From assembly GCA_965221125.1 (NCBI GenBank), contig CBDCRW010000006.1, forward strand, positions 448,001 to 512,000: 64,000 bases of DNA, written 5' to 3'. Numbering within the stretch: position 1 is the first letter of the stretch; every line of letters begins with the position of its first letter. The notes under the pieces are model-generated. The model was not told where the DNA came from. It searched no databases and was given only the letters and a program-made list of their open reading frames with translations. Both the position numbers and the translations under genes were made by a program. The stretch comes from Alphaproteobacteria bacterium. Lineage in GTDB: Bacteria; Pseudomonadota; Alphaproteobacteria; UBA828. Positions 1 through 64,000 of the stretch are shown piece by piece.

Positions 1-669
1 GACCCCGATATCGCCCAGCTGCTGCGGCCGGTCGAAGGCGTCCAGCACCTCGACGATCTCCGGCGTCACGGTGAACTCCAGCTCCTCGTCGCCCCGTTCC
101 ACGGCGAGCGTGAGCGGCTCGCCCAGGCTCTGGAGCAGGGTGAACTGGAGTTCCTCGAAGCGCTCGACCCGGCTGCCGTTGAGCTCGACCAGCCTGTCGC
201 CAGGCTCCAGCCCGGCGACGGCGGCGGGGCTGCCGGCGCGCACGGTGCCGATCTCAACCGGCGTGTAGCGCTGGCCGACGACGAGGAAGAAGACGGCGAA
301 GATCGCCGCCGCGAGCAGGAGGTTCGCGAACGGCCCCGCGAAGGCGATGGCCGAGCGCTTGCCCACCGACTTGGCGTAGAAGGAATCGTGCGGCAGCGGC
401 TCGTCGCTTTCGGCAGACGAGCTGGCGACGTCGGCATCGCCGGCGAACTTCACGTAGCCGCCGAGGGGAAGCGCGGAGAGGCGCCAGCGCGTTCCGTGCT
501 TATCCTCGATGCCGAACAGCTCCGGCCCGAAGCCGACCGAAAACACTTCGACGCGCACGCCGTTGATCCGCGCCACCAGGTAATGGCCGAGCTCGTGGAC
601 GAACACCACGGGCGTGATGATCGCCAGAAACGGCCAGATGTAGTTGATCTTGTCGACGATGAGGTCCAT
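1..669 (-). CDS. rseP: RIP (site-2) metalloprotease RseP, 5' part (runs off the left edge)
   Basis: Not in the ORF track. Minus-strand translation from ATG at 669: MDLIVDKINYIWPFLAIITPVVFVHELGHYLVARINGVRVEVFSVGFGPELF...LSALPLGGYVKF...IAFAGPFANL. Shows the HExxH, FSVGFGP, GGYV and AGP motifs of RseP. Confidence 0.93.
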   Translation of the reverse strand, partial: MDLIVDKINYIWPFLAIITPVVFVHELGHYLVARINGVRVEVFSVGFGPELFGIEDKHGTRWRLSALPLGGYVKFAGDADVASSSAESDEPLPHDSFYAKSVGKRSAIAFAGPFANLLLAAAIFAVFFLVVGQRYTPVEIGTVRAGSPAAVAGLEPGDRLVELNGSRVERFEELQFTLLQSLGEPLTLAVERGDEELEFTVTPEIVEVLDAFDRPQQLGDIGV

Positions 670-965
670 GGCGTGGGCGTGCGGCTATGATGGATCGCTG
701 GCGCCGGGTCGCGCCGGGCCGAGCGACGGGTTGGACGAGGCGGTCGAAGTGGCGCCGCCGATTATACACACTGTGGCGCATGCGCCCGCAATTCAACCGC
801 AATTCGGTGTGAAGAGCGGGGCGAGGTGCAGAGGGGCGAGACGGTGCATGCTTGCGGGAGGCTACCATTCGGGGCAAGTTGCCGGGCCATGAGAGCCGGC
901 TCTGCGTGCGCTTCGCGTTCAGGCGGGGTACGGCCCATTGCGGGCTGCAGCCAGCGTGTAGAGCG

Positions 966-3710
966 ATGAATGCGCCTGACGCGCGGCCTTCGAACCTCTT
1001 CGAGCCGCAGGCCCTAGCGGACGCGATCGCCCGGCTCGGCCGGGACGACCGCAAAGGCGTCCTGGACCTGACGAAGCGCGCCTGCGACGAGGGCCGCGCG
1101 GAACTCTGCCGGCGCCTCGAATCGGGGGCCTCCGGTGCCGAGATCGTCGCGGCCCGGACGGCGATGGTCGACCGGCTGCTCGGCGTGCTGCTCGATCACG
1201 CGGCGCATACCCTCTACCCGGAGCCCAATCCGACCACAGCAAGCCGCCTCTCGCTGGTCGCGGTGGGCGGCTACGGCCGGGGCGACCTCGCGCCCCATTC
1301 CGATATCGATATCCTCGTTCTCCATCCCTACAAGCTGACCGGACGCAGCGAGCAGATCGTCGAGCATCTGCTCTACATGCTGTGGGATCTCGGCTTCGCC
1401 GTAGGTCATGCCACGCGTTCGGTCGACGACTGTCTGGGCCGGGCAAGGCGGGACATGACGATCCGCACCTCCGTGCTCGAATCGCGCCCCGTGTGGGGCG
1501 ATGCGGCGCTCTACGACGGGTTCCGCCGGCGCTTCCTCACCGAGCTGGTGCCCGGCACCGAGGCCGAGTTCGTCGCCGCCAAGCTGCGCGAACGCGACGA
1601 GCGCCACGTGCGCGCCGGCGATTCGCGCTATCTGCTCGAGCCCAACGTGAAGGACGGCAAGGGCGGCCTGCGCGACCTCCACGTGCTGTTCTGGATCGCC
1701 AGGTACCTCTTCCGCATCGACCGTTTCGGCGCGCTCGCCGACCGGGGCGTGCTGAACGAGCACGAGCACGACCGCTTCGTGCGGGCGCAGGATTTTCTCT
1801 GGCGGGTCCGGGCGCACCTCCACGTCGTCTGCGGGCGCGCGGAGGATCGCCTCACCTTCGACCGGCAGCCGGAGATCGCGGCGCGGATGGGCTACGGGCC
1901 GCGCCGCGGCAACCTCGCCGTCGAGCGGTTCATGAAACACTATTTCCTCGTCGCGAAGAGCGTCGGCGAGCTCACGCGGGTCCTGTGCGCGGCGCTGGAG
2001 GCGGAGCGGCTCCACACCGCGCCGGTCCACCGCTCCGGGATCGAGACGGGGCCTCTCCGCGACGGGCTGTTCGTCTCCGGCGGGCGCATCGCTGCGGTCG
2101 GCGAGAACACCTTCGGCGAGCGCCCGGTGCGCCTGGTCACGATCTTCCGCCGGGCGCAGACCGAAGGCCGCGACATCCATCCGGCGACGCTCCGCCTGAT
2201 CCACCAGGGCCACGGGCTCATCACCGCGGCGGTGCGCGACGATGCGGAGGCGAACCGCGCCTTCCGCGCGATCCTCACCGACGAGCGCAACCCCGAGCAG
2301 GTCCTGCGGATGATGAACGAGGCCGGCGTGATGGGCCGCTTCCTGCCGGACTTCGGGCGCGTCGTGGGGCAGACCCAGCTCGACCTCTACCACGTCTACA
2401 CCGTGGACGAGCACAGCATCCGCGCCATCGGCGTGCTCAGCGCGATCGAGAGGGGGGCCCTCGCCGACGAGCTGCCGCTCGCCAGCACCCTCGTTCACCA
2501 GTTGCGGATGCGCGACGTGCTCTACCTCGCGCTGCTGCTGCACGACGTGGCGAAGGGGCGGGGTGGCGACCACTCGGAGATCGGCGCCGACATCGCGCGC
2601 GACGTTGCCCGGCGGCTGGCGTTCACGCCGGACGAGGTCGAGACCGTCGCCTGGCTGGTCCGCTGGCACCTGCTCTTCAGCATGACCGCCTTCAAGCGCG
2701 ACCCCAACGATCCCCGCACCGTCGACGATTTCGTGGGCCGCGTCCGCTCGCTGGAGCGACTGCGGCTGCTGCTGGTGCTGACCGCCGCCGACATCACCGC
2801 CGTGGGGCCGGGACGCATGACGGCGTGGAAGGCGTCGCTGCTGCGCATGCTCTACCACCGCGCCGAGGCGGTGCTCGCGGGCGGCCGCGAGGCCGAGGAC
2901 CGGGAGGCCCGCGTGGCGACGGCCAGGAAGAAGCTGCGCACGCGGCTCGCGGACTGGCCCGAGGCCGACATCGCGCACTTCGAGGAGAGGCTGCCCCTCA
3001 CTTACTGGCTCGCCACCGACGCAGGGATGCAGGAGCGCCACGCCCGCCTCGTGCGGGGCGGGGGCAGGGGGCCGCTGGTCGAATCCCGCATCGACCGGAC
3101 CAGGGACGCGACGGAGATGACGCTCTTCACGCCGGATTTCATCGGCCTCTTCGCCCGCATCGCCGGCGCGGTGGCGAGGTCCGGTGCCAGCATCGTCGAT
3201 GCCCGCGTCTTCACCACCAACGACGGGATGGCCATCGACACGATCTGGATCCAGGCGGCCGACGGCAGCGCGATCGGCGACGAAGACCGCCTGGAGCGGC
3301 TGGAGAGGCGCGTGGTCCGCGCGCTCGCCGAGGATGGCGCGGACGCCGGGGCTGCGGACGAGGCGGCGTTCGTGGCCCCGCCGCCGGCGCGCACCGCTGC
3401 CATCGCGCTCGAGCCCCACGTCCTCGTCGACAACGGTGCCAGCACCGGCTTCACGGTGATCGAGGTGAGCGCGCGCGATCGACCGGGGCTTCTCTACGAC
3501 ATCACGCGCACGCTCAGCGCCTGCGGCGTCTCCATCGGCTCGGCGCACATCTCGACGGTGGGCTCCCGCGCCGTCGATGTCTTCTACGTGCGGGACCGCT
3601 TCGGCCTCAAACTCTCCCGCGAGGCGCAGATCGCGCGGGTGCAGGAGCGCCTGAGCGAGATGCTGGCCCGCGACTCCCGCGATGCGCCGCTCCGCCGTGC
3701 GGCCGGCTGA
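966..3710 (+). CDS. glnD: [Protein-PII] uridylyltransferase/uridylyl-removing enzyme
   Basis: AVGGYGRGDLAPHSDID NTase motif, EPNVKDGKGGLRDL, HD domain (HVYTVDEH, LLHDVAKG) and two C-terminal ACT domains (ARDRPGLL). Start placed at ATG 966. Confidence 0.97.
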   Translation: MNAPDARPSNLFEPQALADAIARLGRDDRKGVLDLTKRACDEGRAELCRRLESGASGAEIVAARTAMVDRLLGVLLDHAAHTLYPEPNPTTASRLSLVAVGGYGRGDLAPHSDIDILVLHPYKLTGRSEQIVEHLLYMLWDLGFAVGHATRSVDDCLGRARRDMTIRTSVLESRPVWGDAALYDGFRRRFLTELVPGTEAEFVAAKLRERDERHVRAGDSRYLLEPNVKDGKGGLRDLHVLFWIARYLFRIDRFGALADRGVLNEHEHDRFVRAQDFLWRVRAHLHVVCGRAEDRLTFDRQPEIAARMGYGPRRGNLAVERFMKHYFLVAKSVGELTRVLCAALEAERLHTAPVHRSGIETGPLRDGLFVSGGRIAAVGENTFGERPVRLVTIFRRAQTEGRDIHPATLRLIHQGHGLITAAVRDDAEANRAFRAILTDERNPEQVLRMMNEAGVMGRFLPDFGRVVGQTQLDLYHVYTVDEHSIRAIGVLSAIERGALADELPLASTLVHQLRMRDVLYLALLLHDVAKGRGGDHSEIGADIARDVARRLAFTPDEVETVAWLVRWHLLFSMTAFKRDPNDPRTVDDFVGRVRSLERLRLLLVLTAADITAVGPGRMTAWKASLLRMLYHRAEAVLAGGREAEDREARVATARKKLRTRLADWPEADIAHFEERLPLTYWLATDAGMQERHARLVRGGGRGPLVESRIDRTRDATEMTLFTPDFIGLFARIAGAVARSGASIVDARVFTTNDGMAIDTIWIQAADGSAIGDEDRLERLERRVVRALAEDGADAGAADEAAFVAPPPARTAAIALEPHVLVDNGASTGFTVIEVSARDRPGLLYDITRTLSACGVSIGSAHISTVGSRAVDVFYVRDRFGLKLSREAQIARVQERLSEMLARDSRDAPLRRAAG

Positions 3711-3744
3711 GCCGCCGGCCCACCGCCCGCCACCCGCGTAACCG

Positions 3745-5301
3745 ATGGCACTCGCCCGCTGGGCCGCAACCGTCGGCGGCTACACCATGGGCTCGCGGGT
3801 GCTGGGCTTCCTACGCGACATCCTGATCGCCTCGGTGCTCGGCGCAGGGCCGGTGGCGGACGCCTTCTTCGTCGCCTTCAAGCTGCCGAACTTCCTGCGG
3901 CGGCTGTTCGCGGAGGGCGCGTTCAACGCGGCCTTCGTGCCGCTCTTCGCGGGCACGCTGGAGCGCGACGGGCGCGAGGCGGCCAAGTCCTTCGCCGAGG
4001 ACGTCCTCACGGTCCTGCTGTGGACGCTGCTGGCGCTGGTGATCGTCGCCCAGATCGCGATGCCGTGGCTGATGCACGTGCTGGCGCCGGGCTTCGCCGA
4101 CGAGCCGGGGAAGCTCGAGCTTACCGTGCAGCTCACGCGGCTCACCTTCCCCTACATCCTGCTGATCTCGCTGGTATCGCTCCTGGGCGGGGTGCTGAAT
4201 TCGCTCTATCGCTTCGCCGCCGTCGCGGCCACGCCGATCCTGCTCAACCTCTGCCTGATCGCAGCCCTGCTCGGGCTCGCGCGCTGGACCGAGACGCCGG
4301 GGCACGCGCTTGCGGTGGGCGTCACGGTCGGCGGGATCCTGCAGTTCGTCTGGCTCGTCGTCGCGGCCTCGCGGGCGGGCATGTCGCTTCGCCTCCGCTG
4401 GCCCCGGCTCACACCGGGGGTGAAGCGCCTGCTGATCCTCGCGGCCCCGGCGGCGCTCGGCGCGGGCGTGGCGCAGATCAACCTGGTGGTCGACATCATC
4501 ATCGCCTCGCTGCTGCCGCCGGGCTCGGTCTCCTTCCTCTACTACGCCGACCGCGTGAACCAGCTTCCCCTCGGCGTCGTCGGCGTCGCGGTGGGGACCG
4601 CGCTGCTGCCGCTGCTGAGCCGCCAGCTCAGGGCGGGCGAGGCCGAGGAGGCGGTGGGCAGCCTCAACCGGGCGATCGAGATGGCGCTGCTGCTGGCGGT
4701 GCCGGCGGCGGTGGCACTCATCGTCATCGCCGGCCCCGTGATCGCGGTGCTCTTCGAGCGCGGCGCCTTCGGCGCGGGCGAGAGCAGCGCCACCGCCGGC
4801 GCGCTCGTCGCCTACGCCGCGGGCCTGCCGGCCTTCGTGCTCATCAAGGTGCTGGCGCCCGGCTACTTCGCGCGGCAGGACACGCGGACGCCGGTGCGGA
4901 TCGCGGTTCTCTGCCTGGTGGTGAACGTGGCGCTCAACCTCGCGCTCATGGGGCCGCTCGCGCACGTGGGGATCGCCCTGGCGACCACGCTCGCCGGCTG
5001 GCTCAACGTGGGCCTGCTGGCTGCGGGTCTCGCGCGGCGCGGCTACCTCAAGCCGGACGGGCGGCTGAAGCGCCGGCTGCCGCGCATGGTGGCAGCCGCG
5101 GCCGGCATGGCGGCGCTGCTCTGGGCGGTGGCGCTCGGCCTGGAAGGTCCGCTCGAGACCGCGGGCTTCCGCATCGCGGCGCTCGCCGCCATCGTCGTCG
5201 CCGGCCTCGTGGGCTACGGCGCGCTCGCCGCCGGCTTGGGCGCCCTGTCGCTCGGCGAGGTGCGCGCGCTGCTGGCCCGACAGCGCGAAGGCCAAGGTTG
5301 A
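3745..5301 (+). CDS. murJ: Lipid II flippase MurJ (MviN)
   Basis: SRVLGFLRD, ADAFFVAFKLPNFLRRLFAEGAF and YYADRVNQLPLG motifs; polytopic membrane protein. Confidence 0.97.
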   Translation: MALARWAATVGGYTMGSRVLGFLRDILIASVLGAGPVADAFFVAFKLPNFLRRLFAEGAFNAAFVPLFAGTLERDGREAAKSFAEDVLTVLLWTLLALVIVAQIAMPWLMHVLAPGFADEPGKLELTVQLTRLTFPYILLISLVSLLGGVLNSLYRFAAVAATPILLNLCLIAALLGLARWTETPGHALAVGVTVGGILQFVWLVVAASRAGMSLRLRWPRLTPGVKRLLILAAPAALGAGVAQINLVVDIIIASLLPPGSVSFLYYADRVNQLPLGVVGVAVGTALLPLLSRQLRAGEAEEAVGSLNRAIEMALLLAVPAAVALIVIAGPVIAVLFERGAFGAGESSATAGALVAYAAGLPAFVLIKVLAPGYFARQDTRTPVRIAVLCLVVNVALNLALMGPLAHVGIALATTLAGWLNVGLLAAGLARRGYLKPDGRLKRRLPRMVAAAAGMAALLWAVALGLEGPLETAGFRIAALAAIVVAGLVGYGALAAGLGALSLGEVRALLARQREGQG

Positions 5302-5352
5302 CGGCGGCGCCCGGGGGCGCGATAAGGCGCGCCGCTGCGGAGCGTTCCTGAC

Positions 5353-6345
5353 ATGAAGCGGGTCTTTTCCGGCGTTCAGCCGACCGGCAATCTGCACCTC
5401 GGCAACTACCTCGGCGCGATCAAGAACTGGGTCGCGATGCAGAGGGAGTACGACTGCATCTACTGCATCGTCGATCTGCACGCGATCACGGTGCCGCAGG
5501 ACCCTGCCGAGCTGACCGCGAACACGCGCGAGGTCACGGCCGGGCTGCTGGCTGCCGGGCTCGATCCGAAGAGGTGCATCATCTTCAACCAGAGCAGCGT
5601 CGGGGGCCACGCGGAGCTCGCCTGGATGCTCAACTGCTTCACCCCGCTCGGCTGGCTCAACCGGATGACCCAGTTCAAGGAGAAGGCGGGGAAGAAGCGG
5701 GAGAACGCGCTGCTCGGGCTCTACGCCTACCCGGTGCTGATGGCCGCCGACATCCTGCTCTACCACGCGACCGCGGTGCCGGTGGGCGAGGACCAAAAGC
5801 AGCATCTGGAACTTTCCCGCGATATCGCCGGCGCCTTCAACCGCGCCTATGACGTAGAATTCTTCCCGCTGCCGGAGCCGATGATCTTCGGCGCCGCCAC
5901 CCGGGTGATGAGCCTGCGCGACGGGCGCAGCAAGATGAGCAAGTCGGACGGCTCCGACTACGCGCGCATCAATCTCACCGACGACGCGGACACGCTCGCG
6001 CTCAAGATCAAGCGGGCCAAGACCGATTCCGAGCCGGGCCTCTCCTTCGATCCCGAGCGGAGGCCGGAGGCGGCGAACCTGCTGAGCATCTACGCGGCGC
6101 TCGCGGGCGAGCCGGTGGAGCGGGTCGTCGCCGAGCACACGGGCATGGGCTTCGCCGACTTCAAGGGCAAGCTCGCCGACCTCGCGATCGAGACCCTCGG
6201 CCCCATCGCCCGGCGCATGCGCGAGCTGCAGGCGGACCCCGGCTATATCGACGGGGTGCTGGCCGACGGCGCGGCGCGCGCGCACGCCATCGCCGACGCC
6301 AACCTCGCCCAAGTGCGGCGCATCATGGGGCTGCTCGAGGCCTGA
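5353..6345 (+). CDS. trpS: Tryptophan--tRNA ligase
   Basis: [38 protein letters not shown] and KMSKS motifs. Confidence 0.98.
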
Positions 6346-6501
6346 GCGTTTCCGTCCGAGACGGAAACGCTCTGATTCTTTGTCGCTCACGGCAGCTGGC
6401 CGTCCTGCGATTCCGCGCGCCTGCCGGCGCGACGGCCTGCTGCCTGCGCGGGCGGGCCGCTGTCGCGGCCTGTCGCGCGTCCGTCCGAGACGGACGCGCT
6501 C
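6344..6501. repeat. Double-hairpin intergenic repeat (MITE/REP-like), copy 1
   Basis: Left hairpin GAGCGTTTCCGT-CCGAG-ACGGAAACGCTC and right hairpin GCGCGTCCGT-CCGAG-ACGGACGCGC. Homologous along its length to 44427-44600. Overlaps the trpS stop codon. Confidence 0.85.
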
Positions 6502-6624
6502 AGGATCCACTTATTCGGCACGATTTCCCCGAATTCCGCGCGATTACAGACTTTTCGCTTGCGAAGCTTGAGCGGGAGGCGCATGTAGCGGACGCACTCC
6601 CTTACGGTTCATGCGACTCTTCCG

Positions 6625-7539
6625 ATGGAGATCTACCTCCCGATCGCCGAGCTTTCAGCCAATGCGCTGATTCTGCTCGCACTCGGCGGCGGGGTCGGTC
6701 TGCTGTCGGGCATGTTCGGCGTGGGCGGCGGGTTCCTGATGACGCCGCTGCTGATCTTTCTCGGCGTCACGCCGTCGGTCGCGGTCGGCACCGGCACGAA
6801 CCTCATCATCGCGTCCTCGGTCTCCGGCACCATGGCGCACTGGCGCCGGGGCAACGTCGATTTCCTGATCGGCGGGCTCATCTCCGCGGGCGGCGTCGGC
6901 GGCGCCTGGCTCGGCGCCTTCATCTTCAGGTTGCTGAGCGACGCCGGCCAGATCGACCTGGTGGTGTCGCTCTCCTACGTCGTGTTCCTCGCGGTGGTCG
7001 GCTGCCTGATGGGGGTCGAGAGCGTGAGGGCGACGGTGCGCCGCCAGCGCACGGCCCGGCGCAAGGCCCACGTCCACACCTGGATCCACGGGCTGCCGCT
7101 CCGGGTGCGCTTCCGCCGCTCCGGCCTCTACGGCAGCGCGATCCCGCCGTTCGCGCTGGGCTTCCTCATGGGCATCGTCGCCTCCATCATGGGCGTCGGC
7201 GGCGGCTTCTTCATGGTGCCCGCGATGATCTACCTCATCGGCATGCCGACGGCGGTGGTGGTCGGCACCTCGCTGCTCGGCATCATCGTGATCAGCTCGG
7301 TCTCCTGCTTCGCCCATGCCGTCAACAACAACAACGTCGACATCATCCTGGGGCTCCTGCTGGCGGTCGGCGCCGTCATCGGCGCGCAGTACGGCACGCG
7401 GATCGGCGGGCGCATCCGGGGCGAGCACCTGCGCGGCCTGCTGGCGCTCATGGTGCTCGCCGTCGGCGGCCGGCTGGCCTACTCGCTGGTGGTGATGCCG
7501 GACGATCCCTTCGCGGTCGCACCGCTGTGGCCGAACTGA
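6625..7539 (+). CDS. Sulfite exporter TauE/SafE (TSUP) family membrane protein
   Basis: Duplicated GMFGVGGGFLMTP / SIMGVGGGFFMVP motifs; MEIYLPIAE N-terminus typical of the alphaproteobacterial subfamily. Confidence 0.9.
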   Translation: MEIYLPIAELSANALILLALGGGVGLLSGMFGVGGGFLMTPLLIFLGVTPSVAVGTGTNLIIASSVSGTMAHWRRGNVDFLIGGLISAGGVGGAWLGAFIFRLLSDAGQIDLVVSLSYVVFLAVVGCLMGVESVRATVRRQRTARRKAHVHTWIHGLPLRVRFRRSGLYGSAIPPFALGFLMGIVASIMGVGGGFFMVPAMIYLIGMPTAVVVGTSLLGIIVISSVSCFAHAVNNNNVDIILGLLLAVGAVIGAQYGTRIGGRIRGEHLRGLLALMVLAVGGRLAYSLVVMPDDPFAVAPLWPN

Positions 7540-8312
7540 TGCGCCGCCTGCGCCGATATCTCGCTTTGGCGGTCGTCGCCGCGGCGCTCGCAGCCGAGGC
7601 GGGTGCGCACGCGGCGGCGCAGGACGAGGGCGCCGACGAGCCCCTGCTGATCGCGCTGTCGACGCAACGCATCGAGATCGACTCCAACTTCGCCGGCACC
7701 TCGATCCTGCTCTTCGGCGCGACCGACGTGGTGGGCGACGTCGTGGTCTCCGTGCGCGGCCCCGAGGAGCCGGTGGTGGTCCGCCGCAAGCGGCAGTCCG
7801 CCGGCGTCTGGATCAACCAGGAGGCGATCGCCTTCCGCAACGTGCCGGGCTACTACTTCGTCGCGGCGTCCCGGCCGCTGGAGGAGATCGCGCCGGCCGA
7901 GTACCTCGACCGCAAGCAGCTCGGCTCCGAGCGCCTGCTGCTGGAGGCCATCTGGTTCGACACGTCCGGCGACGCCGACGAGTTCCGCGCCGCGCTGCAC
8001 CGCCACCGGGAGCGCGACTCGCTCTACAAGTCCGCGCCGGGGACGGTCGAGTTCATCGACGAGCGGCTGTTCCGCACCACCATCGACCTGCCCGCCCACG
8101 TGCCGACCGGCGCTTACGTCGTAGAGGCGACGCTGGTGATGGGCGGCGAGGTCCTCAGCACGCGGACGGACGCGTTCAGCATCGAGAAGGCCGGCTTCTC
8201 GGCGGACATTTCCACCTTCGCGCGGGCGGACGAGGCGCTTTACGGCGTCATTGCTATCGCGCTCGCGCTGGTGGCAGGATGGCTGGGCAGCTTCGCCTTC
8301 CGCAAGGGCTGA
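7539..8312 (+). CDS. TIGR02186-type conserved membrane-anchored protein
   Basis: Signal peptide; IDSNFAGTSILLFGA, VRRKRQSAGVWIN and LFRTTIDLPAHVPTGAY; C-terminal TM helix. TGATG overlap with the TauE gene, its usual partner. Confidence 0.85.
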   Translation: MRRLRRYLALAVVAAALAAEAGAHAAAQDEGADEPLLIALSTQRIEIDSNFAGTSILLFGATDVVGDVVVSVRGPEEPVVVRRKRQSAGVWINQEAIAFRNVPGYYFVAASRPLEEIAPAEYLDRKQLGSERLLLEAIWFDTSGDADEFRAALHRHRERDSLYKSAPGTVEFIDERLFRTTIDLPAHVPTGAYVVEATLVMGGEVLSTRTDAFSIEKAGFSADISTFARADEALYGVIAIALALVAGWLGSFAFRKG

Positions 8313-8335
8313 GGACGCGGCGGGGGATCGATGCC

Positions 8336-8842
8336 ATGAGCGAGCAGTCGACGCCGGAGGCGGGCGGAGCCCACGTCGCCGGGCAGGTCACGTTCCTCGT
8401 CTGCGTCGCCGACGACGGCCACTCGGAGGTGGCGGCGCGGTTCGCCGCGTTGCGCGCGCGCAATTCCGGCGGGCATGTCTCGCTCCTCCACGTGATGCAG
8501 CCGCCGGAGTTCCAGCACTGGGCCGCGGTCGGCGAGCTGATGCGGCAGGAGACGCGGGAGGAGGCCGAGCTGCTGCTGCAGGGCATGGCCGCGAAGGTGA
8601 CGGAGGTCACCGGAGCGGCGCCGAGCACGGCGGTGCGCGAAGGCGGCATCGGCGACGAGATCCTGGGCCACATCGCCGAGCACGACGCGATCGACCTGCT
8701 GGTCGTCGGCGCGGCGCCGCCCGATCAGGGGCGCGGCTCGCTGATTTCCTGGCTCGCCGGCCAGCTTGCCGGCCAGCTCAACATCCCGCTCGTGGTCGTC
8801 CCCGGCAGCCTGAGCGACCAGCAGCTGCAGGACTTGACGTAG
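8336..8842 (+). CDS. Universal stress protein (Usp)
   Basis: FLVCVADD...AARFAALRA, LLVVGA and IPLVVVPGSL motifs; usual position between trpS and nfu. Confidence 0.9.
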   Translation: MSEQSTPEAGGAHVAGQVTFLVCVADDGHSEVAARFAALRARNSGGHVSLLHVMQPPEFQHWAAVGELMRQETREEAELLLQGMAAKVTEVTGAAPSTAVREGGIGDEILGHIAEHDAIDLLVVGAAPPDQGRGSLISWLAGQLAGQLNIPLVVVPGSLSDQQLQDLT

Positions 8843-9013
8843 CGGGCGCCGCCCCCATGTCTCCGGCAGCCGGCGATGCAAACCGGCGCTGTGGACAAGA
8901 TGTGCAATACGAACAATCGGAACGATAATACAATAGGTTACGCGTCGCACTTGACCGATGGGGCGCTCTGAAGCACCCTCCGGTCGCCCTTTGTGGGCAG
9001 GGTTGGAGACAGC

Positions 9014-9571
9014 ATGTTCATCCAGACCGAGCGGACCCCGAACCCGGCGACACTGAAATTCCTGCCGGGAGAGGCGGTGATGTCGTCCGGGACTGCGGAC
9101 TTCCGCGATGCCGAAGCGGCGGAGCGTTCGCCGCTGGCGCGGCGGCTGTTCCAGATCGAGGACGTCACCGGAGTCTTCTTCGGCGGCGATTTCGTCTCGG
9201 TGTCGAAGTCCGAGGAGGCCGACTGGCAGTTGCTGAAGCCGGTGATCCTCGGCGTGATCATGGAGCACTTCGTGGCCGGCCATCCGCTCCTCCTCGACAG
9301 TGCCGCAGAGACGGCAGAGGACCTGGCGGACGACGGCGCCGACGCGGAGATCGTCGCCCAGATCAAGGAGCTGCTGGATACGCGCGTGCGGCCGGCCGTC
9401 GCGCAGGACGGCGGCGACATCACGTATCAGGGCTTTCAAAACGGCATCGTGATGCTTCAGCTTCAGGGCTCGTGCCAGGGCTGCCCAAGCTCGACCATGA
9501 CCCTGAAGATGGGCATCGAGAACATGCTGAAACACTACATCCCGGAAGTCGTGGAGGTGCGGGCCGTCTAG
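9014..9571 (+). CDS. NifU/Nfu1-type Fe-S cluster carrier
   Basis: MFIQTERTPNPATLKF N-domain; VRPAVAQDGGDI and GSCQGCPSS (CxxC) C-domain. Confidence 0.95.
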   Translation: MFIQTERTPNPATLKFLPGEAVMSSGTADFRDAEAAERSPLARRLFQIEDVTGVFFGGDFVSVSKSEEADWQLLKPVILGVIMEHFVAGHPLLLDSAAETAEDLADDGADAEIVAQIKELLDTRVRPAVAQDGGDITYQGFQNGIVMLQLQGSCQGCPSSTMTLKMGIENMLKHYIPEVVEVRAV

Positions 9572-9620
9572 CACGGCGCGTGCATTCCCGGCGAAGCCGG
9601 GGGAGGGGAGACAGGGCGTT

Positions 9621-11063
9621 TTGATGAGTGCCGAAGGGCAGGCCTTTGCGCGTGCGCGAAGGGAAAATGCCCTCGAATCCGTGAGGCGCCCGTCCGTGGC
9701 GTCGCCAGCCAGGCAACCGTCGGATGGTGGGAGAAGCATCCGCCTGTCGGCGCTTGGCGTGCTGGGGGCGGTGACGGGTGCCGTGATGGGGGCGGCGCTC
9801 GGCGCATCCGCGGCCGGCGGCGATCTCGTCCGCCCGGCTGCTGCAAGCACGCCGATGCTCCTGAGCCTTACTGCGGAGCAGTCGGAGCCCTTGCCCGGCA
9901 CGGCGGCGGTGGCGTTGGCGCCCGCGCCCCTCATGCCTGAGGCGCCGGGCCGGGTCAGGCTGATCCTGTCGCTTTCGGACGTGACGCTGGCGGAGGAGCC
10001 CCGGCCGGATGGGGCGCCCCGGAGCCATGCGTCGGTCCCCACTCCGCCCGACATTCCGCAAGAGGCCGCATGGCAGGAGGCGGTCGTGGTGCCGGACCGG
10101 CCGGTCGCTGCGCCGGCCACCCCGGTGTTTCGCCGCGCGCCGGCCGAGCGGCAGTCCACGCTGACGCCCGCGCCGGTGATGAAGCCGCCGCTCGCGGCGC
10201 GCGCCAATGGGGTCGACGCGGTGCCTGCGGTCGTGCGGAAGCCCCGGGGGTCGAGCGCATCGGTTTCCGCCATGATCGCGAGCTTCGCGGCGTTCGGCTA
10301 CGACCTCGACCAGGTGCGGGCCGCGGTCAAGCCGGTTCCGCGCCTCTATCTGAGCGAGCTGCCGCACGATCTCGCCAGCGTCTCGTCGGTGGCGGTGAAG
10401 AAGCGGCTCTTCGTCCAGTCGGTTCTGCCGATCATCCTGCGCGTGAACGAGGAGATCATCGCCGCGCGCTGGCGGGCAGAGCGGCTGGGGGAGAAGCTCC
10501 TGTGGGACGGCGCGCTCTCGGACGCCGACCGCGCGTGGCTGCTCGACATGGCCGAGCTTTACGGTGCCGCGCCCTTCGACGTGCCCGGCCTGCTGACGCG
10601 GATGGACATCGTGCCGCCGTCGCTGGCGCTGGCCCAGGCGGCGGAGGAGACGGGCTGGGGCACCTCCCGCTTCGTGCGGGAGGGCAACGCCCTCTTCGGC
10701 CAGTACACGTACAAGGCGGCGATGGGCATGATGCCGGAGCGGCGCGATGCCGACCGCCGCCATCGCGTGCGCAGCCACGACAGCCTGCTCGACGCGGTGC
10801 GGGCCTACGTCCACAACCTCAACAGCCACTGGGCCTATGAGGACTTCCGCGACCGGCGGGCTCTGCTGCGCCACGCCGGCAGGCCGATGGACGGCTACGA
10901 CCTGGCCGGGGCCCTGGGGCAGTATTCGGAGCGGCGGGCGGGCTACATCCGCAGCATTCGCGAGATCATGCGGCAGAACCGTCTGCGCGACTTCGACCGG
11001 GCCTGGTTGAACGCGCGTCAGTGGACGGCGTTGATCCGCCAGCCAGGCGAACGGCCGATCTGA
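9621..11063 (+). CDS. Bax-like glucosaminidase (GH73) domain protein with TM segment and Pro/Ala-rich linker
   Basis: C-terminal IVPPSLALAQAAEETGWGTSRF..EGNALFGQ and YVHNLNSHWAY..FR..R..YSER motifs. True start uncertain. Confidence 0.85.
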   Translation: MMSAEGQAFARARRENALESVRRPSVASPARQPSDGGRSIRLSALGVLGAVTGAVMGAALGASAAGGDLVRPAAASTPMLLSLTAEQSEPLPGTAAVALAPAPLMPEAPGRVRLILSLSDVTLAEEPRPDGAPRSHASVPTPPDIPQEAAWQEAVVVPDRPVAAPATPVFRRAPAERQSTLTPAPVMKPPLAARANGVDAVPAVVRKPRGSSASVSAMIASFAAFGYDLDQVRAAVKPVPRLYLSELPHDLASVSSVAVKKRLFVQSVLPIILRVNEEIIAARWRAERLGEKLLWDGALSDADRAWLLDMAELYGAAPFDVPGLLTRMDIVPPSLALAQAAEETGWGTSRFVREGNALFGQYTYKAAMGMMPERRDADRRHRVRSHDSLLDAVRAYVHNLNSHWAYEDFRDRRALLRHAGRPMDGYDLAGALGQYSERRAGYIRSIREIMRQNRLRDFDRAWLNARQWTALIRQPGERPI

Positions 11064-11094
11064 TCGGGGGAATACCCGCCGCCGCCAAGTCGGC

Positions 11095-12132
11095 TTACGG
11101 CACGACGAACTGAAGCCCGAACCAGTGCCAGCGCCCGCCCTCGGCGGGCGCCGTGCAATTGAGCCGGGCGCGGCCGGGCGGGAACGGCCGGTCGAACTGC
11201 ACCTCCACCCGGCCGCCGTCCCGCTGCTCGAGAGCGGCAGTGACCCCGCCCGAGGGATAGCAGGCGAGCGAGTCGGGGTTCGCAAGCGGCGGCTCGATGG
11301 TGAAGGCGACCGCCGGCGGGTTCTCCGCCAGGATCTGATCCGCCGGCGTCACGGCGCGGGCGCCGAGCGGCACCGTATCCACGATCAGCCCGAAGCGCTC
11401 CATGGCGCCGTAGCTCTCGTTCAGGGCGAAGCGGGGCAGGTTGAGCCGGTCCGTGTGCGCCGCGACGACGCCCGAGTGCTGGCCGAAGGCAGCAATGAAG
11501 CCGAGGTCTGCGACAAGCGCGCGCGCCGCCCCGTTCCATTCGCCGTAGGGGTAGGCGAAGAGCGTGGCGTCCACGCCAAGCTCCTCTTCAAGCCGCCGCT
11601 GCGCCCGCAGCAGGTCGGCCCGGTTCGCGTCCGCGTCAGCCTGCCACATTTGCCCGTGCGCGGCGCTGTGATTGCCGATGGTGACGCCCGCCGCGACCAG
11701 CTGGCGCAGCTCGTCCCAGCTCATGATGCCGGCGTGGCGCTCGTCGACCGGGTCGGTGGAGACGAAGACGGTGAACGGCATCCCGGCCTCCTCCAGCCGG
11801 GGCCACGCCTCGACGAAGGTCGACCGCGTCGCGTCGTCGACGGTGATGCCGACGGTGCGCTCCGGCAGCGGCCGGCCCGCGTCGATGGCCGCGAGGATGT
11901 CAGGGACCGGCAGCACGGTGTAGCCGCCGCTCGCCAGGTGCTCGATGTGGGCCTCGAACTGGGCGAGCGTCACGCTCGTCGATGGGTACTTGTCCTCGCC
12001 GAAGCGGTGATACATCACGAGGATGGCGGAATCGGCGGCGATTGCCGCAGCGCCGCCGCTCGCGACGACGACGGCCACGGCGAGCGCGATGCAGGCGGCG
12101 CGGCCGGTGCGGAAGAGCGCGCGATTGGTCAT
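11095..12132 (-). CDS. Exported polysaccharide deacetylase (CE4/NodB)
   Basis: Signal peptide; VMYHRFGE, ITVDDA, GNHSAAH and FAYPYGE motifs. ATGA overlap with ddpX. Confidence 0.9.
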   Translation of the reverse strand: MTNRALFRTGRAACIALAVAVVVASGGAAAIAADSAILVMYHRFGEDKYPSTSVTLAQFEAHIEHLASGGYTVLPVPDILAAIDAGRPLPERTVGITVDDATRSTFVEAWPRLEEAGMPFTVFVSTDPVDERHAGIMSWDELRQLVAAGVTIGNHSAAHGQMWQADADANRADLLRAQRRLEEELGVDATLFAYPYGEWNGAARALVADLGFIAAFGQHSGVVAAHTDRLNLPRFALNESYGAMERFGLIVDTVPLGARAVTPADQILAENPPAVAFTIEPPLANPDSLACYPSGGVTAALEQRDGGRVEVQFDRPFPPGRARLNCTAPAEGGRWHWFGLQFVVP

Positions 12133-12698
12133 GGGTCCATCAACCCCGTCTGCGCCGCGCTGTCCCACAGCAGGGGATAGCGGCGCGGCGCGAACATCTG
12201 GTAGTGCCACCACTCGTTGAGATAGTGGTCCCAGCCGGCCGACGCCATGAGGCCGAGCAGCAGCATGCGGTTGCGCTGGGCGGCGGGCGTCGGCGCGTCG
12301 CTGCCGTGGAAGGCGCGTGGCGTCAGGTCGTCGAAGCCGGTGCCCATGTCGAGCGGCAGGCCGCTCTCGCGGTCGACCAGGCTCAGGTCGATGGCGACGC
12401 CCCGCGAGTGCGGCGAGCCCCGCCTGGGGTCAGCGAGGAAGGTCGGGTCCGGGCATTGCCGCCAGAGCGCCCACTGCGCCTCCACCGGGCGGTAGCCGTC
12501 GAAGATGACGAGCTTCAGGCCCTGGACGGCGGCGAGGCCCTGGGCGCGCTCCAGCAGCACGGCGGCGTCGGGGTGCAGGTAGCAGGCGGCCCTGCGGTAG
12601 ATGGGGTGGCCGGTGATGTTGTCCTCGCCGGCATAGGCGAGCGCCAGCGAGACGTCGAAGCGGGGCGGGGCGATTTCGACCAGGGCGGTCATGGGCAC
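12129..12698 (-). CDS. ddpX: D-alanyl-D-alanine dipeptidase (M15D, VanX/DdpX)
   Basis: DGYRP, GSPHSRGVAIDL, DMGTGFD and EWWHY motifs. Confidence 0.95.
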   Translation of the reverse strand: MPMTALVEIAPPRFDVSLALAYAGEDNITGHPIYRRAACYLHPDAAVLLERAQGLAAVQGLKLVIFDGYRPVEAQWALWRQCPDPTFLADPRRGSPHSRGVAIDLSLVDRESGLPLDMGTGFDDLTPRAFHGSDAPTPAAQRNRMLLLGLMASAGWDHYLNEWWHYQMFAPRRYPLLWDSAAQTGLMDP

Positions 12699-12834
12699 GG
12701 CGATGTCGCGGATGAGAATGTCGGCACAATAGCACCGCTATGCCCGCCCGTGCATGGTTGCGGCCACCGGCTGCCGAGTGCTAGAGCCGCCGCGTGCGCA
12801 CGGACGGCAGCGAACGGCGAGCGGCGCCGCGGTG

Positions 12835-13542
12835 ATGACGATACTCGGGTTCGACACGGCGACGGCGACATGCTCGGCCGCGCTCTGGGCGGACGGCGCG
12901 GTGGTCGCCCACAGGCGGAGCGAGGCCGGCGGCAGGCACGCGGAGACGCTGGTGCCCATGCTGCGCGAGGTCGCGGCGGAGGGCGGCACGACACTCGCGG
13001 AGGTCGATGCGTTCGCGGTGACGGTGGGCCCCGGCTCCTTCACCGGGATTCGGATCGGGCTGGCCGCGGCGCGCGGTCTCGCCCTCGCCGGCAAGCGGCC
13101 CCTGATCGGTATTTCGACGCTGGAGGTGCTCGCTGCGGGCGTTCCTGACGGCGAGCGCGAGGGACCGATCCTCGCCGCCTTGGATGCCGGGCGCGGGCGA
13201 CTCTATGCCCAGCTCTTCGACCGTTCGCTCGCTCCGCTCACCGAGCCCGCGGCGCTGGAGGCCGGAGCGTTGCCCGCCTTCGTGGAAGCGGCGGGGAGCG
13301 GCGGCCCGCTCGTCGTGGCGGGCACCGGGCAGGCGGTTGCGCTTGGCGCGCTGACGGCTGATATCGAGGCACGGCCTGCAAGCGGGCCGTCCACGCCCGA
13401 CGCGCGCGCGCTCGTGCGCTGTGCCGCCGCCCGCGCCGAGGCCGGGGGCGAGAGTGCCGCCCCGGTGCGGCCGCTCTATCTGCGGGACGCCGGCGCAAAG
13501 CGGAAGTCGCGGGCCGCCGGCGGGAGTGGGCCGCGTGGCTGA
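12835..13542 (+). CDS. tsaB: tRNA threonylcarbamoyladenosine biosynthesis protein TsaB
   Basis: ILGFDTA, HAETLVP, GPGSFTGIRIG, LDAGRG and PLYLR motifs. Confidence 0.95.
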   Translation: MTILGFDTATATCSAALWADGAVVAHRRSEAGGRHAETLVPMLREVAAEGGTTLAEVDAFAVTVGPGSFTGIRIGLAAARGLALAGKRPLIGISTLEVLAAGVPDGEREGPILAALDAGRGRLYAQLFDRSLAPLTEPAALEAGALPAFVEAAGSGGPLVVAGTGQAVALGALTADIEARPASGPSTPDARALVRCAAARAEAGGESAAPVRPLYLRDAGAKRKSRAAGGSGPRG

Positions 13543-14029
13543 ACCGGCTGCCGTCGCCGCAGCGACCATCGCCGAGATCCGCGAGGGCGATGTCGCCGCC
13601 GTCGCCGCGCTGCACGCCCGCTGCTTCGACGAGCCGTGGCAGCCTGCGCTGATCGGCCGCATCGCGCAGGCGCCGGGCGGCTTCGGGCTACTGTGGCGGA
13701 GCGAGGACGAGCCGCTCGGTTTCGTGCTGGGCCGCGCGAACCACGCGCGTGCCGAGGTGCTGTCCCTCGGCGTGGCGCCGGTCGCGCGCAAGCGCGGCAT
13801 CGCCCGCGCGCTCATGAAGGAGGCGATCGATCGGGTGAGCCGGCGCGACCTGCGCGAACTCTACCTCGAGGTCGCCGAGGACAACGCCGCGGCGCAGCGC
13901 CTCTACCGTGCCCTGGGGTTCGCCCCGGTCGGCCGCCGCCCCGGCTACTACGCGCGACCCGAGGCCGACGCCGTGGACGCGCTCACCTTCCGCCGCGTGC
14001 TCGTGCCGGCTGCGCTCGTGGCAGGCTGA
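13535..14029 (+). CDS. rimI: RimI-like GNAT N-acetyltransferase
   Basis: EVLSLGVAP..RKRGIARAL and LEVAEDNAAAQRLY..LGF..VGRRPGYY motifs; directly follows tsaB. Confidence 0.88.
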   Translation: MAEPAAVAAATIAEIREGDVAAVAALHARCFDEPWQPALIGRIAQAPGGFGLLWRSEDEPLGFVLGRANHARAEVLSLGVAPVARKRGIARALMKEAIDRVSRRDLRELYLEVAEDNAAAQRLYRALGFAPVGRRPGYYARPEADAVDALTFRRVLVPAALVAG

Positions 14030-14042
14030 CCCCGCGTTCGCC

Positions 14043-14852
14043 TCAGGCGGGTCTGGGCGCCCAAAAACGCTTCCTGATCGGCGGGGTGAGCTTGCCGCTG
14101 ATCGCGCGCGAGACCCCGTCGGCGATCGCGGCCTGGCACGCTTCCGCCATCTCCTTGCGCGAGCGGAACTGCTCGATGGTCACCGGCTGATGGAACTGGA
14201 TGGCGATGGTGGCGTTGCCGAGGCCCGCGACGTTCCAGAGGTGGCTCGCAAGCTCCATGTCGCCGTACCAGGCGTAGAACGGCCGGTAGGGGCGCCCCAT
14301 GGGGATCCCATTCAGTCGCGTATAGGCGATGGAGACCGGCTGAACCACCAATGGCTTGCCCCGGACCGGCCCCTCGGCGATGCCGAAGAAGGCGCTCTTG
14401 AACGGCAGCACGCGGTTGCCGTCGTTGCTGGTGCCCTCGGGGAAGAGGATGAGGTTGTCGCCGGCTTCCAGGCGCTCCGTCATGTTGTCGCGGTGATGGG
14501 CGGTGCGCGACACGCGGCGCTCCACGAACACGGTCCGCTGCAGGACGGCGAGGAAGCCGAACAGCGGCCAGCCCCGCACCTCCGCCTTGGCGACGAAGCT
14601 CCCCGGCACCACGGCGCCGAGCGCGCTGATGTCGAGGTAGGAGGTGTGGTTGCAGACGAAGAGGGTGGGCACGTTGCGCGACACCGTGCCGTAACGTTCG
14701 ATCCTGAAGCCGAAGATGCGGCAGACGCCCCGGTGCCAGACCATGGGCAGGCGCTTGGACAGCGGCGCCCGGATCGCCATGAGAACGAGCTGAAACGGAA
14801 CCAGGCAGACGGTCCAGCCGAAGAAGCGGAGCAGCACCGCGAGCGCGATCAT
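14043..14852 (-). CDS. olsA: Lyso-ornithine lipid / 1-acyl-G3P acyltransferase (PlsC family)
   Basis: NHTSYLD (HxxxxD), FPEGT and PFKSAFF motifs; translationally coupled to the olsB-like gene. Confidence 0.8.
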   Translation of the reverse strand: MIALAVLLRFFGWTVCLVPFQLVLMAIRAPLSKRLPMVWHRGVCRIFGFRIERYGTVSRNVPTLFVCNHTSYLDISALGAVVPGSFVAKAEVRGWPLFGFLAVLQRTVFVERRVSRTAHHRDNMTERLEAGDNLILFPEGTSNDGNRVLPFKSAFFGIAEGPVRGKPLVVQPVSIAYTRLNGIPMGRPYRPFYAWYGDMELASHLWNVAGLGNATIAIQFHQPVTIEQFRSRKEMAEACQAAIADGVSRAISGKLTPPIRKRFWAPRPA

Positions 14853-15628
14853 GTGAGCTTGTCCCGGTAGCGCTGGGTCACGAGGTCGGTCTTGACGACG
14901 ATGCTGACATCGACGCTCCCCCACTGCCGGTCGATCACGGCGCCGTCGCCGACGAAGCCGTTGAGCCTGAGATAGCCCTTGATGAGCGGCGGCACCGCCT
15001 TGAGCGCGGCGCGCCTGTTTATCGCGTCCTTGGGTATCAGGTCCATGTTCACGTAGTGCTCGTCCCGGGCGCGAGGGCAGAATTCCGGCGGAGCGCGGTG
15101 GTTGTGAAAGAGATAGGAGAGGGGCTCCGCGTGCTCCTGCGGGTCCGTGCCGGGGAAGCTTGCGCAGCCGAACATGATCGGCACGTCGTAGTGCAGCACG
15201 TAGGCCGCGTTGCCCCGCCACAGCAGGGTCATGGTGGTGCCGTTGCGGTAGGCGGGATCGACGCAGGAGCGGCCGAGCTCCAGCAACTCGCCGGGCTGCG
15301 CCACGATGGTGTCGATGTCGTATTCCCAGGACGAGTAGAAGCCGCCGTGGGCGTCCGCCACGGAGCGGCGCAGCAGGCGGTAGGTGCCGACCACCTTGTC
15401 GCCGGCGCTGCGGTCGTGGTCGATCACCATGAGGTGGTCGCAGTAGGAGTCGAAGCGGTCGAAGTCGCGCTCGCTCGCCGCCATCTCGCGGCTGGGGTCG
15501 GCCGCCATCTCCTCGTAGAAGACGCGGTAGCGGAGCGCCTGGACGGCGTCCACGTCCTCTGCCGAGCGGGCCAGGCGCACCTCAAGGTTGCCGGCGACGA
15601 TCCCGGCCATGAAATCATCGTCGGTCAT
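14849..15628 (-). CDS. olsB: Ornithine-acyl[ACP] N-acyltransferase (GNAT, OlsB family)
   Basis: QALRYRVFYEEM, DRFDSYCDHL, VVGTYRL, LELGRSCV, FGCASF and PPLIKGYLRL motifs. Confidence 0.88.
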   Translation of the reverse strand: MTDDDFMAGIVAGNLEVRLARSAEDVDAVQALRYRVFYEEMAADPSREMAASERDFDRFDSYCDHLMVIDHDRSAGDKVVGTYRLLRRSVADAHGGFYSSWEYDIDTIVAQPGELLELGRSCVDPAYRNGTTMTLLWRGNAAYVLHYDVPIMFGCASFPGTDPQEHAEPLSYLFHNHRAPPEFCPRARDEHYVNMDLIPKDAINRRAALKAVPPLIKGYLRLNGFVGDGAVIDRQWGSVDVSIVVKTDLVTQRYRDKLT

Positions 15629-15645
15629 GGGCCTCCGCGTTGGTT

Positions 15646-16068
15646 CTAGTCTTCGGGCTCGTCCAGGGGGACCGCGTAAAGCTCCAGCCGGTGATCGACG
15701 AGCTTGTAGCCGAGCGCCTTGGCGACGGCCGCCTGCAGCGCCTCGATCTCCTCGTTCTGGAACTCCACCACCTTGCCCGACGTGAGGTCGATCAGGTGAT
15801 CGTGGTGTTCGTCGGGGTGTTCCTCGTAGCGCGCCCGCCCGTCGCGGAAGTCGTGGCGCTCCAGCAGGCCGCACTCCTCGAAGAGCCGGACCGTGCGATA
15901 GACCGTCGCCAGGCTGATGCGGGAATCGATCTCGGTCGCGCGCCGGTAGAGCCCCTCGACATCGGGGTGGTCGGAGGAATCCGAAAGCACGCGCGCGATC
16001 ACGCGCCGCTGCTCGGTCATCTTCAGACCGATCTCGGCGCAGCGCTTCTCCAGCGTGGATATCGCCAA
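15646..16068 (-). CDS. fur: Fur/Mur family metal-uptake regulator
   Basis: MTEQRRVI, DHPDVE, SLATVYRTVRLFEE and EHHDHLID motifs; TTG start at 16068 behind a GAGGAG RBS. Confidence 0.93.
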   Translation of the reverse strand: MAISTLEKRCAEIGLKMTEQRRVIARVLSDSSDHPDVEGLYRRATEIDSRISLATVYRTVRLFEECGLLERHDFRDGRARYEEHPDEHHDHLIDLTSGKVVEFQNEEIEALQAAVAKALGYKLVDHRLELYAVPLDEPED

Positions 16069-16229
16069 GTGGTCCCGCTCCTCCTCGGGCGGCTCTCGCG
16101 GCGCATTATAGGCGAGCGGGCGGCCCAAGGCGACCGCGACGGCCCGGAATCGGCGCGCGCGGTGGCATTCGCGCCGCGATTGGCCTAGGTTGTGGCATTG
16201 CCGCGTCACGCGCCCACCGGCACGGGGCC

Positions 16230-16682
16230 ATGACCAACCGAAAGCCCAGCGACGACCTGACGACGGAGCAGATCCTGGAGTCGATCGGCCGGATCGTCTC
16301 GGAGGGGGAAAGCCGCGGGCGGAGCACGGACGTGCCGCCCCTGGCCCCGCCGCCGCGCAAGCGGGCCGGGAGCCAGGACGTGCTCGACCTGGTGGACGTG
16401 GTCGACGAGCAGGGCAACGTGCTCCCGCCGGGCAAGGCCGCCGAGGGCAAGCCGGCGTTCTCCTTCCCGCCGCGCAGCGAGCCGCCGCCCCGGCAAAGTG
16501 CTGCGCCCGGCAAGCCACCGCCCCGGCAGAGTGCTCAAGGCAGCCGGCCCACCGACGAGCAGGTGCTGGAGGCGCTCAAGCCCATGCTGCAGACCTGGCT
16601 CGACACCCATATGCCGCCCATGATCGAGCGCCTGGTCAAGCAGGAGCTCGAGCGGGCGTCGCGGCGCAGCGAGCCCGAGTGA
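16230..16682 (+). CDS. popZ: Polar organising protein PopZ-like (DUF2497)
   Basis: N-terminal helix [14 protein letters not shown], Pro-rich disordered linker, C-terminal [27 protein letters not shown]; immediately upstream of valS. Confidence 0.85.
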
Positions 16683-16755
16683 GACGTTACCCGAGAGTTC
16701 CTTCCCGCCCGCCTCTTCACTAGCCCCATCCTCCCGAAACGGTTACGAGACGACG

Positions 16756-19407
16756 ATGCTTGAGAAGACCTATCGGCCTGCCGATTTCGAGGGCCGCCTT
16801 TACGATCTCTGGGAGACGAGTGGCGGCTTCGCCGGCCGGCCCGGCGGGGCCGAGCCCTGGTGCGTCATGATGCCGCCGCCCAACGTCACCGGCAGCCTGC
16901 ACATGGGCCACGCGCTCAACAACACGCTGCAGGACGTGCTGACGCGCTACCGGCGGAAGACCGGCCGCAACGCGCTCTGGCAGCCCGGCATGGACCACGC
17001 CGGCATCGCGACGCAGATGGTGGTCGAGCGCCAGCTTGCCGGGGAGGGGACGGACCGCCGCGCGCTCGGCCGGGACGCGTTCATCGACCGGGTGTGGTCG
17101 TGGAAGGCCGAATCGGGCGGCGCCATCGGCCGCCAGCTCCGCCGCCTCGGCGCCTCGCCGGACTGGGCGCGCGAGCGCTTCACCATGGACGAGGGCCTGA
17201 GCCGGGCGGTGATCGAGGTCTTCGTCTCGCTCTACCGCCAGGGCCTGATCTACCGCGACAAGCGGCTCGTGAACTGGGACCCGGTGCTGGGCACGGCGAT
17301 CTCCGACCTCGAGGTCGAGCAGCGCGAGATGAAGGACGGCAAGCTCTGGCACATCCGCTATCCCGTCGCGGGCGAGCCCGGCCGGCACATCGTCGTCGCC
17401 ACCACGCGGCCCGAGACCATGCTGGGCGATACCGCCGTCGCCGTGCACCCGGAGGACGCGCGCTACCGGGAGCTGATCGGCAGCGACGCGCTGCTGCCGC
17501 TGGTGGGCCGCCGCTTGCCCATCGTCGCCGACGACTACGCCGACCCCGAGCAGGGCTCCGGCGCGGTGAAGATCACGCCGGCGCACGACTTCAACGACTT
17601 CGAGGTGGGCCGCCGGCACGACCTCGCCGTCGTCAACGTCTTCGACGCCGAGGCCCGGATCAACGAGAACGCGCCCGAGGCCTACCGGTGCCTCGACCGG
17701 ATGGAGGCACGGAAGCGCGTGCTCGCCGACCTGGAAGCGCAGGACCTGATCGAGAGGGTGGAGCCGCACGTCCACACCGTGCCGCACGGCGACCGCTCCG
17801 GCGCGGTGATCGAGCCCTGGCTCACCGACCAGTGGTACGTCGACGCCGCGACGCTGGCCAAGCCCGCCATCGAGGCGGTGGAGACGGGCCGCATCCGCTT
17901 CGTGCCCCGGCGCTGGGAGAACACCTATTTCGAGTGGATGCGCAACATCCAGCCCTGGTGCATCTCGCGCCAGCTCTGGTGGGGGCACCGCATCCCGGCG
18001 TGGTACGGGCCGGACGGCCACGTCTTCGTCGCCGCGACCGAGGCCGAGGCGGAAGAGCAGGCGGCGCGGCACTACGGTAGGGCCGAGCCGCTCAGGCGCG
18101 ACGAGGACGTGCTGGACACGTGGTTCTCATCGGGCCTCTGGCCGTTCTCGACCCTCGGCTGGCCCGAGCGCACGGACGCGCTCGAGACCTACTACCCCAA
18201 CAGCGACCTGATCACGGGCTTCGACATCATCTTCTTCTGGGTCGCCCGGATGGTGATGCTGGGCATGCACTTCATGGGCGATGTCCCCTTCCGCACCGTC
18301 TACATCCATGCGCTGGTGCGGGACGAGAAGGGGCAGAAGATGTCCAAGAGCAAGGGCAACGTCATCGACCCGCTGGCGCTGATCGACAAGTACGGCGCCG
18401 ACGCGCTCCGCTTCACGCTGGCCGCCATGGAGGCGCAGGGGCGCGACATCAAGCTCGCCGAGAGCCGCGTCGCGGGCTACCGCAACTTCGCGACCAAGCT
18501 CTGGAACGCGGCGCGCTTCTGCGAGGCGAACGGGTGCAAGCCTGTGGCCGGTTTCGATCCGGCGCGGGTCGAGGGCCGGGTCAACCGCTGGATCGTGGGC
18601 GAGGCCGCGCGTGCCGCCCGCGACGTGACCCAAGCGCTCGACGCCTACCGCTTCGACGCCGCGGCGGGTGCGGTCTACCACTTCACCTGGGACGTCTTCT
18701 GCGACTGGTACCTGGAGTTCTCGAAGCCCGTGCTCTCCGGCCCGGACGGGGCGGCGAAGGACGAGACCCGGGCTGCGGCCGCCTGGGTGCTGGATACCAT
18801 CCTGGGCCTGCTCCATCCCTTCATGCCCTTCGCGACCGAGGAGCTTTGGGGGCGGATCGACGAGGGCAGGGAGGGCACGCTCATCACGGCGCCGTGGCCC
18901 GCGCTCGACGACGGCATCGGCGATGCCGACGCCGCGCAGGAGATGGACTGGGTGGTGCGGCTCGTCACCCAGGTGCGCGCCGTCCGCGCCGAGATGAACG
19001 TGCCGGCGGGGGCGCGCATCGCGCTCGGCTTACGGGGCGCCGGGCCGGAGACGGCGGCGCGCCTCGGCCGCCACCGCGACGTGATCGCGCGCCTCGCCCG
19101 GTTGAGCGAGGCCGAGGTCACGGACGGCGAGGTGCCGGCCGGCTCGGTGCAGATGATGCTGGACGAGGCGACGGTCGTGCTGCCGCTCGCGGGCGTCATC
19201 GAGTTCGACAAGGAGCGCGCGCGGCTCGACCGCGAGCTCGGCAAGGTGGGCAAGGAGCGCGCCAAGCTGGAGAGCAAGCTCGGGAACGAGCAGTTCCTCG
19301 CGCGCGCGCCCGATCACGTGGTCGAGGAGCAGCGCGTCCGCCTCGACGAGGCCTGCACGGCGGAAGCCCGCCTCAGGGCCGCGCTGGAGCGCATCGCGGC
19401 GGCTTGA
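16756..19407 (+). CDS. valS: Valine--tRNA ligase
   Basis: [25 protein letters not shown] and KMSKS motifs; C-terminal coiled coil. Confidence 0.98.
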
Positions 19408-19526
19408 CCGCAACCCATGGGGACGAGTAAGCCGTGCGGCGTCGGGCCGGGGCTCGCCGAGCCGGCCCGCACGGCACAGAGGCCGCCGCCCGAGAGTTCC
19501 GGGCGGTGCGCAGGGGGAAGGGCGCC

Positions 19527-21248
19527 ATGAGCAAGAGATTCGACAAGTCCAAGCTGCCGAGCAGGCACATCACCGAGGGGCCGAAGAGCGCCGCGCACAG
19601 GGCGTTCTTCTACGCCATGGGCGTCTCCCGCCAGGCGGTGAGCCGGCCCATCGTCGGTGTGGCCACCACCTGGAACGAGACCGCGCCCTGCAACATCACG
19701 CTCCGCCGCCAGGCGCTCGCGGCGAAGACCGGCGTGGACGAGGCCGGCGGCACGCCGCGCGAGTTCACCACCATCACGGTGACCGACGGCATCGCCATGG
19801 GCCACCAGGGCATGAAGTCCTCGCTGGTCTCGCGCGACGTGATCGCGGATTCGGTGGAACTCACCATGCGCGGGCACTCCTACGACGCGCTGGTGGGCAT
19901 CGCCGGCTGCGACAAGTCGCTGCCCGGCATGATGATGGCGCTGGTGCGGCTCAACGTGCCGGGCGTGTTCCTCTACGGCGGCTCCATCCTGCCGGGGCGC
20001 TTCCGCGGCAAGGACATCACGATCATGGACGTCTACGAGGCCTACGGGAAGCTCAACCAGGGCGATGTCAGCGAGGAGGACCTGGCGGAGATCGAGGCGG
20101 TGGCGTGCCCTTCCGGCGGCTCCTGCGGCGGGCAGTTCACCGCCAACACCATGGCCTGCGTCTCCGAGGCCATCGGGCTTGCGCTGCCGCATTCGGCGGG
20201 CGCTCCCGCCGTCTACGAATCCCGCGACGAGTTCGCGGTGGAGTCCGGCAAGTGCGTCATGGACCTGATCGAGAACAACCTGCGCCCGCGCGACATCGTC
20301 ACCCGCAAGGCGATGGAGAACGCAGCGACCGTGGTGGCGGCGACCGGCGGGTCGACGAACGCGGGCCTGCACCTGCCGGCCATCGCCAACGAGGCGGGGA
20401 TCGACTTCGATCTCGCCGCCGTGGCGGAGGTCTTCAAGCGCACGCCCTACATCGCGGACCTCAAGCCCGGCGGGCGCTACGTGGCGAAGGACCTGTTCGA
20501 GGCGGGCGGCGTGCCCATCGTGCTGAAGGCGCTGCTGGACGGCGGCTACCTGCACGGCGACTGCATGACCGTGACCGGCAGGACGCTCGCCGAGAACCTG
20601 GCCGACGTGACCTTCCCCACCGGGCAGGACGTGGTGGTGCCGACGTCGGCGCCGATCACGCCCACCGGCGGCGTCGTGGGGCTCAGCGGCAATCTCGCGC
20701 CGGAAGGGGCGATCGTGAAGGTGGCCGGGCTTACGCGGCTCCGCCACGTGGGGCCCGCGCGCTGCTTCGACACCGAAGAAGAGGCGATGAAGGCCATCGT
20801 CAGCCGCGACTACCGCTCCGGCGACGTGATCGTCATCCGCTACGAGGGGCCGAAGGGCGGCCCCGGCATGCGCGAGATGCTGGCCGTCACCTCGCAGATC
20901 TACGGGCAGGGCAAGGGCGAGGAGGTGGCGCTCATCACCGACGGCCGCTTCTCCGGCGCCACGCGCGGCTTCTGCATCGGCCACGTCGGGCCCGAGGCTG
21001 CGGTGGGCGGCCCCATCGCGCTCCTGCGCGACGGCGACGAGGTGACCATCGACGCGACCAGCGGCGAGCTCAGCGTCGCACTCTCCGACGCCGAACTTGC
21101 GGAGCGCGCCAAGTCCTGGGCGCCGCGTTCGCACGACTACCAGGCGGGCGTGCTGTGGAAGTACGCAGCGACCGTGGGGCCTGCCTACCAGGGCGCGGTG
21201 ACGCACCCCGGCGGCGCGGCGGAAACCCATTGCTTCGCCGACATCTGA
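19527..21248 (+). CDS. ilvD: Dihydroxy-acid dehydratase
   Basis: [35 protein letters not shown] and TDGRFSG motifs. Confidence 0.96.
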
Positions 21249-21282
21249 GCGGCCGCGCGGTCATGGCCGGCACGGCCGGACG

Positions 21283-22500
21283 ATGAGCAAGGGCAAGGGC
21301 GGCACGGGGCGCCACCGGGACGAGACGCTGCTCTCGGTGCTGGGGCGCGACCCGGCGGCGAACCACGGCGTGGTCAACCCGCCCGTCTATCACGCCTCGA
21401 CCATCCTGCACGAGAACGCCGCGGCGCTGCGGGAAGCGACCTTCGGCCCGCGCCAGTACGGCAAGACCTATTACGGCCGCTACGGCACGCCCACGACCTT
21501 CCCGCTGCAGGATTCGATTACCGCGCTTGAACGGGGATACCGGACCTACCTCTTCGGCTCCGGCAAGGCGGCGATCGTGGCGTCGCTGCTCGCCTTCGTG
21601 AAGAGCGGCGACCACGTGCTGATGACCGACAGCGCCTACGGCCCGACGCGGGGCCTCGCGGGCGGGCTGCTCAGGCGCATGGGGATCGAGACGACATTCT
21701 ATGACCCCCGCGTGGGCGCCGGCATCGCGGAGCTGATGCGCGAGAACACGAGCGTGGTGGTGGGCGAATCACCGGGCTCGCTCACCTTCGAGATCCAGGA
21801 CTTTCCGGCGCTCGCGGACGCGACCCACGCGCGGGGCGCGGTGCTGATCGTTGACAACACCTGGGCCTCGCCGCTCTTCTGCCAGCCGCTGACTCTGGGC
21901 GCGGACGTCTCGCTCCACGCCTGCACCAAGTACATCGTCGGCCATTCGGACGCGATGCTGGGCTCGGTCACCACCACCGAGGCGCATGTCGAGCCGATAC
22001 GCCATATCTTCGAGGAGCTGGGCGCGGCCCCCGGCCCCGACGACTGCTACCTGGGCCTGCGCGGTCTGCGCACGCTCTCCGTCCGCCTGCACCGGCATCA
22101 GGAGACCGGGCTCGCCCTCGCCCGTTGGCTGCAGGCGCGGCCCGAGGTCCGCCGCGTGCTGCATCCCGCGCTGGAGGACGACCCCGGACACGACTTGTGG
22201 AAACGCGACTTCTCCGGCGCATCCAGCCTCTTCGGCGTGGTGCTGGAGCCGGTGCCGGAGCCCGCGGTCGATGCCTTCCTCGATTCGCTCGCGCTCTTCG
22301 GCCTCGGCTACTCCTGGGGTGGCTACGAGAGCCTGGCGCTCCCCACCTATCCCTGGAAGCTCCGCAATGCCACGGAGTGGGACCCGGCCTATCCGCTGCT
22401 TCGCATCTACGCGGGCCTGGAAGACCCGGACGACCTCATCGCCGACCTCGCGCAAGGGTTCGAGCGCATGGCCGAGGCCCGCGACGCCCAGCCCGATTAG
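21283..22500 (+). CDS. metC: Cystathionine beta-lyase
   Basis: VNPPVYHAST, YGRYGTPT, DNTWA, TKYIVGHSD (PLP lysine) and SWGGYESL motifs. Confidence 0.93.
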   Translation: MSKGKGGTGRHRDETLLSVLGRDPAANHGVVNPPVYHASTILHENAAALREATFGPRQYGKTYYGRYGTPTTFPLQDSITALERGYRTYLFGSGKAAIVASLLAFVKSGDHVLMTDSAYGPTRGLAGGLLRRMGIETTFYDPRVGAGIAELMRENTSVVVGESPGSLTFEIQDFPALADATHARGAVLIVDNTWASPLFCQPLTLGADVSLHACTKYIVGHSDAMLGSVTTTEAHVEPIRHIFEELGAAPGPDDCYLGLRGLRTLSVRLHRHQETGLALARWLQARPEVRRVLHPALEDDPGHDLWKRDFSGASSLFGVVLEPVPEPAVDAFLDSLALFGLGYSWGGYESLALPTYPWKLRNATEWDPAYPLLRIYAGLEDPDDLIADLAQGFERMAEARDAQPD

Positions 22501-22564
22501 GGCGCCCGCGCTTGGCGCGCGGCTCCACACTTCCTAGATTAGACCCACGCCATCGGGAGCTTCC

Positions 22565-23035
22565 ATGTACGACTGGCACTTCGACGACATGGCGCCCGGC
22601 ATGCGCTTCGAGAGTCTGGGCAAGACCTTGAGCGAAGCGGAGATCATCGATTTCGCCTTCCAGTACGACCCGCAGCCCTTCCATATCGACAAGGCCTACG
22701 CCGAGGCCGGCCCCTACGGCGGGATCATCGCGAGCGGCATCCAGACCATCGGCACGGCGCTCCGCATGATGGTGCAGGCTAGAGTGTTCGCGCCGGAGAC
22801 CGTGCTGGGCTCGCCCGGCGTGGAGGACCTGCGCTGGGTGCAGCCGGTCCGCCCTGGCGACACGATCCGGTCTACCGGCGAGCTCCTCGAGGTCCGGGCG
22901 TCGCAGTCGAGACCTGAGCGCGGCATCGTCCGCTACCGGATGGACGTGCTGAACCAGCGCGACGAGGTGGTCATGACCATGACCAGCAGCACGTTCGTCC
23001 GGCGCGAGCCGGCGGCGGCGGGCGACGCCGCGTAG
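22565..23035 (+). CDS. MaoC-like (hot-dog) dehydratase
   Basis: FAFQYDPQPFHID, IASGIQT and RWVQPVRPGD motifs. Confidence 0.9.
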   Translation: MYDWHFDDMAPGMRFESLGKTLSEAEIIDFAFQYDPQPFHIDKAYAEAGPYGGIIASGIQTIGTALRMMVQARVFAPETVLGSPGVEDLRWVQPVRPGDTIRSTGELLEVRASQSRPERGIVRYRMDVLNQRDEVVMTMTSSTFVRREPAAAGDAA

Positions 23036-23038
23036 GCC

Positions 23039-23539
23039 TTGATCGCGGCGCCGATACAGCGGTGGGGGGCGGGGCGCGCCATCCCGCTGCTCGTCGCGGC
23101 GGGGAGCGCGGGCCTGCTGCTCGGCGCCTATCTCTCCCAGCACGTGGGCGGGCTCGCGCCGTGCCCGCTCTGCCTGATCCAGCGCTACCCCCACTTCGCC
23201 GTGCTCGGGCTGGGGCTCGCCGCAGCGGCCCTCGGTGGCCGCGCGCGGGTTGCGCTGCTCGGGCTATGCGGCTTCGCGCTCCTGGTGACGGCCGGCTACG
23301 GCGTCTACCATGTTGGCGTCGAGCAGGGCTGGTTCGAGAGCGATTGCGCTGCGCCGATGGCCGGCGGCAGCATCGAGGACATCAAGGCCCAGATCATGGC
23401 GGCGCCGCTCACGCGCTGCGACGAGGTGCCGTGGTCACTGATCGGCGTCTCGCTCGCGGGCTGGAACGCCATTGCCTCGGTGCTGATGGCGGGGCTGGCG
23501 GGCTGGGGCGCGGTGCGGCTGTGGAGGGCGGGCACATGA
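23039..23539 (+). CDS. dsbB: Disulfide bond formation protein B
   Basis: PCPLCLIQR, YHVGVE and a second Cys pair; four TM helices. Confidence 0.9.
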   Translation: MIAAPIQRWGAGRAIPLLVAAGSAGLLLGAYLSQHVGGLAPCPLCLIQRYPHFAVLGLGLAAAALGGRARVALLGLCGFALLVTAGYGVYHVGVEQGWFESDCAAPMAGGSIEDIKAQIMAAPLTRCDEVPWSLIGVSLAGWNAIASVLMAGLAGWGAVRLWRAGT

Positions 23540-24117
23540 GCGAAGAGGCGCGCGCCGACGCGCGGCCCAGGGTGACGGGCGAGGACCGGCTGCCCGGCGA
23601 TCCCGGACGCGCAGAGCTGATCGCCCGCATGATCCGTGTCGATCACGCCGGCGAGTACGGCGCGAAGCGGATCTACGACGGCCAGCTCGCAGTGCTGGGG
23701 CGGAGCGGCGCCGCGCCCGCGATCCGCGAGATGGCCGAGGCGGAGCAGGCGCACCTGGATGCCTTCGACGAACTGCTGGTGGAGCGCCGGGTACGGCCGA
23801 CCGCGCTGGCGCCGGTCTGGCATGTCGCGGGCTTTGCGCTGGGGGCGGCGAGCGCCATGCTCGGCGAGCGGGCGGCCATGGCGTGCACCGTCGCGGTCGA
23901 GGAGGTGATCGAGGAGCACTACGCGGGCCAGGCCGCAACGCTCGGCGAGGAGGAGGCGGCGCTGCGCCGGACGCTCGAGGAATTCGGCGCCGACGAGGCC
24001 CGGCACCGCGAGACCGGCCTCGAGCACGGGGCCGAGCAGGCGCCCGGCTACGAGGCGCTGTCGGCGGCGGTCAAGCGCGGCACCCGCCTCGCCATCTGGC
24101 TCTCGGAACGGATTTAG
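23536..24117 (+). CDS. coq7: Demethoxyubiquinone hydroxylase Coq7 (di-iron)
   Basis: MIRVDHAGEYGA, E..HL, AMACTVAVEEVIEEHY and DE..H motifs; ATGA overlap with dsbB. Confidence 0.93.
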   Translation: MSEEARADARPRVTGEDRLPGDPGRAELIARMIRVDHAGEYGAKRIYDGQLAVLGRSGAAPAIREMAEAEQAHLDAFDELLVERRVRPTALAPVWHVAGFALGAASAMLGERAAMACTVAVEEVIEEHYAGQAATLGEEEAALRRTLEEFGADEARHRETGLEHGAEQAPGYEALSAAVKRGTRLAIWLSERI

Positions 24118-25904
24118 AGCGCGGCTTCCAGCTCGTCGACGAAGCCTGCGATCACGTCGAGGCCGAGGGACCAGAACGCGGGGTCGCTCGCGTCGAGGCC
24201 GAAGGGGGCCAGCAGCTCCCGGTGGCGGAGGCTGCCGCCGGCCCGCAGCATCTCCAGGTATTTCTGCTCGAACCCCGCCGGCTCCGCGCGGTAGACGGCG
24301 TAGAGCGCGTTCACCAGGCACTCGCCGAAGGCGTAGGCGTAGACGTAGAAGGGCGCGTGGATGAAGTGGGGGATGTAGGCCCAGTAGAAGCGGTACTCGT
24401 CGTGGAAGCGGAGCGCGGGGCCGAGGCTCTCGCCTTGCACCGCGAGCCAGTGCCCCGACAGGCGCTCGGGCGTGAGCTCGCCCGCGCGGCGCTCCTCGTG
24501 CACGCGGCGCTCGAAGGCGCAGAAGGCGACCTGGCGCACCACGGTGTTGAGCATGTCCTCGACCTTGCCGACGAGCATGACCCGGCGGCGCACGGGATCG
24601 CTCTCACCGTCGAGCAGGGCGCGGAAGGTGAGCTGCTCGCCGAAGACGGAGGCGGTCTCGGCGAGCGTCAGCGGCGTCTCCGCCATGAGCAGGCCTTGCC
24701 CGCCCGCCAGCACCTGGTGGACCCCGTGGCCGAGCTCGTGGGCGAGCACCATCACGTCCCGTGTCTTGCCCTTGTAGTTGAGCAAAAGGTACGGGTGCGC
24801 GCCCGGCACCGTGGGATGGGCGAAGGCGCCCGGCGACTTGCCATGGCGCACGGGCACGTCGATCCAGTCGTTCTCGAAGAAGCGCCGGCCGATGTCGGCG
24901 AGTGCGGGCGAGAAGGCGCGGTAGGCGGCGAGCACGGTGGACGCCGCCTCGTCCCAGCCGATGATGCGGTCTCCGTCTTCGGGCAAGGGCGCGTTGCGGT
25001 CCCAGTAATCGAGGCGGTCCACACCCATCCAGCGCGCCTTGAGTGCGTAGTAGCGGTGCGCGAGGCGGGGGGCCGCGGCTTCGACGGCGGCGATCAGCGC
25101 TTCCACCACCTCGTCCTCGACCCGGTTGCCGAGATTGCGCGCAGAGATGGGGCGCGCGAAGCCCCGCCACTGGTCCTCGATCTCCTTGTCCTTGGCGAGC
25201 GTGTTGGTGATGAGCGCGAAGGTGCGGACGTTCTCGCCGAGGACGCTGCCGATGGCCTGCGCGGCCTCCCTGCGCACTGCGCCGTCCTTGTCCGAGAGCA
25301 GGTTGAGCGCGTCGGCGCTGGAGAGCGACTCGCCCTGCACGGGGAAGCGAAGCCCCGCCATGGTCTCGTCGAAGAGGCGCATCCAGGCGGCGCGGCCCGC
25401 GACCTGCTTCTCGTGCAGCAGGCGCTCCACCTCGTCCGAGAGCTGGAAGGGGCGGAAGGTGCGCACGTCGTGCACCCAGGGCGCATAGCGGGCGAGCGCC
25501 GGGGCCGCGAGCTTGTCGGCCAAGGCGTCGTCCTCAATGCGGTTGAGCTCGAGGGTGAGGAAGAGGAGCCGGCTTTCCGTCGCGGTGGTCTCCTCGCGGA
25601 CAGTCTGGAAGAACTGCGCCGTCTCGGCGTCGTCCATCGCCGTGCAATAGACGAGGTAGGCGTAACTGGTGAGACGCCCCAGAATCTCCTGGATCGCCTC
25701 GTAGCGGGCGATCAGGTCGCCCAAGGCTGCGCCATCGAGATCCGCGATGCGGCCTGCGAACTCGTCGTGCAGGGCGGACGCCGCGTCGGCGGCGTGCGCC
25801 AGGTCGCGCTTCAGCGCGTCCGAGTCCGGCGCAGGGTAGAGGTCGGAGAGGTCCCAGCCGGGGAGCGCACCGTCGTCGGTCTGCGCAGCCGCAGCCTGCG
25901 TCAT
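24114..25904 (-). CDS. M3 family oligoendopeptidase F
   Basis: WDLSDLY, GKSPGAF, AHELGHGVH (HExxH), AETAS and PHF..PFYVYAYAFG motifs. Confidence 0.94.
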   Translation of the reverse strand: MTQAAAAQTDDGALPGWDLSDLYPAPDSDALKRDLAHAADAASALHDEFAGRIADLDGAALGDLIARYEAIQEILGRLTSYAYLVYCTAMDDAETAQFFQTVREETTATESRLLFLTLELNRIEDDALADKLAAPALARYAPWVHDVRTFRPFQLSDEVERLLHEKQVAGRAAWMRLFDETMAGLRFPVQGESLSSADALNLLSDKDGAVRREAAQAIGSVLGENVRTFALITNTLAKDKEIEDQWRGFARPISARNLGNRVEDEVVEALIAAVEAAAPRLAHRYYALKARWMGVDRLDYWDRNAPLPEDGDRIIGWDEAASTVLAAYRAFSPALADIGRRFFENDWIDVPVRHGKSPGAFAHPTVPGAHPYLLLNYKGKTRDVMVLAHELGHGVHQVLAGGQGLLMAETPLTLAETASVFGEQLTFRALLDGESDPVRRRVMLVGKVEDMLNTVVRQVAFCAFERRVHEERRAGELTPERLSGHWLAVQGESLGPALRFHDEYRFYWAYIPHFIHAPFYVYAYAFGECLVNALYAVYRAEPAGFEQKYLEMLRAGGSLRHRELLAPFGLDASDPAFWSLGLDVIAGFVDELEAAL

Positions 25905-26704
25905 CGGCCGCCCCGGCCGAAGGCGGGCTTGCGGCGCTCGCGGAAGGCGGCCAGGCCCTCGCGGTGGTCGGCGGAGACGTTGGTCAGGCTCTCGTAGGCG
26001 ATGGAGGCGTCCATCATCGCGTGCGCGAGCTGCTTGAGGCCGACGTTGATGGAGACCTTGGTGTAGCGGATCGCCTGGGTCGCGCCGCGCTCGAGCTTGC
26101 CCACCATGCGGTCGACGCGGGCGTCGAGCTGGTCCGCCGGCACCGCCTCGTTCACGAGACCGAGCGCCGCCGCCTCGGCACCGTCGATGAGCTTGCCGGT
26201 CATCAAAAACTCCTTGGCGCGCGGGTAGCCGATGAGCTGAGGCCAGATGATCGCGCCGCCGTCGCCCGCCGAGAGCCCGATGTTGACGTGCAGGTCGCCG
26301 ATCCGCGCGTCTTCGGCGGCGATGATGATGTCGCAGAAGAGCGCCACTGTGGCGCCGAGCCCCACCGCGTCGCCGTTGAGCCGGCAGATCACCGGCTTCT
26401 CAAGGTCGAGCAGGCCGAAGACGATCTGCTTCGCCTCGACCGCGATCCCGTCGAAGATCGAGATGTCGTCGATCGCGCCCTGGAGCCAGTCGATGTCGCC
26501 GCCCGCGCAGAAGGCGCGGCCCGCGCCGGTCAGCACGACGATGTCGGTCTCGGCATCGGCGGCGATGTCGTTGAAGAGCCGCGCCATCTCGCTGTGCATG
26601 GCGGCGTTCACGGCGTTGAGCACGTCGGGCCGGTTCAGCGTCACGGTGAGCACGCGGCGCTCGCGCGCGAAGCGCATGGTGGTGTAGCTCTCGTAGCCCG
26701 TCAT
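25901..26704 (-). CDS. Enoyl-CoA hydratase/isomerase family protein
   Basis: LNRPDVLNA, GRAFCAGGD, NGDAVGLG and F.ERRKPAF motifs. Confidence 0.92.
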   Translation of the reverse strand: MTGYESYTTMRFARERRVLTVTLNRPDVLNAVNAAMHSEMARLFNDIAADAETDIVVLTGAGRAFCAGGDIDWLQGAIDDISIFDGIAVEAKQIVFGLLDLEKPVICRLNGDAVGLGATVALFCDIIIAAEDARIGDLHVNIGLSAGDGGAIIWPQLIGYPRAKEFLMTGKLIDGAEAAALGLVNEAVPADQLDARVDRMVGKLERGATQAIRYTKVSINVGLKQLAHAMMDASIAYESLTNVSADHREGLAAFRERRKPAFGRGGR

Positions 26705-26867
26705 CTCGCCTCCCCTGCCTCTCGCGCGGCTCTCGCGCGGCTCTCGAGCCGGGGGAGGGTGTCAGCACGCCGCCTTGAACGCAACGAATCCCGCGCGCCG
26801 CTCCGTCTTGCCCTCGGCCCGGCCCGACCCTATCGTGCGCGCGTAGCGTGCGCAGGGGAGGGCCGGC

Positions 26868-27200
26868 GTGAGCGACGATCCGGGACGCGGCTGCCACGAC
26901 ATCGGCGGGCTGCCCGCCGGCCGCATCGAGCGGGCGGAGCACGCGCACGCGCCCTGGGAGAAGCGGGTCGACGCGCTGATGGTGCTGCTCGGCGGCCAGG
27001 GGAGCGGGACGATCACCGTGGACGAGCTGCGCCGCGGCATCGAGCAGCTCGGCGCCGAGGCCTACGGCGAGATGAGCTACTACGAGCGCTGGATCGCCTC
27101 GATGACCAACACGCTGCTCAACAAGGGCATCATCTCGTCGGACGAGCTTGGCCGGCGCATGGCCGAGGTCGAGGCGCGGGGCGGGGAGGGCGCCGGCTGA
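26868..27200 (+). CDS. Nitrile hydratase beta N-terminal-like subunit (ScnB-like)
   Basis: HDIGG, PWEKR, DELRRGIE and YYERW motifs; only 110 aa. Confidence 0.88.
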   Translation: MSDDPGRGCHDIGGLPAGRIERAEHAHAPWEKRVDALMVLLGGQGSGTITVDELRRGIEQLGAEAYGEMSYYERWIASMTNTLLNKGIISSDELGRRMAEVEARGGEGAG

Positions 27201-27490
27201 TGGCCGCCCGCTTCGCCGTGGGCGACCGCGTCGCCGTGCGCCGCGCCTTCCCGCTCGGCCACATCCGCACGCCCTACTACGCGCGGGGCGCGGTCGGCGA
27301 CGTCGAGCGCATTTGCGGCGCCTTCGGCAATCCCGAGGAGCTGGCGTTCGGACGCGGCGACGGGGCCCGGCAGCCCCTCTACCGGGTACGCTTCGCCCAG
27401 ACCGCGCTCTGGCCGGACTACGACGGCGCGGCCGGCGATACCATTGACATCGAGCTTTACGAGCACTGGCTCGAGCCCGCGACGGAGTGA
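27200..27490 (+). CDS. Nitrile hydratase beta C-terminal SH3-like subunit (ScnA-like)
   Basis: Hidden at the end of shadow ORF 25964..27490: MAARFAVGDRVAV..GHIRTPYYARGAVG..PE..LYRVRF..LW..IELYEHWLEPA. TGATG overlap with the upstream gene. Confidence 0.9.
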   Translation: MAARFAVGDRVAVRRAFPLGHIRTPYYARGAVGDVERICGAFGNPEELAFGRGDGARQPLYRVRFAQTALWPDYDGAAGDTIDIELYEHWLEPATE

Positions 27491-27493
27491 GCG

Positions 27494-28111
27494 ATGGCAG
27501 CCCACGCCCACGATCACCGGCCGCCGCCCGACGAGGACGGCCCGCTCACCTACTACCAGACCATGGAGATCGCCGTGCGCGAGCTCCTGATCGAGAAGGG
27601 GGTGTTCGGCGCCGACGACGTGCGCGCCGCGATCGAGACCATGGACGCACGCAGCCCCGCGCGGGGCGCCGAGGTCGTCGCCCACGCCTGGGCCGACCCG
27701 GCGTTCAGGGAGGCGCTTCTGGCGGACGGCAGCGCGGCCTGCGCCCGGCTCGGCATCGACATCGGGCCGCTGAAGCTCATCGCGGTCGAGAACACCAAGG
27801 ACGTGCACAACGTCATCGTGTGCACGCTCTGCTCCTGCTATCCGCGCAACCTGCTGGGCCTGCCGCCGGACTGGTACAAGGCGAAGGCGTATCGCGCGCG
27901 GGTGGTGCGCGAGCCCCGCGCGGTGCTGCGCGAGTTCGGCACCGAAATCCCGGAAGACGTGACCGTGCGGGTGCACGATTCCACCGCCGACATGCGCTAT
28001 ATTGTCGTGCCCCGCCGCCCCGCCGGCACCGAGGGCTGGGACCGCGAGCGTCTCGCCGCACTGGTGACGCGGGACTGCATGATCGGCGTGACGGTCCCGA
28101 AAAACCCCTGA
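27494..28111 (+). CDS. Co-type nitrile hydratase alpha / thiocyanate hydrolase gamma subunit
   Basis: Metal-binding VCTLCSCYP motif (Thr/Tyr = cobalt type), GA.VVAHAW.DP.F and VHDSTADMRY.V.P.RP.GT. Confidence 0.93.
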   Translation: MAAHAHDHRPPPDEDGPLTYYQTMEIAVRELLIEKGVFGADDVRAAIETMDARSPARGAEVVAHAWADPAFREALLADGSAACARLGIDIGPLKLIAVENTKDVHNVIVCTLCSCYPRNLLGLPPDWYKAKAYRARVVREPRAVLREFGTEIPEDVTVRVHDSTADMRYIVVPRRPAGTEGWDRERLAALVTRDCMIGVTVPKNP

Positions 28112-28167
28112 GCCCGGCAGCGCCGCGCCCGGCGCGCCAAATCGAGTTGGGAGGCTGAGTTCGAGCC

Positions 28168-29844
28168 ATGCATGATCTCGTGATTCGCGGCGCGATGATG
28201 GCCGACGGCGTCGGCAACCCACTCATTCGCGCCGATGTCGCGGTGAGCGACGAGCGCATCGTCGAAGTCGGCGACGTGACGGAGAGCGCGCGGCAGACCG
28301 TGGACGCCGGCGGCCTCGTGCTGGCGCCCGGCATCGTCGACGTGCACACTCACTACGACGCGCAGCTCACCTGGGACAGCCAGGCGACGCCTTCTCCGTC
28401 GCTCGGCGTGACCACGGTGGTCATGGGCAACTGCGGCTTCTCCATCGCGCCATGCCCGCCGGAGCGGCGCGAGCAGATGGCCCGCAACCTGGCCGAGGTC
28501 GAGGGCATGCCCGTCGCAGCGCTCGAGGCCGGGATCGACTGGAGCTTCGAGAGCTTCCCCGAGTATCTCGCGCTGCTGAGGCGCAAGGGGTGCTATCCCA
28601 ACGCGGGTGTCTTCGTCGGCCACTCGGCGGTGCGCACCACGGTGCTGGGCGCCGAAGCCTCGGATCGGGCGGCGAGCGAGGACGAGGTCGCCACCATGCG
28701 GGGCATGGTGAAGGAGGCGCTGGAGGCGGGCGCCATCGGCTTCGCCACGTCCACCTCGATCAACCACTACGGCGACGGCGGCGTACCGATGCCGTCGCGG
28801 CTCGCGGACGACGACGAGATGAGCGCGCTGGTGGGCGTGCTGGGCGAGTTGGGCCGCGGCATCTTCCAGCTCACTGTCGGCCCCGGCATGACCAACGAGA
28901 GGATGGAGGGTCTGGCTGCGGAGACCGGCCGGCCCGTGTTCATGACGGCGGCGCTCCACAACGAGACCTTCCCCGAGCGCGCCATCGGCATGCTGGAAGG
29001 CGCGGCGGCTGCGCAGAGCCGGGGCAACGCGCTCTGGGCGCAGGTCTCGTGCCAGCCGCTCAGCATGGATTTCTCCATGCGGACCGCCTTCCCGCTCCAG
29101 AGCCTCGATGCCTGGGAGCCGCTGCACACGGCGTCCGACGAGGAGTTCCTCGCGATCATCGCGAGCGCGGACTTCCGCAACCGCTTCCGCGACGAACTGG
29201 AGAAGCCGCAGAGCGGCAAGATCTTTTATGGCGACTGGCGCAGGGTCGAGGTGGCGATGGCGACGACGCCGGCGCACCGGGCGCTCGAAGGCGAGACCAT
29301 CGAGACCATCGCCGGCCGTGAGGGGCGCGACCCGGTGGACGTGATGTTCGACCTCGCCGTGGACGAGCGGCTTGGCACCACCTTCAACGCCGCCCTGCTG
29401 AACGCGGACGAGGCGGCGGTGGAAGACCTGCTGCGCCACGACGCGGGCCTCATCAGCCTCTCCGACGCCGGCGCCCACCTCTGCTACCTCTGCGACGCCG
29501 GCTACGGCCTGCACCTGCTCGGCCACTGGGTGCGCGACAAGGGCGTGTTCGGCCTGGAGGACGGCATCCGCCGCGTCACCAGCCTGCCGGCGCGGCTCTA
29601 CGGCATCCCCGACCGGGGCGAGATCGCGCCCGGCAAGTTCGCGGACCTGCTGCTCTTCGATCCGGCGACGGTGGGGCGCGGCGCGATCCGCAGGGTCGAC
29701 GATCTGCCCGGCGGCGAGAGCCGCCTGGTGCGCGACGCGAGCGGCGTGCACGGCGTCTGGGTCAACGGCACCGCAGTCTACGACGCAGGCGGCTACCGCG
29801 ACGTGGCCCCGCCCGGCCACGTGCTCGACCGCTATCTGAGTTAG
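28168..29844 (+). CDS. N-acyl-D-amino-acid deacylase-like metallo-amidohydrolase
   Basis: PGIVDVHTHYD, GVTTVVMGNCG, SDAGAH and RGEIAPGKFADLLLFDP motifs. Confidence 0.9.
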   Translation: MHDLVIRGAMMADGVGNPLIRADVAVSDERIVEVGDVTESARQTVDAGGLVLAPGIVDVHTHYDAQLTWDSQATPSPSLGVTTVVMGNCGFSIAPCPPERREQMARNLAEVEGMPVAALEAGIDWSFESFPEYLALLRRKGCYPNAGVFVGHSAVRTTVLGAEASDRAASEDEVATMRGMVKEALEAGAIGFATSTSINHYGDGGVPMPSRLADDDEMSALVGVLGELGRGIFQLTVGPGMTNERMEGLAAETGRPVFMTAALHNETFPERAIGMLEGAAAAQSRGNALWAQVSCQPLSMDFSMRTAFPLQSLDAWEPLHTASDEEFLAIIASADFRNRFRDELEKPQSGKIFYGDWRRVEVAMATTPAHRALEGETIETIAGREGRDPVDVMFDLAVDERLGTTFNAALLNADEAAVEDLLRHDAGLISLSDAGAHLCYLCDAGYGLHLLGHWVRDKGVFGLEDGIRRVTSLPARLYGIPDRGEIAPGKFADLLLFDPATVGRGAIRRVDDLPGGESRLVRDASGVHGVWVNGTAVYDAGGYRDVAPPGHVLDRYLS

Positions 29845-29884
29845 GCCAGGCGGGACGCACGCGCCGCAGCCGCGCGGAAGGCGG

Positions 29885-30850
29885 CTACTGATCGGCGCCG
29901 GCCTGCGGGACCACAGGCGTGGGCGTCGCGTCGCTCATGAACGGACGCTCGGGCCGGGGCGCGATGCGACGCTCGGGCTCGCCGCCCTCCGATACCGTCA
30001 CGCGCACGTCGAGCCGGGATTCTCCGCCGCCGAACACCGCGCCCCGCGTCGGCGCCGCATCGGCGTAGTCGCGGCCCACGGCGACGCGGACGTGGCGGTG
30101 GTCGGCGAGGGTGTCGTTGGTGGGATCGATGCCGAGCCAGCCGAGGTCGGGCAGGAGGAACTCGGCCCAGGCGTGGCTCGCGCCTTCGGGCGTCTGCTCG
30201 CCGGGCGCGCCTTCGCGGTGGATGTAGCCCGAGACGTAGCGGCTGGGCACGCCCCATCCGCGCGCAATGGCGATCATCACGTGGGTGTAGTCCTGGCAGA
30301 CGCCGCTGCCGGTCTCCAGGATGTGCTCGATCGGCGAGTCCACAGCGGTGCTGCCAGGCTCGTAGCTGAAGGCCGTGTGCAGGCGGTGGCTCAACTCCAG
30401 CAGCGAGGAGAGGGGATCGTCGCCGCGCCGGAGGCCGTTGGATTCGGTGAAGGCGGCGAGCGCAGGGCTCGGGCAGGCGAAGCGGCTGGGCGCCAGGAAC
30501 TCAAAGTGATCGAGCGGCGCGGCGATCTCCGCCAGCGCGTCCCAGGCGTCCTTCTCCATGCGATCCGGCAGATCGGGCGCGGGCGCGGTCTCCACCTCCG
30601 CCTGCGAGCGCACGGCGGTGTGCTCGTGCGCGCGGTGGACGTTGAACAGGTGGCAGGCGTTACCGAAGGCGTCCCTGAACGCGACGGGAAAAGCGGCGGG
30701 ATCGATTTCGAGCGCGAACGAGGCGACCCGCTGCCCGCCGTCCTCGCGCGGCTGCAGGCGCAGCACCATCAGGCTGCCCAGCGCCGGCTCCTGGTAGCGG
30801 AAATCCGACAGGTGCTCGACCAGGAAGCGCCGCGGCGTGTCTCCGCTCAC
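29885..30850 (-). CDS. Transglutaminase-like protein with bacterial N-terminal domain
   Basis: Catalytic triad in GVCQDYTH (Cys), ASHAWAE (His) and GIDPTN (Asp), plus GRDYAD. GTG start overlaps the alpha-E stop. Confidence 0.92.
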   Translation of the reverse strand: MSGDTPRRFLVEHLSDFRYQEPALGSLMVLRLQPREDGGQRVASFALEIDPAAFPVAFRDAFGNACHLFNVHRAHEHTAVRSQAEVETAPAPDLPDRMEKDAWDALAEIAAPLDHFEFLAPSRFACPSPALAAFTESNGLRRGDDPLSSLLELSHRLHTAFSYEPGSTAVDSPIEHILETGSGVCQDYTHVMIAIARGWGVPSRYVSGYIHREGAPGEQTPEGASHAWAEFLLPDLGWLGIDPTNDTLADHRHVRVAVGRDYADAAPTRGAVFGGGESRLDVRVTVSEGGEPERRIAPRPERPFMSDATPTPVVPQAGADQ

Positions 30851-31821
30851 GGCGCGTCCTCGATCTCGTAGTTGAAGTAGGCGCCCGCGATGTCCTCGTG
30901 CAGATGGCGGCACGAGGCGCCGATGGCCTGCAGCGCCGCGCGGGTGGCGTCGTCGTCGTCCGGGTCGCGGTCCGGCCAGTCGTGGTCGATGCCAGCGGCC
31001 ATCCGGCCCGCGCGGCGTTCCGCTTCGGTGCGCAGCGGCGGGCCGGCGGCGACGGCGCCGAGAGCATCGACGATGCGCCCCAGCGCATGGCGGATCGAAT
31101 GCGACAGCGAAGGGTCGGCGACCAGGAAGTCGACCATGCTGGTGGGGCGAAGGCCCTGCGAGTAGAGGCGGCGGTAGGCGAAGTGCGCCTCGCAGATCCA
31201 GAGCAGGGAGAGCCAGTCCGCGTCGCTGTCGGGGGCGGCGGTCGGAAACAGCGCGATGTGCGCGTCGATCAGCGCGGATACGGACTGCACGCGCTCGACG
31301 AAGCGGCCGAGCTGGAGGAAGTGCCAGCCGTCGTCGCGGTAGATTGTGCCTTCGGCCACGCCCGAGACGGTGCGCAGCGCGCCCTCGGTGCGGTCGTAGA
31401 AGCTGCCCGGCTGCCGGTTCCAGATGGTCTCCATCTCGACGTCGCGCAGGTCGAAGTAGGCGAGGTTGAGGGAGGACCACATCTTGTCGGGGATGATGTT
31501 GCGGACCTGCCGGGCGCTCTCGCGCGCCGCGGCGACGCAGTTGCGGATGGCGTCGGGGTTGGTCGGCTCGAAGGTCAGGTCGTCGGCCAGCGTGTAGGCG
31601 TCGGCCAGCATGAAGTCTTCGTCCTCGGGCGGCGGATCCAGGTGGCCGCCCAGCGGGGTGCGGCCCACCGCGGCAAAGAGGCGCCGCCAGCCCTGGTCGA
31701 TCTGCTCGACCGGGCGGTCCTCGATGATGACGAACTGCTCCGCCAGCAGGTGGCAGCCGTGCTGGGCGCGTTCGAGATAGCGGGCCATCCAGTAGAGGCC
31801 TTCGGCGTTGCGCGACAGCAT
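30847..31821 (-). CDS. Alpha-E domain protein (DUF403)
   Basis: MLSRNAEGLYWMARYLERA, ARESARQVR and GWHFLQLGRFVER (two ER motifs). Confidence 0.93.
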   Translation of the reverse strand: MLSRNAEGLYWMARYLERAQHGCHLLAEQFVIIEDRPVEQIDQGWRRLFAAVGRTPLGGHLDPPPEDEDFMLADAYTLADDLTFEPTNPDAIRNCVAAARESARQVRNIIPDKMWSSLNLAYFDLRDVEMETIWNRQPGSFYDRTEGALRTVSGVAEGTIYRDDGWHFLQLGRFVERVQSVSALIDAHIALFPTAAPDSDADWLSLLWICEAHFAYRRLYSQGLRPTSMVDFLVADPSLSHSIRHALGRIVDALGAVAAGPPLRTEAERRAGRMAAGIDHDWPDRDPDDDDATRAALQAIGASCRHLHEDIAGAYFNYEIEDAP

Positions 31822-31825
31822 GGCC

Positions 31826-33325
31826 CTAGTCGGAGAGCACCCAGAGGTCCTTGCCGCCGCCGCCCTGGCTCGAGTTGACCACGAGCGAGCCCTCGACGAG
31901 GGCGACGCGGCAGAAGGCGCCGGGGACGAGGCGGGTCTCGTTCCCGCGCAGCAGGAAGGGGCGGAGGTCGACGTGGCGGGGTGCCGCGCCCGTGTCCGTC
32001 AGGCACGGCGAGACGGAGAGGTCGAGCACGGGCTGGGAGACGAAGTTGGCCGGGTTCTTCCGCACCTCCCCGGCGTAGGCGGCGCGCTCGGCCGGCGAGG
32101 CGTGGGGGCCCACGAGCATGCCGTAGCCGCCGGATTCGCCCACCATCTTCACGACCAGCGTCTCCAGGTTGTCGAGCGTGTATTCCAGCCCTTGCGGATC
32201 GCGGCAGAGATGGGTGTCCACGTTGGCGAGCAGCGGCTCCTCGCCCAGGTAGTAGCGGATCATGTCGGGCACGTAGGCGTAGACGCTTTTGTCGTCGGCG
32301 ACGCCGGTGCCGGGCGCGTTGGCGATGGTCACGTTGCCGAGCCGGTAGGCATAGAAGAGGCCGGGGGTGCCGAGCTGGGAATCGGGGCGGAAGGCCAGGG
32401 AGTCGATGAAGTCGTCGTCGATGCGGCGGTAGATCACGTCCACCTTCTGCAGACCCGCGGTCGTGCGCATGTAGACGAAGCCGTTGTGGACCACGAGGTC
32501 GCTGCCCTGCACCAGCTCCACGCCCATCTCCTGGGCCAGGAACATGTGCTCGTAGAAGGCGGAGTTGTAGACGCCGGGGGTGAGCAGGACGATGCAGGGG
32601 TCCGAGACGCCGGGCGGCGCGAGCTCGGCCAGCGTCTGGCGCAGGAGCCGCCCGTAGTGCTCGATGCCGCACACCCGGTGGCGGCGGAAGAGGTTGCGCA
32701 GGCTGGTCTTCAGCGCGCGCCGGTTGGCCAGCATGTAGGAGACGCCGGAGGGCACGCGCAGGTTGTCCTCCAGCACCACGAAGCCCGCGTTGGTGCGCAC
32801 GATGTCCGTGCCGCAGAGTGCCACGTAGACGCCGTGGGGCACCTCGAGGCCCCGCATCTCGACCCGGTACTGCGGGCAGCCCCGCACCAGGTCCACCGGC
32901 ACGACCCCGTCGTCCATGATCCGCCCCGGCCCGTAGACGTCCGCCAGGAAGCGGTTGAGGGCTTCCAGGCGCTGCTTCAGGCCGCGCTCGACCAGGTCCC
33001 AGTCGGCCGCGTCCACGAGCCTCGGCAGGAAGTCGATGGGGATGATCCGCTCCTGCGCGCCATCCTCGCCGTAGACCGCGAACGTGATGCCCTGGTGCAG
33101 GAAGGAGCGCTCGGCGTACTCCTGCATGGCGGCGATCTCGGCCGGGCGCATCCCGTCGAGCGCCTCGCAGAGCGCCCGGCAGTGCGCGCGCGGCACGCCA
33201 GCGGCCTCGAACATCTCGTCGTAGAAGGCCGGGCGGGTCTCGTAGGCGGCGAACAGGCGCTGCCCGGCCCCAACCGGGCCGTCGCCGTCGGCGTCCGCCT
33301 CTCTACCCAGCGATTCGCGGCTCAT
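31826..33325 (-). CDS. Circularly permuted type 2 ATP-grasp protein (DUF404/407)
   Basis: GITFAVY, VLEDNLRVPSGVSY, VIYRRIDD, GVADDK, VDLRPF and VVNSSQGGGGKDLWV motifs. Confidence 0.95.
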   Translation of the reverse strand: MSRESLGREADADGDGPVGAGQRLFAAYETRPAFYDEMFEAAGVPRAHCRALCEALDGMRPAEIAAMQEYAERSFLHQGITFAVYGEDGAQERIIPIDFLPRLVDAADWDLVERGLKQRLEALNRFLADVYGPGRIMDDGVVPVDLVRGCPQYRVEMRGLEVPHGVYVALCGTDIVRTNAGFVVLEDNLRVPSGVSYMLANRRALKTSLRNLFRRHRVCGIEHYGRLLRQTLAELAPPGVSDPCIVLLTPGVYNSAFYEHMFLAQEMGVELVQGSDLVVHNGFVYMRTTAGLQKVDVIYRRIDDDFIDSLAFRPDSQLGTPGLFYAYRLGNVTIANAPGTGVADDKSVYAYVPDMIRYYLGEEPLLANVDTHLCRDPQGLEYTLDNLETLVVKMVGESGGYGMLVGPHASPAERAAYAGEVRKNPANFVSQPVLDLSVSPCLTDTGAAPRHVDLRPFLLRGNETRLVPGAFCRVALVEGSLVVNSSQGGGGKDLWVLSD

Positions 33326-33460
33326 GCGTCACGCGCGCCATCCATCAGACCCGGCACGATTGTCGTTTGGAACCGGGGCGATTCGCAAGCGCAGTCGCGC
33401 CGGCAGGCGCGCGGAATCACAGATCGCGCCGGAAGGCGCGCGGCGGGCGACTTGGGGGGA

Positions 33461-34060
33461 TTAGTGCACCGTCGGCGGTGCGCTGTGCGCCGTGGTCCCC
33501 GCGTGGGGATGGGCTGCGTCGGCTGCGAGGTGGAGGCGCTGGGGCAGGCAGTAGCCGGCAGCCCGAAGCGCCGCGGCAAAGGCGGCGCCGTCGGCTGCGG
33601 CGATCCGCATCGCCGCCGGCGGCATGAACCAGGAGAGGAGCGCGGCCGTGTGCCGGCAGTCTCCCTCCTGGCAGCCTGCGAGGAAGGACAGGAACAGCCG
33701 CTCGTCATTGCTGACGAAGCGGCAGCACATGGGGTTGAGCCGCAGGCTGCGCGCGCCCGCGCTGGCGAAGACGTCGAGGGTGTGCTCCAGGGCCTCCGCC
33801 GCCTCGAGCCCGGCCGTCGGTCCGCCGCTGGGGCAAAGCGCCACGCTTAGTTCGCCGGCGACCCGCGCCAGAACGTCCCGTCGGCAGGCGGCGGCCTCGC
33901 TCTCGGTCGCGGCCGCGCCGTGATCGGCGGTGGCCAGCCGGCGCGCCGACCAGAGCACGAGCTGTTCGGCGAAGGTAAGGCGGGGGATGGTCCTCCCCGG
34001 CCCGGTCGGGCGGCGCGGCGCGCGTGTCTCGACCTCCTGCTGGATCACGCCGTCGGCCAT
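33461..34060 (-). CDS. Conserved hypothetical protein with a Cys-Cys motif, probably iron-regulated
   Basis: ATG 34060 behind GGAGGA. Sequence LTFAEQLVLWSAR..LRLNPMCCRFVSNDERLFL..C-terminal PTVH. Fur-like boxes upstream. Confidence 0.7.
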   Translation of the reverse strand: MADGVIQQEVETRAPRRPTGPGRTIPRLTFAEQLVLWSARRLATADHGAAATESEAAACRRDVLARVAGELSVALCPSGGPTAGLEAAEALEHTLDVFASAGARSLRLNPMCCRFVSNDERLFLSFLAGCQEGDCRHTAALLSWFMPPAAMRIAAADGAAFAAALRAAGYCLPQRLHLAADAAHPHAGTTAHSAPPTVH

Positions 34061-34104
34061 CTCGTCCTCCGTCCCCGTCCGTGCCCGCGTTCGACCGCGT
34101 CGGT

Positions 34105-34123
34105 AATGCGAATGCGTCGCAAT
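34105..34123. promoter_or_regulatory. Fur box (alphaproteobacterial TGCGA-N5-TCGCA type)
   Basis: AATGCGAATGCGTCGCAAT with a perfect TGCGA/TCGCA inverted repeat at 34107-34121, in an AT-rich intergenic region. Confidence 0.7.
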
Positions 34124-34150
34124 ATTGAAATGTAAACGGGGAAAGACCGA

Positions 34151-34169
34151 AATGCAACTCATTCTTAGT
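34151..34169. promoter_or_regulatory. Second, degenerate Fur-like box
   Basis: AATGCAACTCATTCTTAGT resembles the 19-bp Fur palindrome. Confidence 0.4.
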
Positions 34170-34319
34170 TCTAACTCGCGGGCGCGATGAAAGGGTCGAA
34201 GCCTCCGCCTGCGTCGCCTGCCGGCACCCCGCGGGCCACAAACGTGATGAAAAACTCCCGCGCGTCCGGTATCCATCCGGGAGCGACATGCCCGCGAGCC
34301 ACGCGCAAGGATCCGCACG

Positions 34320-35357
34320 ATGAAATTCCAATTGGCCATCAACATGGAGCGCTTGGCGCCCGACCTCGACATGCGCGATGTTGAGCGCCACACGCTGGAG
34401 ATGGTGCAGATGGCCGACGAGGGCGGATTCGCCATCGCCTGGGCCGCCGAGCACCACGCGCTGGAGATGACGATTGCGCCCAATCCGTTCCAGATCCTGA
34501 CGTGGTGGGCGGCGCACACGTCCCGCATCCGCCTCGGCTCGGCGGTGGTGGTGGCGGCGTACTGGCATCCCATCAAGGCGGCGGGCGAGGCCGCGCTGCT
34601 CGATCTCTACAGCGGCGGGCGGCTCGAGTTCGGCATCGGCTCCGGCGCCTATCAGCGCGAGTTCGACCGCATGCACCCCGGCCTGCAGCGGAACGACGCC
34701 TTCCACCACATGTTCGAGATGCTGCCGGCGGTGAAGGCGCTCTGGCAGGGCGACTACGCGCACGAGGGCGAATTCTGGTCCTTCCCGGCCGCGACCTCGG
34801 TGCCGAAGCCGTTGCAGAAGCCGCATCCGCCGATCTGGATCGCCGCGCGCTCGCCGGACACGTATGACTTCGCGGTGAAGCACGAGTGCAATATCCTCTC
34901 GTGGCCCCTGACGCGCCCGATGTCCGAGGTCGAGGCCTACAGGGAGCGGATGGAGAGCGCGCTCGCCGCCAACCCCGGCAAGCGGCGGCCGGTCTTCGCC
35001 ACCATGCGCCACACGGTGGTGTACGACCGCAAGGACGAGTGGGAGGTGCCGGTCAAGGCCGCGATACGCCAGTTCGGCCAGTTCGAGAACCTGTTCAAGA
35101 ACCTGGGCGACGTGGCCAACGGTTTTCCGCGGACGATCCCCCTCTCGGAGCTGGAGAACCGGGGCGAGTACGACCCGCAGATGCTCCACACCAACCTGAT
35201 GTTCGGCACGCCGGACGCGGTGGTCGAGAAGCTCCGGGCCTACGCGGCGCTCGGCGTCGACCAGTTCACCTACTACGCGAGCCTCGGCCTGGGCATGAAG
35301 GAGCAGAAGCGCTCGCTCCGGCTGTTCATCGACGAGGTGATGCCGGCCTTCGCGTGA
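34320..35357 (+). CDS. LLM-class (luciferase-like) flavin-dependent oxidoreductase
   Basis: WAAEHH, IRLGSAV, SGGRLEFGIGSG, PKPLQKPHPPIWIA and GTPD.V motifs. Confidence 0.92.
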   Translation: MKFQLAINMERLAPDLDMRDVERHTLEMVQMADEGGFAIAWAAEHHALEMTIAPNPFQILTWWAAHTSRIRLGSAVVVAAYWHPIKAAGEAALLDLYSGGRLEFGIGSGAYQREFDRMHPGLQRNDAFHHMFEMLPAVKALWQGDYAHEGEFWSFPAATSVPKPLQKPHPPIWIAARSPDTYDFAVKHECNILSWPLTRPMSEVEAYRERMESALAANPGKRRPVFATMRHTVVYDRKDEWEVPVKAAIRQFGQFENLFKNLGDVANGFPRTIPLSELENRGEYDPQMLHTNLMFGTPDAVVEKLRAYAALGVDQFTYYASLGLGMKEQKRSLRLFIDEVMPAFA

Positions 35358-35394
35358 GGGCGCCTGCGAGCCCGGCGTCGGACGGCGGAGGCCA

Positions 35395-36192
35395 ATGAGC
35401 GCGGGTCGCACGGGCGGGACCGCCTGGGAGCAGCACGGCGAGGGGCCGCCGGTCGTGCTCGTGCACGGCTTCGGGCTCAACCGCGCCATGTGGCAGTGGC
35501 AGCTGCCGGCGCTCACGCCGCATTTCCGGGTGCTGACCTACGACCTGCTGGGCCACGGCGAGAGCGCGCCGCCTTCTGGCACGCCCGACCTCGCCATGTT
35601 TTCCGCACAGCTGCTCGGGCTCATGGACCGCTGCGGCATCGCGCGCGCGGCGGTCGTCGGGTTCTCGCTCGGCGGCATGATCGCGCGGCGCTTCGCGCTG
35701 GACCATCCGGATCGGCTCGTCGCGCTCGCGATCCTGAATTCGCCGCACGACCGCAGCCCGGCAGAGCGCGCGGCGGTGCGCGCGCGCGTGCGCCAGACCG
35801 AGGCGGAGGGGCCGTCGGCCAACCTGGAGCCCGCGCTCGAACGCTGGTTCACGCCGGCCTTCCGCGCCGAGGCGCCGGAGACCATCGCCCTCGTCCGCGA
35901 CTGGATCATGCGCAACGATCCGCATCTCTACCCGCGGATCTATCGGGTGCTCGCCGAGGGCGATGCCGAGATCGCGGGCGGTCTGGAGCGGATCGCGTGC
36001 CCTGCGCTGGTCATGACCGGCGCGGACGACCCCGGCAACACGCCCGCCATGGCGCGGGCCATGGCCGGGCTGATCCCCGGCGCCCGTCTCGCGATCCTGC
36101 CGGGGCTGCGGCACATGGCGCTCGCCGAGGCGCCGGAGGCGGTCAACGCGCCGCTCGCGGCCTTCCTGCGCGACGCGCTGGGAGCGACCTAA
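35395..36192 (+). CDS. Alpha/beta hydrolase (3-oxoadipate enol-lactonase-like)
   Basis: VLVHGFG, YDLLGHGES, GFSLGG nucleophile elbow, G.DD and C-terminal His. Confidence 0.9.
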   Translation: MSAGRTGGTAWEQHGEGPPVVLVHGFGLNRAMWQWQLPALTPHFRVLTYDLLGHGESAPPSGTPDLAMFSAQLLGLMDRCGIARAAVVGFSLGGMIARRFALDHPDRLVALAILNSPHDRSPAERAAVRARVRQTEAEGPSANLEPALERWFTPAFRAEAPETIALVRDWIMRNDPHLYPRIYRVLAEGDAEIAGGLERIACPALVMTGADDPGNTPAMARAMAGLIPGARLAILPGLRHMALAEAPEAVNAPLAAFLRDALGAT

Positions 36193-37061
36193 CCGAACGC
36201 GGCGAGGAGGCCGACGCCGCCCACCACCAGGCCGACGCCGCCCCATTGCAGCGGCGAGACCGGCTCGCGCAGGAAGATGCGTGCCAGCACCACCGTCACC
36301 ACGGTGTATCCCACACTAGCCACGATGGCGAACTCGCCGTGGGGGAGGCCGAGGCCGGTGTAGAGCAGCAGATGGCCCGTCGTGTCCAGGACACCGAAGG
36401 CCGCGAGGATCGGCCAGGCCCGCACGGGGAAGCGCACGCGCTCCCGCCGGCCGAGAACGATCGCCGTGAGCGCCACGAAGCCGATGAGCCGGACCACCAG
36501 CACGGTCTGCCAGGGGCCGTAGATGTCGATGGCCCGGTCGGCGGCGGTCAGCGAGGCGGCAAAAGTGGCCGCCGCTACCAGGGAGTAGAGGATCGTGCGC
36601 CGGATCACGGCGGGCGCGTATTCCGGCGCTGCGCCGTCGCCCGCCGGCATGGTGCGCGCCACCAGCCAGACCCCGGCCATGGTGGCGACCATCGCGCCCC
36701 AGTGGAGTGGATCGGGCCGCGCGCCGAGGGCGACGGAGATCGGTACCGCGATCGCCGGGTAGCAGGCCACCACGGGCGACGCGAGCGAGACCGGCCCGTG
36801 GGTCACCGCGTGGTAGAACGCGATCGAGCCGAGCACGGTGCCGGCGCCGATGCCGAAGAGCCAGTGGAGGCCGTCGGGGCGCCAGTCGAAGGGCTCGCCC
36901 GTCGCCGCCATGATCGACGCGATCAGCACGGCGCCGAGCGTCATCATCGTACACGTCGCCACCAGGACGCCCACCGAGCGGCCGGCGAAACGCGCGATGA
37001 TGTCCGAGACGCCCCAGGCCAGCGCGCAGCCCGCGCCCCAGGCGGCCGCGCTCTCTAGCAT
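36189..37061 (-). CDS. DMT/EamA family transporter
   Basis: About 10 TM helices; ALAWGVSD, GPVSLASPV and LARIFLREPV motifs. Confidence 0.88.
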   Translation of the reverse strand: MLESAAAWGAGCALAWGVSDIIARFAGRSVGVLVATCTMMTLGAVLIASIMAATGEPFDWRPDGLHWLFGIGAGTVLGSIAFYHAVTHGPVSLASPVVACYPAIAVPISVALGARPDPLHWGAMVATMAGVWLVARTMPAGDGAAPEYAPAVIRRTILYSLVAAATFAASLTAADRAIDIYGPWQTVLVVRLIGFVALTAIVLGRRERVRFPVRAWPILAAFGVLDTTGHLLLYTGLGLPHGEFAIVASVGYTVVTVVLARIFLREPVSPLQWGGVGLVVGGVGLLAAFG

Positions 37062-37378
37062 CGAGGCGCTGCCGTCACGAGGTCATGCGATCGTGCGGGG
37101 GCGGCCGGGCGCGTGCGGAGTGGCGGCCGGGTGCAGGGAGTGGGGAGGGCCCATGGCGGCGCGGATTATGGGCGGTGCGACCGGCCCCGTCGAGGTGCGG
37201 GAGAGGGCGGCCGGCGGCACCGCGCCATATTTCTGTCGCATTCGTGGGTAGTCTTGGTGTCGACAGCCGGGGTGAACGACATGCGGCCTCTTCGCGCACA
37301 ACGCTGGCTCGAAGGCCGCACGCCGCGATGGCGGAGGGCGCTCGTTGTGGGCTGCGCCTTCCGTAATGGGGCGGTTGA

Positions 37379-37384
37379 TGTCAA
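37379..37384 (-). promoter_or_regulatory. -35 box (TTGACA) of the IS circle-junction promoter
   Basis: TTGACA on the minus strand. In the excised circle it is followed at 17 nt by GAAGAT, formed across the junction. Confidence 0.7.
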
Positions 37385-37529
37385 ACACCGATCTTCACGA
37401 TCTTCCGGCCTGGCACGGTGGCTCGCACATGAAGCACCGTAGCCTGTTGCAAATCGAATCACAGGCGCGGTCAACATAGCGGATTGCCATGGCGGGAGCG
37501 GCTAACTGACTCGTCTGCGCGGCAAAGAA

Positions 37530-37720
37530 GGAAGCGGGATTCCCGGATGTGTCCGTCGCCAGGCTCTCGCTTCCGTCCGTGGTCAGCGCAGCGGCTGCCA
37601 ACGTCATGCCTGGTCCAAACGATTCCCGAGTGCCGATCTTGGTCGCGTGCTCGAACGCGATGAAACGGTTCGGCCGACAAGACGCAGCGCGTGCATCAAC
37701 GGGAACCGCGTCCCGGCGAG
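37530..37720 (-). ncRNA. Predicted bridge/seekRNA of the IS1111 element (ends approximate)
   Basis: Hairpin-rich non-coding region with target-matching segments at 37678-37688 and 37638-37644 and donor-matching segments at 37606-37610 and 37570-37576. Confidence 0.72.
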
Positions 37721-37799
37721 GGGACACCGGTGGATCGCCACCTTCAGGCGCGGCTCTTTCCTCCTCTCGCTTCCGATTGCCGGTGGGATGCAGCCGCGC

Positions 37800-38843
37800 C
37801 TATGCCGTCTGGAGCGCCATCGCCTCCTCGCGCGTGAAGCGGAACTCGGTGCCGTCCCGCCACATCCGGTGAAGTACCACGCCGATGCGCCGGGCCAGGG
37901 CGACGGTCGCACGCTTCTTGCCACGGAGCTTCGCCAGACGAAGCGCCCAGGCCTTCAGCCAGTTCGGCCCGGCGGTGCCGTTCAGCATCACCGTGGCGGC
38001 CTGATAGAGCGCGGTACGCAGACCTGCGTCGCCGCACTTCGTGATGCCGCCGACAATATCTCGCTCGCCGGATTGGTCCCGGCCCGGCGTCAGTCCCACC
38101 CAGGGGCCGACATCCTTCGATCTCCGGAACCGCCCGGGATCGTCAATCGCCGATTTGAAGGTCAGGGCCACGACCGCGCCTACGCCGGGCATGGTCATCA
38201 GCAGCCGGCATACCGGATCCTCCCTGGCCAGATCGCGGACCAGCTTCTCCAGGCCGGCCAGCTCGCGGCGCAGAGCCACCCGCGCGCGCAGGATCGGTTC
38301 GGCGGCGGCCTCCAGCATCGCGTTGCCTGCGATCAACTCCCGGACGCGGGCCTCCCAGCGGCCCTTCGAGACCTGGCCCAGCTTCAGGCCAAAGTTGCGC
38401 AACACGCCGCGCAGCGAGAGTTCCATATCGGTGAGCGCGCCCTTCACGGACCTGCGCGAGGTCAGCAGTGCGCGCATCTCCTGCGACGATACCGACTTGC
38501 AGTGCACCGGCCTGAACCAGCCCATCTGCAAGAGCCGTGCGATGCCCTCGGCATCCCGGCGATCCGTCTTGATCGGCATCGCCTTCAGCGCTGCCTTCAC
38601 CCGCCGGGTCTCCATAAGGACGGCCTCGAAGCCGGCGTCGGTCAGCCCCTTGTGCAACCAGTGGGACAGGGGACCGGCCTCAAGACCGATCACGGCGATC
38701 TCGTGCTCCAGCTTGCCCATGAACGCAACCAACGCGTCAGGCGTGCTGGCGACCTGAGCCTCGGTCACGATCTTGCCCTTGTCGCCGATCACGCAGATTG
38801 TCGTGCTTGCCAGCGATACATCCAGCCCGATATAGACAGCCAT
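37800..38843 (-). CDS. IS110 family DEDD transposase/recombinase
   Basis: YIGLDVS (D), GLEAG (E), KTDRRDA (D,D), PGVG and GLTP...QSG (catalytic Ser) motifs; frame intact. Confidence 0.97.
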   Translation of the reverse strand: MAVYIGLDVSLASTTICVIGDKGKIVTEAQVASTPDALVAFMGKLEHEIAVIGLEAGPLSHWLHKGLTDAGFEAVLMETRRVKAALKAMPIKTDRRDAEGIARLLQMGWFRPVHCKSVSSQEMRALLTSRRSVKGALTDMELSLRGVLRNFGLKLGQVSKGRWEARVRELIAGNAMLEAAAEPILRARVALRRELAGLEKLVRDLAREDPVCRLLMTMPGVGAVVALTFKSAIDDPGRFRRSKDVGPWVGLTPGRDQSGERDIVGGITKCGDAGLRTALYQAATVMLNGTAGPNWLKAWALRLAKLRGKKRATVALARRIGVVLHRMWRDGTEFRFTREEAMALQTA

Positions 38844-39797
38844 GTCGTTGCCCTTTCCTCTCGAAGGATTGGGGCGCGCCTTCCGGCAAGACCCCGTGAG
38901 CACGCTGAGCGTGCAAGGGCAACGACACCCGATTCGTCGTCATCGGGACAGGCTCCGATGGTGCCGATTGGCGCCGAGCCCCATTACGGCATCTTGGTCC
39001 TGATCGGCTTAGCCATGGCGGTGACCCCGGCTGCCCCTCTCCGCGCCGGCGAAGCGGACGCCGCGCACGCGTCGCCCTGGGCCGCGGCCGCCGCCGAGGC
39101 GCGCATCCTGGCCGACCGCATCCTGCAGCGGGAGAGCGACGACCTGATACTGGACGGCAAGCGCCGGCGCGCGCTCGGCCACGAGATCAAGCAGGCGCTG
39201 TTGCTCATCCGCCGCGAATATCCGGCGATGGCGGACGTTTCGGTGCGTCAGGACGACCGCGGGGCGGCGCTCGTTCTGGGGCTGGAGGGCGCGCTGCGCG
39301 ATGCAGTCTTCGCCGCGTGGGACGGCGATGGCGGGGACGCGCCGCCGGCGACCGGGCACGGGGCGTTCGATGCCCTGGGCGCCGGGCTCGGGCTCCGGGC
39401 CGTGCAGGCGTACCCCGCTCTCGACTCGGCCGTTCTGTACCTCGACGAGCGCGCGAACGTCGCTGCGGCGCTGCGGGCGTATCGCGCGATCGACGGCGTC
39501 GGCTACGCCGAGCCCGACGCGATGCTGGGCGACGGCTCCGATATCGAGGCCGCCAAGGCAGACGGGCACTGGCATTTCGTCTTTCGCCGGGCGTGGGGCG
39601 ACTGCCCCGCCGGCTGCATCGACGAGGAACTTTCGTTCTTCACCGTGGCGGACGGAGAGGCCGCGCTGATCGAGCCCGCCCGGGCGCGCGCCATGGACGC
39701 CTTCGCCGCTCTCGTCGCCACCAGAGGCTGGCGCTAGAATGCCGCCCGCCGCCGTTCGCGCGCTGCCGGACGGCTTCGGGAAGCAAGGGAGAGCAGG

Positions 39798-41369
39798 ATG
39801 CCGATAGGTCCAGTACCGCCGAGCGCGAAGAAGGTCCAGGAGATGGCCGAGTCGTTCGGCTTCACGATGAGCGACGAGGACGCCGCCCTCTACAGCGAGA
39901 TGATGGCGGGCACGCTGAACAGCTACCGCCGCCTCGATGCGATGCAGGAAACCAAGCCGGCAGTGAAGTATCCGCGCGCCGGCTCCTACCGGCCGGGGCC
40001 GGAGGAGGACCCCTACAACGCCTGGTACGTGAAGGGCGAGATCCAGGGCTCGGGCGAGGGCGTGCTCTCGGGCCTCCGGGTCGGCATCAAGGATGCGATC
40101 TGCGTCGCGGGCTTCCCCATGATCAACGGCGCCAAGGGGATGGAGGGCTACATCCCCGACATCGACGCCACCGTGGTGACCCGCGTGCTCGATGCCGGCG
40201 GGACCATCCTCGGCAAGACCAACAGCGAGGACTGCTCGTTCTCGGGCGGCAGCCACACCTCGGCCTTCGGGCCTGTGCGCAACCCGCACAAGCCGACCCA
40301 TTCCACGGGCGCGTCGTCCAACGGCAACGGCGCCGCGGTCGCGGCCGGCGACATCGATGTCAGCATCGGCGGCGACCAGGGCGGCTCGATCCGCATCCCC
40401 GCGAGCTGGAGCGGCATCGTCGGCCTCAAGCCCACCTACGGCCTCGTGCCCTACACCGGCGCCATGATGATCGAGATGACCATGGACCATCTCGGCCCCA
40501 TGACGGACACGGTCGAGAACACCGCGCGGATGCTGACCGCGATCGCGGGCGAGGACCCGCTGGATCCGCGCCAGCGCGGGCTGATCCCGCCGGGGCTCGA
40601 CATGAACTACGTGGACGGCCTCGATGCGGGCTGCAAGGGCGTCAGGATCGGCGTGCTGAAGGAGGGCTTCGACCAGGGCGCAGGCGCCGACAGCTGGGGC
40701 GACACGGGGCTGCCGCCGGGCGACAAGGTGGTCTCGGACAGCGTGCGCGCGGCGGTCGACCGCCTCGCCGGCGAAGGCGCCGAGGTGACCGAGGTCTCCA
40801 ACCCCCGCCACGAGGACGCCTATCACGTGTGGGTGCCGATCTGCGTCGAAGGCGCGCAGGCGGTCATGCTCAAGGGCAACAACACCGGCACCAACTGGCG
40901 CGGCTTCTACAACACGCAGCTGCTCGACAACGTGGCCAAGGGCGGGCGCTCCAGGCCCAACGACATGGGCGTGATGGTGAAGTACGTGCTGCTCTTCGGC
41001 GAGTACATGCAGTCGGAGTACTACAACCGCTACTACGCCAAGGCGCAGAACATCCGGGGGCAGATCACGCAGAGCTACGACGACCTGCTGCAGTCCTGCG
41101 ACGTGCTGGTGATGCCGACCACGGCGATCCTGCCGACGCCGATCCCCGGCAACGACGCGCCGCTCAGGGAGCGCATCGTGCGCACGCTCGACATGATCCA
41201 CAACACCTGCCAGTTCGACGCGACCGGGCACCCGGCGATCTCGGTGCCGTGCGGCGTGCACGACGACCTGCCCATCGGCTGCATGATCGTCGGCCGCCAC
41301 TTCGAGGACGCGAAGGTGCTGCAGGTGGCGGCGGCGCTGGAGGCGGCGAAGGACTGGAGGAGCTGCTGA
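39798..41369 (+). CDS. Amidase-signature family amidase
   Basis: IKD (Lys), GASSNG (cis-Ser) and GGDQGGSIRIPAS (Ser nucleophile), plus GLKPTYGLVPYTG. Confidence 0.95.
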   Translation: MPIGPVPPSAKKVQEMAESFGFTMSDEDAALYSEMMAGTLNSYRRLDAMQETKPAVKYPRAGSYRPGPEEDPYNAWYVKGEIQGSGEGVLSGLRVGIKDAICVAGFPMINGAKGMEGYIPDIDATVVTRVLDAGGTILGKTNSEDCSFSGGSHTSAFGPVRNPHKPTHSTGASSNGNGAAVAAGDIDVSIGGDQGGSIRIPASWSGIVGLKPTYGLVPYTGAMMIEMTMDHLGPMTDTVENTARMLTAIAGEDPLDPRQRGLIPPGLDMNYVDGLDAGCKGVRIGVLKEGFDQGAGADSWGDTGLPPGDKVVSDSVRAAVDRLAGEGAEVTEVSNPRHEDAYHVWVPICVEGAQAVMLKGNNTGTNWRGFYNTQLLDNVAKGGRSRPNDMGVMVKYVLLFGEYMQSEYYNRYYAKAQNIRGQITQSYDDLLQSCDVLVMPTTAILPTPIPGNDAPLRERIVRTLDMIHNTCQFDATGHPAISVPCGVHDDLPIGCMIVGRHFEDAKVLQVAAALEAAKDWRSC

Positions 41370-41404
41370 GGGCGGTTGCTGAGCGGCGTCGTTGCCCTGT
41401 GAGT

Positions 41405-41513
41405 CCCCCACCTCTCCCCGACCCTCTCCTCCCCGAGGGGAGGAGAGGGAGAACGGGCGGCGCCACATTCGTTCCCCCTCCTCCTGGGAGGAGGGGGACA
41501 GGGGGAGGTGGGA
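41405..41513. repeat. Purine/pyrimidine-biased multi-hairpin palindromic element (REP-like, probable bidirectional terminator)
   Basis: Hairpins CCCTCTCCTCCCC-GA-GGGGAGGAGAGGG (41422-41449) and TCCCCCTCCTCC-TG-GGAGGAGGGGGA (41473-41498) inside an outer CCCACCTC/GAGGTGGG stem; lies between convergent genes. Confidence 0.75.
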
Positions 41514-41565
41514 ACGTTCGGGTTGCCGTGATCGGGTAAAGTTGGAACCGCTTTAGCCGCGCGCA

Positions 41566-42672
41566 CTACAGCACGGGCTTGGCGGAGGGCGTTCGCAGGA
41601 ACGTATCGAGCGTGGAGCTGTAGGTGGTGCCCACGCCGTCGTCGTCGAAGACGACCAGGTGCTCCAGCTTGGGGAGCAGCTCGACGCGGTCCCCGGTCCG
41701 GTGCGTGTGGTGCGATTCCGCGATGCACAGGAGGCGCTCGTCGTTCTCGAGCGCCGTCAGGTACTGGTAGTGGGAGCCCCGAAACGAGATCTCCACGATT
41801 TCTCCCATGAGCTCGCTGGCATGGTCGTGAATGATGTCGTCGGGCCTGACCAGAATTTCGACGGTGCTTCCCGGCGCGATATCGTGGCCCCGGTGCACGC
41901 TGTGGATGCCGAGCACCGAGCGCAGCCTCGTCCCGTCGAGCGCCGTCGCCCGGATCAACTGCCCTTCGCCGACGAACTGCGCCACGAACTTCGAGTTCGG
42001 CAGGTGATAGAGCACGTAGGGCTCGTCCCACTGGTGGATGCGGCCTGCGTCCATGACGCCGACCCGGTCCGCCATGGCGAAGGCCTCGTTGTGATCGTGC
42101 GTGACCAGGATCGCGCTCATCCTCTCGTGCTTCAGGATGCGCCGGACCTCCGGCACGATGGTGAGCCGCAGCTCGGCGTCGAGGCTGGAGAACGCCTCGT
42201 CCATCAGCAGCAATTTCGGTTTGGGCGCCATCGCCCGCGCGAGCGCCACGCGCTGCTGCTCGCCGCCGGAGAGCGAGTGCGGCATGCGCTCGCCGTAGCC
42301 CGCGAGCCCGAAGAGCGCCAGCAGCTCGTCGACCCGGCGGCGCTGCTCCGCCTTCGCAGCGCCCCGCAGCCCGAAGGCGATGTTGCGGCCGACATCGAGA
42401 TGCGGGAAGAGTGCTACGTCCTGGAACACCATGCCGATCTCGCGCAGTTCGGGTTCCACCACGGCCTCCGGCGCGGAGAGGGGCTGGCCGTTCATGGAGA
42501 CGGTGCCGCTCAGCGGCCGCTCGAACCCGGCGATCGCGCGCAGCAGGGTCGACTTGCCGCAGCCGCTCGGCCCCAGCAGGCTGCCGATCTGCCCGGTGGC
42601 GAGCGTGAACGATGCGTCCGTCACCACCGCCTCGCCGCCGTAGCCGAGAGTCAGCGAGTCGATGGTCAGCAC
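41566..42672 (-). CDS. fbpC: Fe3+ ABC transporter ATP-binding protein
   Basis: GPSGCGKST, VFQDVALFPHL, LSGGEQQR and LLMDE motifs; TOBE tail. Confidence 0.9.
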   Translation of the reverse strand: MLTIDSLTLGYGGEAVVTDASFTLATGQIGSLLGPSGCGKSTLLRAIAGFERPLSGTVSMNGQPLSAPEAVVEPELREIGMVFQDVALFPHLDVGRNIAFGLRGAAKAEQRRRVDELLALFGLAGYGERMPHSLSGGEQQRVALARAMAPKPKLLLMDEAFSSLDAELRLTIVPEVRRILKHERMSAILVTHDHNEAFAMADRVGVMDAGRIHQWDEPYVLYHLPNSKFVAQFVGEGQLIRATALDGTRLRSVLGIHSVHRGHDIAPGSTVEILVRPDDIIHDHASELMGEIVEISFRGSHYQYLTALENDERLLCIAESHHTHRTGDRVELLPKLEHLVVFDDDGVGTTYSSTLDTFLRTPSAKPVL

Positions 42673-42676
42673 CGGC

Positions 42677-44341
42677 CTATTCCCGCCCCGCCCGGCCGCG
42701 CGAGATCGTGCGGCTCAGGAGGATCACCGGGACGACGCCGACCAGCACGATCATGATCGACGGCGCGGCGGCGTCCGCCAGCCGCTCGTCGGAGGCCAAT
42801 TCGTAGGCGCGCACCGCGAGCGTGTTGAAGTCGAACGGCCGGAGGATGAGCGTCGCCGGCAGCTCCTTCATCACGTCGACGAACACGATCAGCAACGCCG
42901 TCAACACCGTGCTCCGCATCAGGGGAACGTGGATCTCGGCCAGCACCTGGATCGGCCGCCGCCCGAGCGAACGCGTCGCATAATCAAGGCTCGGCTTGAT
43001 CTTGTCCAAGCCGTTCTGCACGGCGCCGAGCGAAATCGCCAGGAACCGCACCGTGTAGGCGAAGAGGAGCGCGACGATGCTGCCGGAGAGCACAAGGCCG
43101 ATCTGCGCGCCCGTGAGCGACTTCGCGAGGTCGATCAGGCGGTGGTCGAGCCACGCCAGCGGCACGATGACGCCGATGGCGACGATGGCGCCGGGTATGG
43201 CGTAGCCGAGGCCGGAGATGCCGACGGAGGCGCGCACCAGCGTCGTGTTGCGGTTGCGCCGCGCGTAGCCCAGCACCAGCGCGCAGGCCACGGCGATCAC
43301 CGCGGCAAGCGCCGCCAGATAGAATGAGTTCCAGATCAGGATGAGGAACGAGGAGCCGCCCCAGTCCGCGTCGCCGACCGCCCACTTGAGAAGAACCGCG
43401 CCGGGCAGGACGAAGCCCAGCACCACCGGCAGCGCGCAGGAGAGCCAGGCCCAGGCGGCTTGCCCCCCGCTCAGCCGGATGCGGTGCTCGAAACGGGCGG
43501 CGCCGCCCGCGTCGTAGCGGGCCTTGCGGCGCGAGTAGCGCTCCAGGACGATCAGCAGGACGACGAAGAAGAGCAGCGCCGCCGAGAGCTGCGAGGCCGC
43601 GGTGATGTCGTCGAAGCCGTAGAAGGTGCGGAAGATGCCGGTGGTAAACGTGCTCACGCCGAAGTACTGGACAGTGCCGTAGTCGGCGAGCGTCTCCATC
43701 AGCGCCAGCGAGACGCCGGTCGCGATGGCGGGCCGCGCGAGCGGAATGGCGAGGCGGAAGAAGCTCCGGCGCACGCCGTAGCCGAGGGTGCGGCTCACTT
43801 CGAGCGTTGCGGCGGAGCGCTCGAGAAAGGCCGCGCGCGCCAGCAGGAAGACGTAGGGGTAGAGGACAAGGCCCAGCATCACGATGGCGCCGCCGAGGGA
43901 GCGGATCGGCGGGAACCAGTAGTCCCCGCGCCCCCAGCCGGCGACCTCGCGGATGAAGCTCTGGACCGGGCCGGGATAGTCGAGCAGCCCCGTGTAGGTG
44001 TAGGCGATGATGTAGGCGGGGAAGGCGAGCGGCAGCGGCAGGAGCCAGACGAAGAGCCGCCGTCCGGGGAATTCGCAGACCGCCGTGAACCAGGCGGCGG
44101 GCACGCCCAGGATCAGGGTCAGCGTGCCGACGCCCAGCATGAGGATGAGCGAGTTGACGACGTACTTCGCGAGGACGGTGTCCCACAGGTGCGCCCATGT
44201 GTCCCCGCTGCCGCTGCCGAACACCGATGCGACGATGATGAGCACCGGCAGGGCCACGACGAAGGCGAGAAGCGGCGCGGACGCCGCAACGATCCGAGAG
44301 GCCGACAGTGGTGACGCGGCGATCATCGTGGGCCTGGCCAT
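42677..44341 (-). CDS. fbpB: Fe3+ ABC transporter permease
   Basis: LPLAFPAYIIAY, YPYVFLLARAAF, METLADYG and MKELPATLILRPFDFNTLA motifs. Confidence 0.93.
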   Translation of the reverse strand: MARPTMIAASPLSASRIVAASAPLLAFVVALPVLIIVASVFGSGSGDTWAHLWDTVLAKYVVNSLILMLGVGTLTLILGVPAAWFTAVCEFPGRRLFVWLLPLPLAFPAYIIAYTYTGLLDYPGPVQSFIREVAGWGRGDYWFPPIRSLGGAIVMLGLVLYPYVFLLARAAFLERSAATLEVSRTLGYGVRRSFFRLAIPLARPAIATGVSLALMETLADYGTVQYFGVSTFTTGIFRTFYGFDDITAASQLSAALLFFVVLLIVLERYSRRKARYDAGGAARFEHRIRLSGGQAAWAWLSCALPVVLGFVLPGAVLLKWAVGDADWGGSSFLILIWNSFYLAALAAVIAVACALVLGYARRNRNTTLVRASVGISGLGYAIPGAIVAIGVIVPLAWLDHRLIDLAKSLTGAQIGLVLSGSIVALLFAYTVRFLAISLGAVQNGLDKIKPSLDYATRSLGRRPIQVLAEIHVPLMRSTVLTALLIVFVDVMKELPATLILRPFDFNTLAVRAYELASDERLADAAAPSIMIVLVGVVPVILLSRTISRGRAGRE

Positions 44342-44426
44342 CGTCAAGGTGTGCTGGCCAGTCTTATCGCCGGACCCGCCCCGCCCCCGCAAGCCGGCGA
44401 GGGTAGGGACGGGGGACGGGGGGCTG

Positions 44427-44600
44427 GAGCGTTTCCGATTTGCACGGAAACGCTCCAGCAATTTATCGCTCACGGCAGCCGGGCGGTCTTCGCTTCCGCG
44501 CGCCTGCCGGCGGGACCGGCCGGCGCCTCCGCGAGGGCGCCGCATAAGCGGCGGGCCGCGGTCGCGGCCTGTCGCGCGTCCGCCAGAGTCGGACGCGCTC
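44427..44600. repeat. Double-hairpin intergenic repeat, copy 2
   Basis: GAGCGTTTCCG-N7-CGGAAACGCTC ... TCGCTCACGGCAGC ... TTCCGCGCGCCTGCCGGCG ... GTCGCGGCCTGTCGCGCGTCCG-N7-CGGACGCGCTC; collinear with 6344-6501. Confidence 0.85.
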
Positions 44601-44607
44601 TAAGCGA

Positions 44608-45666
44608 TCAAGGCCAGCCGGCGCGGTCCATCAGCTCCACGGCCTGGCGGTTGTTCGCGCCGAGCACCGTCAGGTTGAGGGAGTCCTCGTCGAAGGTGCC
44701 GAAGGAGGCCAGCGTGTCCGAGACCGGCACGCCGGGGACGACCGGGTACTCGTGGTTGACCTCCGCGTACCAGGTCTGCGCCTCGGGTGAGACCAGGAAC
44801 TCGATCAGCCGCAGCGCGCTGTCCCGGTTCTGCGCGTGGGCCGTGATGCCGACGCCGCTCACGTTGACGTGGGTGCCGCGCTCGCCCTCGCCCTGGTTGG
44901 GCCAGAACACCGTGAGCGCGGCGGCGACGGCCCGGTCCACTTCCTTCTCGCTCGCGGCAAGGCGGCCGAAATAGTACGTGTTGGCGACGGCGAGGTCGCA
45001 TTCGCCGGCCGCGGCCGCTCTCAACTGGTCGGTGTCGCCGCCAGCCGGGTCCCGCGCAAAGTTGGCGACCATGCCTTCGGCCCAGGCCTGCGTTCGCTCG
45101 GCGCCGTTCGCCTCGATCATCGAGGCGACCAGGGACTGGTTGTAGATGTTGCTGGAGGAGCGGATGCAGATCCGTCCCTTCCATGTCGCATCCGTCAGTC
45201 CCTCGTAGGTCGACAGCGCCGAGGTGTCCACCCGGTCCCGCGCGTACATGATGGTGCGCGCCCGCTTGGACAGCGCGACCCAGTAGCCGTCGGCGTCGCG
45301 CAGGTGGGCCGGCACCGCCGCGTCGATGGTTTCGCTCCCGATCTGCTGCAGCACCCCGGCCTCCTTGGCGCGGTGCAGCCTGCCGGCGTCGACCGTGACG
45401 AAGATGTCCGCCGGAGAGGCCTCGCCTTCCAGCTCGAGGCGCTTGAGCAGGGCGTCGGCCTTGCCGGTGACAAGGTGGAACTCGATCCCGGTCTCGTCCT
45501 GGAAGCGCTCCAGGATGGGCAGGATCAGCGCTTCCTTGCGGGCGGAATAGATGTTGACGCTCTTGCCGTCCTCGGCGGAGAGCGCGCCCGGCGCGAGCAG
45601 CGCGCCGCAGAGCAGCGCGAGCGTCGCGGCGAATGCGCCGGTGCGCATAGTAATCGTTCGCAGCAT
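44608..45666 (-). CDS. fbpA: Fe3+ ABC transporter substrate-binding protein (FbpA/FutA)
   Basis: Signal peptide; VNIYSAR, SPAD, RSSSNIYNQSL, GGDTDQ and ANTYY (iron-binding tyrosines). Confidence 0.95.
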   Translation of the reverse strand: MLRTITMRTGAFAATLALLCGALLAPGALSAEDGKSVNIYSARKEALILPILERFQDETGIEFHLVTGKADALLKRLELEGEASPADIFVTVDAGRLHRAKEAGVLQQIGSETIDAAVPAHLRDADGYWVALSKRARTIMYARDRVDTSALSTYEGLTDATWKGRICIRSSSNIYNQSLVASMIEANGAERTQAWAEGMVANFARDPAGGDTDQLRAAAAGECDLAVANTYYFGRLAASEKEVDRAVAAALTVFWPNQGEGERGTHVNVSGVGITAHAQNRDSALRLIEFLVSPEAQTWYAEVNHEYPVVPGVPVSDTLASFGTFDEDSLNLTVLGANNRQAVELMDRAGWP

Positions 45667-45834
45667 CTAATCGTCCTTTCGTCGGTCTCGACCACGGCTG
45701 GGCGTCTGCCGGGCGGGAGGGTGAGCCTCGGGTCAGGGAGTGGGGGCGCTATGTGAACGCACCTTAGTGTAGTTCCAAACTGATGTGCTGTCCAGGCCTA
45801 TGACGCGGCGCTTTTTGCTCACATTAGATGGGGG

Positions 45835-46146
45835 CTACTTGATATACGCGAGAGGACGAGCGGCAAGCGCCTCGTTGTAGGGATAGAATTCTATCCAATC
45901 GACCGTAATCATCTGCACACCCTCTCGGAAATAACGGACCAGAAGGCCAGGTGTACGAGCTTCCCGATTCGGCGGGAGGTTCAGCACCCGATAGCCTTCC
46001 GGTGCGCCGACCAAGGGTGTACCGCACTCCGGCTCACGCGCTATTCTCCAAGCTGCTGCCCCGTAAATGTCATCTGCCAGCGGGTGCTCTTCGACGGCTT
46101 GTTCTATAGCGCGGGTCACGCTCAGTTCCTCGCGAATTGTTAACAC
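45835..46146 (-). CDS. Hypothetical protein, putative toxin (RelE/ParE-like topology)
   Basis: 103 aa; GTG start overlaps the Panacea stop. Pattern beta-alpha-alpha-P..G-beta-beta-beta judged by eye. Confidence 0.6.
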   Translation of the reverse strand: MLTIREELSVTRAIEQAVEEHPLADDIYGAAAWRIAREPECGTPLVGAPEGYRVLNLPPNREARTPGLLVRYFREGVQMITVDWIEFYPYNEALAARPLAYIK

Positions 46147-46673
46147 TGAATATTCTCGCGAGCGCGCTCCATATGGTCCTCTGTGACCTCTCCAAGCTTT
46201 TCAGCGAACACGGTATACAGGGGGAGTTCCTCATCTCTCTCGGCCAGTTGCCATATTTCCCCATGCGTGCGCTCACTGATGTCCATAGAGGTGATGCCTC
46301 CATCCACTATGGAGGTATAGACTCGGTCTATCGTCTCACGGTCATCGTCGGATAGAAGTACAATCTCGAAATCGCCCGTCATGTCGAAGTGCGTGTTCCA
46401 GTGCCCGCTTCCGGACGCTGCACGACCGCGACGGAGAACTCCAGCCGTTTCGAGTTGATTCACGGCTATTCTGTTGTGGCGTGCGACCGGCCCGAACGGC
46501 TTCTTGATATAGACCTCGCCAGTGATCGACTCGCCGCGTCTCAGGTACGCCGAGGCGTCAGCGTACCACAAGACCTTGTTTAGCTTGATTTGGTCAAGCT
46601 TCTCAGGATGTGCGGACGCTTTTTCGCACACGAAGTAGACAGCCTCAGTCAGACGCTGAAAGAGAACGGTCAT
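46140..46673 (-). CDS. Panacea-domain (DUF4065/GepA/SocA-like) antitoxin
   Basis: KLNKVLWYAD...GESITG..Y.KKPFGPV and ISERTH..IW motifs; AGGAG RBS before ATG 46673. Confidence 0.88.
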   Translation of the reverse strand: MTVLFQRLTEAVYFVCEKASAHPEKLDQIKLNKVLWYADASAYLRRGESITGEVYIKKPFGPVARHNRIAVNQLETAGVLRRGRAASGSGHWNTHFDMTGDFEIVLLSDDDRETIDRVYTSIVDGGITSMDISERTHGEIWQLAERDEELPLYTVFAEKLGEVTEDHMERARENIQC

Positions 46674-46678
46674 GACTC

Positions 46679-46897
46679 CTAACTCCACCTCGCGGCAGCA
46701 GCCTTGCGTGCGATCGCGCTGCGTTCATCTGGCGTCAGAGACGCCTTGCGCGCGCATGCGCCAGCATGGCCGGCCTTCACTTTGTTCGGTTGGTTGTAGT
46801 GGCTGTCTTGGTCCTCGCCAGTGGCGATCCTCGCCACGGCCACGGCACAGCCTATTACATCAGCGGGGCGCTTCTGCCCCTGCGGCCCCTTGGGCAC
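46679..46897 (-). CDS. Small basic protein of the PKGP..KRPAD / ARxxxLTPxxRSxIARKAAxARW family (IS-associated, putatively nucleic-acid binding)
   Basis: MPKGPQGQKRPADVIGCAVAVARIATGE...ARKASLTPDERSAIARKAAAARWS. Confidence 0.8.
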   Translation of the reverse strand: MPKGPQGQKRPADVIGCAVAVARIATGEDQDSHYNQPNKVKAGHAGACARKASLTPDERSAIARKAAAARWS

Positions 46898-47293
46898 GGC
46901 TAGCGCCGTACCGTCATGGCCATCCCTTCGCTTCTACACTTCGCGCCCATGGTCGCCTCCCTCCCTGCGAATCCAACCACCCAAGTGGCCTGCCAGTGGT
47001 TGGCTTCGGTTGCGTCGACACGCGCAATATAAGCACGCTTCATATGCTATGCACGTCATTTCCTATGTCGGTTCTATGTCAGAATGCCATCGCTCCTATG
47101 TTGACATCCGGATGAGGGGGCAGCCTCCACGCCATCCCTGTCAAGAGCATCGGAGTTCAAACTGAGTCATTATCGACGCGGCGTTCCATGCGGCGCCTGG
47201 ATCGTCGACCGATATCGGCTAGGAGCAGGTGGCGACGTTGGCTCGATCGGGTTCGGGTGCAAGACCATGTCCCGCGCCCGCGCGACGCGCGCC

Positions 47294-49381
47294 CTAGTTC
47301 GCGGGGCGGGCCCAGATGGCGGTGTCGTGGAAGACCGCGCCGCCGTTGGGATAGCCGGGCTCGGCGGAGGTCAGCGTGTTGATGCCGAGCCCTTCCTCGA
47401 AGGCGGTGTTGGGCCAGATGCTCTCGACGATCACCGTGCCGCGCTGCTGGCCGTGGCCGGTGCCGTTGGCCCGGCCATTGCCGTTCGCGATGCGCGCGTG
47501 GATGAGAACGGAGCCCCGGCGGTTGCCGATGCGGACGCGGTCGCCGTCGGCGAAGCCGAGGTCGCGCGCGTCGCCGGGGTGGAAGAGGGCGGAGGGGCGC
47601 GCTTCCTTGGCGATGCTGGTGCGCGTCTCGGTGAAGCTCGAGTTGAGGTAGTTGTGCGCGGGCGCGGTGACGAGGCGGAGGGGATGCGCGGCGTCCGGCG
47701 CGTCGATCGCCGCCATGTGGTCGGGGAAGGCCGGCATCTCCGCCCCGCGCGGCCCCATGCGCGCCCAGTCCGGCTTGAAGCGGAAGCGCCCGTCCGGCCA
47801 GCCGAAGCCCTTCAGGTGATGAGCGGTCTCGAAGTCCGGCATGCAGTCCTTCCAGCGCTCCGCCTTGAGCGTCGCGGCGTCGGGGTGGCCCGAGCGCTTG
47901 AGCGTCGCGTCGATCAGCTCCCACGCCGTCATGTCGAAGCCCGGATGCTCGGCGCCCAATCGCCTGGCGAGCGCGCAAATGACGTCGTGGTTGGAGCGGG
48001 TCTCGGCGTAGGGCTCGATCGCACGGGCGCCCATGAGCAGGTAGCTGTGGCCGCCGCCCACGTAGATGTCGTCGTGTTCGAGGAAGGTCGTGGCCGGCAG
48101 CACGATGTCGGCGTAGCGCGCCGTGTCGGTCATGAACTGCTCGTGCACCGCGAGGAAGAGGTCGTCCCGCAGGAGGCCCTCGCGCACCTTCGCCGATTCG
48201 GGCGCCACCGCCGCCGGGTTCACGTTCTGCATGACGATGGCGGTGACGGGCGGGCCATCGCCGAGGTCGCCCGGATCGCCGGTCAGCACGGCGCCGATGC
48301 GTGACATGTCGAGCGTCCGCACCGAGCGGTCGCGGGCGTCGAGCCCCTCGATCAGGGTGGCGTCGACGCCGTAGACGCTCTTGTTGGTGTGCATTGCGCC
48401 GCCGCCCTCGTGCTGCCAGGCGCCGGTGACGGCGGCGATGCAGGTGGCGGCGTGCATGTTGGCGGCGCCGTTGCGCGAGCGGGTGAAGCCGTAGCCCAAG
48501 CGGATGTAGGTGCGCTTGACGCGGCCGATCATGCGGGCGAGGGCGGTGATTTCGGCGGCCGGGATTCCGGTGATGGCGGAGGCCCAGGCGGGGTCCCGGC
48601 TCGCGAGGTGGGCCTCGAACTCTTGCGGATGATCGGTGTAGCGGGCGAGGTAGTCGCGGTCCGCAAAATCCTCGGCGAAGAGCACGTGCATGATGCCGCA
48701 GGCGAGCGCGCCGTCGGTGCCCGGCCGCAGCGCCACGTGGTGATCCGCGACCTTGGCGGTGCGGGTCTCGTAGGGGTCGACCACCACGAGCGCCGCGTCC
48801 CGCGTCTTCCGCGCCTTCGCGATGTGGGTCATGACGTTGACCTGGGTGGACGCCGGGTTGCAGCCCCAGACGACGATCAGGTCGGCCTTCGCCATCTCGC
48901 GCGGATCGGAGCCCACGTAGGTGCCGACGCCGGCCCACCAGCCGTCGCTGGAGAGGCGCGAGCAGATGGTCTCGTCCTGCCCCGAGTAGCGCATGACGTG
49001 GCGCAGCCGGTTGATGCCGTCGCGCTGCACCAGGCCCATGGTGCCGGCGTAGTAGTAGGGCCAGACCGCCTCCGCGCCATGGGTCTCGGTCGCGCGGACG
49101 AATTTCTCCGCGATCAGGTCGAGCGCGTCGTCCCAGCCGATGGGGCGGAACTCGCCGGCGCCCTTCTCGCCGGTGCGCTGCAGGGGCTGGGCGAGGCGGC
49201 CGGGATGGTGCACGCGCTCGGCATAGCGCGCGACCTTGGCGCAGATGACGCCCGAGGTGTAGTCGTTCTCCCGCGCGCCCCTGACGGCGCCGATCCGATC
49301 CGGCGCCAGCCGCTCGACCTCGAGCGCGCAGGTGGACGGGCAGTCGTGGGGGCAGGCGGTGGCAACGAACTCGCTCGGCAC
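47294..49381 (-). CDS. Molybdopterin-dependent oxidoreductase (DMSO reductase family, uncharacterised subgroup)
   Basis: CPHDCPSTC...C 4Fe-4S motif, WGCNP, MTDTARYADIVLPA and LNSSF; no Tat signal. Confidence 0.92.
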   Translation of the reverse strand: MPSEFVATACPHDCPSTCALEVERLAPDRIGAVRGARENDYTSGVICAKVARYAERVHHPGRLAQPLQRTGEKGAGEFRPIGWDDALDLIAEKFVRATETHGAEAVWPYYYAGTMGLVQRDGINRLRHVMRYSGQDETICSRLSSDGWWAGVGTYVGSDPREMAKADLIVVWGCNPASTQVNVMTHIAKARKTRDAALVVVDPYETRTAKVADHHVALRPGTDGALACGIMHVLFAEDFADRDYLARYTDHPQEFEAHLASRDPAWASAITGIPAAEITALARMIGRVKRTYIRLGYGFTRSRNGAANMHAATCIAAVTGAWQHEGGGAMHTNKSVYGVDATLIEGLDARDRSVRTLDMSRIGAVLTGDPGDLGDGPPVTAIVMQNVNPAAVAPESAKVREGLLRDDLFLAVHEQFMTDTARYADIVLPATTFLEHDDIYVGGGHSYLLMGARAIEPYAETRSNHDVICALARRLGAEHPGFDMTAWELIDATLKRSGHPDAATLKAERWKDCMPDFETAHHLKGFGWPDGRFRFKPDWARMGPRGAEMPAFPDHMAAIDAPDAAHPLRLVTAPAHNYLNSSFTETRTSIAKEARPSALFHPGDARDLGFADGDRVRIGNRRGSVLIHARIANGNGRANGTGHGQQRGTVIVESIWPNTAFEEGLGINTLTSAEPGYPNGGAVFHDTAIWARPAN

Positions 49382-49512
49382 GGCGCATCCTCCTCAGGAT
49401 CCGGTGCGACATGGTAGCCCATCGCGTACCGCCCGGCACTCACGACATGCTTGCATGACATGCGCCAGTGAAGCGGTGACTCGCGAGACCGTTATGGCAG
49501 GATGAGGCCGCC

Positions 49513-50544
49513 ATGCCCGTGCCCACCACCTGCATCGGCGCCTATCCCAAGCCGCCCTACGTGCCGCGCCTGGCGTGGATGCACGGGGACATCGAGGCCG
49601 GCGAGGCCGAGGCCGGAGCACTCACGGCCGAGGAGCGGCGGGCCGCGTTCGACCGGGCGACGCGGGAGGTCGTGGCCGAGCAGGCCGCCATCGGCATCGA
49701 CATCCCGACCGACGGCGAGGTGCGGCGGGGCAACTACATCCACTACCACTGCAGCCACCTGCAGGGCTTCGAGCCCGATACGCTCACGCTCCGCACCATG
49801 CGGAACGGCGCGTGGACCGCCGAGGTGCCCACCTTCACGGGCAAGGTCGCGGCGGGCGAGCCCTTCCTGGTGCGCGACTGGCAGGTGGCGCAGGCGGCGA
49901 CGGAGAAGCCGGTCAAGATCACCGTGCCGGGGCCGCTCACCATCGCGGACTCGACCGCCAACGCCTGCGCGTCCGAGCGCCGCGCGTGGTGCGCCGACCT
50001 GGCCGACGCGCTCAACGTGGAGATCAGGCGGCTGGCCGAGGCGGGTTGCCGCCACATCCAGGTGGACGAGCCGCTCTTCGCCCGCCTGCCGGACCAGGCG
50101 CTCGACTTGGGCATCGAGAGCCTGGAACGCTGCTTTCACGGGGTGCCGGGTGGCGTGACGCGCACCATGCACATGTGCTGCGGCTATCCCGACAGGCTCG
50201 ACGAGACGGACTACGTGAAGGCCGACCCGGAAGCCTACCGTCGGCTCGCCCGCGCGGTGGAGGCCAGCTGCGTCGACGCGGTCTCCATCGAGGACGCGCA
50301 CCGGCACAACGACCTCACCCTGCTCGACGCCTTCGCCAGCACGACGGTCATCCTCGGCGTCGTCGCGATCGCGTCCAGCCGGGTGGAGACGGTGGAGGAA
50401 ATCGTCGAACGCCTGCGGGCGACGCTCGACCACATCGACGCGGACCGGCTGATGGCCGCGCCCGACTGCGGCCTCATCATGCTGGGGACTGACCTCGCGC
50501 GCGCCAAGCTCGGCCGTCTCGTCGCAGCCGCGCGCGCGGTCTGA
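49513..50544 (+). CDS. Cobalamin-independent methionine synthase II-like protein (catalytic domain only)
   Basis: TDGEVRR, PGPLT and IQVDEP motifs; Zn ligands in HMCCGY, SIE and APDCG. Confidence 0.88.
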   Translation: MPVPTTCIGAYPKPPYVPRLAWMHGDIEAGEAEAGALTAEERRAAFDRATREVVAEQAAIGIDIPTDGEVRRGNYIHYHCSHLQGFEPDTLTLRTMRNGAWTAEVPTFTGKVAAGEPFLVRDWQVAQAATEKPVKITVPGPLTIADSTANACASERRAWCADLADALNVEIRRLAEAGCRHIQVDEPLFARLPDQALDLGIESLERCFHGVPGGVTRTMHMCCGYPDRLDETDYVKADPEAYRRLARAVEASCVDAVSIEDAHRHNDLTLLDAFASTTVILGVVAIASSRVETVEEIVERLRATLDHIDADRLMAAPDCGLIMLGTDLARAKLGRLVAAARAV

Positions 50545-50608
50545 CCCGCCGCGTCGTGGAAGCCCCCGAAGACCTGTACGATAGCGGACCGGCACGGCGA
50601 GGGGAGCG

Positions 50609-51841
50609 ATGGACCGCGACGCGTGCGAGAGGATGGATCGGGAGTGCGCGCTCTCACCCCTGCGGGAACGGTTCGCCCTGCCGGAAGGCGTGCTCTATTT
50701 CGACGGCAACTCCCTCGGCGCGCTGCCGAGGACGACCGCCGCCGACATCGACCGCGCGGTCCGCGAGGAATGGGGCGGGGGCCTGGTCGAGAGCTGGCTC
50801 GACGCCGACTGGTTCTTCCTCGCGAAGAAGGCCGGCGACGCCATCGCGCCGCTGATCGGTGCCTCGGCCGGCGAGGTCGTCGTCGCGGACTCCACCTCGG
50901 TCAACCTGTTCAAGCTGGCGGCCTCCCTGCTGCGCCAGAGCGAGGGGCGGCGCACCGTCGTCACCGAGCGCGGCAACTTCCCCACCGACGTCTATATCCT
51001 GGAAGGGCTCGTCGATCTCTTCGGCGGCAGGTTCGACCTCGTGCTGGCGGAGCCCGAGGCCATCGTCCGGTCGGTCGACGAGGGCACCGCGCTGGTCCTG
51101 CTGACCCACGTCAACTTCCGCACCGGCGCCATGCACGACATGGCGCGGATCGCGGCGGACTGTGCCAGGCGCGGCGTGCCCGTGATCTGGGACCTCAGCC
51201 ATTCCGCCGGCGCCGTGCCGCTCGCGCTCAACCACTGGGGCGTGGCGTACGCCGTCGGCTGCACCTACAAATTCCTGAACGGCGGGCCGGGCGCGCCGGC
51301 CTACATCTACATGGCGGAGAGCGCCATCGCGGCGCACGAGCCGGTGATGACCGGCTGGTTCAGTCACGCAAACCAGTTCGGCTTCGAGGATCGTTACCGG
51401 CCCGCGGAGGGCATCGAGAAGTGCCTGGTCGGCACGCCGCCGATCCTCTCGCTCCGCGCCGTCATGCACGGCGTCGCAACCTTCGACGGCATCGGCATGG
51501 ACGACGTCGTCGGCAAGTCGCGGAGCCTGTCCCAGCTGTTCATCCGGCTGGCGGACGACCGGCTCGCGCGCCACGGATTTTCGCTCGCGAGCCCGAGAGA
51601 GCCCCACGAACGGGGCAGCCAGGTCTCGTTCAGGCACGGGCACGCCTACGCCGTCTCCAGGGCGCTGCGCGCCGAGGGCGTCGTGGCCGACTTCCGCAGC
51701 CCCGACATCCTGCGCTTCGGCGTCGCACCCCTCTACATCCACCACGTCGACGTGTGGGACGCGGTGGACGCGCTCGCGCGTATCATGGCCGGCGAGGGCT
51801 GGAAAGCGCACGGCGCCGACACGCCGGACCCGGTCACGTGA
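50609..51841 (+). CDS. kynU: Kynureninase
   Basis: YFDGNSLG, DSTSVNLFK, FPTD.Y, WDLSHSAG, CTYKFLNGGPG and RGSQVS motifs. Confidence 0.95.
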   Translation: MDRDACERMDRECALSPLRERFALPEGVLYFDGNSLGALPRTTAADIDRAVREEWGGGLVESWLDADWFFLAKKAGDAIAPLIGASAGEVVVADSTSVNLFKLAASLLRQSEGRRTVVTERGNFPTDVYILEGLVDLFGGRFDLVLAEPEAIVRSVDEGTALVLLTHVNFRTGAMHDMARIAADCARRGVPVIWDLSHSAGAVPLALNHWGVAYAVGCTYKFLNGGPGAPAYIYMAESAIAAHEPVMTGWFSHANQFGFEDRYRPAEGIEKCLVGTPPILSLRAVMHGVATFDGIGMDDVVGKSRSLSQLFIRLADDRLARHGFSLASPREPHERGSQVSFRHGHAYAVSRALRAEGVVADFRSPDILRFGVAPLYIHHVDVWDAVDALARIMAGEGWKAHGADTPDPVT

Positions 51842-51908
51842 GGGCGGCGGCGGCGCAATTCTCGCGGAATTGTGCTATGAGGGGCGGGTTCAGGAAAGCG
51901 GTCTCAAC

Positions 51909-52370
51909 ATGACGACATCGCCCGACAGCGACGCCAGAGCGTGCCTGCGCGAGGCCGGGCTCCGGCCCACGCGCCAGCGCATCGTGCTCGCCAGCCGCCT
52001 CTTCGGCGGGCCGCACCGGCACGTCACGGCGGCGGAGCTTCACGCCGAGGTGCTGCGGGAGGAGGCGGGAGTCTCGCTCGCCACGGTCTACAACACGCTG
52101 CACCAGTTCACGAAGGCGGGCCTCCTGCGCGAGCTGGTGGTGGACTCCGGGCCCTCCTTCTTCGACACGAACACCGCGCATCACCAGCATTTCTTCCTCG
52201 AAGACACCGGGCGGCTAGTCGATGTGCCGGGCGATCGCGTCTCGGTGAATGTCGAGCCGCCGGCGCCGCCGGGGACCACGGTCTCGCGCATCGACGTCGT
52301 CATCCGCGTGACCGGCACAGGCGCGGAAGAGGGCGCGGCCCGGCCGGGGGACCCGCACACCCTGGAATGA
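51909..52370 (+). CDS. irr: Iron response regulator Irr (Fur family)
   Basis: GLRPTRQR, SLATVYNTLHQF, FDTNTAHHQHFF and IDVVIRV motifs. Confidence 0.88.
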   Translation: MTTSPDSDARACLREAGLRPTRQRIVLASRLFGGPHRHVTAAELHAEVLREEAGVSLATVYNTLHQFTKAGLLRELVVDSGPSFFDTNTAHHQHFFLEDTGRLVDVPGDRVSVNVEPPAPPGTTVSRIDVVIRVTGTGAEEGAARPGDPHTLE

Positions 52371-52409
52371 TTCCAATCCGTTGACGGCGGCGCTGCGCTG
52401 CGTCATATA
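52362..52409 (+). promoter_or_regulatory. ICE-like (Irr) box plus sigma70-type promoter of rubrerythrin
   Basis: TGGAA-TGA-TTCCA palindrome (52363-52375), then TTGACG (52381-52386)-N17-CATATA (52404-52409). Confidence 0.65.
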
Positions 52410-52493
52410 GGGCGGCGAACGCACTGGCCGTGCCCGCGTCCCTGGGCGCGGCGGCCACATATCTCGAACCGTAGAATCAGGGGGATCAAGACC

Positions 52494-52913
52494 ATGCCTG
52501 CACTGGGTGGCAGCAAGACCGAGCAGAACCTCAAGGACGCCTTCGCCGGCGAGTCACAGGCCAACCGGCGCTATCTCTACTTCGCCCGCAAGGCCGACGT
52601 GGAGGGCTACAACGACGTCTCCGCGCTCTTCCGCTCGACCGCCGAGGGCGAGACCGGCCACGCCCACGGCCATCTCGACTTCCTGGTCGAGACCGGCGAT
52701 CCCGCCACCGGCAAGCCGATCGGCCAGACCAGCGACAACCTGGCGGCGGCGGTGGCCGGCGAGACCCACGAGTACACCGACATGTACCCCGGCATGGCGC
52801 GCACCGCGCGCGACGAGGGCTTCGACGAGATCGCCGACTGGTTCGAGACGCTCGCGAAGGCCGAGAAGTCCCACGCCGGCCGTTTCCAGAAGGCGCTGGA
52901 TTCACTCGACTAG
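52494..52913 (+). CDS. rbr: Short-chain rubrerythrin (no rubredoxin domain)
   Basis: [30 protein letters not shown] and AEKSH motifs. Confidence 0.95.
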
Positions 52914-52983
52914 AGCGCTTCTTTCTTGCCTGATCCGGCGCTCACTGGGCGCGCATCCGCGCTCGGGCGGGCGCCGGTTTTGG

Positions 52984-54042
52984 TTAGGCGCCGGCCAGGC
53001 GGAAGATCTCGGCGTAGGCCGGGTGGATGCCCGCCGCGCCAAAAGCCTCCAGATCGCTCGAGCACGAGTTCTGGCAGAGCACGGCGGTGATCCCGCTCGC
53101 CTCTTGGTGGCCCGCCATGGTGACGTGCCCGCGCAACTGGCCGAGGTGGCCCGCGACGGTGAGGTCGCCGAAGCGGGAGACCAGGACCCCGTGGCCGCAG
53201 TGGGTGATGTTCGTGCCGGGGAAGCTGGCAGGAAGGAGCGGGCCGGTCAGGTCGGCGAGGGCGGCACGGTCCAGTATCTCGCCGGTGAAGAGCGCGTGGA
53301 CGCCGCGCGCGAGGTCGCGGGGCGTCGTGACCAGGTCGCCCGCAGCCCCGATGCCCGATAGCGGGAACCAGTCCGACGAATCCTCGGGCGGTGCGTCGGG
53401 CGTCGACGAAGCGAAGACGTACTGGCGGGCCAGGCGCTCGCTCGGAAATGCTTCGTCCCCGCCGCTCCAGGTCTCGGCCATGCCGCACGGCTCGAAGACC
53501 TCGCGCCGGAGCCAGCGGGAAAGCGGCTCGCCCCGCTCGCTGGCTACGATCTCGCCCGCCAGCACGTAGCCGGGGTTGGAGTAGACGAAGGCTTCGCCCG
53601 GCGCGATCTGCGTGCCGTTGGCGAGCGCGAATTCGACGATCCGCTGCGGCGTCCAGTCGTCGGCCGCGCCCCTGGGCATGACGGATTCGTATTCCGGCAG
53701 GCCGCTCCGGTGGCTCAGCAGGTGGCGCACGCGAATCTCGTTCGCCCGCGGCAGGTGCGGGAACCACCCCTCGATGGTCCCGTCGAGGCTGATGCGCCCT
53801 TCACTCACCAGCGCGTGCACGGCGACGGCGGTCCAGGTTTTCTTGGTGCTGGCGGTCTTGAACAGGTGGGCCGGGGCGAGCGGCGCCCCGGTCTCCCGGT
53901 CGGCGCAGCCGGCGGCAAGGGTCAGCACCTCTTCGCCCGGCCGGACGAGGGCGAGGGAGGCGCCGACGATGCCGCGCGCCACGTGCTCGCCAAGCACGCG
54001 GTCGAGCTGCGATACGAGAACGTCGCTTTCCGGCTTCAGCAT
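52984..54042 (-). CDS. Serine hydrolase, beta-lactamase/D-Ala carboxypeptidase family
   Basis: ASTKK (SxxK), LLSHRSG, YSN and GHLG motifs; no signal peptide. Confidence 0.9.
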   Translation of the reverse strand: MLKPESDVLVSQLDRVLGEHVARGIVGASLALVRPGEEVLTLAAGCADRETGAPLAPAHLFKTASTKKTWTAVAVHALVSEGRISLDGTIEGWFPHLPRANEIRVRHLLSHRSGLPEYESVMPRGAADDWTPQRIVEFALANGTQIAPGEAFVYSNPGYVLAGEIVASERGEPLSRWLRREVFEPCGMAETWSGGDEAFPSERLARQYVFASSTPDAPPEDSSDWFPLSGIGAAGDLVTTPRDLARGVHALFTGEILDRAALADLTGPLLPASFPGTNITHCGHGVLVSRFGDLTVAGHLGQLRGHVTMAGHQEASGITAVLCQNSCSSDLEAFGAAGIHPAYAEIFRLAGA

Positions 54043-54110
54043 CTCCGATCTCCGCCTTCCGCTCTGCCGCCGCTCACCATAACACGCCGGACGCGCGCTC
54101 CATTTCCCCT

Positions 54111-55628
54111 TCAGCGCAGGAACAGGCGGTAGGCGGGGTTGGCGGTCTCGTCGCGGTAGTCGTAGCCCACCTGATCGAGGAAGGACTGGAAGTCGCCGCG
54201 CTCGTCCTTGGGCACCTGCAGGCCGATGAGGACGCGGCCGTAGTCCGAGCCGTGGTTGCGGTAGTGGAACATGCTGATGTTCCAGGGCTTGCGGCCCATC
54301 CGGGTGAGGAAGTGCATGAGCGCGCCCGGCCGCTCGGGGAAGTCGAAGCGGTAGAGGACTTCGTCGAGCTCCCCCGGCGCGTGGCCGCCCACCATGTAGC
54401 GGACGTGGAGCTTGGCCATCTCGTTGTCGGTGAGATCGAGCACCGGATAGCCGTCCTGCTCCAGCGCGTCCACGAGGGACCGCTTGTCCGCGCCCGCGCC
54501 GCTGATTTCCACGCCCACGAAGATGTGCGCGGCTGCGTCGTCGGCGTAGCGGTAGTTGAACTCGGTGATCGAGCGCGTGCCGATCAGCTCGCAGAAGCGG
54601 AGCAGGCTGCCGGGGCGCTCGGGGATCGTGACCGCGAGCAGGATCTCGCGCTGCTCGCCGAGCTGGGCCCGCTGAGCGATGTGGCGGAGGCGGTCGAAGT
54701 TGACGTTGGCGCCGCTCACGACGGCGGCGAATCGCCCGTCCCTGGCGCCCTCCCGCTCGACGTGGCGCTTGAGGCCGGCGACCGCGAGCGCCCCTGCAGG
54801 CTCGGCAATGGAGCGCGTGTCCTCAAATATGTCCTTGATCGCCGCGCAGATCTCGTCGGTGGAGACGAGCACCACCTCGTCGATGCATTCCTGAGCGATG
54901 CGGAAGGGCTCGGCGCCGATCTGCTTCACCGCGACGCCGTCGGCAAAGGTGCCGACCTGGTCGAGGACGACCCGCTCGCCCGCCGCGAGCGCCGCGTGCA
55001 GGGTCGGCGTGTCCTCCGGCTCGACGCCGACGATGCGCGTCTCGGGCCACAGCGCCTTGACGTAGGCGGCGATGCCGGCGATGAGGCCGCCGCCGCCCAC
55101 GCTCACGAAGATCGCGTCGAAGGCCTCACCCTGCTGGCGCACGATCTCCATCCCCACCGTGCCCTGGCCCGCGATGACGTGCTCGTCGTCGTAGGGCGGA
55201 ATGAGGATCATCCCGCGCTCGGCGGCGAGGGCCTCCGCCGTCTCCTTCGCGCCGTCGTAGCTGTCGCCCGCGAGCAGCACCTCGGCGCCGAGGCGCTCGA
55301 CCGCGTCCACCTTGATGCGGGGTGCGGTCTCCGGCATGACGATGAGCGCGCGCGCACCGAGCCGGCGCGCGGCCAGCGCCACGCCCTGCGCATGGTTGCC
55401 GGCCGACGACGCGATGACGCCCCGCGCGCGCTCCTCAGGCGTGAGCGATGCGAGCTTGTTGTAAGCGCCCCGCAGCTTGAACGAGAAGACCGGCTGCAGG
55501 TCCTCGCGCTTGAGCCAGACCTCGCTGCCGAGCCGGGCGGAGAGTTTCGGGGCAAGCTCCAGCGGGGTCTCGCGCGCCACGTCGTAGACGCGCGCCTTCA
55601 GGATTTTCGTCACGTAGTCTCGGGGCAT
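54111..55628 (-). CDS. ilvA: Threonine ammonia-lyase, biosynthetic
   Basis: KREDLQPVFSFKLRGAYN, SAGNHAQG and VGGGGL motifs; two regulatory domains (IPERPG, FPERPG). Confidence 0.97.
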   Translation of the reverse strand: MPRDYVTKILKARVYDVARETPLELAPKLSARLGSEVWLKREDLQPVFSFKLRGAYNKLASLTPEERARGVIASSAGNHAQGVALAARRLGARALIVMPETAPRIKVDAVERLGAEVLLAGDSYDGAKETAEALAAERGMILIPPYDDEHVIAGQGTVGMEIVRQQGEAFDAIFVSVGGGGLIAGIAAYVKALWPETRIVGVEPEDTPTLHAALAAGERVVLDQVGTFADGVAVKQIGAEPFRIAQECIDEVVLVSTDEICAAIKDIFEDTRSIAEPAGALAVAGLKRHVEREGARDGRFAAVVSGANVNFDRLRHIAQRAQLGEQREILLAVTIPERPGSLLRFCELIGTRSITEFNYRYADDAAAHIFVGVEISGAGADKRSLVDALEQDGYPVLDLTDNEMAKLHVRYMVGGHAPGELDEVLYRFDFPERPGALMHFLTRMGRKPWNISMFHYRNHGSDYGRVLIGLQVPKDERGDFQSFLDQVGYDYRDETANPAYRLFLR

Positions 55629-55732
55629 GGGGCGGCGCTCGTTGGCTGGCGGCGGTCGCGGGCGCCGATCTGTTCACCGGCGGCAGAAGCGTGCGACAAG
55701 CACATGGGCGCGCCGCGGGATCGAGTCAACGA

Positions 55733-55771
55733 CTCAGTCGTCCGCCTCAGTCGCCCGCCTCAGTCACCCGT
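55733..55771. repeat. 13-bp tandem repeat x3 in a divergent promoter region
   Basis: CTCAGTCGTCCGC / CTCAGTCGCCCGC / CTCAGTCACCCGT. Confidence 0.8.
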
Positions 55772-55829
55772 TCCTGAATCGCTCCGCCCCGGATACCATC
55801 GCGCCTTCGGCTGAGCGAGGAGACGACCA

Positions 55830-57014
55830 GTGCCAGGACCGCTCGACGGCTACCGCGTGATCGACCTCACATCGATGGTCTCCGGCCCCTTGGCCACCAT
55901 GATGCTGGGGGATCAGGGCGCCGACGTGATCAAGGTGGAAGCGATGGGCCAGGGCGATCACACGCGCACCGGCAGCAACCGCTCCAACGGGCTTTCCTCG
56001 GGCTTTCTCAACGTCAACCGCAACAAGCGCTCGCTTGCGGTGAACCTGAAGGATGCGCGCGGGCGCGACGCCGTGATGCGCCTGGCCGCAGGCGCGGACG
56101 TCTTCATCCAGAATTTCCGGCCCGGCGTGGTCGAGCGGCTGGGCGTGGCCGAGCCCGACATCCGCGCCGCCAACCCCCGCATCGTCTACGTCTCGATCAA
56201 CGGCTTCGGCGAGACCGGGCCTTACGCGACGAAGCGCGTCTACGACCCCATCATCCAGGCGGCGTCGGGCCTTGCCTCGGTCCAGGGCGGCTCGGACGAC
56301 GCGCGCCCGCGCCTCGTGCGCACGATCCTGCCGGACAAGCTCACCGGCGTGACCGCGGCGCAGGCCGTCACCGCCGCGCTGCTCGCCCGCGAGCGGACGG
56401 GCGCGGGCCAGCACGTTCGGCTCTCGATGCTGGATGCCGTCGTCTCCTTCCTCTGGGCGTCGGACATGGGCGGCCAGACCTTCCTTGAGCAGCCGCCGAC
56501 GGAGCAGCGGGCGGCGAGCTTCATCGACCTCATCTACGAGACGAAGGACGGCCACATGAGCGTCGCCGTGATGAGCGACCGCGAGTGGCTCGGCCTCACG
56601 CGCGCGCTGGAGCGGCCGGAGTGGCTGGAGGACGCGCGCTTCAGGACGCCTGCGCTCCGCGACGAGAACATCGACGACCGCCTGGCGCTCACCCAGGAGG
56701 CGCTGCGCGAGCGCACCACCGACGAGTGGATGGAGCGGCTGGAGGCCGAGGGCGTGCCCTGCGCGCCGGTGCTGACGCGGAACGCGCTCGTGGAGCACCC
56801 GCAGGTCGCCGCCAGCGGCACCCTCGTCGAGGTCGACCATCCCGTCGCGGGCCGGATGCGACAGGCGCGGCCGGCGGCGCGCTTCGAGGCGACGCCGAGC
56901 ACGATCCGGCGCGGCGCGCCGCTTCTCGGCGAGCACTCGGAAGAGCTGCTGGCGGAAGCCGGTCTCGCCGCCGACGAGATCGCCGCGTTGCACGACGCCG
57001 GCGTGATCGCCTGA
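55830..57014 (+). CDS. Family III CoA-transferase (CaiB/BaiF)
   Basis: GADVIKVE, NRNKRS, NFRPGV, GFGETGP, active-site Asp in LPDKLTG, and APLLGEH. Confidence 0.94.
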   Translation: MPGPLDGYRVIDLTSMVSGPLATMMLGDQGADVIKVEAMGQGDHTRTGSNRSNGLSSGFLNVNRNKRSLAVNLKDARGRDAVMRLAAGADVFIQNFRPGVVERLGVAEPDIRAANPRIVYVSINGFGETGPYATKRVYDPIIQAASGLASVQGGSDDARPRLVRTILPDKLTGVTAAQAVTAALLARERTGAGQHVRLSMLDAVVSFLWASDMGGQTFLEQPPTEQRAASFIDLIYETKDGHMSVAVMSDREWLGLTRALERPEWLEDARFRTPALRDENIDDRLALTQEALRERTTDEWMERLEAEGVPCAPVLTRNALVEHPQVAASGTLVEVDHPVAGRMRQARPAARFEATPSTIRRGAPLLGEHSEELLAEAGLAADEIAALHDAGVIA

Positions 57015-57021
57015 GCCCCGC

Positions 57022-58566
57022 ATGAGCTGGGAGAAGGAGGTCGACGAGCTCGCGCGCAAGCGGGCGCTGGCGGAGGCGCAGGGCGGCGCCGACGGCATCG
57101 GCCGCCAGCACGCCAGGGGGCTTCTCACGATCCGCGAGCGGATCGACGCCATGCTTGATGCCGGCTCGTTCCGGGAGCTGGGCGGCGCCGCAGGCGTGGC
57201 GAGCCGCGACGCGGACGGGCGCCTCACCGATTTCCAGCCGGCCAACTTCGTTTTGGGTTTCGGCGCGATCGACGGGCGCCGCTGCGTCGTCGGCGGCGAG
57301 GACTTCACGCTGAGCGGCGGCTCGCCCAACGAGGCGGGCCTGCGCAAGAGCGTCTATGCCGAGGAGCTCGCCTGCACCTACCGCGTGCCCCTCGTGCGCC
57401 TCCACCAGGGCGCGGGCGGCAGCGTTGCCGGCACCGGGTCGAAGACCGTGGGCACGCCGGTCAACGCCCCGCCGCGCTTCGCCTCCGTGGCCAAGGCGAT
57501 GGCGAGCGTGCCGGTGGCTTCGGCGGGGCTCGGCGCGGTGGCGGGGCTCCCGGCCGCCCGCCTCGTGGCCTCGCACTTCTCGGTGATGGCGGAGAACTCG
57601 CAGATCCTGATCGCGGGACCCGCCGTGGTCGAGCGCGCGCTCGGCCGCCGGCCCAGCAAGGAGGCGCTGGGCGGCGCGCAAGTGCACGCCCGGAACGGCG
57701 TCATCGACAACCTGGTCGCGGACGAGCCGGCGGCCTTCGCCGAAATCCGCCGCTTCCTCGGCTACCTCCCGCCCAACGTCTGGGAGCTGCCGCCGTGCAC
57801 GCCGGCCGACGACCCGGCGGAGCGCCCGGCCGAGGAGCTGATCGGGATCGTGCCGCGCAACCGGCGCAAGCTCTACGACATGCGGCGCGTGATCGCGCTG
57901 GTGCTGGACGCGGGCTCGTTCTTCGAGATCGGCCGGCTCTACGGGCAGGGCACGATCACCGGCCTCGCCCGGCTCGCGGGCCAGCCCGTGGGCGTGCTCG
58001 CCAACGACTGCTGGCACCTGGCCGGCGCCATGACCGCAGCGGGCTCGCAGAAGACGCGGCGCTTCATCGAGCTTTGCGACACCTTCCACCTGCCGATCGT
58101 GAGCCTGGTGGACGAGCCCGGCTTCATGATCGGGGCGGAGGCGGAGAAGGCCGGCACCATCCGCTTCGGCGCCGCCGCCGTGCTCGCCGCCGCAAGCTCC
58201 GTGGTGCCCTGGGCGTCGGTCATCGTGCGCAAGGCCCACGGCGTGGCGGTCGCCGCGCACTTCGGGCCGGACGGCTTCGTCGTCGCCTGGCCTTCCGCCG
58301 AGATGGGGGCGCTGCCGGTGGAGGGCGGCGTGGCGGTGGCCTTCGGCCGCCAGATCGCCAAGGCCGACGACCCCGCCGCAGAGCGCGAACGGCTGGAGGA
58401 GGAGATGCTGGCGCGGCAATCCCCCGTGCCCCGCGCCGAGAGCTTTTCCATCCACGAGGTGATCGACCCGCGCGAGACCCGGCCCGTGCTCTGCGACTGG
58501 ATCGCCCGCGTCCAGCCCCTGCTGCCGCGCCTCACGGGCCCCACGAACTTTCCGGTGCGGCCGTAG
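57022..58566 (+). CDS. Acyl-CoA carboxylase carboxyltransferase (beta) subunit
   Basis: LTIRERI, DFTLSGGS, AGPAVV, LVDEPGF and IDPRETR motifs. Confidence 0.92.
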   Translation: MSWEKEVDELARKRALAEAQGGADGIGRQHARGLLTIRERIDAMLDAGSFRELGGAAGVASRDADGRLTDFQPANFVLGFGAIDGRRCVVGGEDFTLSGGSPNEAGLRKSVYAEELACTYRVPLVRLHQGAGGSVAGTGSKTVGTPVNAPPRFASVAKAMASVPVASAGLGAVAGLPAARLVASHFSVMAENSQILIAGPAVVERALGRRPSKEALGGAQVHARNGVIDNLVADEPAAFAEIRRFLGYLPPNVWELPPCTPADDPAERPAEELIGIVPRNRRKLYDMRRVIALVLDAGSFFEIGRLYGQGTITGLARLAGQPVGVLANDCWHLAGAMTAAGSQKTRRFIELCDTFHLPIVSLVDEPGFMIGAEAEKAGTIRFGAAAVLAAASSVVPWASVIVRKAHGVAVAAHFGPDGFVVAWPSAEMGALPVEGGVAVAFGRQIAKADDPAAERERLEEEMLARQSPVPRAESFSIHEVIDPRETRPVLCDWIARVQPLLPRLTGPTNFPVRP

Positions 58567-58568
58567 GG

Positions 58569-60644
58569 CTACGCGATCAGCTCTGCGAGTTCGCGCTTGA
58601 AGGGCACTTCGTCTTCCGCGACGGGCGGGGCGTCGAGGGCTTCGGCGTAGCGGCGCCCGGCGTAGACCGCGTGGGCGATGGTGGCCGGCGCGAGCGCGTC
58701 GCCGATGGTGTCGACGGCTTCGAGACCGGCGTCCGCCCAGCGCTCCCGCTGGCCTAAGAGGTCGGCCGCGATCTCGTTTGCTGGCGTGCGCGCGGTGACG
58801 AGCACCACCGCGTCGGCTTCCGCTTCTTCGATGCGGCCGGTGTGGACGCACGAGGTCGCGACGAGGCCCGGCGCAATGCGGCTCAGGTTGCGGAACGCCT
58901 CGATGCGGACGCCCTTCTCCAGCAGGCGCGCCTGGGCGAAGTGCTGCTCCATGGTGTTGCGACTCCAGGTGGAGGCTTCCGACGCGGGCGTCGCGTAGGT
59001 GGTCTCAAAACCCTTGTCCGCCAGCAGCTCGGCCAGCACGCTCGCCATGTAGTAGTGGTCGTCGTCCCAGACGGTGACGCGCGTGCCTTCGGGCCAGCGG
59101 CCCGCCATGAGGTCGTCGGGCGTGAGCACCTGCGCGCCCTCCTCGACGGGGACGGGTGCGGTCCAGTGGCGGCCCACGCCATCGCCCCGCCATCGCGCGC
59201 CGGTGGCGATGACGACGCGGGGGCAGCCGAACTCGAGCACGGTCTCCGCGTCGAGGTGCGAATCCAGGTAGAGGACGACGTTCGGCAGCTTGTGAAGCTG
59301 TTCTGCGCGGTAGTCGCGCACCCGCCCCCAGGCGGCGAGGCCCGGCAGGCGGCATTCCCGCGCGACGCGGCCGCCCAGCTCCGTCTCCCGCTCGGCGAGG
59401 GTCACCTCGTAGCCGCGCTTGCCGAGCGCCTGCGCGGCTTCCAGCCCGGCGGGGCCGGCGCCGACGATCAGCACGGGCTTCTCGCTCTCCTTGGGCCGGA
59501 TGCGCTCGGGGTGCCAGCCGCGCCGCCATTCCTCCCCCATGGTCGGGTTCTGGGTGCAGCGGATGGGCGACATGGTGAAGTCGCCGGAGACGCAGATGTT
59601 GCAGCCGATGCACTCGCGGATGTCCTCCAGCCGCCCCTCCGCCACCTTGTTCGGCAGGAAGGGATCGGCGATGGAGGGCCGCGCGCAGCCGATCAGGTCG
59701 ACGATGCCCTTCCTCACGATGGAGACCATGCGGTCGGGCGAGGTGTAGCGGCCGACGCCGACCACCGGCTTCGTGGTGAGCGCCTTGACGCCGGCGATGA
59801 AGGGTTCCTGCCAGCCCTCCTCGCCGAAGCGCGACGGCATGCTGTCGTTCTCCCAGCCGGCGAGGCAGACGTCCCAGAGGTCCGGGATCTCGGCCACGAG
59901 GCCGATCATGTCCTCGGTCTCGGCCTTCTCCAGCCCGGCCGCGCCGCGCAGCTCGTCCACGGAGAGCCGGCAGGGCACGGCGCAGGTGTCGCCCACCGCC
60001 TCCTTCGTGTCGGTCAGCAGCTCCTTGAGGAGGCGCGCGCGGTTCTCCAGCGAGCCGCCGTATTCGTCCGTGCGCCGGTTGAACTCGCGGGAGAGGAATT
60101 GGTGCAGGATGTTGAGCGCGTGGCCGCCGTAGACGTAGATCAGATCGAAGCCAGCCTGGCGCGCGCGGAGCGCCGCCGCCCTGTGCCAGCGGCGGAGGTT
60201 GCGGATGTCCTGCTTGTCCATGGTGCGCCCCTGCAGGGGCTCGTAGCTCATGCCCGCGACCGGCAGGCCGGCCGGCCCCATCGGCACCTCGCGGGAATAA
60301 AAATTCGGGCTGTGCAGGCCGTTGTAGCAAAGCTCCAGCCCGGCGAGCGACCCGTGCGCGTGGATGTGCTCAGCCATCTTGGCGAGCATGGGCACGTCGC
60401 GATCGTCCCAGAGGCGAAGCTCGATGAAGGGCGTGATCTCGGCGCTCCAGTGGAACTCGACCTGCTCGGTGCAGACCACCGCCCAGCCGCCTTCGGCCTT
60501 GACGCCCCGCATGTGGGCAAGCGCCGTCGGGTCGCGGTAGCCCATGCCGGTGCAATGCGGCACCTGGTAGAATCGGTTGCGGGCGGTGACGGGCCCGATC
60601 CGGACGGGCTCGAGCAGGATGTCGTAGCGGGATTCCGCGCTCAT
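58569..60644 (-). CDS. Trimethylamine/dimethylamine/histamine dehydrogenase-family iron-sulfur flavoprotein
   Basis: NRFYQVPHC (Cys for 6-S-cysteinyl-FMN), RTDEYGGSLENR, CIGCNIC...CTQN 4Fe-4S motif and GAGPAG. Confidence 0.9.
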   Translation of the reverse strand: MSAESRYDILLEPVRIGPVTARNRFYQVPHCTGMGYRDPTALAHMRGVKAEGGWAVVCTEQVEFHWSAEITPFIELRLWDDRDVPMLAKMAEHIHAHGSLAGLELCYNGLHSPNFYSREVPMGPAGLPVAGMSYEPLQGRTMDKQDIRNLRRWHRAAALRARQAGFDLIYVYGGHALNILHQFLSREFNRRTDEYGGSLENRARLLKELLTDTKEAVGDTCAVPCRLSVDELRGAAGLEKAETEDMIGLVAEIPDLWDVCLAGWENDSMPSRFGEEGWQEPFIAGVKALTTKPVVGVGRYTSPDRMVSIVRKGIVDLIGCARPSIADPFLPNKVAEGRLEDIRECIGCNICVSGDFTMSPIRCTQNPTMGEEWRRGWHPERIRPKESEKPVLIVGAGPAGLEAAQALGKRGYEVTLAERETELGGRVARECRLPGLAAWGRVRDYRAEQLHKLPNVVLYLDSHLDAETVLEFGCPRVVIATGARWRGDGVGRHWTAPVPVEEGAQVLTPDDLMAGRWPEGTRVTVWDDDHYYMASVLAELLADKGFETTYATPASEASTWSRNTMEQHFAQARLLEKGVRIEAFRNLSRIAPGLVATSCVHTGRIEEAEADAVVLVTARTPANEIAADLLGQRERWADAGLEAVDTIGDALAPATIAHAVYAGRRYAEALDAPPVAEDEVPFKRELAELIA

Positions 60645-60708
60645 GGGATCACCCATTCGGTGAGAGAAGGGCGGGCCGGGCGGTGCTCTCCAGAGGGAGC
60701 GCGCCGCC

Positions 60709-60744
60709 CGGCCTGTCGCGCGTCCGTGCATGACGGACGCGCTC
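60709..60744. repeat. Double-hairpin intergenic repeat, partial copy 3 (right hairpin only)
   Basis: CGGCCTGTCGCGCGTCCGT-GCATG-ACGGACGCGCTC matches the right end of copies 1 and 2. Confidence 0.8.
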
Positions 60745-60760
60745 CAAGCAAACGTGACGA

Positions 60761-61798
60761 CTACTTCTTCAGGCGGGTCCACATGGTGTCGTAGACCTCC
60801 TGCGTCGCCTGATCGCACACCGCGACGAAGGTGCCGGCTGGTGCGTCGGCGGGCGGCACGGACTCGGGCTGGCTGGCCAACTCCGGATCGAGGTGCGGAG
60901 TCACGCCTTCGACGCCCGCCGCGTAGCGCGCGAAGTTGGTGACCGCGGCGATGTTCTCCGGTTCCAGCAGGAAGTCCATGAACTTGAGCGCGCTGGCCCG
61001 GTTGGGCGCGTCCTTGAGCAGCACGACGTTGTCCATCCAGACGACGTAGCCCTGGCGAGGGTAGGCGTACTGGATGTTGGCGCCCTCATTGCGCGCCTTG
61101 GCGGAGAAGCCGTTCCAGATCATCCCCACCGCGGCGTCGCCGGAGACGAGAACGTCCTTGGCGCCGTCGGAGTTGAACGAGGCCCAGTGCGGCTTGGCCG
61201 CCTGCAGCAGCGCGTCGAGCGCCTTGAGCTGCTCGCGGTCGGTCGAGCACTGGGGAATGCCGAGGTGAAGGGAGGCCAGCAGCATGACCTCGCCCTGGGA
61301 ATCGAGGACGTTGATCTTGCCCTTCAGCTCGTCCGGCGGGTCGTAGACGATGCTGGTGTCGTTGATGTCGCCGGAATAGGCATCCAGGTTGACCGAGAAG
61401 CTGGTCGAGCCCCACTGGTAGGGGATCGAGTGCTTGCGGCCCGGATCGAAGGGCACGTCCACCCATTGCGGCTCGATGTTGCCCTTGTTGGCGAGCTCGC
61501 CCTCCGCGATGGTGTCGAGCATGCCTTCGCCCCGCATGATCTCGACCATGTAGTCGCCCGGCACGGCCACGTCGTAGGAGCCGAGCTTGCCGGCCTTGAG
61601 CGTGGCCAGCATGGCCTCGTTGGAATCGAAGGTGTCCATGGTCACCTCGATCCCGGTCTCGGCCGAGAACTTGTCGAGCAGCTCCTGCGGGATGTACTCG
61701 AACCAGTGGTAGATCGAGAGCTTCTCCTGTGCGTGAGCGGCGCTCACGACAAAAGTGAGTGCCAACGCGGCTGCGCCGGCCTTGAGGATTGTCCGCAT
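60761..61798 (-). CDS. Polyamine-type (PotD/PotF) ABC substrate-binding protein
   Basis: Signal peptide; WFEYIP, FDSNE, PYQWG, WNG and WMDN motifs. Confidence 0.93.
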   Translation of the reverse strand: MRTILKAGAAALALTFVVSAAHAQEKLSIYHWFEYIPQELLDKFSAETGIEVTMDTFDSNEAMLATLKAGKLGSYDVAVPGDYMVEIMRGEGMLDTIAEGELANKGNIEPQWVDVPFDPGRKHSIPYQWGSTSFSVNLDAYSGDINDTSIVYDPPDELKGKINVLDSQGEVMLLASLHLGIPQCSTDREQLKALDALLQAAKPHWASFNSDGAKDVLVSGDAAVGMIWNGFSAKARNEGANIQYAYPRQGYVVWMDNVVLLKDAPNRASALKFMDFLLEPENIAAVTNFARYAAGVEGVTPHLDPELASQPESVPPADAPAGTFVAVCDQATQEVYDTMWTRLKK

Positions 61799-61837
61799 GT
61801 CTCCCTCCTTAGGTTGTGCGGGTGTTCACGGTAAGGC

Positions 61838-62659
61838 CTATGCCTCCGCCTTCGTGCCCTGGCGACCGTAGCGGCTGATGAAATAGGACAGCGTGACGAT
61901 CAGGATCGAGACGGTGAGCATGATGGTGCTGAGCGCCATGATGTCGGGTTTGATCCCCTGCTTCACGGCCCCAAAAATCGCCGTGGGCAGGGTCTCGATA
62001 CCGGCGCCCTTGATGAAGTTGGTGATGATGAAATCGTCGAGCGAGATGATGAATGCCAGCAGAAAGCCCGCGAGAATGCCGGGCGCCATCAATGGCATGA
62101 GCACGCGCAGAAACGCCTGGAAGCGGCTCGCGTAGAGGTCCTGCGCGGCCTCTTCGTAACTGCCGTCGATCCCCTGCAGCCGGGCCGCGATCGGCAGGTA
62201 GGCGAAGGGGATGCAGAAGACGATGTGCGCCACCAGGATCGAGAGATAACCGAGCGTAAACCCGATGGCGCTGAAGAAGACCAGCGTCGCCACGGCGGTC
62301 ACGATCTCCGGCACCATGATCGGCATGCTGATGAGCGCGAGGTTGAGCGCCTTCCCTTTGAAGGCGCCGCCGCGCACCATGGCCACCGCCGCGGCCGTCG
62401 CGATGATGGTGCTGGCGACGGCGGCCGAGAGCGCGATGGTGAGCGAATTCCAGGCGGCGTCCTTGAACTTGGCCGATTCCGGCCCGGTGAAGATTTCCAT
62501 GTACCAGCGGAAGCTGAACCCGCCCCAGCGGGTGATCGAGAGCGAATCGTTAAAGCTGTAGACCATCACCACGAGGAGCGGCGCGTAGAGCACCACCAGG
62601 CAGAGGATGGTGATCGGCAGGAAGCCGGGGTAGCGCCGGATGTTGATCCTCTGCCGCAT
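61838..62659 (-). CDS. Polyamine-type ABC permease (PotC-like)
   Basis: [21 protein letters not shown] and SLDDF motifs. Confidence 0.93.
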
Positions 62660-62660
62660 C

Positions 62661-63587
62661 TCAGGCGGCCCGCGCGCTGCGCAGCGCCTGGCGGCGCGCG
62701 TAAATGAAGAGCGCGATCAGCACGAGGGAGAGCAGGATCATCGACGCGGCCGCGCCGAAGGGCCAGTTGCCGGCGTTGCCCTTGAACTGCTCCTCGATGA
62801 GCGAGCCGATCAGGAAGTTCTTGGCGCCGCCGAGCAGGTCGGGCGCGAGGAAGGCGCCGAGGCTCGGCACGAACACCAGGATGCAGCCGGCGACGATGCC
62901 GGGCCTGACGATGGGCAGGATGACCTTGTACAGGATGGTCCAGCGGTTGGCGTAGAGGTCGGCCGCGGCTTCCGAGAGCGCGAAGTCGTAGCGCTCCACC
63001 GAGGCATAGATGGGCAGCACCATGAAGGGCAGGTAGGAGTAGAAGAGCCCGAGCTGCACCGCGAAGTCGGTGTTGATGAGCGCAATCGGCTCGCCGATGA
63101 CGCCCAAGCCCAGCAGGGCCTCGTTGAGCGGGCCGTTGTCGCGGATGAGGAACTTCATCGAGACCGTGCGGATCAGCAGGTTCACCCAGTAGGGGACGGT
63201 CACCAGGAAGAGCCACATGGAGCGTGTCGCGGGCGAGCGCGTGGCGATGAAGTAGGCGGTCGGGAAGCCGATGACGAGGCAGAGCACGGTGGCGACGGCG
63301 GCCTGGATGATCGAGCGGACGAAGATGACGATGTAGGTCCACTCGATCTGCGGCGGATCGTCGCCGAAGAGGCCGCGGTCGAAGATGAACTGGTCGTAGG
63401 CCGCGAGCGAGAAGTCCCAGATCACCCCGCCGCGGAACTCCTTCGTGAGGAAGGAGTAGACCAGCATCATCAGCACCGGCGCCACGAGGAAGAAGCCGAT
63501 GATGACCCAGGTCGGGATCAGCAACGGCGTGCGCACCGGCGCAAAGGTGCGGGAGACCGCGCGCGTGCTGGCGAGCTCGCCGGCCAT
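62661..63587 (-). CDS. Polyamine-type ABC permease (PotB-like)
   Basis: [27 protein letters not shown] and NWPFGAA motifs. Confidence 0.93.
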
Positions 63588-64000
63588 CAGTCCACCAGGA
63601 GCCGGGCGCCGCCGGGGGCGATGGCGAGGCCGGCGCGATCGCCGACGTGGAAGGGCGCCGCGCCGGCCCCGGCATTCTGCAGGCGGACCAGGACGTCCGG
63701 CCCGCCGTCGAGGCTGACGGTGTACTGGATATCGGTGCCGAGATAGACCGCCTGCTCGACGACGCCGACGAGGCCCGTGCGCGCCTCCGCCTCGGGCACG
63801 AGGGACAGGCGCTCCGGCCGGATCAGCACGTGGGCGGCGGCGCCCTCCGCAGGCGGTTGGCCTGCGGCCTGGCAGGGAAAGACCGCACCGTTGCCGAGCC
63901 GGCAGGTCCAGGCAAGGTCCGGCCCGCGGTGTACGGTCGCGTCGAGCACGTTGGTCTCCCCGATGAAGTTGGCGACGAAGCGGTCCACCGGCGCCTCGTA
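63587..64000 (-). CDS. Polyamine-type ABC ATP-binding protein (PotA-like), 3' part
   Basis: FVANFIGETN, IRPE and YLG TOBE region; runs off the right edge. Confidence 0.88.
   Translation of the reverse strand, partial: YEAPVDRFVANFIGETNVLDATVHRGPDLAWTCRLGNGAVFPCQAAGQPPAEGAAAHVLIRPERLSLVPEAEARTGLVGVVEQAVYLGTDIQYTVSLDGGPDVLVRLQNAGAGAAPFHVGDRAGLAIAPGGARLLVD

What the first reader, a model, noticed from the sequence alone, without database searches (positions are those of the whole stretch)
37530..37720. Readable bridge/seekRNA: the non-coding end encodes guides for both this target site and the donor junction
Seen, reading the transposase (minus) strand. The rebuilt target is CAGGACC-AAG-GCGCAGC and the donor junction is ATTACGG-AAG-ATGCCGT. 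Downstream of the transposase the RNA would read, in order: GCUGCGUCUUG (37688-37678; pairs with target CAAGGCGCAGC at 10/11 plus one G-U), a CGAAC/GUUCG hairpin, GACCAAG (37644-37638; identical to target left half + core), then GGCAU (37610-37606; complement of donor right ATGCC), a UGGCAGC/GCUGACCA hairpin, and ACGGAAG (37576-37570; identical to donor left + core). This gives two guide-hairpin-guide loops, one for target and one for donor. Known: IS110/IS1111 recombinases use such RNAs, encoded downstream of the transposase in the IS1111 group. Inference: an intact, new RNA-programmable recombinase with a 3-nt shared AAG core and all four guides assignable by eye. The 5-nt donor-right guide is the weakest assignment.
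Basis: partly seen in the sequence, partly recalled or inferred. Interest (0 to 1): 0.85.

Follow-up and report, generated by a model that had tools for sequence, protein, structure and literature searches.

The report
Insertion sequence with readable guide RNA
This is an intact mobile DNA element of a known RNA-guided type whose non-coding tail encodes an RNA spelling out both its insertion site and its own ends; it is a clear but ordinary new example.

Summary
Window 37361-38992 (minus strand) is a 1,632-bp IS1111-group (IS110-family) insertion sequence: a 347-aa DEDD transposase, 12-bp sub-terminal inverted repeats, a 149-nt left end and a 439-nt right end. The genome holds 6 full copies, all in ACCAAG/(A|G)(C|T)GC-type sites. 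Relatives carry the uninterrupted site of the window copy with a single AAG.

A 182-nt block (37733-37552) is conserved in 34 distinct related elements. Its 38-pair structure is 96.2% paired, and 13 pairs show compensatory changes.

- the two target guides track each element's own flanks;
- ACGGAAG tracks the right end (41 of 45 identical);
- GGCAU tracks the left end (35 of 41 complementary).

Corrections:
- the shared core across the clade is AG, not AAG; the third base is read by the left target guide;
- the last two bases (UG) of the 11-nt guide do not track the target in relatives;
- GGCAU alone is at chance level and has no core complement.

RNA production is only weakly hinted. This is a new member of a known kind; NCBIfam already names the protein an RNA-guided transposase.

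The parts
37358..38995 (-). Whole insertion: a 1,632-bp IS (38992 down to 37361) with an AAG copy on each side (38995-38993 and 37360-37358).
   Evidence: The empty site in relatives carries a single AAG.
38978..38989 (-). Left sub-terminal inverted repeat CCGTAATGGGGC, preceded by the 3-nt terminal extension ATG (38992-38990).
   Evidence: It is conserved in relatives, and the two repeat arms change together (for example CCGTAACAGGGC with GCCCTGTTAC.G).
37361..37372 (-). Right sub-terminal inverted repeat GCCCCATTACGG.
37800..38843 (-). Transposase gene, 347 aa, intact. D8, E55, D94, D97 and S258 align with IS621 D11, E60, D102, D105 and S241.
   Evidence: The roles of the IS621 residues come from a PMC11208158 passage. 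The N-terminal part of the alignment is weak.
37552..37733 (-). Conserved 182-nt RNA block (candidate long seekRNA / bridge RNA).
   Evidence: Alignment A1 of 34 distinct elements and structure counts.
37710..37725 (-). Hairpin P1 (GUCCC...GGGAC).
   Evidence: 98.8% of cells paired, with almost no variation.
37693..37709 (-). 5' strand of P2, the stem that closes the target-binding loop.
   Evidence: 13 pairs, 4 with changes on both sides.
37619..37633 (-). 3' strand of P2.
37678..37688 (-). Right target guide GCUGCGU + CU (complement of core AG), 37688-37680. The following UG (37679-37678) matches here but does not track the target in relatives.
   Evidence: Its complement equals the consensus of the six right flanks and is a perfect match at copy L006.
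37649..37674 (-). Hairpin P3 inside the target loop (GCCGAAC...GUUCG-A-GC, with a bulged A).
   Evidence: 5 of 7 pairs have changes on both sides.
37636..37644 (-). Left target guide GACC+AAG (37644-37638), followed by the conserved AU (37637-37636), which equals the first two bases of the IS left end.
37606..37610 (-). Right donor guide GGCAU, the complement of the IS left-end start ATGCC. It has no core complement.
37579..37602 (-). Hairpin P4 inside the donor loop (G.UGGCAGC...GCUG-A-CCAC, with a bulged A).
   Evidence: 8 pairs, with one pair changed from A-U to G-C in 15 of 34 sequences.
37570..37576 (-). Left donor guide ACGG+AAG, identical to the IS right end plus core.
37379..37384 (-). 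TTGACA, a candidate -35 of a circle-junction promoter. It lies 17 nt upstream of GAAGAT, which exists only when the right end is joined to the left end.
   Evidence: by my own reading of the printed right-end tails (the script's automatic hexamer pick failed for some rows), TTGAC stands in all 34 distinct relatives, in the same register in 33. No promoter was found in the integrated copy. The circle itself was not observed.

Best explanation
Window 37361-38992 (minus strand) is an active-looking IS1111-group insertion sequence of the IS110 family. Its right non-coding end encodes a structured RNA of about 180 nt, a long seekRNA / bridge RNA.

The 5' module is an internal loop closed by stem P2, with hairpin P3 inside it. 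[quoted passage not shown] The 3' module is built around hairpin P4, which has the same bulged-A shape as P3. It carries GGCAU, complementary to the first five bases of the IS left end, and ACGGAAG, identical to the last bases of the right end plus core.

The DEDD/Ser recombinase bound to this RNA would bring the circular IS junction and a chromosomal GACC-AAG-(A/G)CGCAGC site together and exchange strands at the shared AG.

Shown here: the element's anatomy, site specificity, conserved RNA structure and guide/DNA covariation. Inferred from published relatives: RNA production, protein binding, the circular intermediate and catalysis.
For: **Family membership.** Pfam PF01548 + PF02371. NCBIfam 'IS110 family RNA-guided transposase' at 251 bits against a cut-off of 140. 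PDB hits to the IS621 and ISCro4 transposases at E about 1e-13, with the GLTP....SG serine motif aligned.

**Ends.** 12-bp sub-terminal repeats, a 149-nt left end and a 439-nt right end.

**Activity.** The genome has 6 full copies. All six have identical non-coding right ends. Five have an open transposase frame; copy L006 has a 21-nt insertion and an internal stop.

**Site specificity.** 6 of 6 copies lie in ACCAAG | (A/G)(C/T)GC... sites. 5 of 6 have GACCAAG, and copy L006 matches the guide complement perfectly. Relatives carry the uninterrupted window site with one AAG.

**Target guides.** In 34 distinct related elements with different targets, the homologous RNA positions carry each element's own flank. 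25 of 34 have an exact match of at least 6 nt (left) or at least 7 nt (right). Cognate pairs far exceed non-cognate pairs.

**Structure.** 38 pairs, 96.2% of cells paired, 13 pairs with changes on both sides. 0 of 500 shuffles reach the observed value on any measure, and the slid controls pair at 26-40%.

**Donor guides.**
- The left donor guide equals the right end in 41 of 45 distinct elements. This includes 9 of the 13 with a non-consensus end (ACAG, ATGG, ACCG, ACGA). Four of these changes sit at separate places on the transposase tree.
- The right donor guide is a perfect complement of the left end in 35 of 41. This includes GGUAU with ATACC and AGCAU with ATGCU.

**Order of matches.** It equals the order published for IS1111 seekRNAs (PMC11187229 section 9). 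Donor-binding nucleotides were predicted for IS1111 elements in PMC11208160 (passages).

**Transcription hint.** Contigs from RNA libraries of 3 studies cover the RNA region at full identity, for example 37484-37749.
Against: - No direct evidence of the RNA. The RNA-library data are contigs that show neither strand, ends nor level, and DNA can be present in such libraries.
- Single-sequence folds are no better than shuffles (z -0.18 and -0.58).
- No Rfam family matches.
- The right donor guide is only 5 nt, at chance level on its own (8,473 of 20,000 shuffles). It is followed by GA where a core complement CU would be expected.
- Exceptions to donor covariation. For the left donor guide there are 3 elements with G opposite T and 1 true mismatch. 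For the right donor guide there are 4 wobble cases and 2 mismatches.
- The stem proposed to close the donor loop (P5) is weak: 85% paired, and its middle pair is unpaired in 18 of 34.
- For ISEc11 a short 82-nt seekRNA without the 3' half sufficed for transposition (PMC11187229 section 10). The donor module may therefore be dispensable.
- 9 of 34 relatives show no strong exact guide/flank match.
Confidence: 0.85

Rival explanations
1. Only the 5' module is a functional guide (a short seekRNA). The IS ends would be recognised by the transposase through the sub-terminal inverted repeats. The donor-like matches in the 3' half would then be conserved for another reason, such as RNA processing or stability.
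For: The short 82-nt ISEc11 seekRNA was sufficient and even more efficient, and the role of the long form was left open (PMC11187229 sections 10 and 14). GGCAU is at chance level alone and lacks a core complement. P5 is weak. Some elements did not update the guide when their end changed.
Against: The left donor guide follows 9 of 13 non-consensus right ends, in four separate tree positions. The right donor guide follows ATACC and ATGCU variants. Hairpin P4 mirrors P3, including the bulged A, and shows compensatory change. The 3' half is as conserved as the 5' half over 34 elements.
Confidence: 0.12
2. The same-sense matches (GACCAAG, ACGGAAG) are DNA-level repeats, meaning internal copies of the junction or end sequences that act as protein-binding or recombination sites, and not RNA guides.
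For: A guide that pairs with the bottom strand is by sequence identical to a direct DNA repeat. Sequence alone therefore cannot separate the two readings for these two stretches.
Against: The other two stretches are reverse complements of their DNA. All four lie in loops of a structure with compensatory base-pair changes. The variable stretches are flanked by invariant RNA-like scaffold. Relatives of the family were shown experimentally to use such RNAs (PMC11187229, PMC11208160).
Confidence: 0.02
3. The conserved block is protein-coding (ORF 37395-37727 on the minus strand, 110 aa) and the matches are incidental.
For: An open frame overlaps the block.
Against: The alignment of relatives has 1- and 2-nt gaps and hypervariable stretches inside the block. 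Conservation follows base pairs, not codons. The window is G+C-rich, and long spurious ORFs occur in every frame.
Confidence: 0.01

Closest known systems
IS1111-family seekRNAs of ISEc11, ISPa11, ISKpn4 and ISPst6 (Siddiquee et al. 2024, PMC11187229; sections 6, 8, 9, 10, 13 and 14 read)
   Same: - A DEDD transposase of 330-350 aa with the GL-P----SG motif.
- Sub-terminal inverted repeats.
- The long non-coding region downstream of tnp.
- The top-strand match lies 5' of the bottom-strand match, with the two overlapping at the insertion point.
- The P2-closed module of 91 nt fits the published short form (70-100 nt), and the 182-nt block is near the long form (145-170 nt).
- Natural retargeting among relatives that share a scaffold.
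   Different: The target is different (GACC-AAG-ACGCAGC, inside genes rather than REP or attC sites). The RNA has not been shown experimentally here. Comparative data here assign donor guides to the 3' half, whose role that paper left open. I cannot say how similar the sequences are, because no ISfinder sequences were available.
IS621 bridge RNA (Durrant et al. 2024, PMC11208160, passages; Hiraizumi et al. 2024, PMC11208158, passages; Hiraizumi et al. 2026, PMC13626964, abstract)
   Same: - Two loops, each with one guide for the top strand and one for the bottom strand.
- A shared dinucleotide core (CT there, AG here).
- The catalytic residues align.
- The RD-RDG pairing is irregular in both.
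   Different: - The RNA lies in the right end, not the left, and the guide order is reversed.
- The sub-terminal repeats are long.
- The right donor guide has no core complement.
- The two bases after the right target guide's core complement do not behave as a clear handshake guide.
- The protein is similar only at E about 1e-13.
Predicted IS1111-group bridge RNAs of ISCARN28, ISAzs32 and ISPa11 (Durrant et al. 2024, Fig. 6 and Extended Data Fig. 10; legends and text passages only, figures not seen)
   Same: A bridge RNA predicted in the right end, with target- and donor-complementary loop nucleotides. Donor-binding nucleotides are described as lying in a multi-loop rather than a simple internal loop, which fits the weak closing stem found here.
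   Different: I could not compare sequences or structures, because the figures and supplementary tables are not held. Whether this clade is among the 93% of IS1111 elements with a predicted bridge RNA is not known to me.

Membership tests
IS110 family, IS1111 group (insertion sequence) | N-terminal DEDD RuvC-like domain and C-terminal Tnp domain with a conserved Ser-Gly | tested here: met
   PF01548 (E 2.6e-16) and PF02371 (E 6.7e-22). NF033542 at 251 bits against a cut-off of 140. GLTPGRDQSG aligns with IS621 GLTPRRYESG, and D8/E55/D94/D97 align with the IS621 acidic residues (that N-terminal alignment segment is weak).
IS110 family, IS1111 group (insertion sequence) | Sub-terminal inverted repeats of 7-17 bp | tested here: met
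   The 12-bp pair CCGTAATGGGGC / GCCCCATTACGG. The left repeat starts 3 nt inside the left end, and the right repeat ends at the right end.
IS110 family, IS1111 group (insertion sequence) | Longer non-coding region downstream of the transposase gene | tested here: met
   Left end 149 nt, right end 439 nt.
IS110 family, IS1111 group (insertion sequence) | Site- and orientation-specific insertion without a target duplication beyond the shared core | tested here: met
   6 of 6 copies lie in related sites in one orientation relative to the site. Empty sites in relatives have one AAG.
IS110 family, IS1111 group (insertion sequence) | Circular intermediate with a junction promoter | tested here: inconclusive
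   A -35 TTGAC is conserved in 34 of 34 relatives (33 in the same register, by my reading of the tails printed), 17 nt before the GAAGAT that only the joined ends would form. No circle junction was seen in the four runs laid (contigs only).
seekRNA / bridge RNA | [quoted passage not shown] | tested here: met
seekRNA / bridge RNA | Second loop whose nucleotides match the IS ends (donor) and change with them | tested here: met
   Left donor guide identical in 41 of 45, right donor guide complementary in 35 of 41, with variants that follow the ends. The right donor guide is short and has exceptions.
seekRNA / bridge RNA | Conserved secondary structure with guides in loops | tested here: met
   The structure was derived from this sequence and from RNAalifold, so the slid control is biased in its favour. 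The closing stem of the donor loop is weak.
seekRNA / bridge RNA | The RNA is made, is bound by the transposase and is required for transposition | not testable with these tools
   The only data are RNA-library contigs covering the region, which is a weak hint.
Rfam families | A match to a curated covariance model | tested here: not met
   No credible match at E up to 10 in 37200-39200. The best hits were miRNA models far below their thresholds.

The most novel reading that the evidence does not exclude
In this IS1111 clade the 3' half of the 'long seekRNA', whose role was left open experimentally, would be a true donor-binding loop. It would read the last four bases of the right end plus A-AG (left donor guide) and the first five bases of the left end without the core (right donor guide). 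IS1111 donors would then be RNA-specified and reprogrammable like IS621 donors. The clade would also offer some 34 naturally retargeted versions of one 347-aa recombinase / 182-nt RNA scaffold. In addition, the conserved AU after the left target guide would extend pairing to the integrated left junction and so serve excision or strand exchange.
Probability: 0.55. Interest if true: 0.45.

Novelty: new member of a known kind. Interest (0 to 1): 0.3.

Why it matters
The finding adds no new principle. RNA-guided IS110/IS1111 recombinases have been described since 2024, and NCBI's own family model already names this protein an RNA-guided transposase.

Its value is as a clean natural data set. One conserved RNA scaffold is seen with about 34 different target guides, and with several co-varying donor-guide variants. 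This supports a donor-binding role for the 3' half of IS1111 long seekRNAs. It also defines which positions are programmable: 8 nt + AG on the right, and 4-5 nt + NAG on the left. That could help in choosing or engineering compact bridge recombinases.

For annotating this genome, it explains six gene disruptions, including one at codon 3 of an HU-like gene.

Tried and rejected
- **Rfam scan** of 37200-39200 at E up to 10: nothing credible.
- **Single-sequence folding** of 191 and 440 nt: z-scores of -0.18 and -0.58, uninformative in this G+C-rich sequence.
- **Promoter and terminator scan** of the integrated element: 0 and 0 sites. No internal promoter for the RNA can be proposed.
- **Handshake reading of UG.** I tested whether the UG after the right target guide's core complement is a handshake guide, as in IS621. 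Across the 34 relatives the first of these positions is U, G, C or A, and it follows neither the target nor the invariant donor A consistently (by eye). I rejected this as a rule.
- **Core complement for the right donor guide.** I tried to rescue one by looping out GA. The following bases are not CU in any relative. Rejected.
- **Stem P5** (37613-37609 with 37563-37559) as the closure of the donor loop: weak support only.
- **An alternative pairing** of GGAAGCG with the downstream CGCTTCC is seen in this copy and in a few relatives but is not conserved.
- **RNA-library contigs** cannot give strand, ends or level. The stretches without cover (37200-37331, 39048-39150, and parts of tnp in single runs) say nothing.
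- **The first LDG extraction pattern** was written one base off and returned nothing. It was corrected.
- **Locus L072** was dropped from the flank analysis, because the script had picked a 3-mismatch false right repeat.
- **Loci without both ends, with short flanks or with an N** were dropped: 63 of 86 loci were used, giving 34 distinct non-coding ends.

Full report
**1. The observation.**

On the minus strand the window reads ...CAGGACCAAG|ATGCCGTAATGGGGC at about 38995/38992 and ...GCCCCATTACGG|AAG|GCGCAGCC at 37361/37358.
- GCTGCGTCTTG, 37688-37678;
- a CCGAAC/GTTCG hairpin;
- GACCAAG, 37644-37638;
- GGCAT, 37610-37606;
- a TGGCAGC/GCTGACCA hairpin;
- ACGGAAG, 37576-37570.

I shuffled the 439-nt non-coding end 20,000 times, preserving dinucleotides. 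GACCAAG occurred in 573 shuffles, ACGGAAG in 583, both together in 12, GCTGCGTCTT in 18, and GGCAT in 8,473. Three matches are therefore individually unlikely. The 5-mer means nothing by itself.

**2. What the element is.**

The ORF 38843-37800 (minus strand, 347 aa) carries PF01548 (DEDD_Tnp_IS110) and PF02371 (Transposase_20). It scores 251 bits against NCBIfam NF033542, 'IS110 family RNA-guided transposase' (cut-off 140).

Against solved structures it hits the IS621 and ISCro4 transposases at E about 1e-13. GLTPGRDQSG aligns with the IS621 serine motif. D8, E55, D94 and D97 stand opposite the IS621 acidic residues, though that N-terminal alignment segment is weak. The residue roles come from a passage of PMC11208158.

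The ends carry a perfect 12-bp sub-terminal inverted repeat, CCGTAATGGGGC / GCCCCATTACGG. The left non-coding end is 149 nt and the right one 439 nt. These are the features that define the IS1111 group (PMC11187229 section 6; PMC11208160 passages).

**3. Copies and sites.**

The genome (7 contigs, 4.58 Mb) holds 6 full copies at 98-100% identity and one 256-bp left-end fragment. All six full copies have identical non-coding right ends. Five have an open transposase frame. The sixth (L006) has a 21-nt insertion and one internal TGA.

| Copy | Left flank | Right flank |
|---|---|---|
| L001 (window) | caggaccAAG | AAGgcgcagcc |
| L002 | ccagaccAAG | AAGacgccgct |
| L003 | gatgaccAAG | AAGacgcagtt |
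| L004 | gagaccAAG | AAGacgcgcta |
| L005 | gtgtaccAAG | AAGatgcggcg |
| L006 | gatgaccAAG | AAGacgcagct |

The complement of the proposed 5' guide, CAAGACGCAGC, is the consensus of the right flanks and is perfect at L006.

Congeneric genomes carry the window's locus uninterrupted, with one AAG...GATCAGAACCAAGGCGCAGCCCACAACG... in L091, and similar sequences in L089, L090 and L093. This fixes the boundaries and shows a precise insertion.

**4. Relatives and the core.**

A scan of one genome per species returned 80 loci encoding transposases 69-95% identical. Both ends could be located in 69 of the 86 loci held. After dropping a mis-picked end (L072) and loci with short flanks or an N, 63 loci with 34 distinct non-coding ends remained.

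In all of them the right repeat is followed by AAG. The trinucleotide to the left of the element is NAG: 15 AAG, 13 CAG, 4 GAG and 2 TAG among the 34. The sequence shared between donor and target across the clade is therefore AG. The A before it at the right end belongs to the element. In the window's element the target also has A there, so the 'AAG core' is true of the sequence, but the third base is a programmable position, not a fixed one.

**5. Target guides.**

For each element I looked in its own non-coding end for the left flank (same sense, ending in AG) and for the reverse complement of AG + right flank.
- The matches fall at homologous positions: about +110 to +136 and about +150 to +187 after the stop codon. 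In the window they are at +111 and +155.
- A left exact match of 7 nt or more occurs in 22 of 61 cognate element/site pairs, against 6 of 1122 non-cognate pairs.
- A right exact match of 8 nt or more occurs in 14 of 61 against 1 of 1122.
- By distinct element, 25 of 34 have at least 6 nt (left) or at least 7 nt (right); 9 do not.

Examples:

| Locus | Left flank | Left guide | Right guide match |
|---|---|---|---|
| L008 | TACCAG | TACCAG | GCGAGCGGCTG, 11 of 12 |
| L065 | GAACCAG | GAACCAG | TGGGTCGACTG, 11 of 12 |
| L018 | – | – | TCGCGCGCCT, 10 nt |
| L055 | – | – | TGGACGACTT, 10 nt |

The variable part is about 8 nt + CU on the 5' side and 4-5 nt + NAG on the 3' side. The two bases after CU (UG in the window) often do not match the target in relatives. 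The window's 11-nt pairing therefore probably has 9 designed positions. A Kordiimonas element with 18 copies keeps the left half (CCCAAAG) but has loose right halves.

**6. Structure.**

The alignment of the 34 blocks (A1, 212 columns; the window part is 37733-37552) has invariant scaffold around hypervariable guide stretches. RNAalifold found three elements:
- a 5' hairpin (P1);
- a long-range stem (P2, 13 pairs) closing the loop that holds both target guides;
- the hairpin between the donor stretches (P4).

I added the inner hairpin of the target loop (P3) and a candidate closing stem for the donor loop (P5). On this 38-pair structure:
- 96.2% of 1,280 cells are standard pairs;
- 13 pairs have changes on both sides;
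- no measure is reached by any of 500 shuffles;
- partners slid by 1-3 columns pair at 26-40%.

P3 has 5 of 7 pairs with double changes. P4 has one pair that is A-U in 17 sequences and G-C in 15. P5 is weak: 85% paired, with its middle pair unpaired in 18 of 34.

One caveat applies. The structure was drawn from this sequence, which favours it over the slid controls.

P3 and P4 share a bulged A two pairs from the base of the stem, so the two modules look like duplicates of one design. The P2-closed module is 91 nt and the whole block 182 nt. The first lies within, and the second somewhat above, the published short (70-100 nt) and long (145-170 nt) seekRNA forms (PMC11187229 section 14).

**7. 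Donor guides.**

The ends are conserved in the clade, so only a few variants test the donor guides.

*Left donor guide (four bases before AAG).* It is identical to the right end in 41 of 45 distinct elements. This includes 9 of the 13 whose end is not ACGG: 4 ACAG, 2 ATGG, 2 ACCG and 1 ACGA. Three elements have G opposite T and one is a mismatch. On a transposase tree the matched variants L021, L025, L069+L074 and L059+L067 sit at four separate places among ACGG neighbours.

*Right donor guide.* It is a perfect complement of the first five left-end bases in 35 of 41. This includes GGUAU with ATACC (L030, L034) and AGCAU with ATGCU (L085-L087). Four cases are wobble-compatible and two are mismatched. 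The ATA/U variants lie in both major clades.

It is followed by GA where a core complement would be CU. PMC11208160 reports irregular RDG-RD pairing for IS621 too.

**8. Other features.**

After the left target guide, AU is nearly invariant. It equals the first two bases of the left end, so GACCAAGAU equals the integrated left junction. This could serve excision or strand exchange, but that is inference only.

TTGAC stands in all 34 right ends, in the same register in 33, by my reading of the tails printed. It lies 17 nt before the GAAGAT that only the joined ends would form. The integrated copy has no promoter-like or terminator-like site. This fits the junction promoter known for the family (PMC11187229 section 8), but no circle was seen.

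**9. Expression.**

Twenty of the 24 listed public runs hold the element or part of it, six of them RNA libraries. Contigs from four RNA libraries of three studies cover the non-coding end at full identity: 37484-37749 in X15, and 37369-37587 and 37589-37722 in X17. Their loose ends at 37351 and 38999 show that those contigs come from copies in other sites. Contigs show neither strand, ends nor level, and DNA may be present in such libraries. This is a weak hint only.

**10. Comparison and verdict.**

The anatomy matches published IS1111 seekRNAs in location, order of matches and size. It matches the IS621 bridge RNA in logic: two loops, two strands each, and a dinucleotide core.

It differs from IS621 in four ways:
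- RNA location and guide order;
- long sub-terminal repeats;
- a right donor guide without a core complement;
- no clear handshake positions.

Donor-binding nucleotides were already predicted for IS1111 elements (PMC11208160). A 2026 review still describes end recognition in seekRNA systems as a transposase function (PMC13604230, figure legend passage). The donor covariation here therefore adds modest support to an open point.

Overall this is a correct reading of an ordinary, unnamed member of a known kind.

Noticed in passing
window 37113-37360 and 38996-39737 (+ strand): The IS splits a plus-strand gene just after a hydrophobic N-terminal stretch (...RRALVVGCA | LVLIGLAMAVTPAAPLRA...). Relatives have the gene intact. 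The C-terminal 247 aa have no Pfam match.
   Followed up: partly
L006 (G000:C5:718279-719948) and L003 (G000:C5:55454-57101): Two copies sit after codon 3 (ATG ACC AAG | ACG CAG) of HU-like genes. The L006 flank scores PF00216 Bac_DNA_binding at E 7.7e-13. The L003 flank looks like a truncated paralogue.
   Followed up: partly
L004 (G000:C2:65623-67268): This copy lies inside an ORF whose flanks read ...FADDFVVALED...LTLHETK | TRYVDF...FDFLGFTH, which resembles a group II intron reverse transcriptase. That is my recollection of the motifs and was not tested. A 5'-truncated IS110-family match lies about 5 kb away at C2:60018-60803.
   Followed up: no
L006, transposase gene: This copy has a 21-nt insertion near codon 40-50, a few substitutions and one internal TGA, while its non-coding right end is identical to the others.
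   Followed up: partly
L007 (G000:C6:220871-221126): A left-end fragment of the same IS (256 bp, 96% identical). Its flank is different (...TATATTCAG), and it breaks off inside the transposase gene.
   Followed up: partly
G000:C3:392157-393134 and G000:C4:166507-167484: Two copies of a different IS110-family transposase (315 bits to NF033542), not examined further.
   Followed up: no
own genome: No unoccupied exact ACCAAGACGCAG site remains in the genome, and only two exact ACCAAGGCGCAG sites do (C6:266528 and C6:851141). The numbers are small.
   Followed up: partly
L034-L051 (Kordiimonas MAG), L024, L015, L054, L058, L067: Extra solo copies of the right inverted repeat lie 35-400 bp downstream of the element's right end. 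L024 has three at 35-bp spacing, and the Kordiimonas loci have one or two. This is unexplained. They might be remnants of earlier insertions or part of a repeated target.
   Followed up: no
L030, L052, L075 (alignment A1, right target guide): In these three lineages the core complement in the right target guide reads CA instead of CU, although the target core is AG.
   Followed up: no
window 37736-37796: One RNA-library contig (X16, record 9) joins 37735 to 37797. It skips the 61 poorly conserved bases between the stop codon and the start of the conserved RNA block, so a shorter variant of the element exists.
   Followed up: no
record titles; Near-identical transposases (84-93%) are listed in genome bins labelled as other phyla (Binatia, Chloroflexota, Thermodesulfobacteriota, Gemmatimonadetes). 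This may reflect horizontal spread or binning error. Many of the listed runs that hold the element are labelled sponge metagenomes.
   Followed up: no
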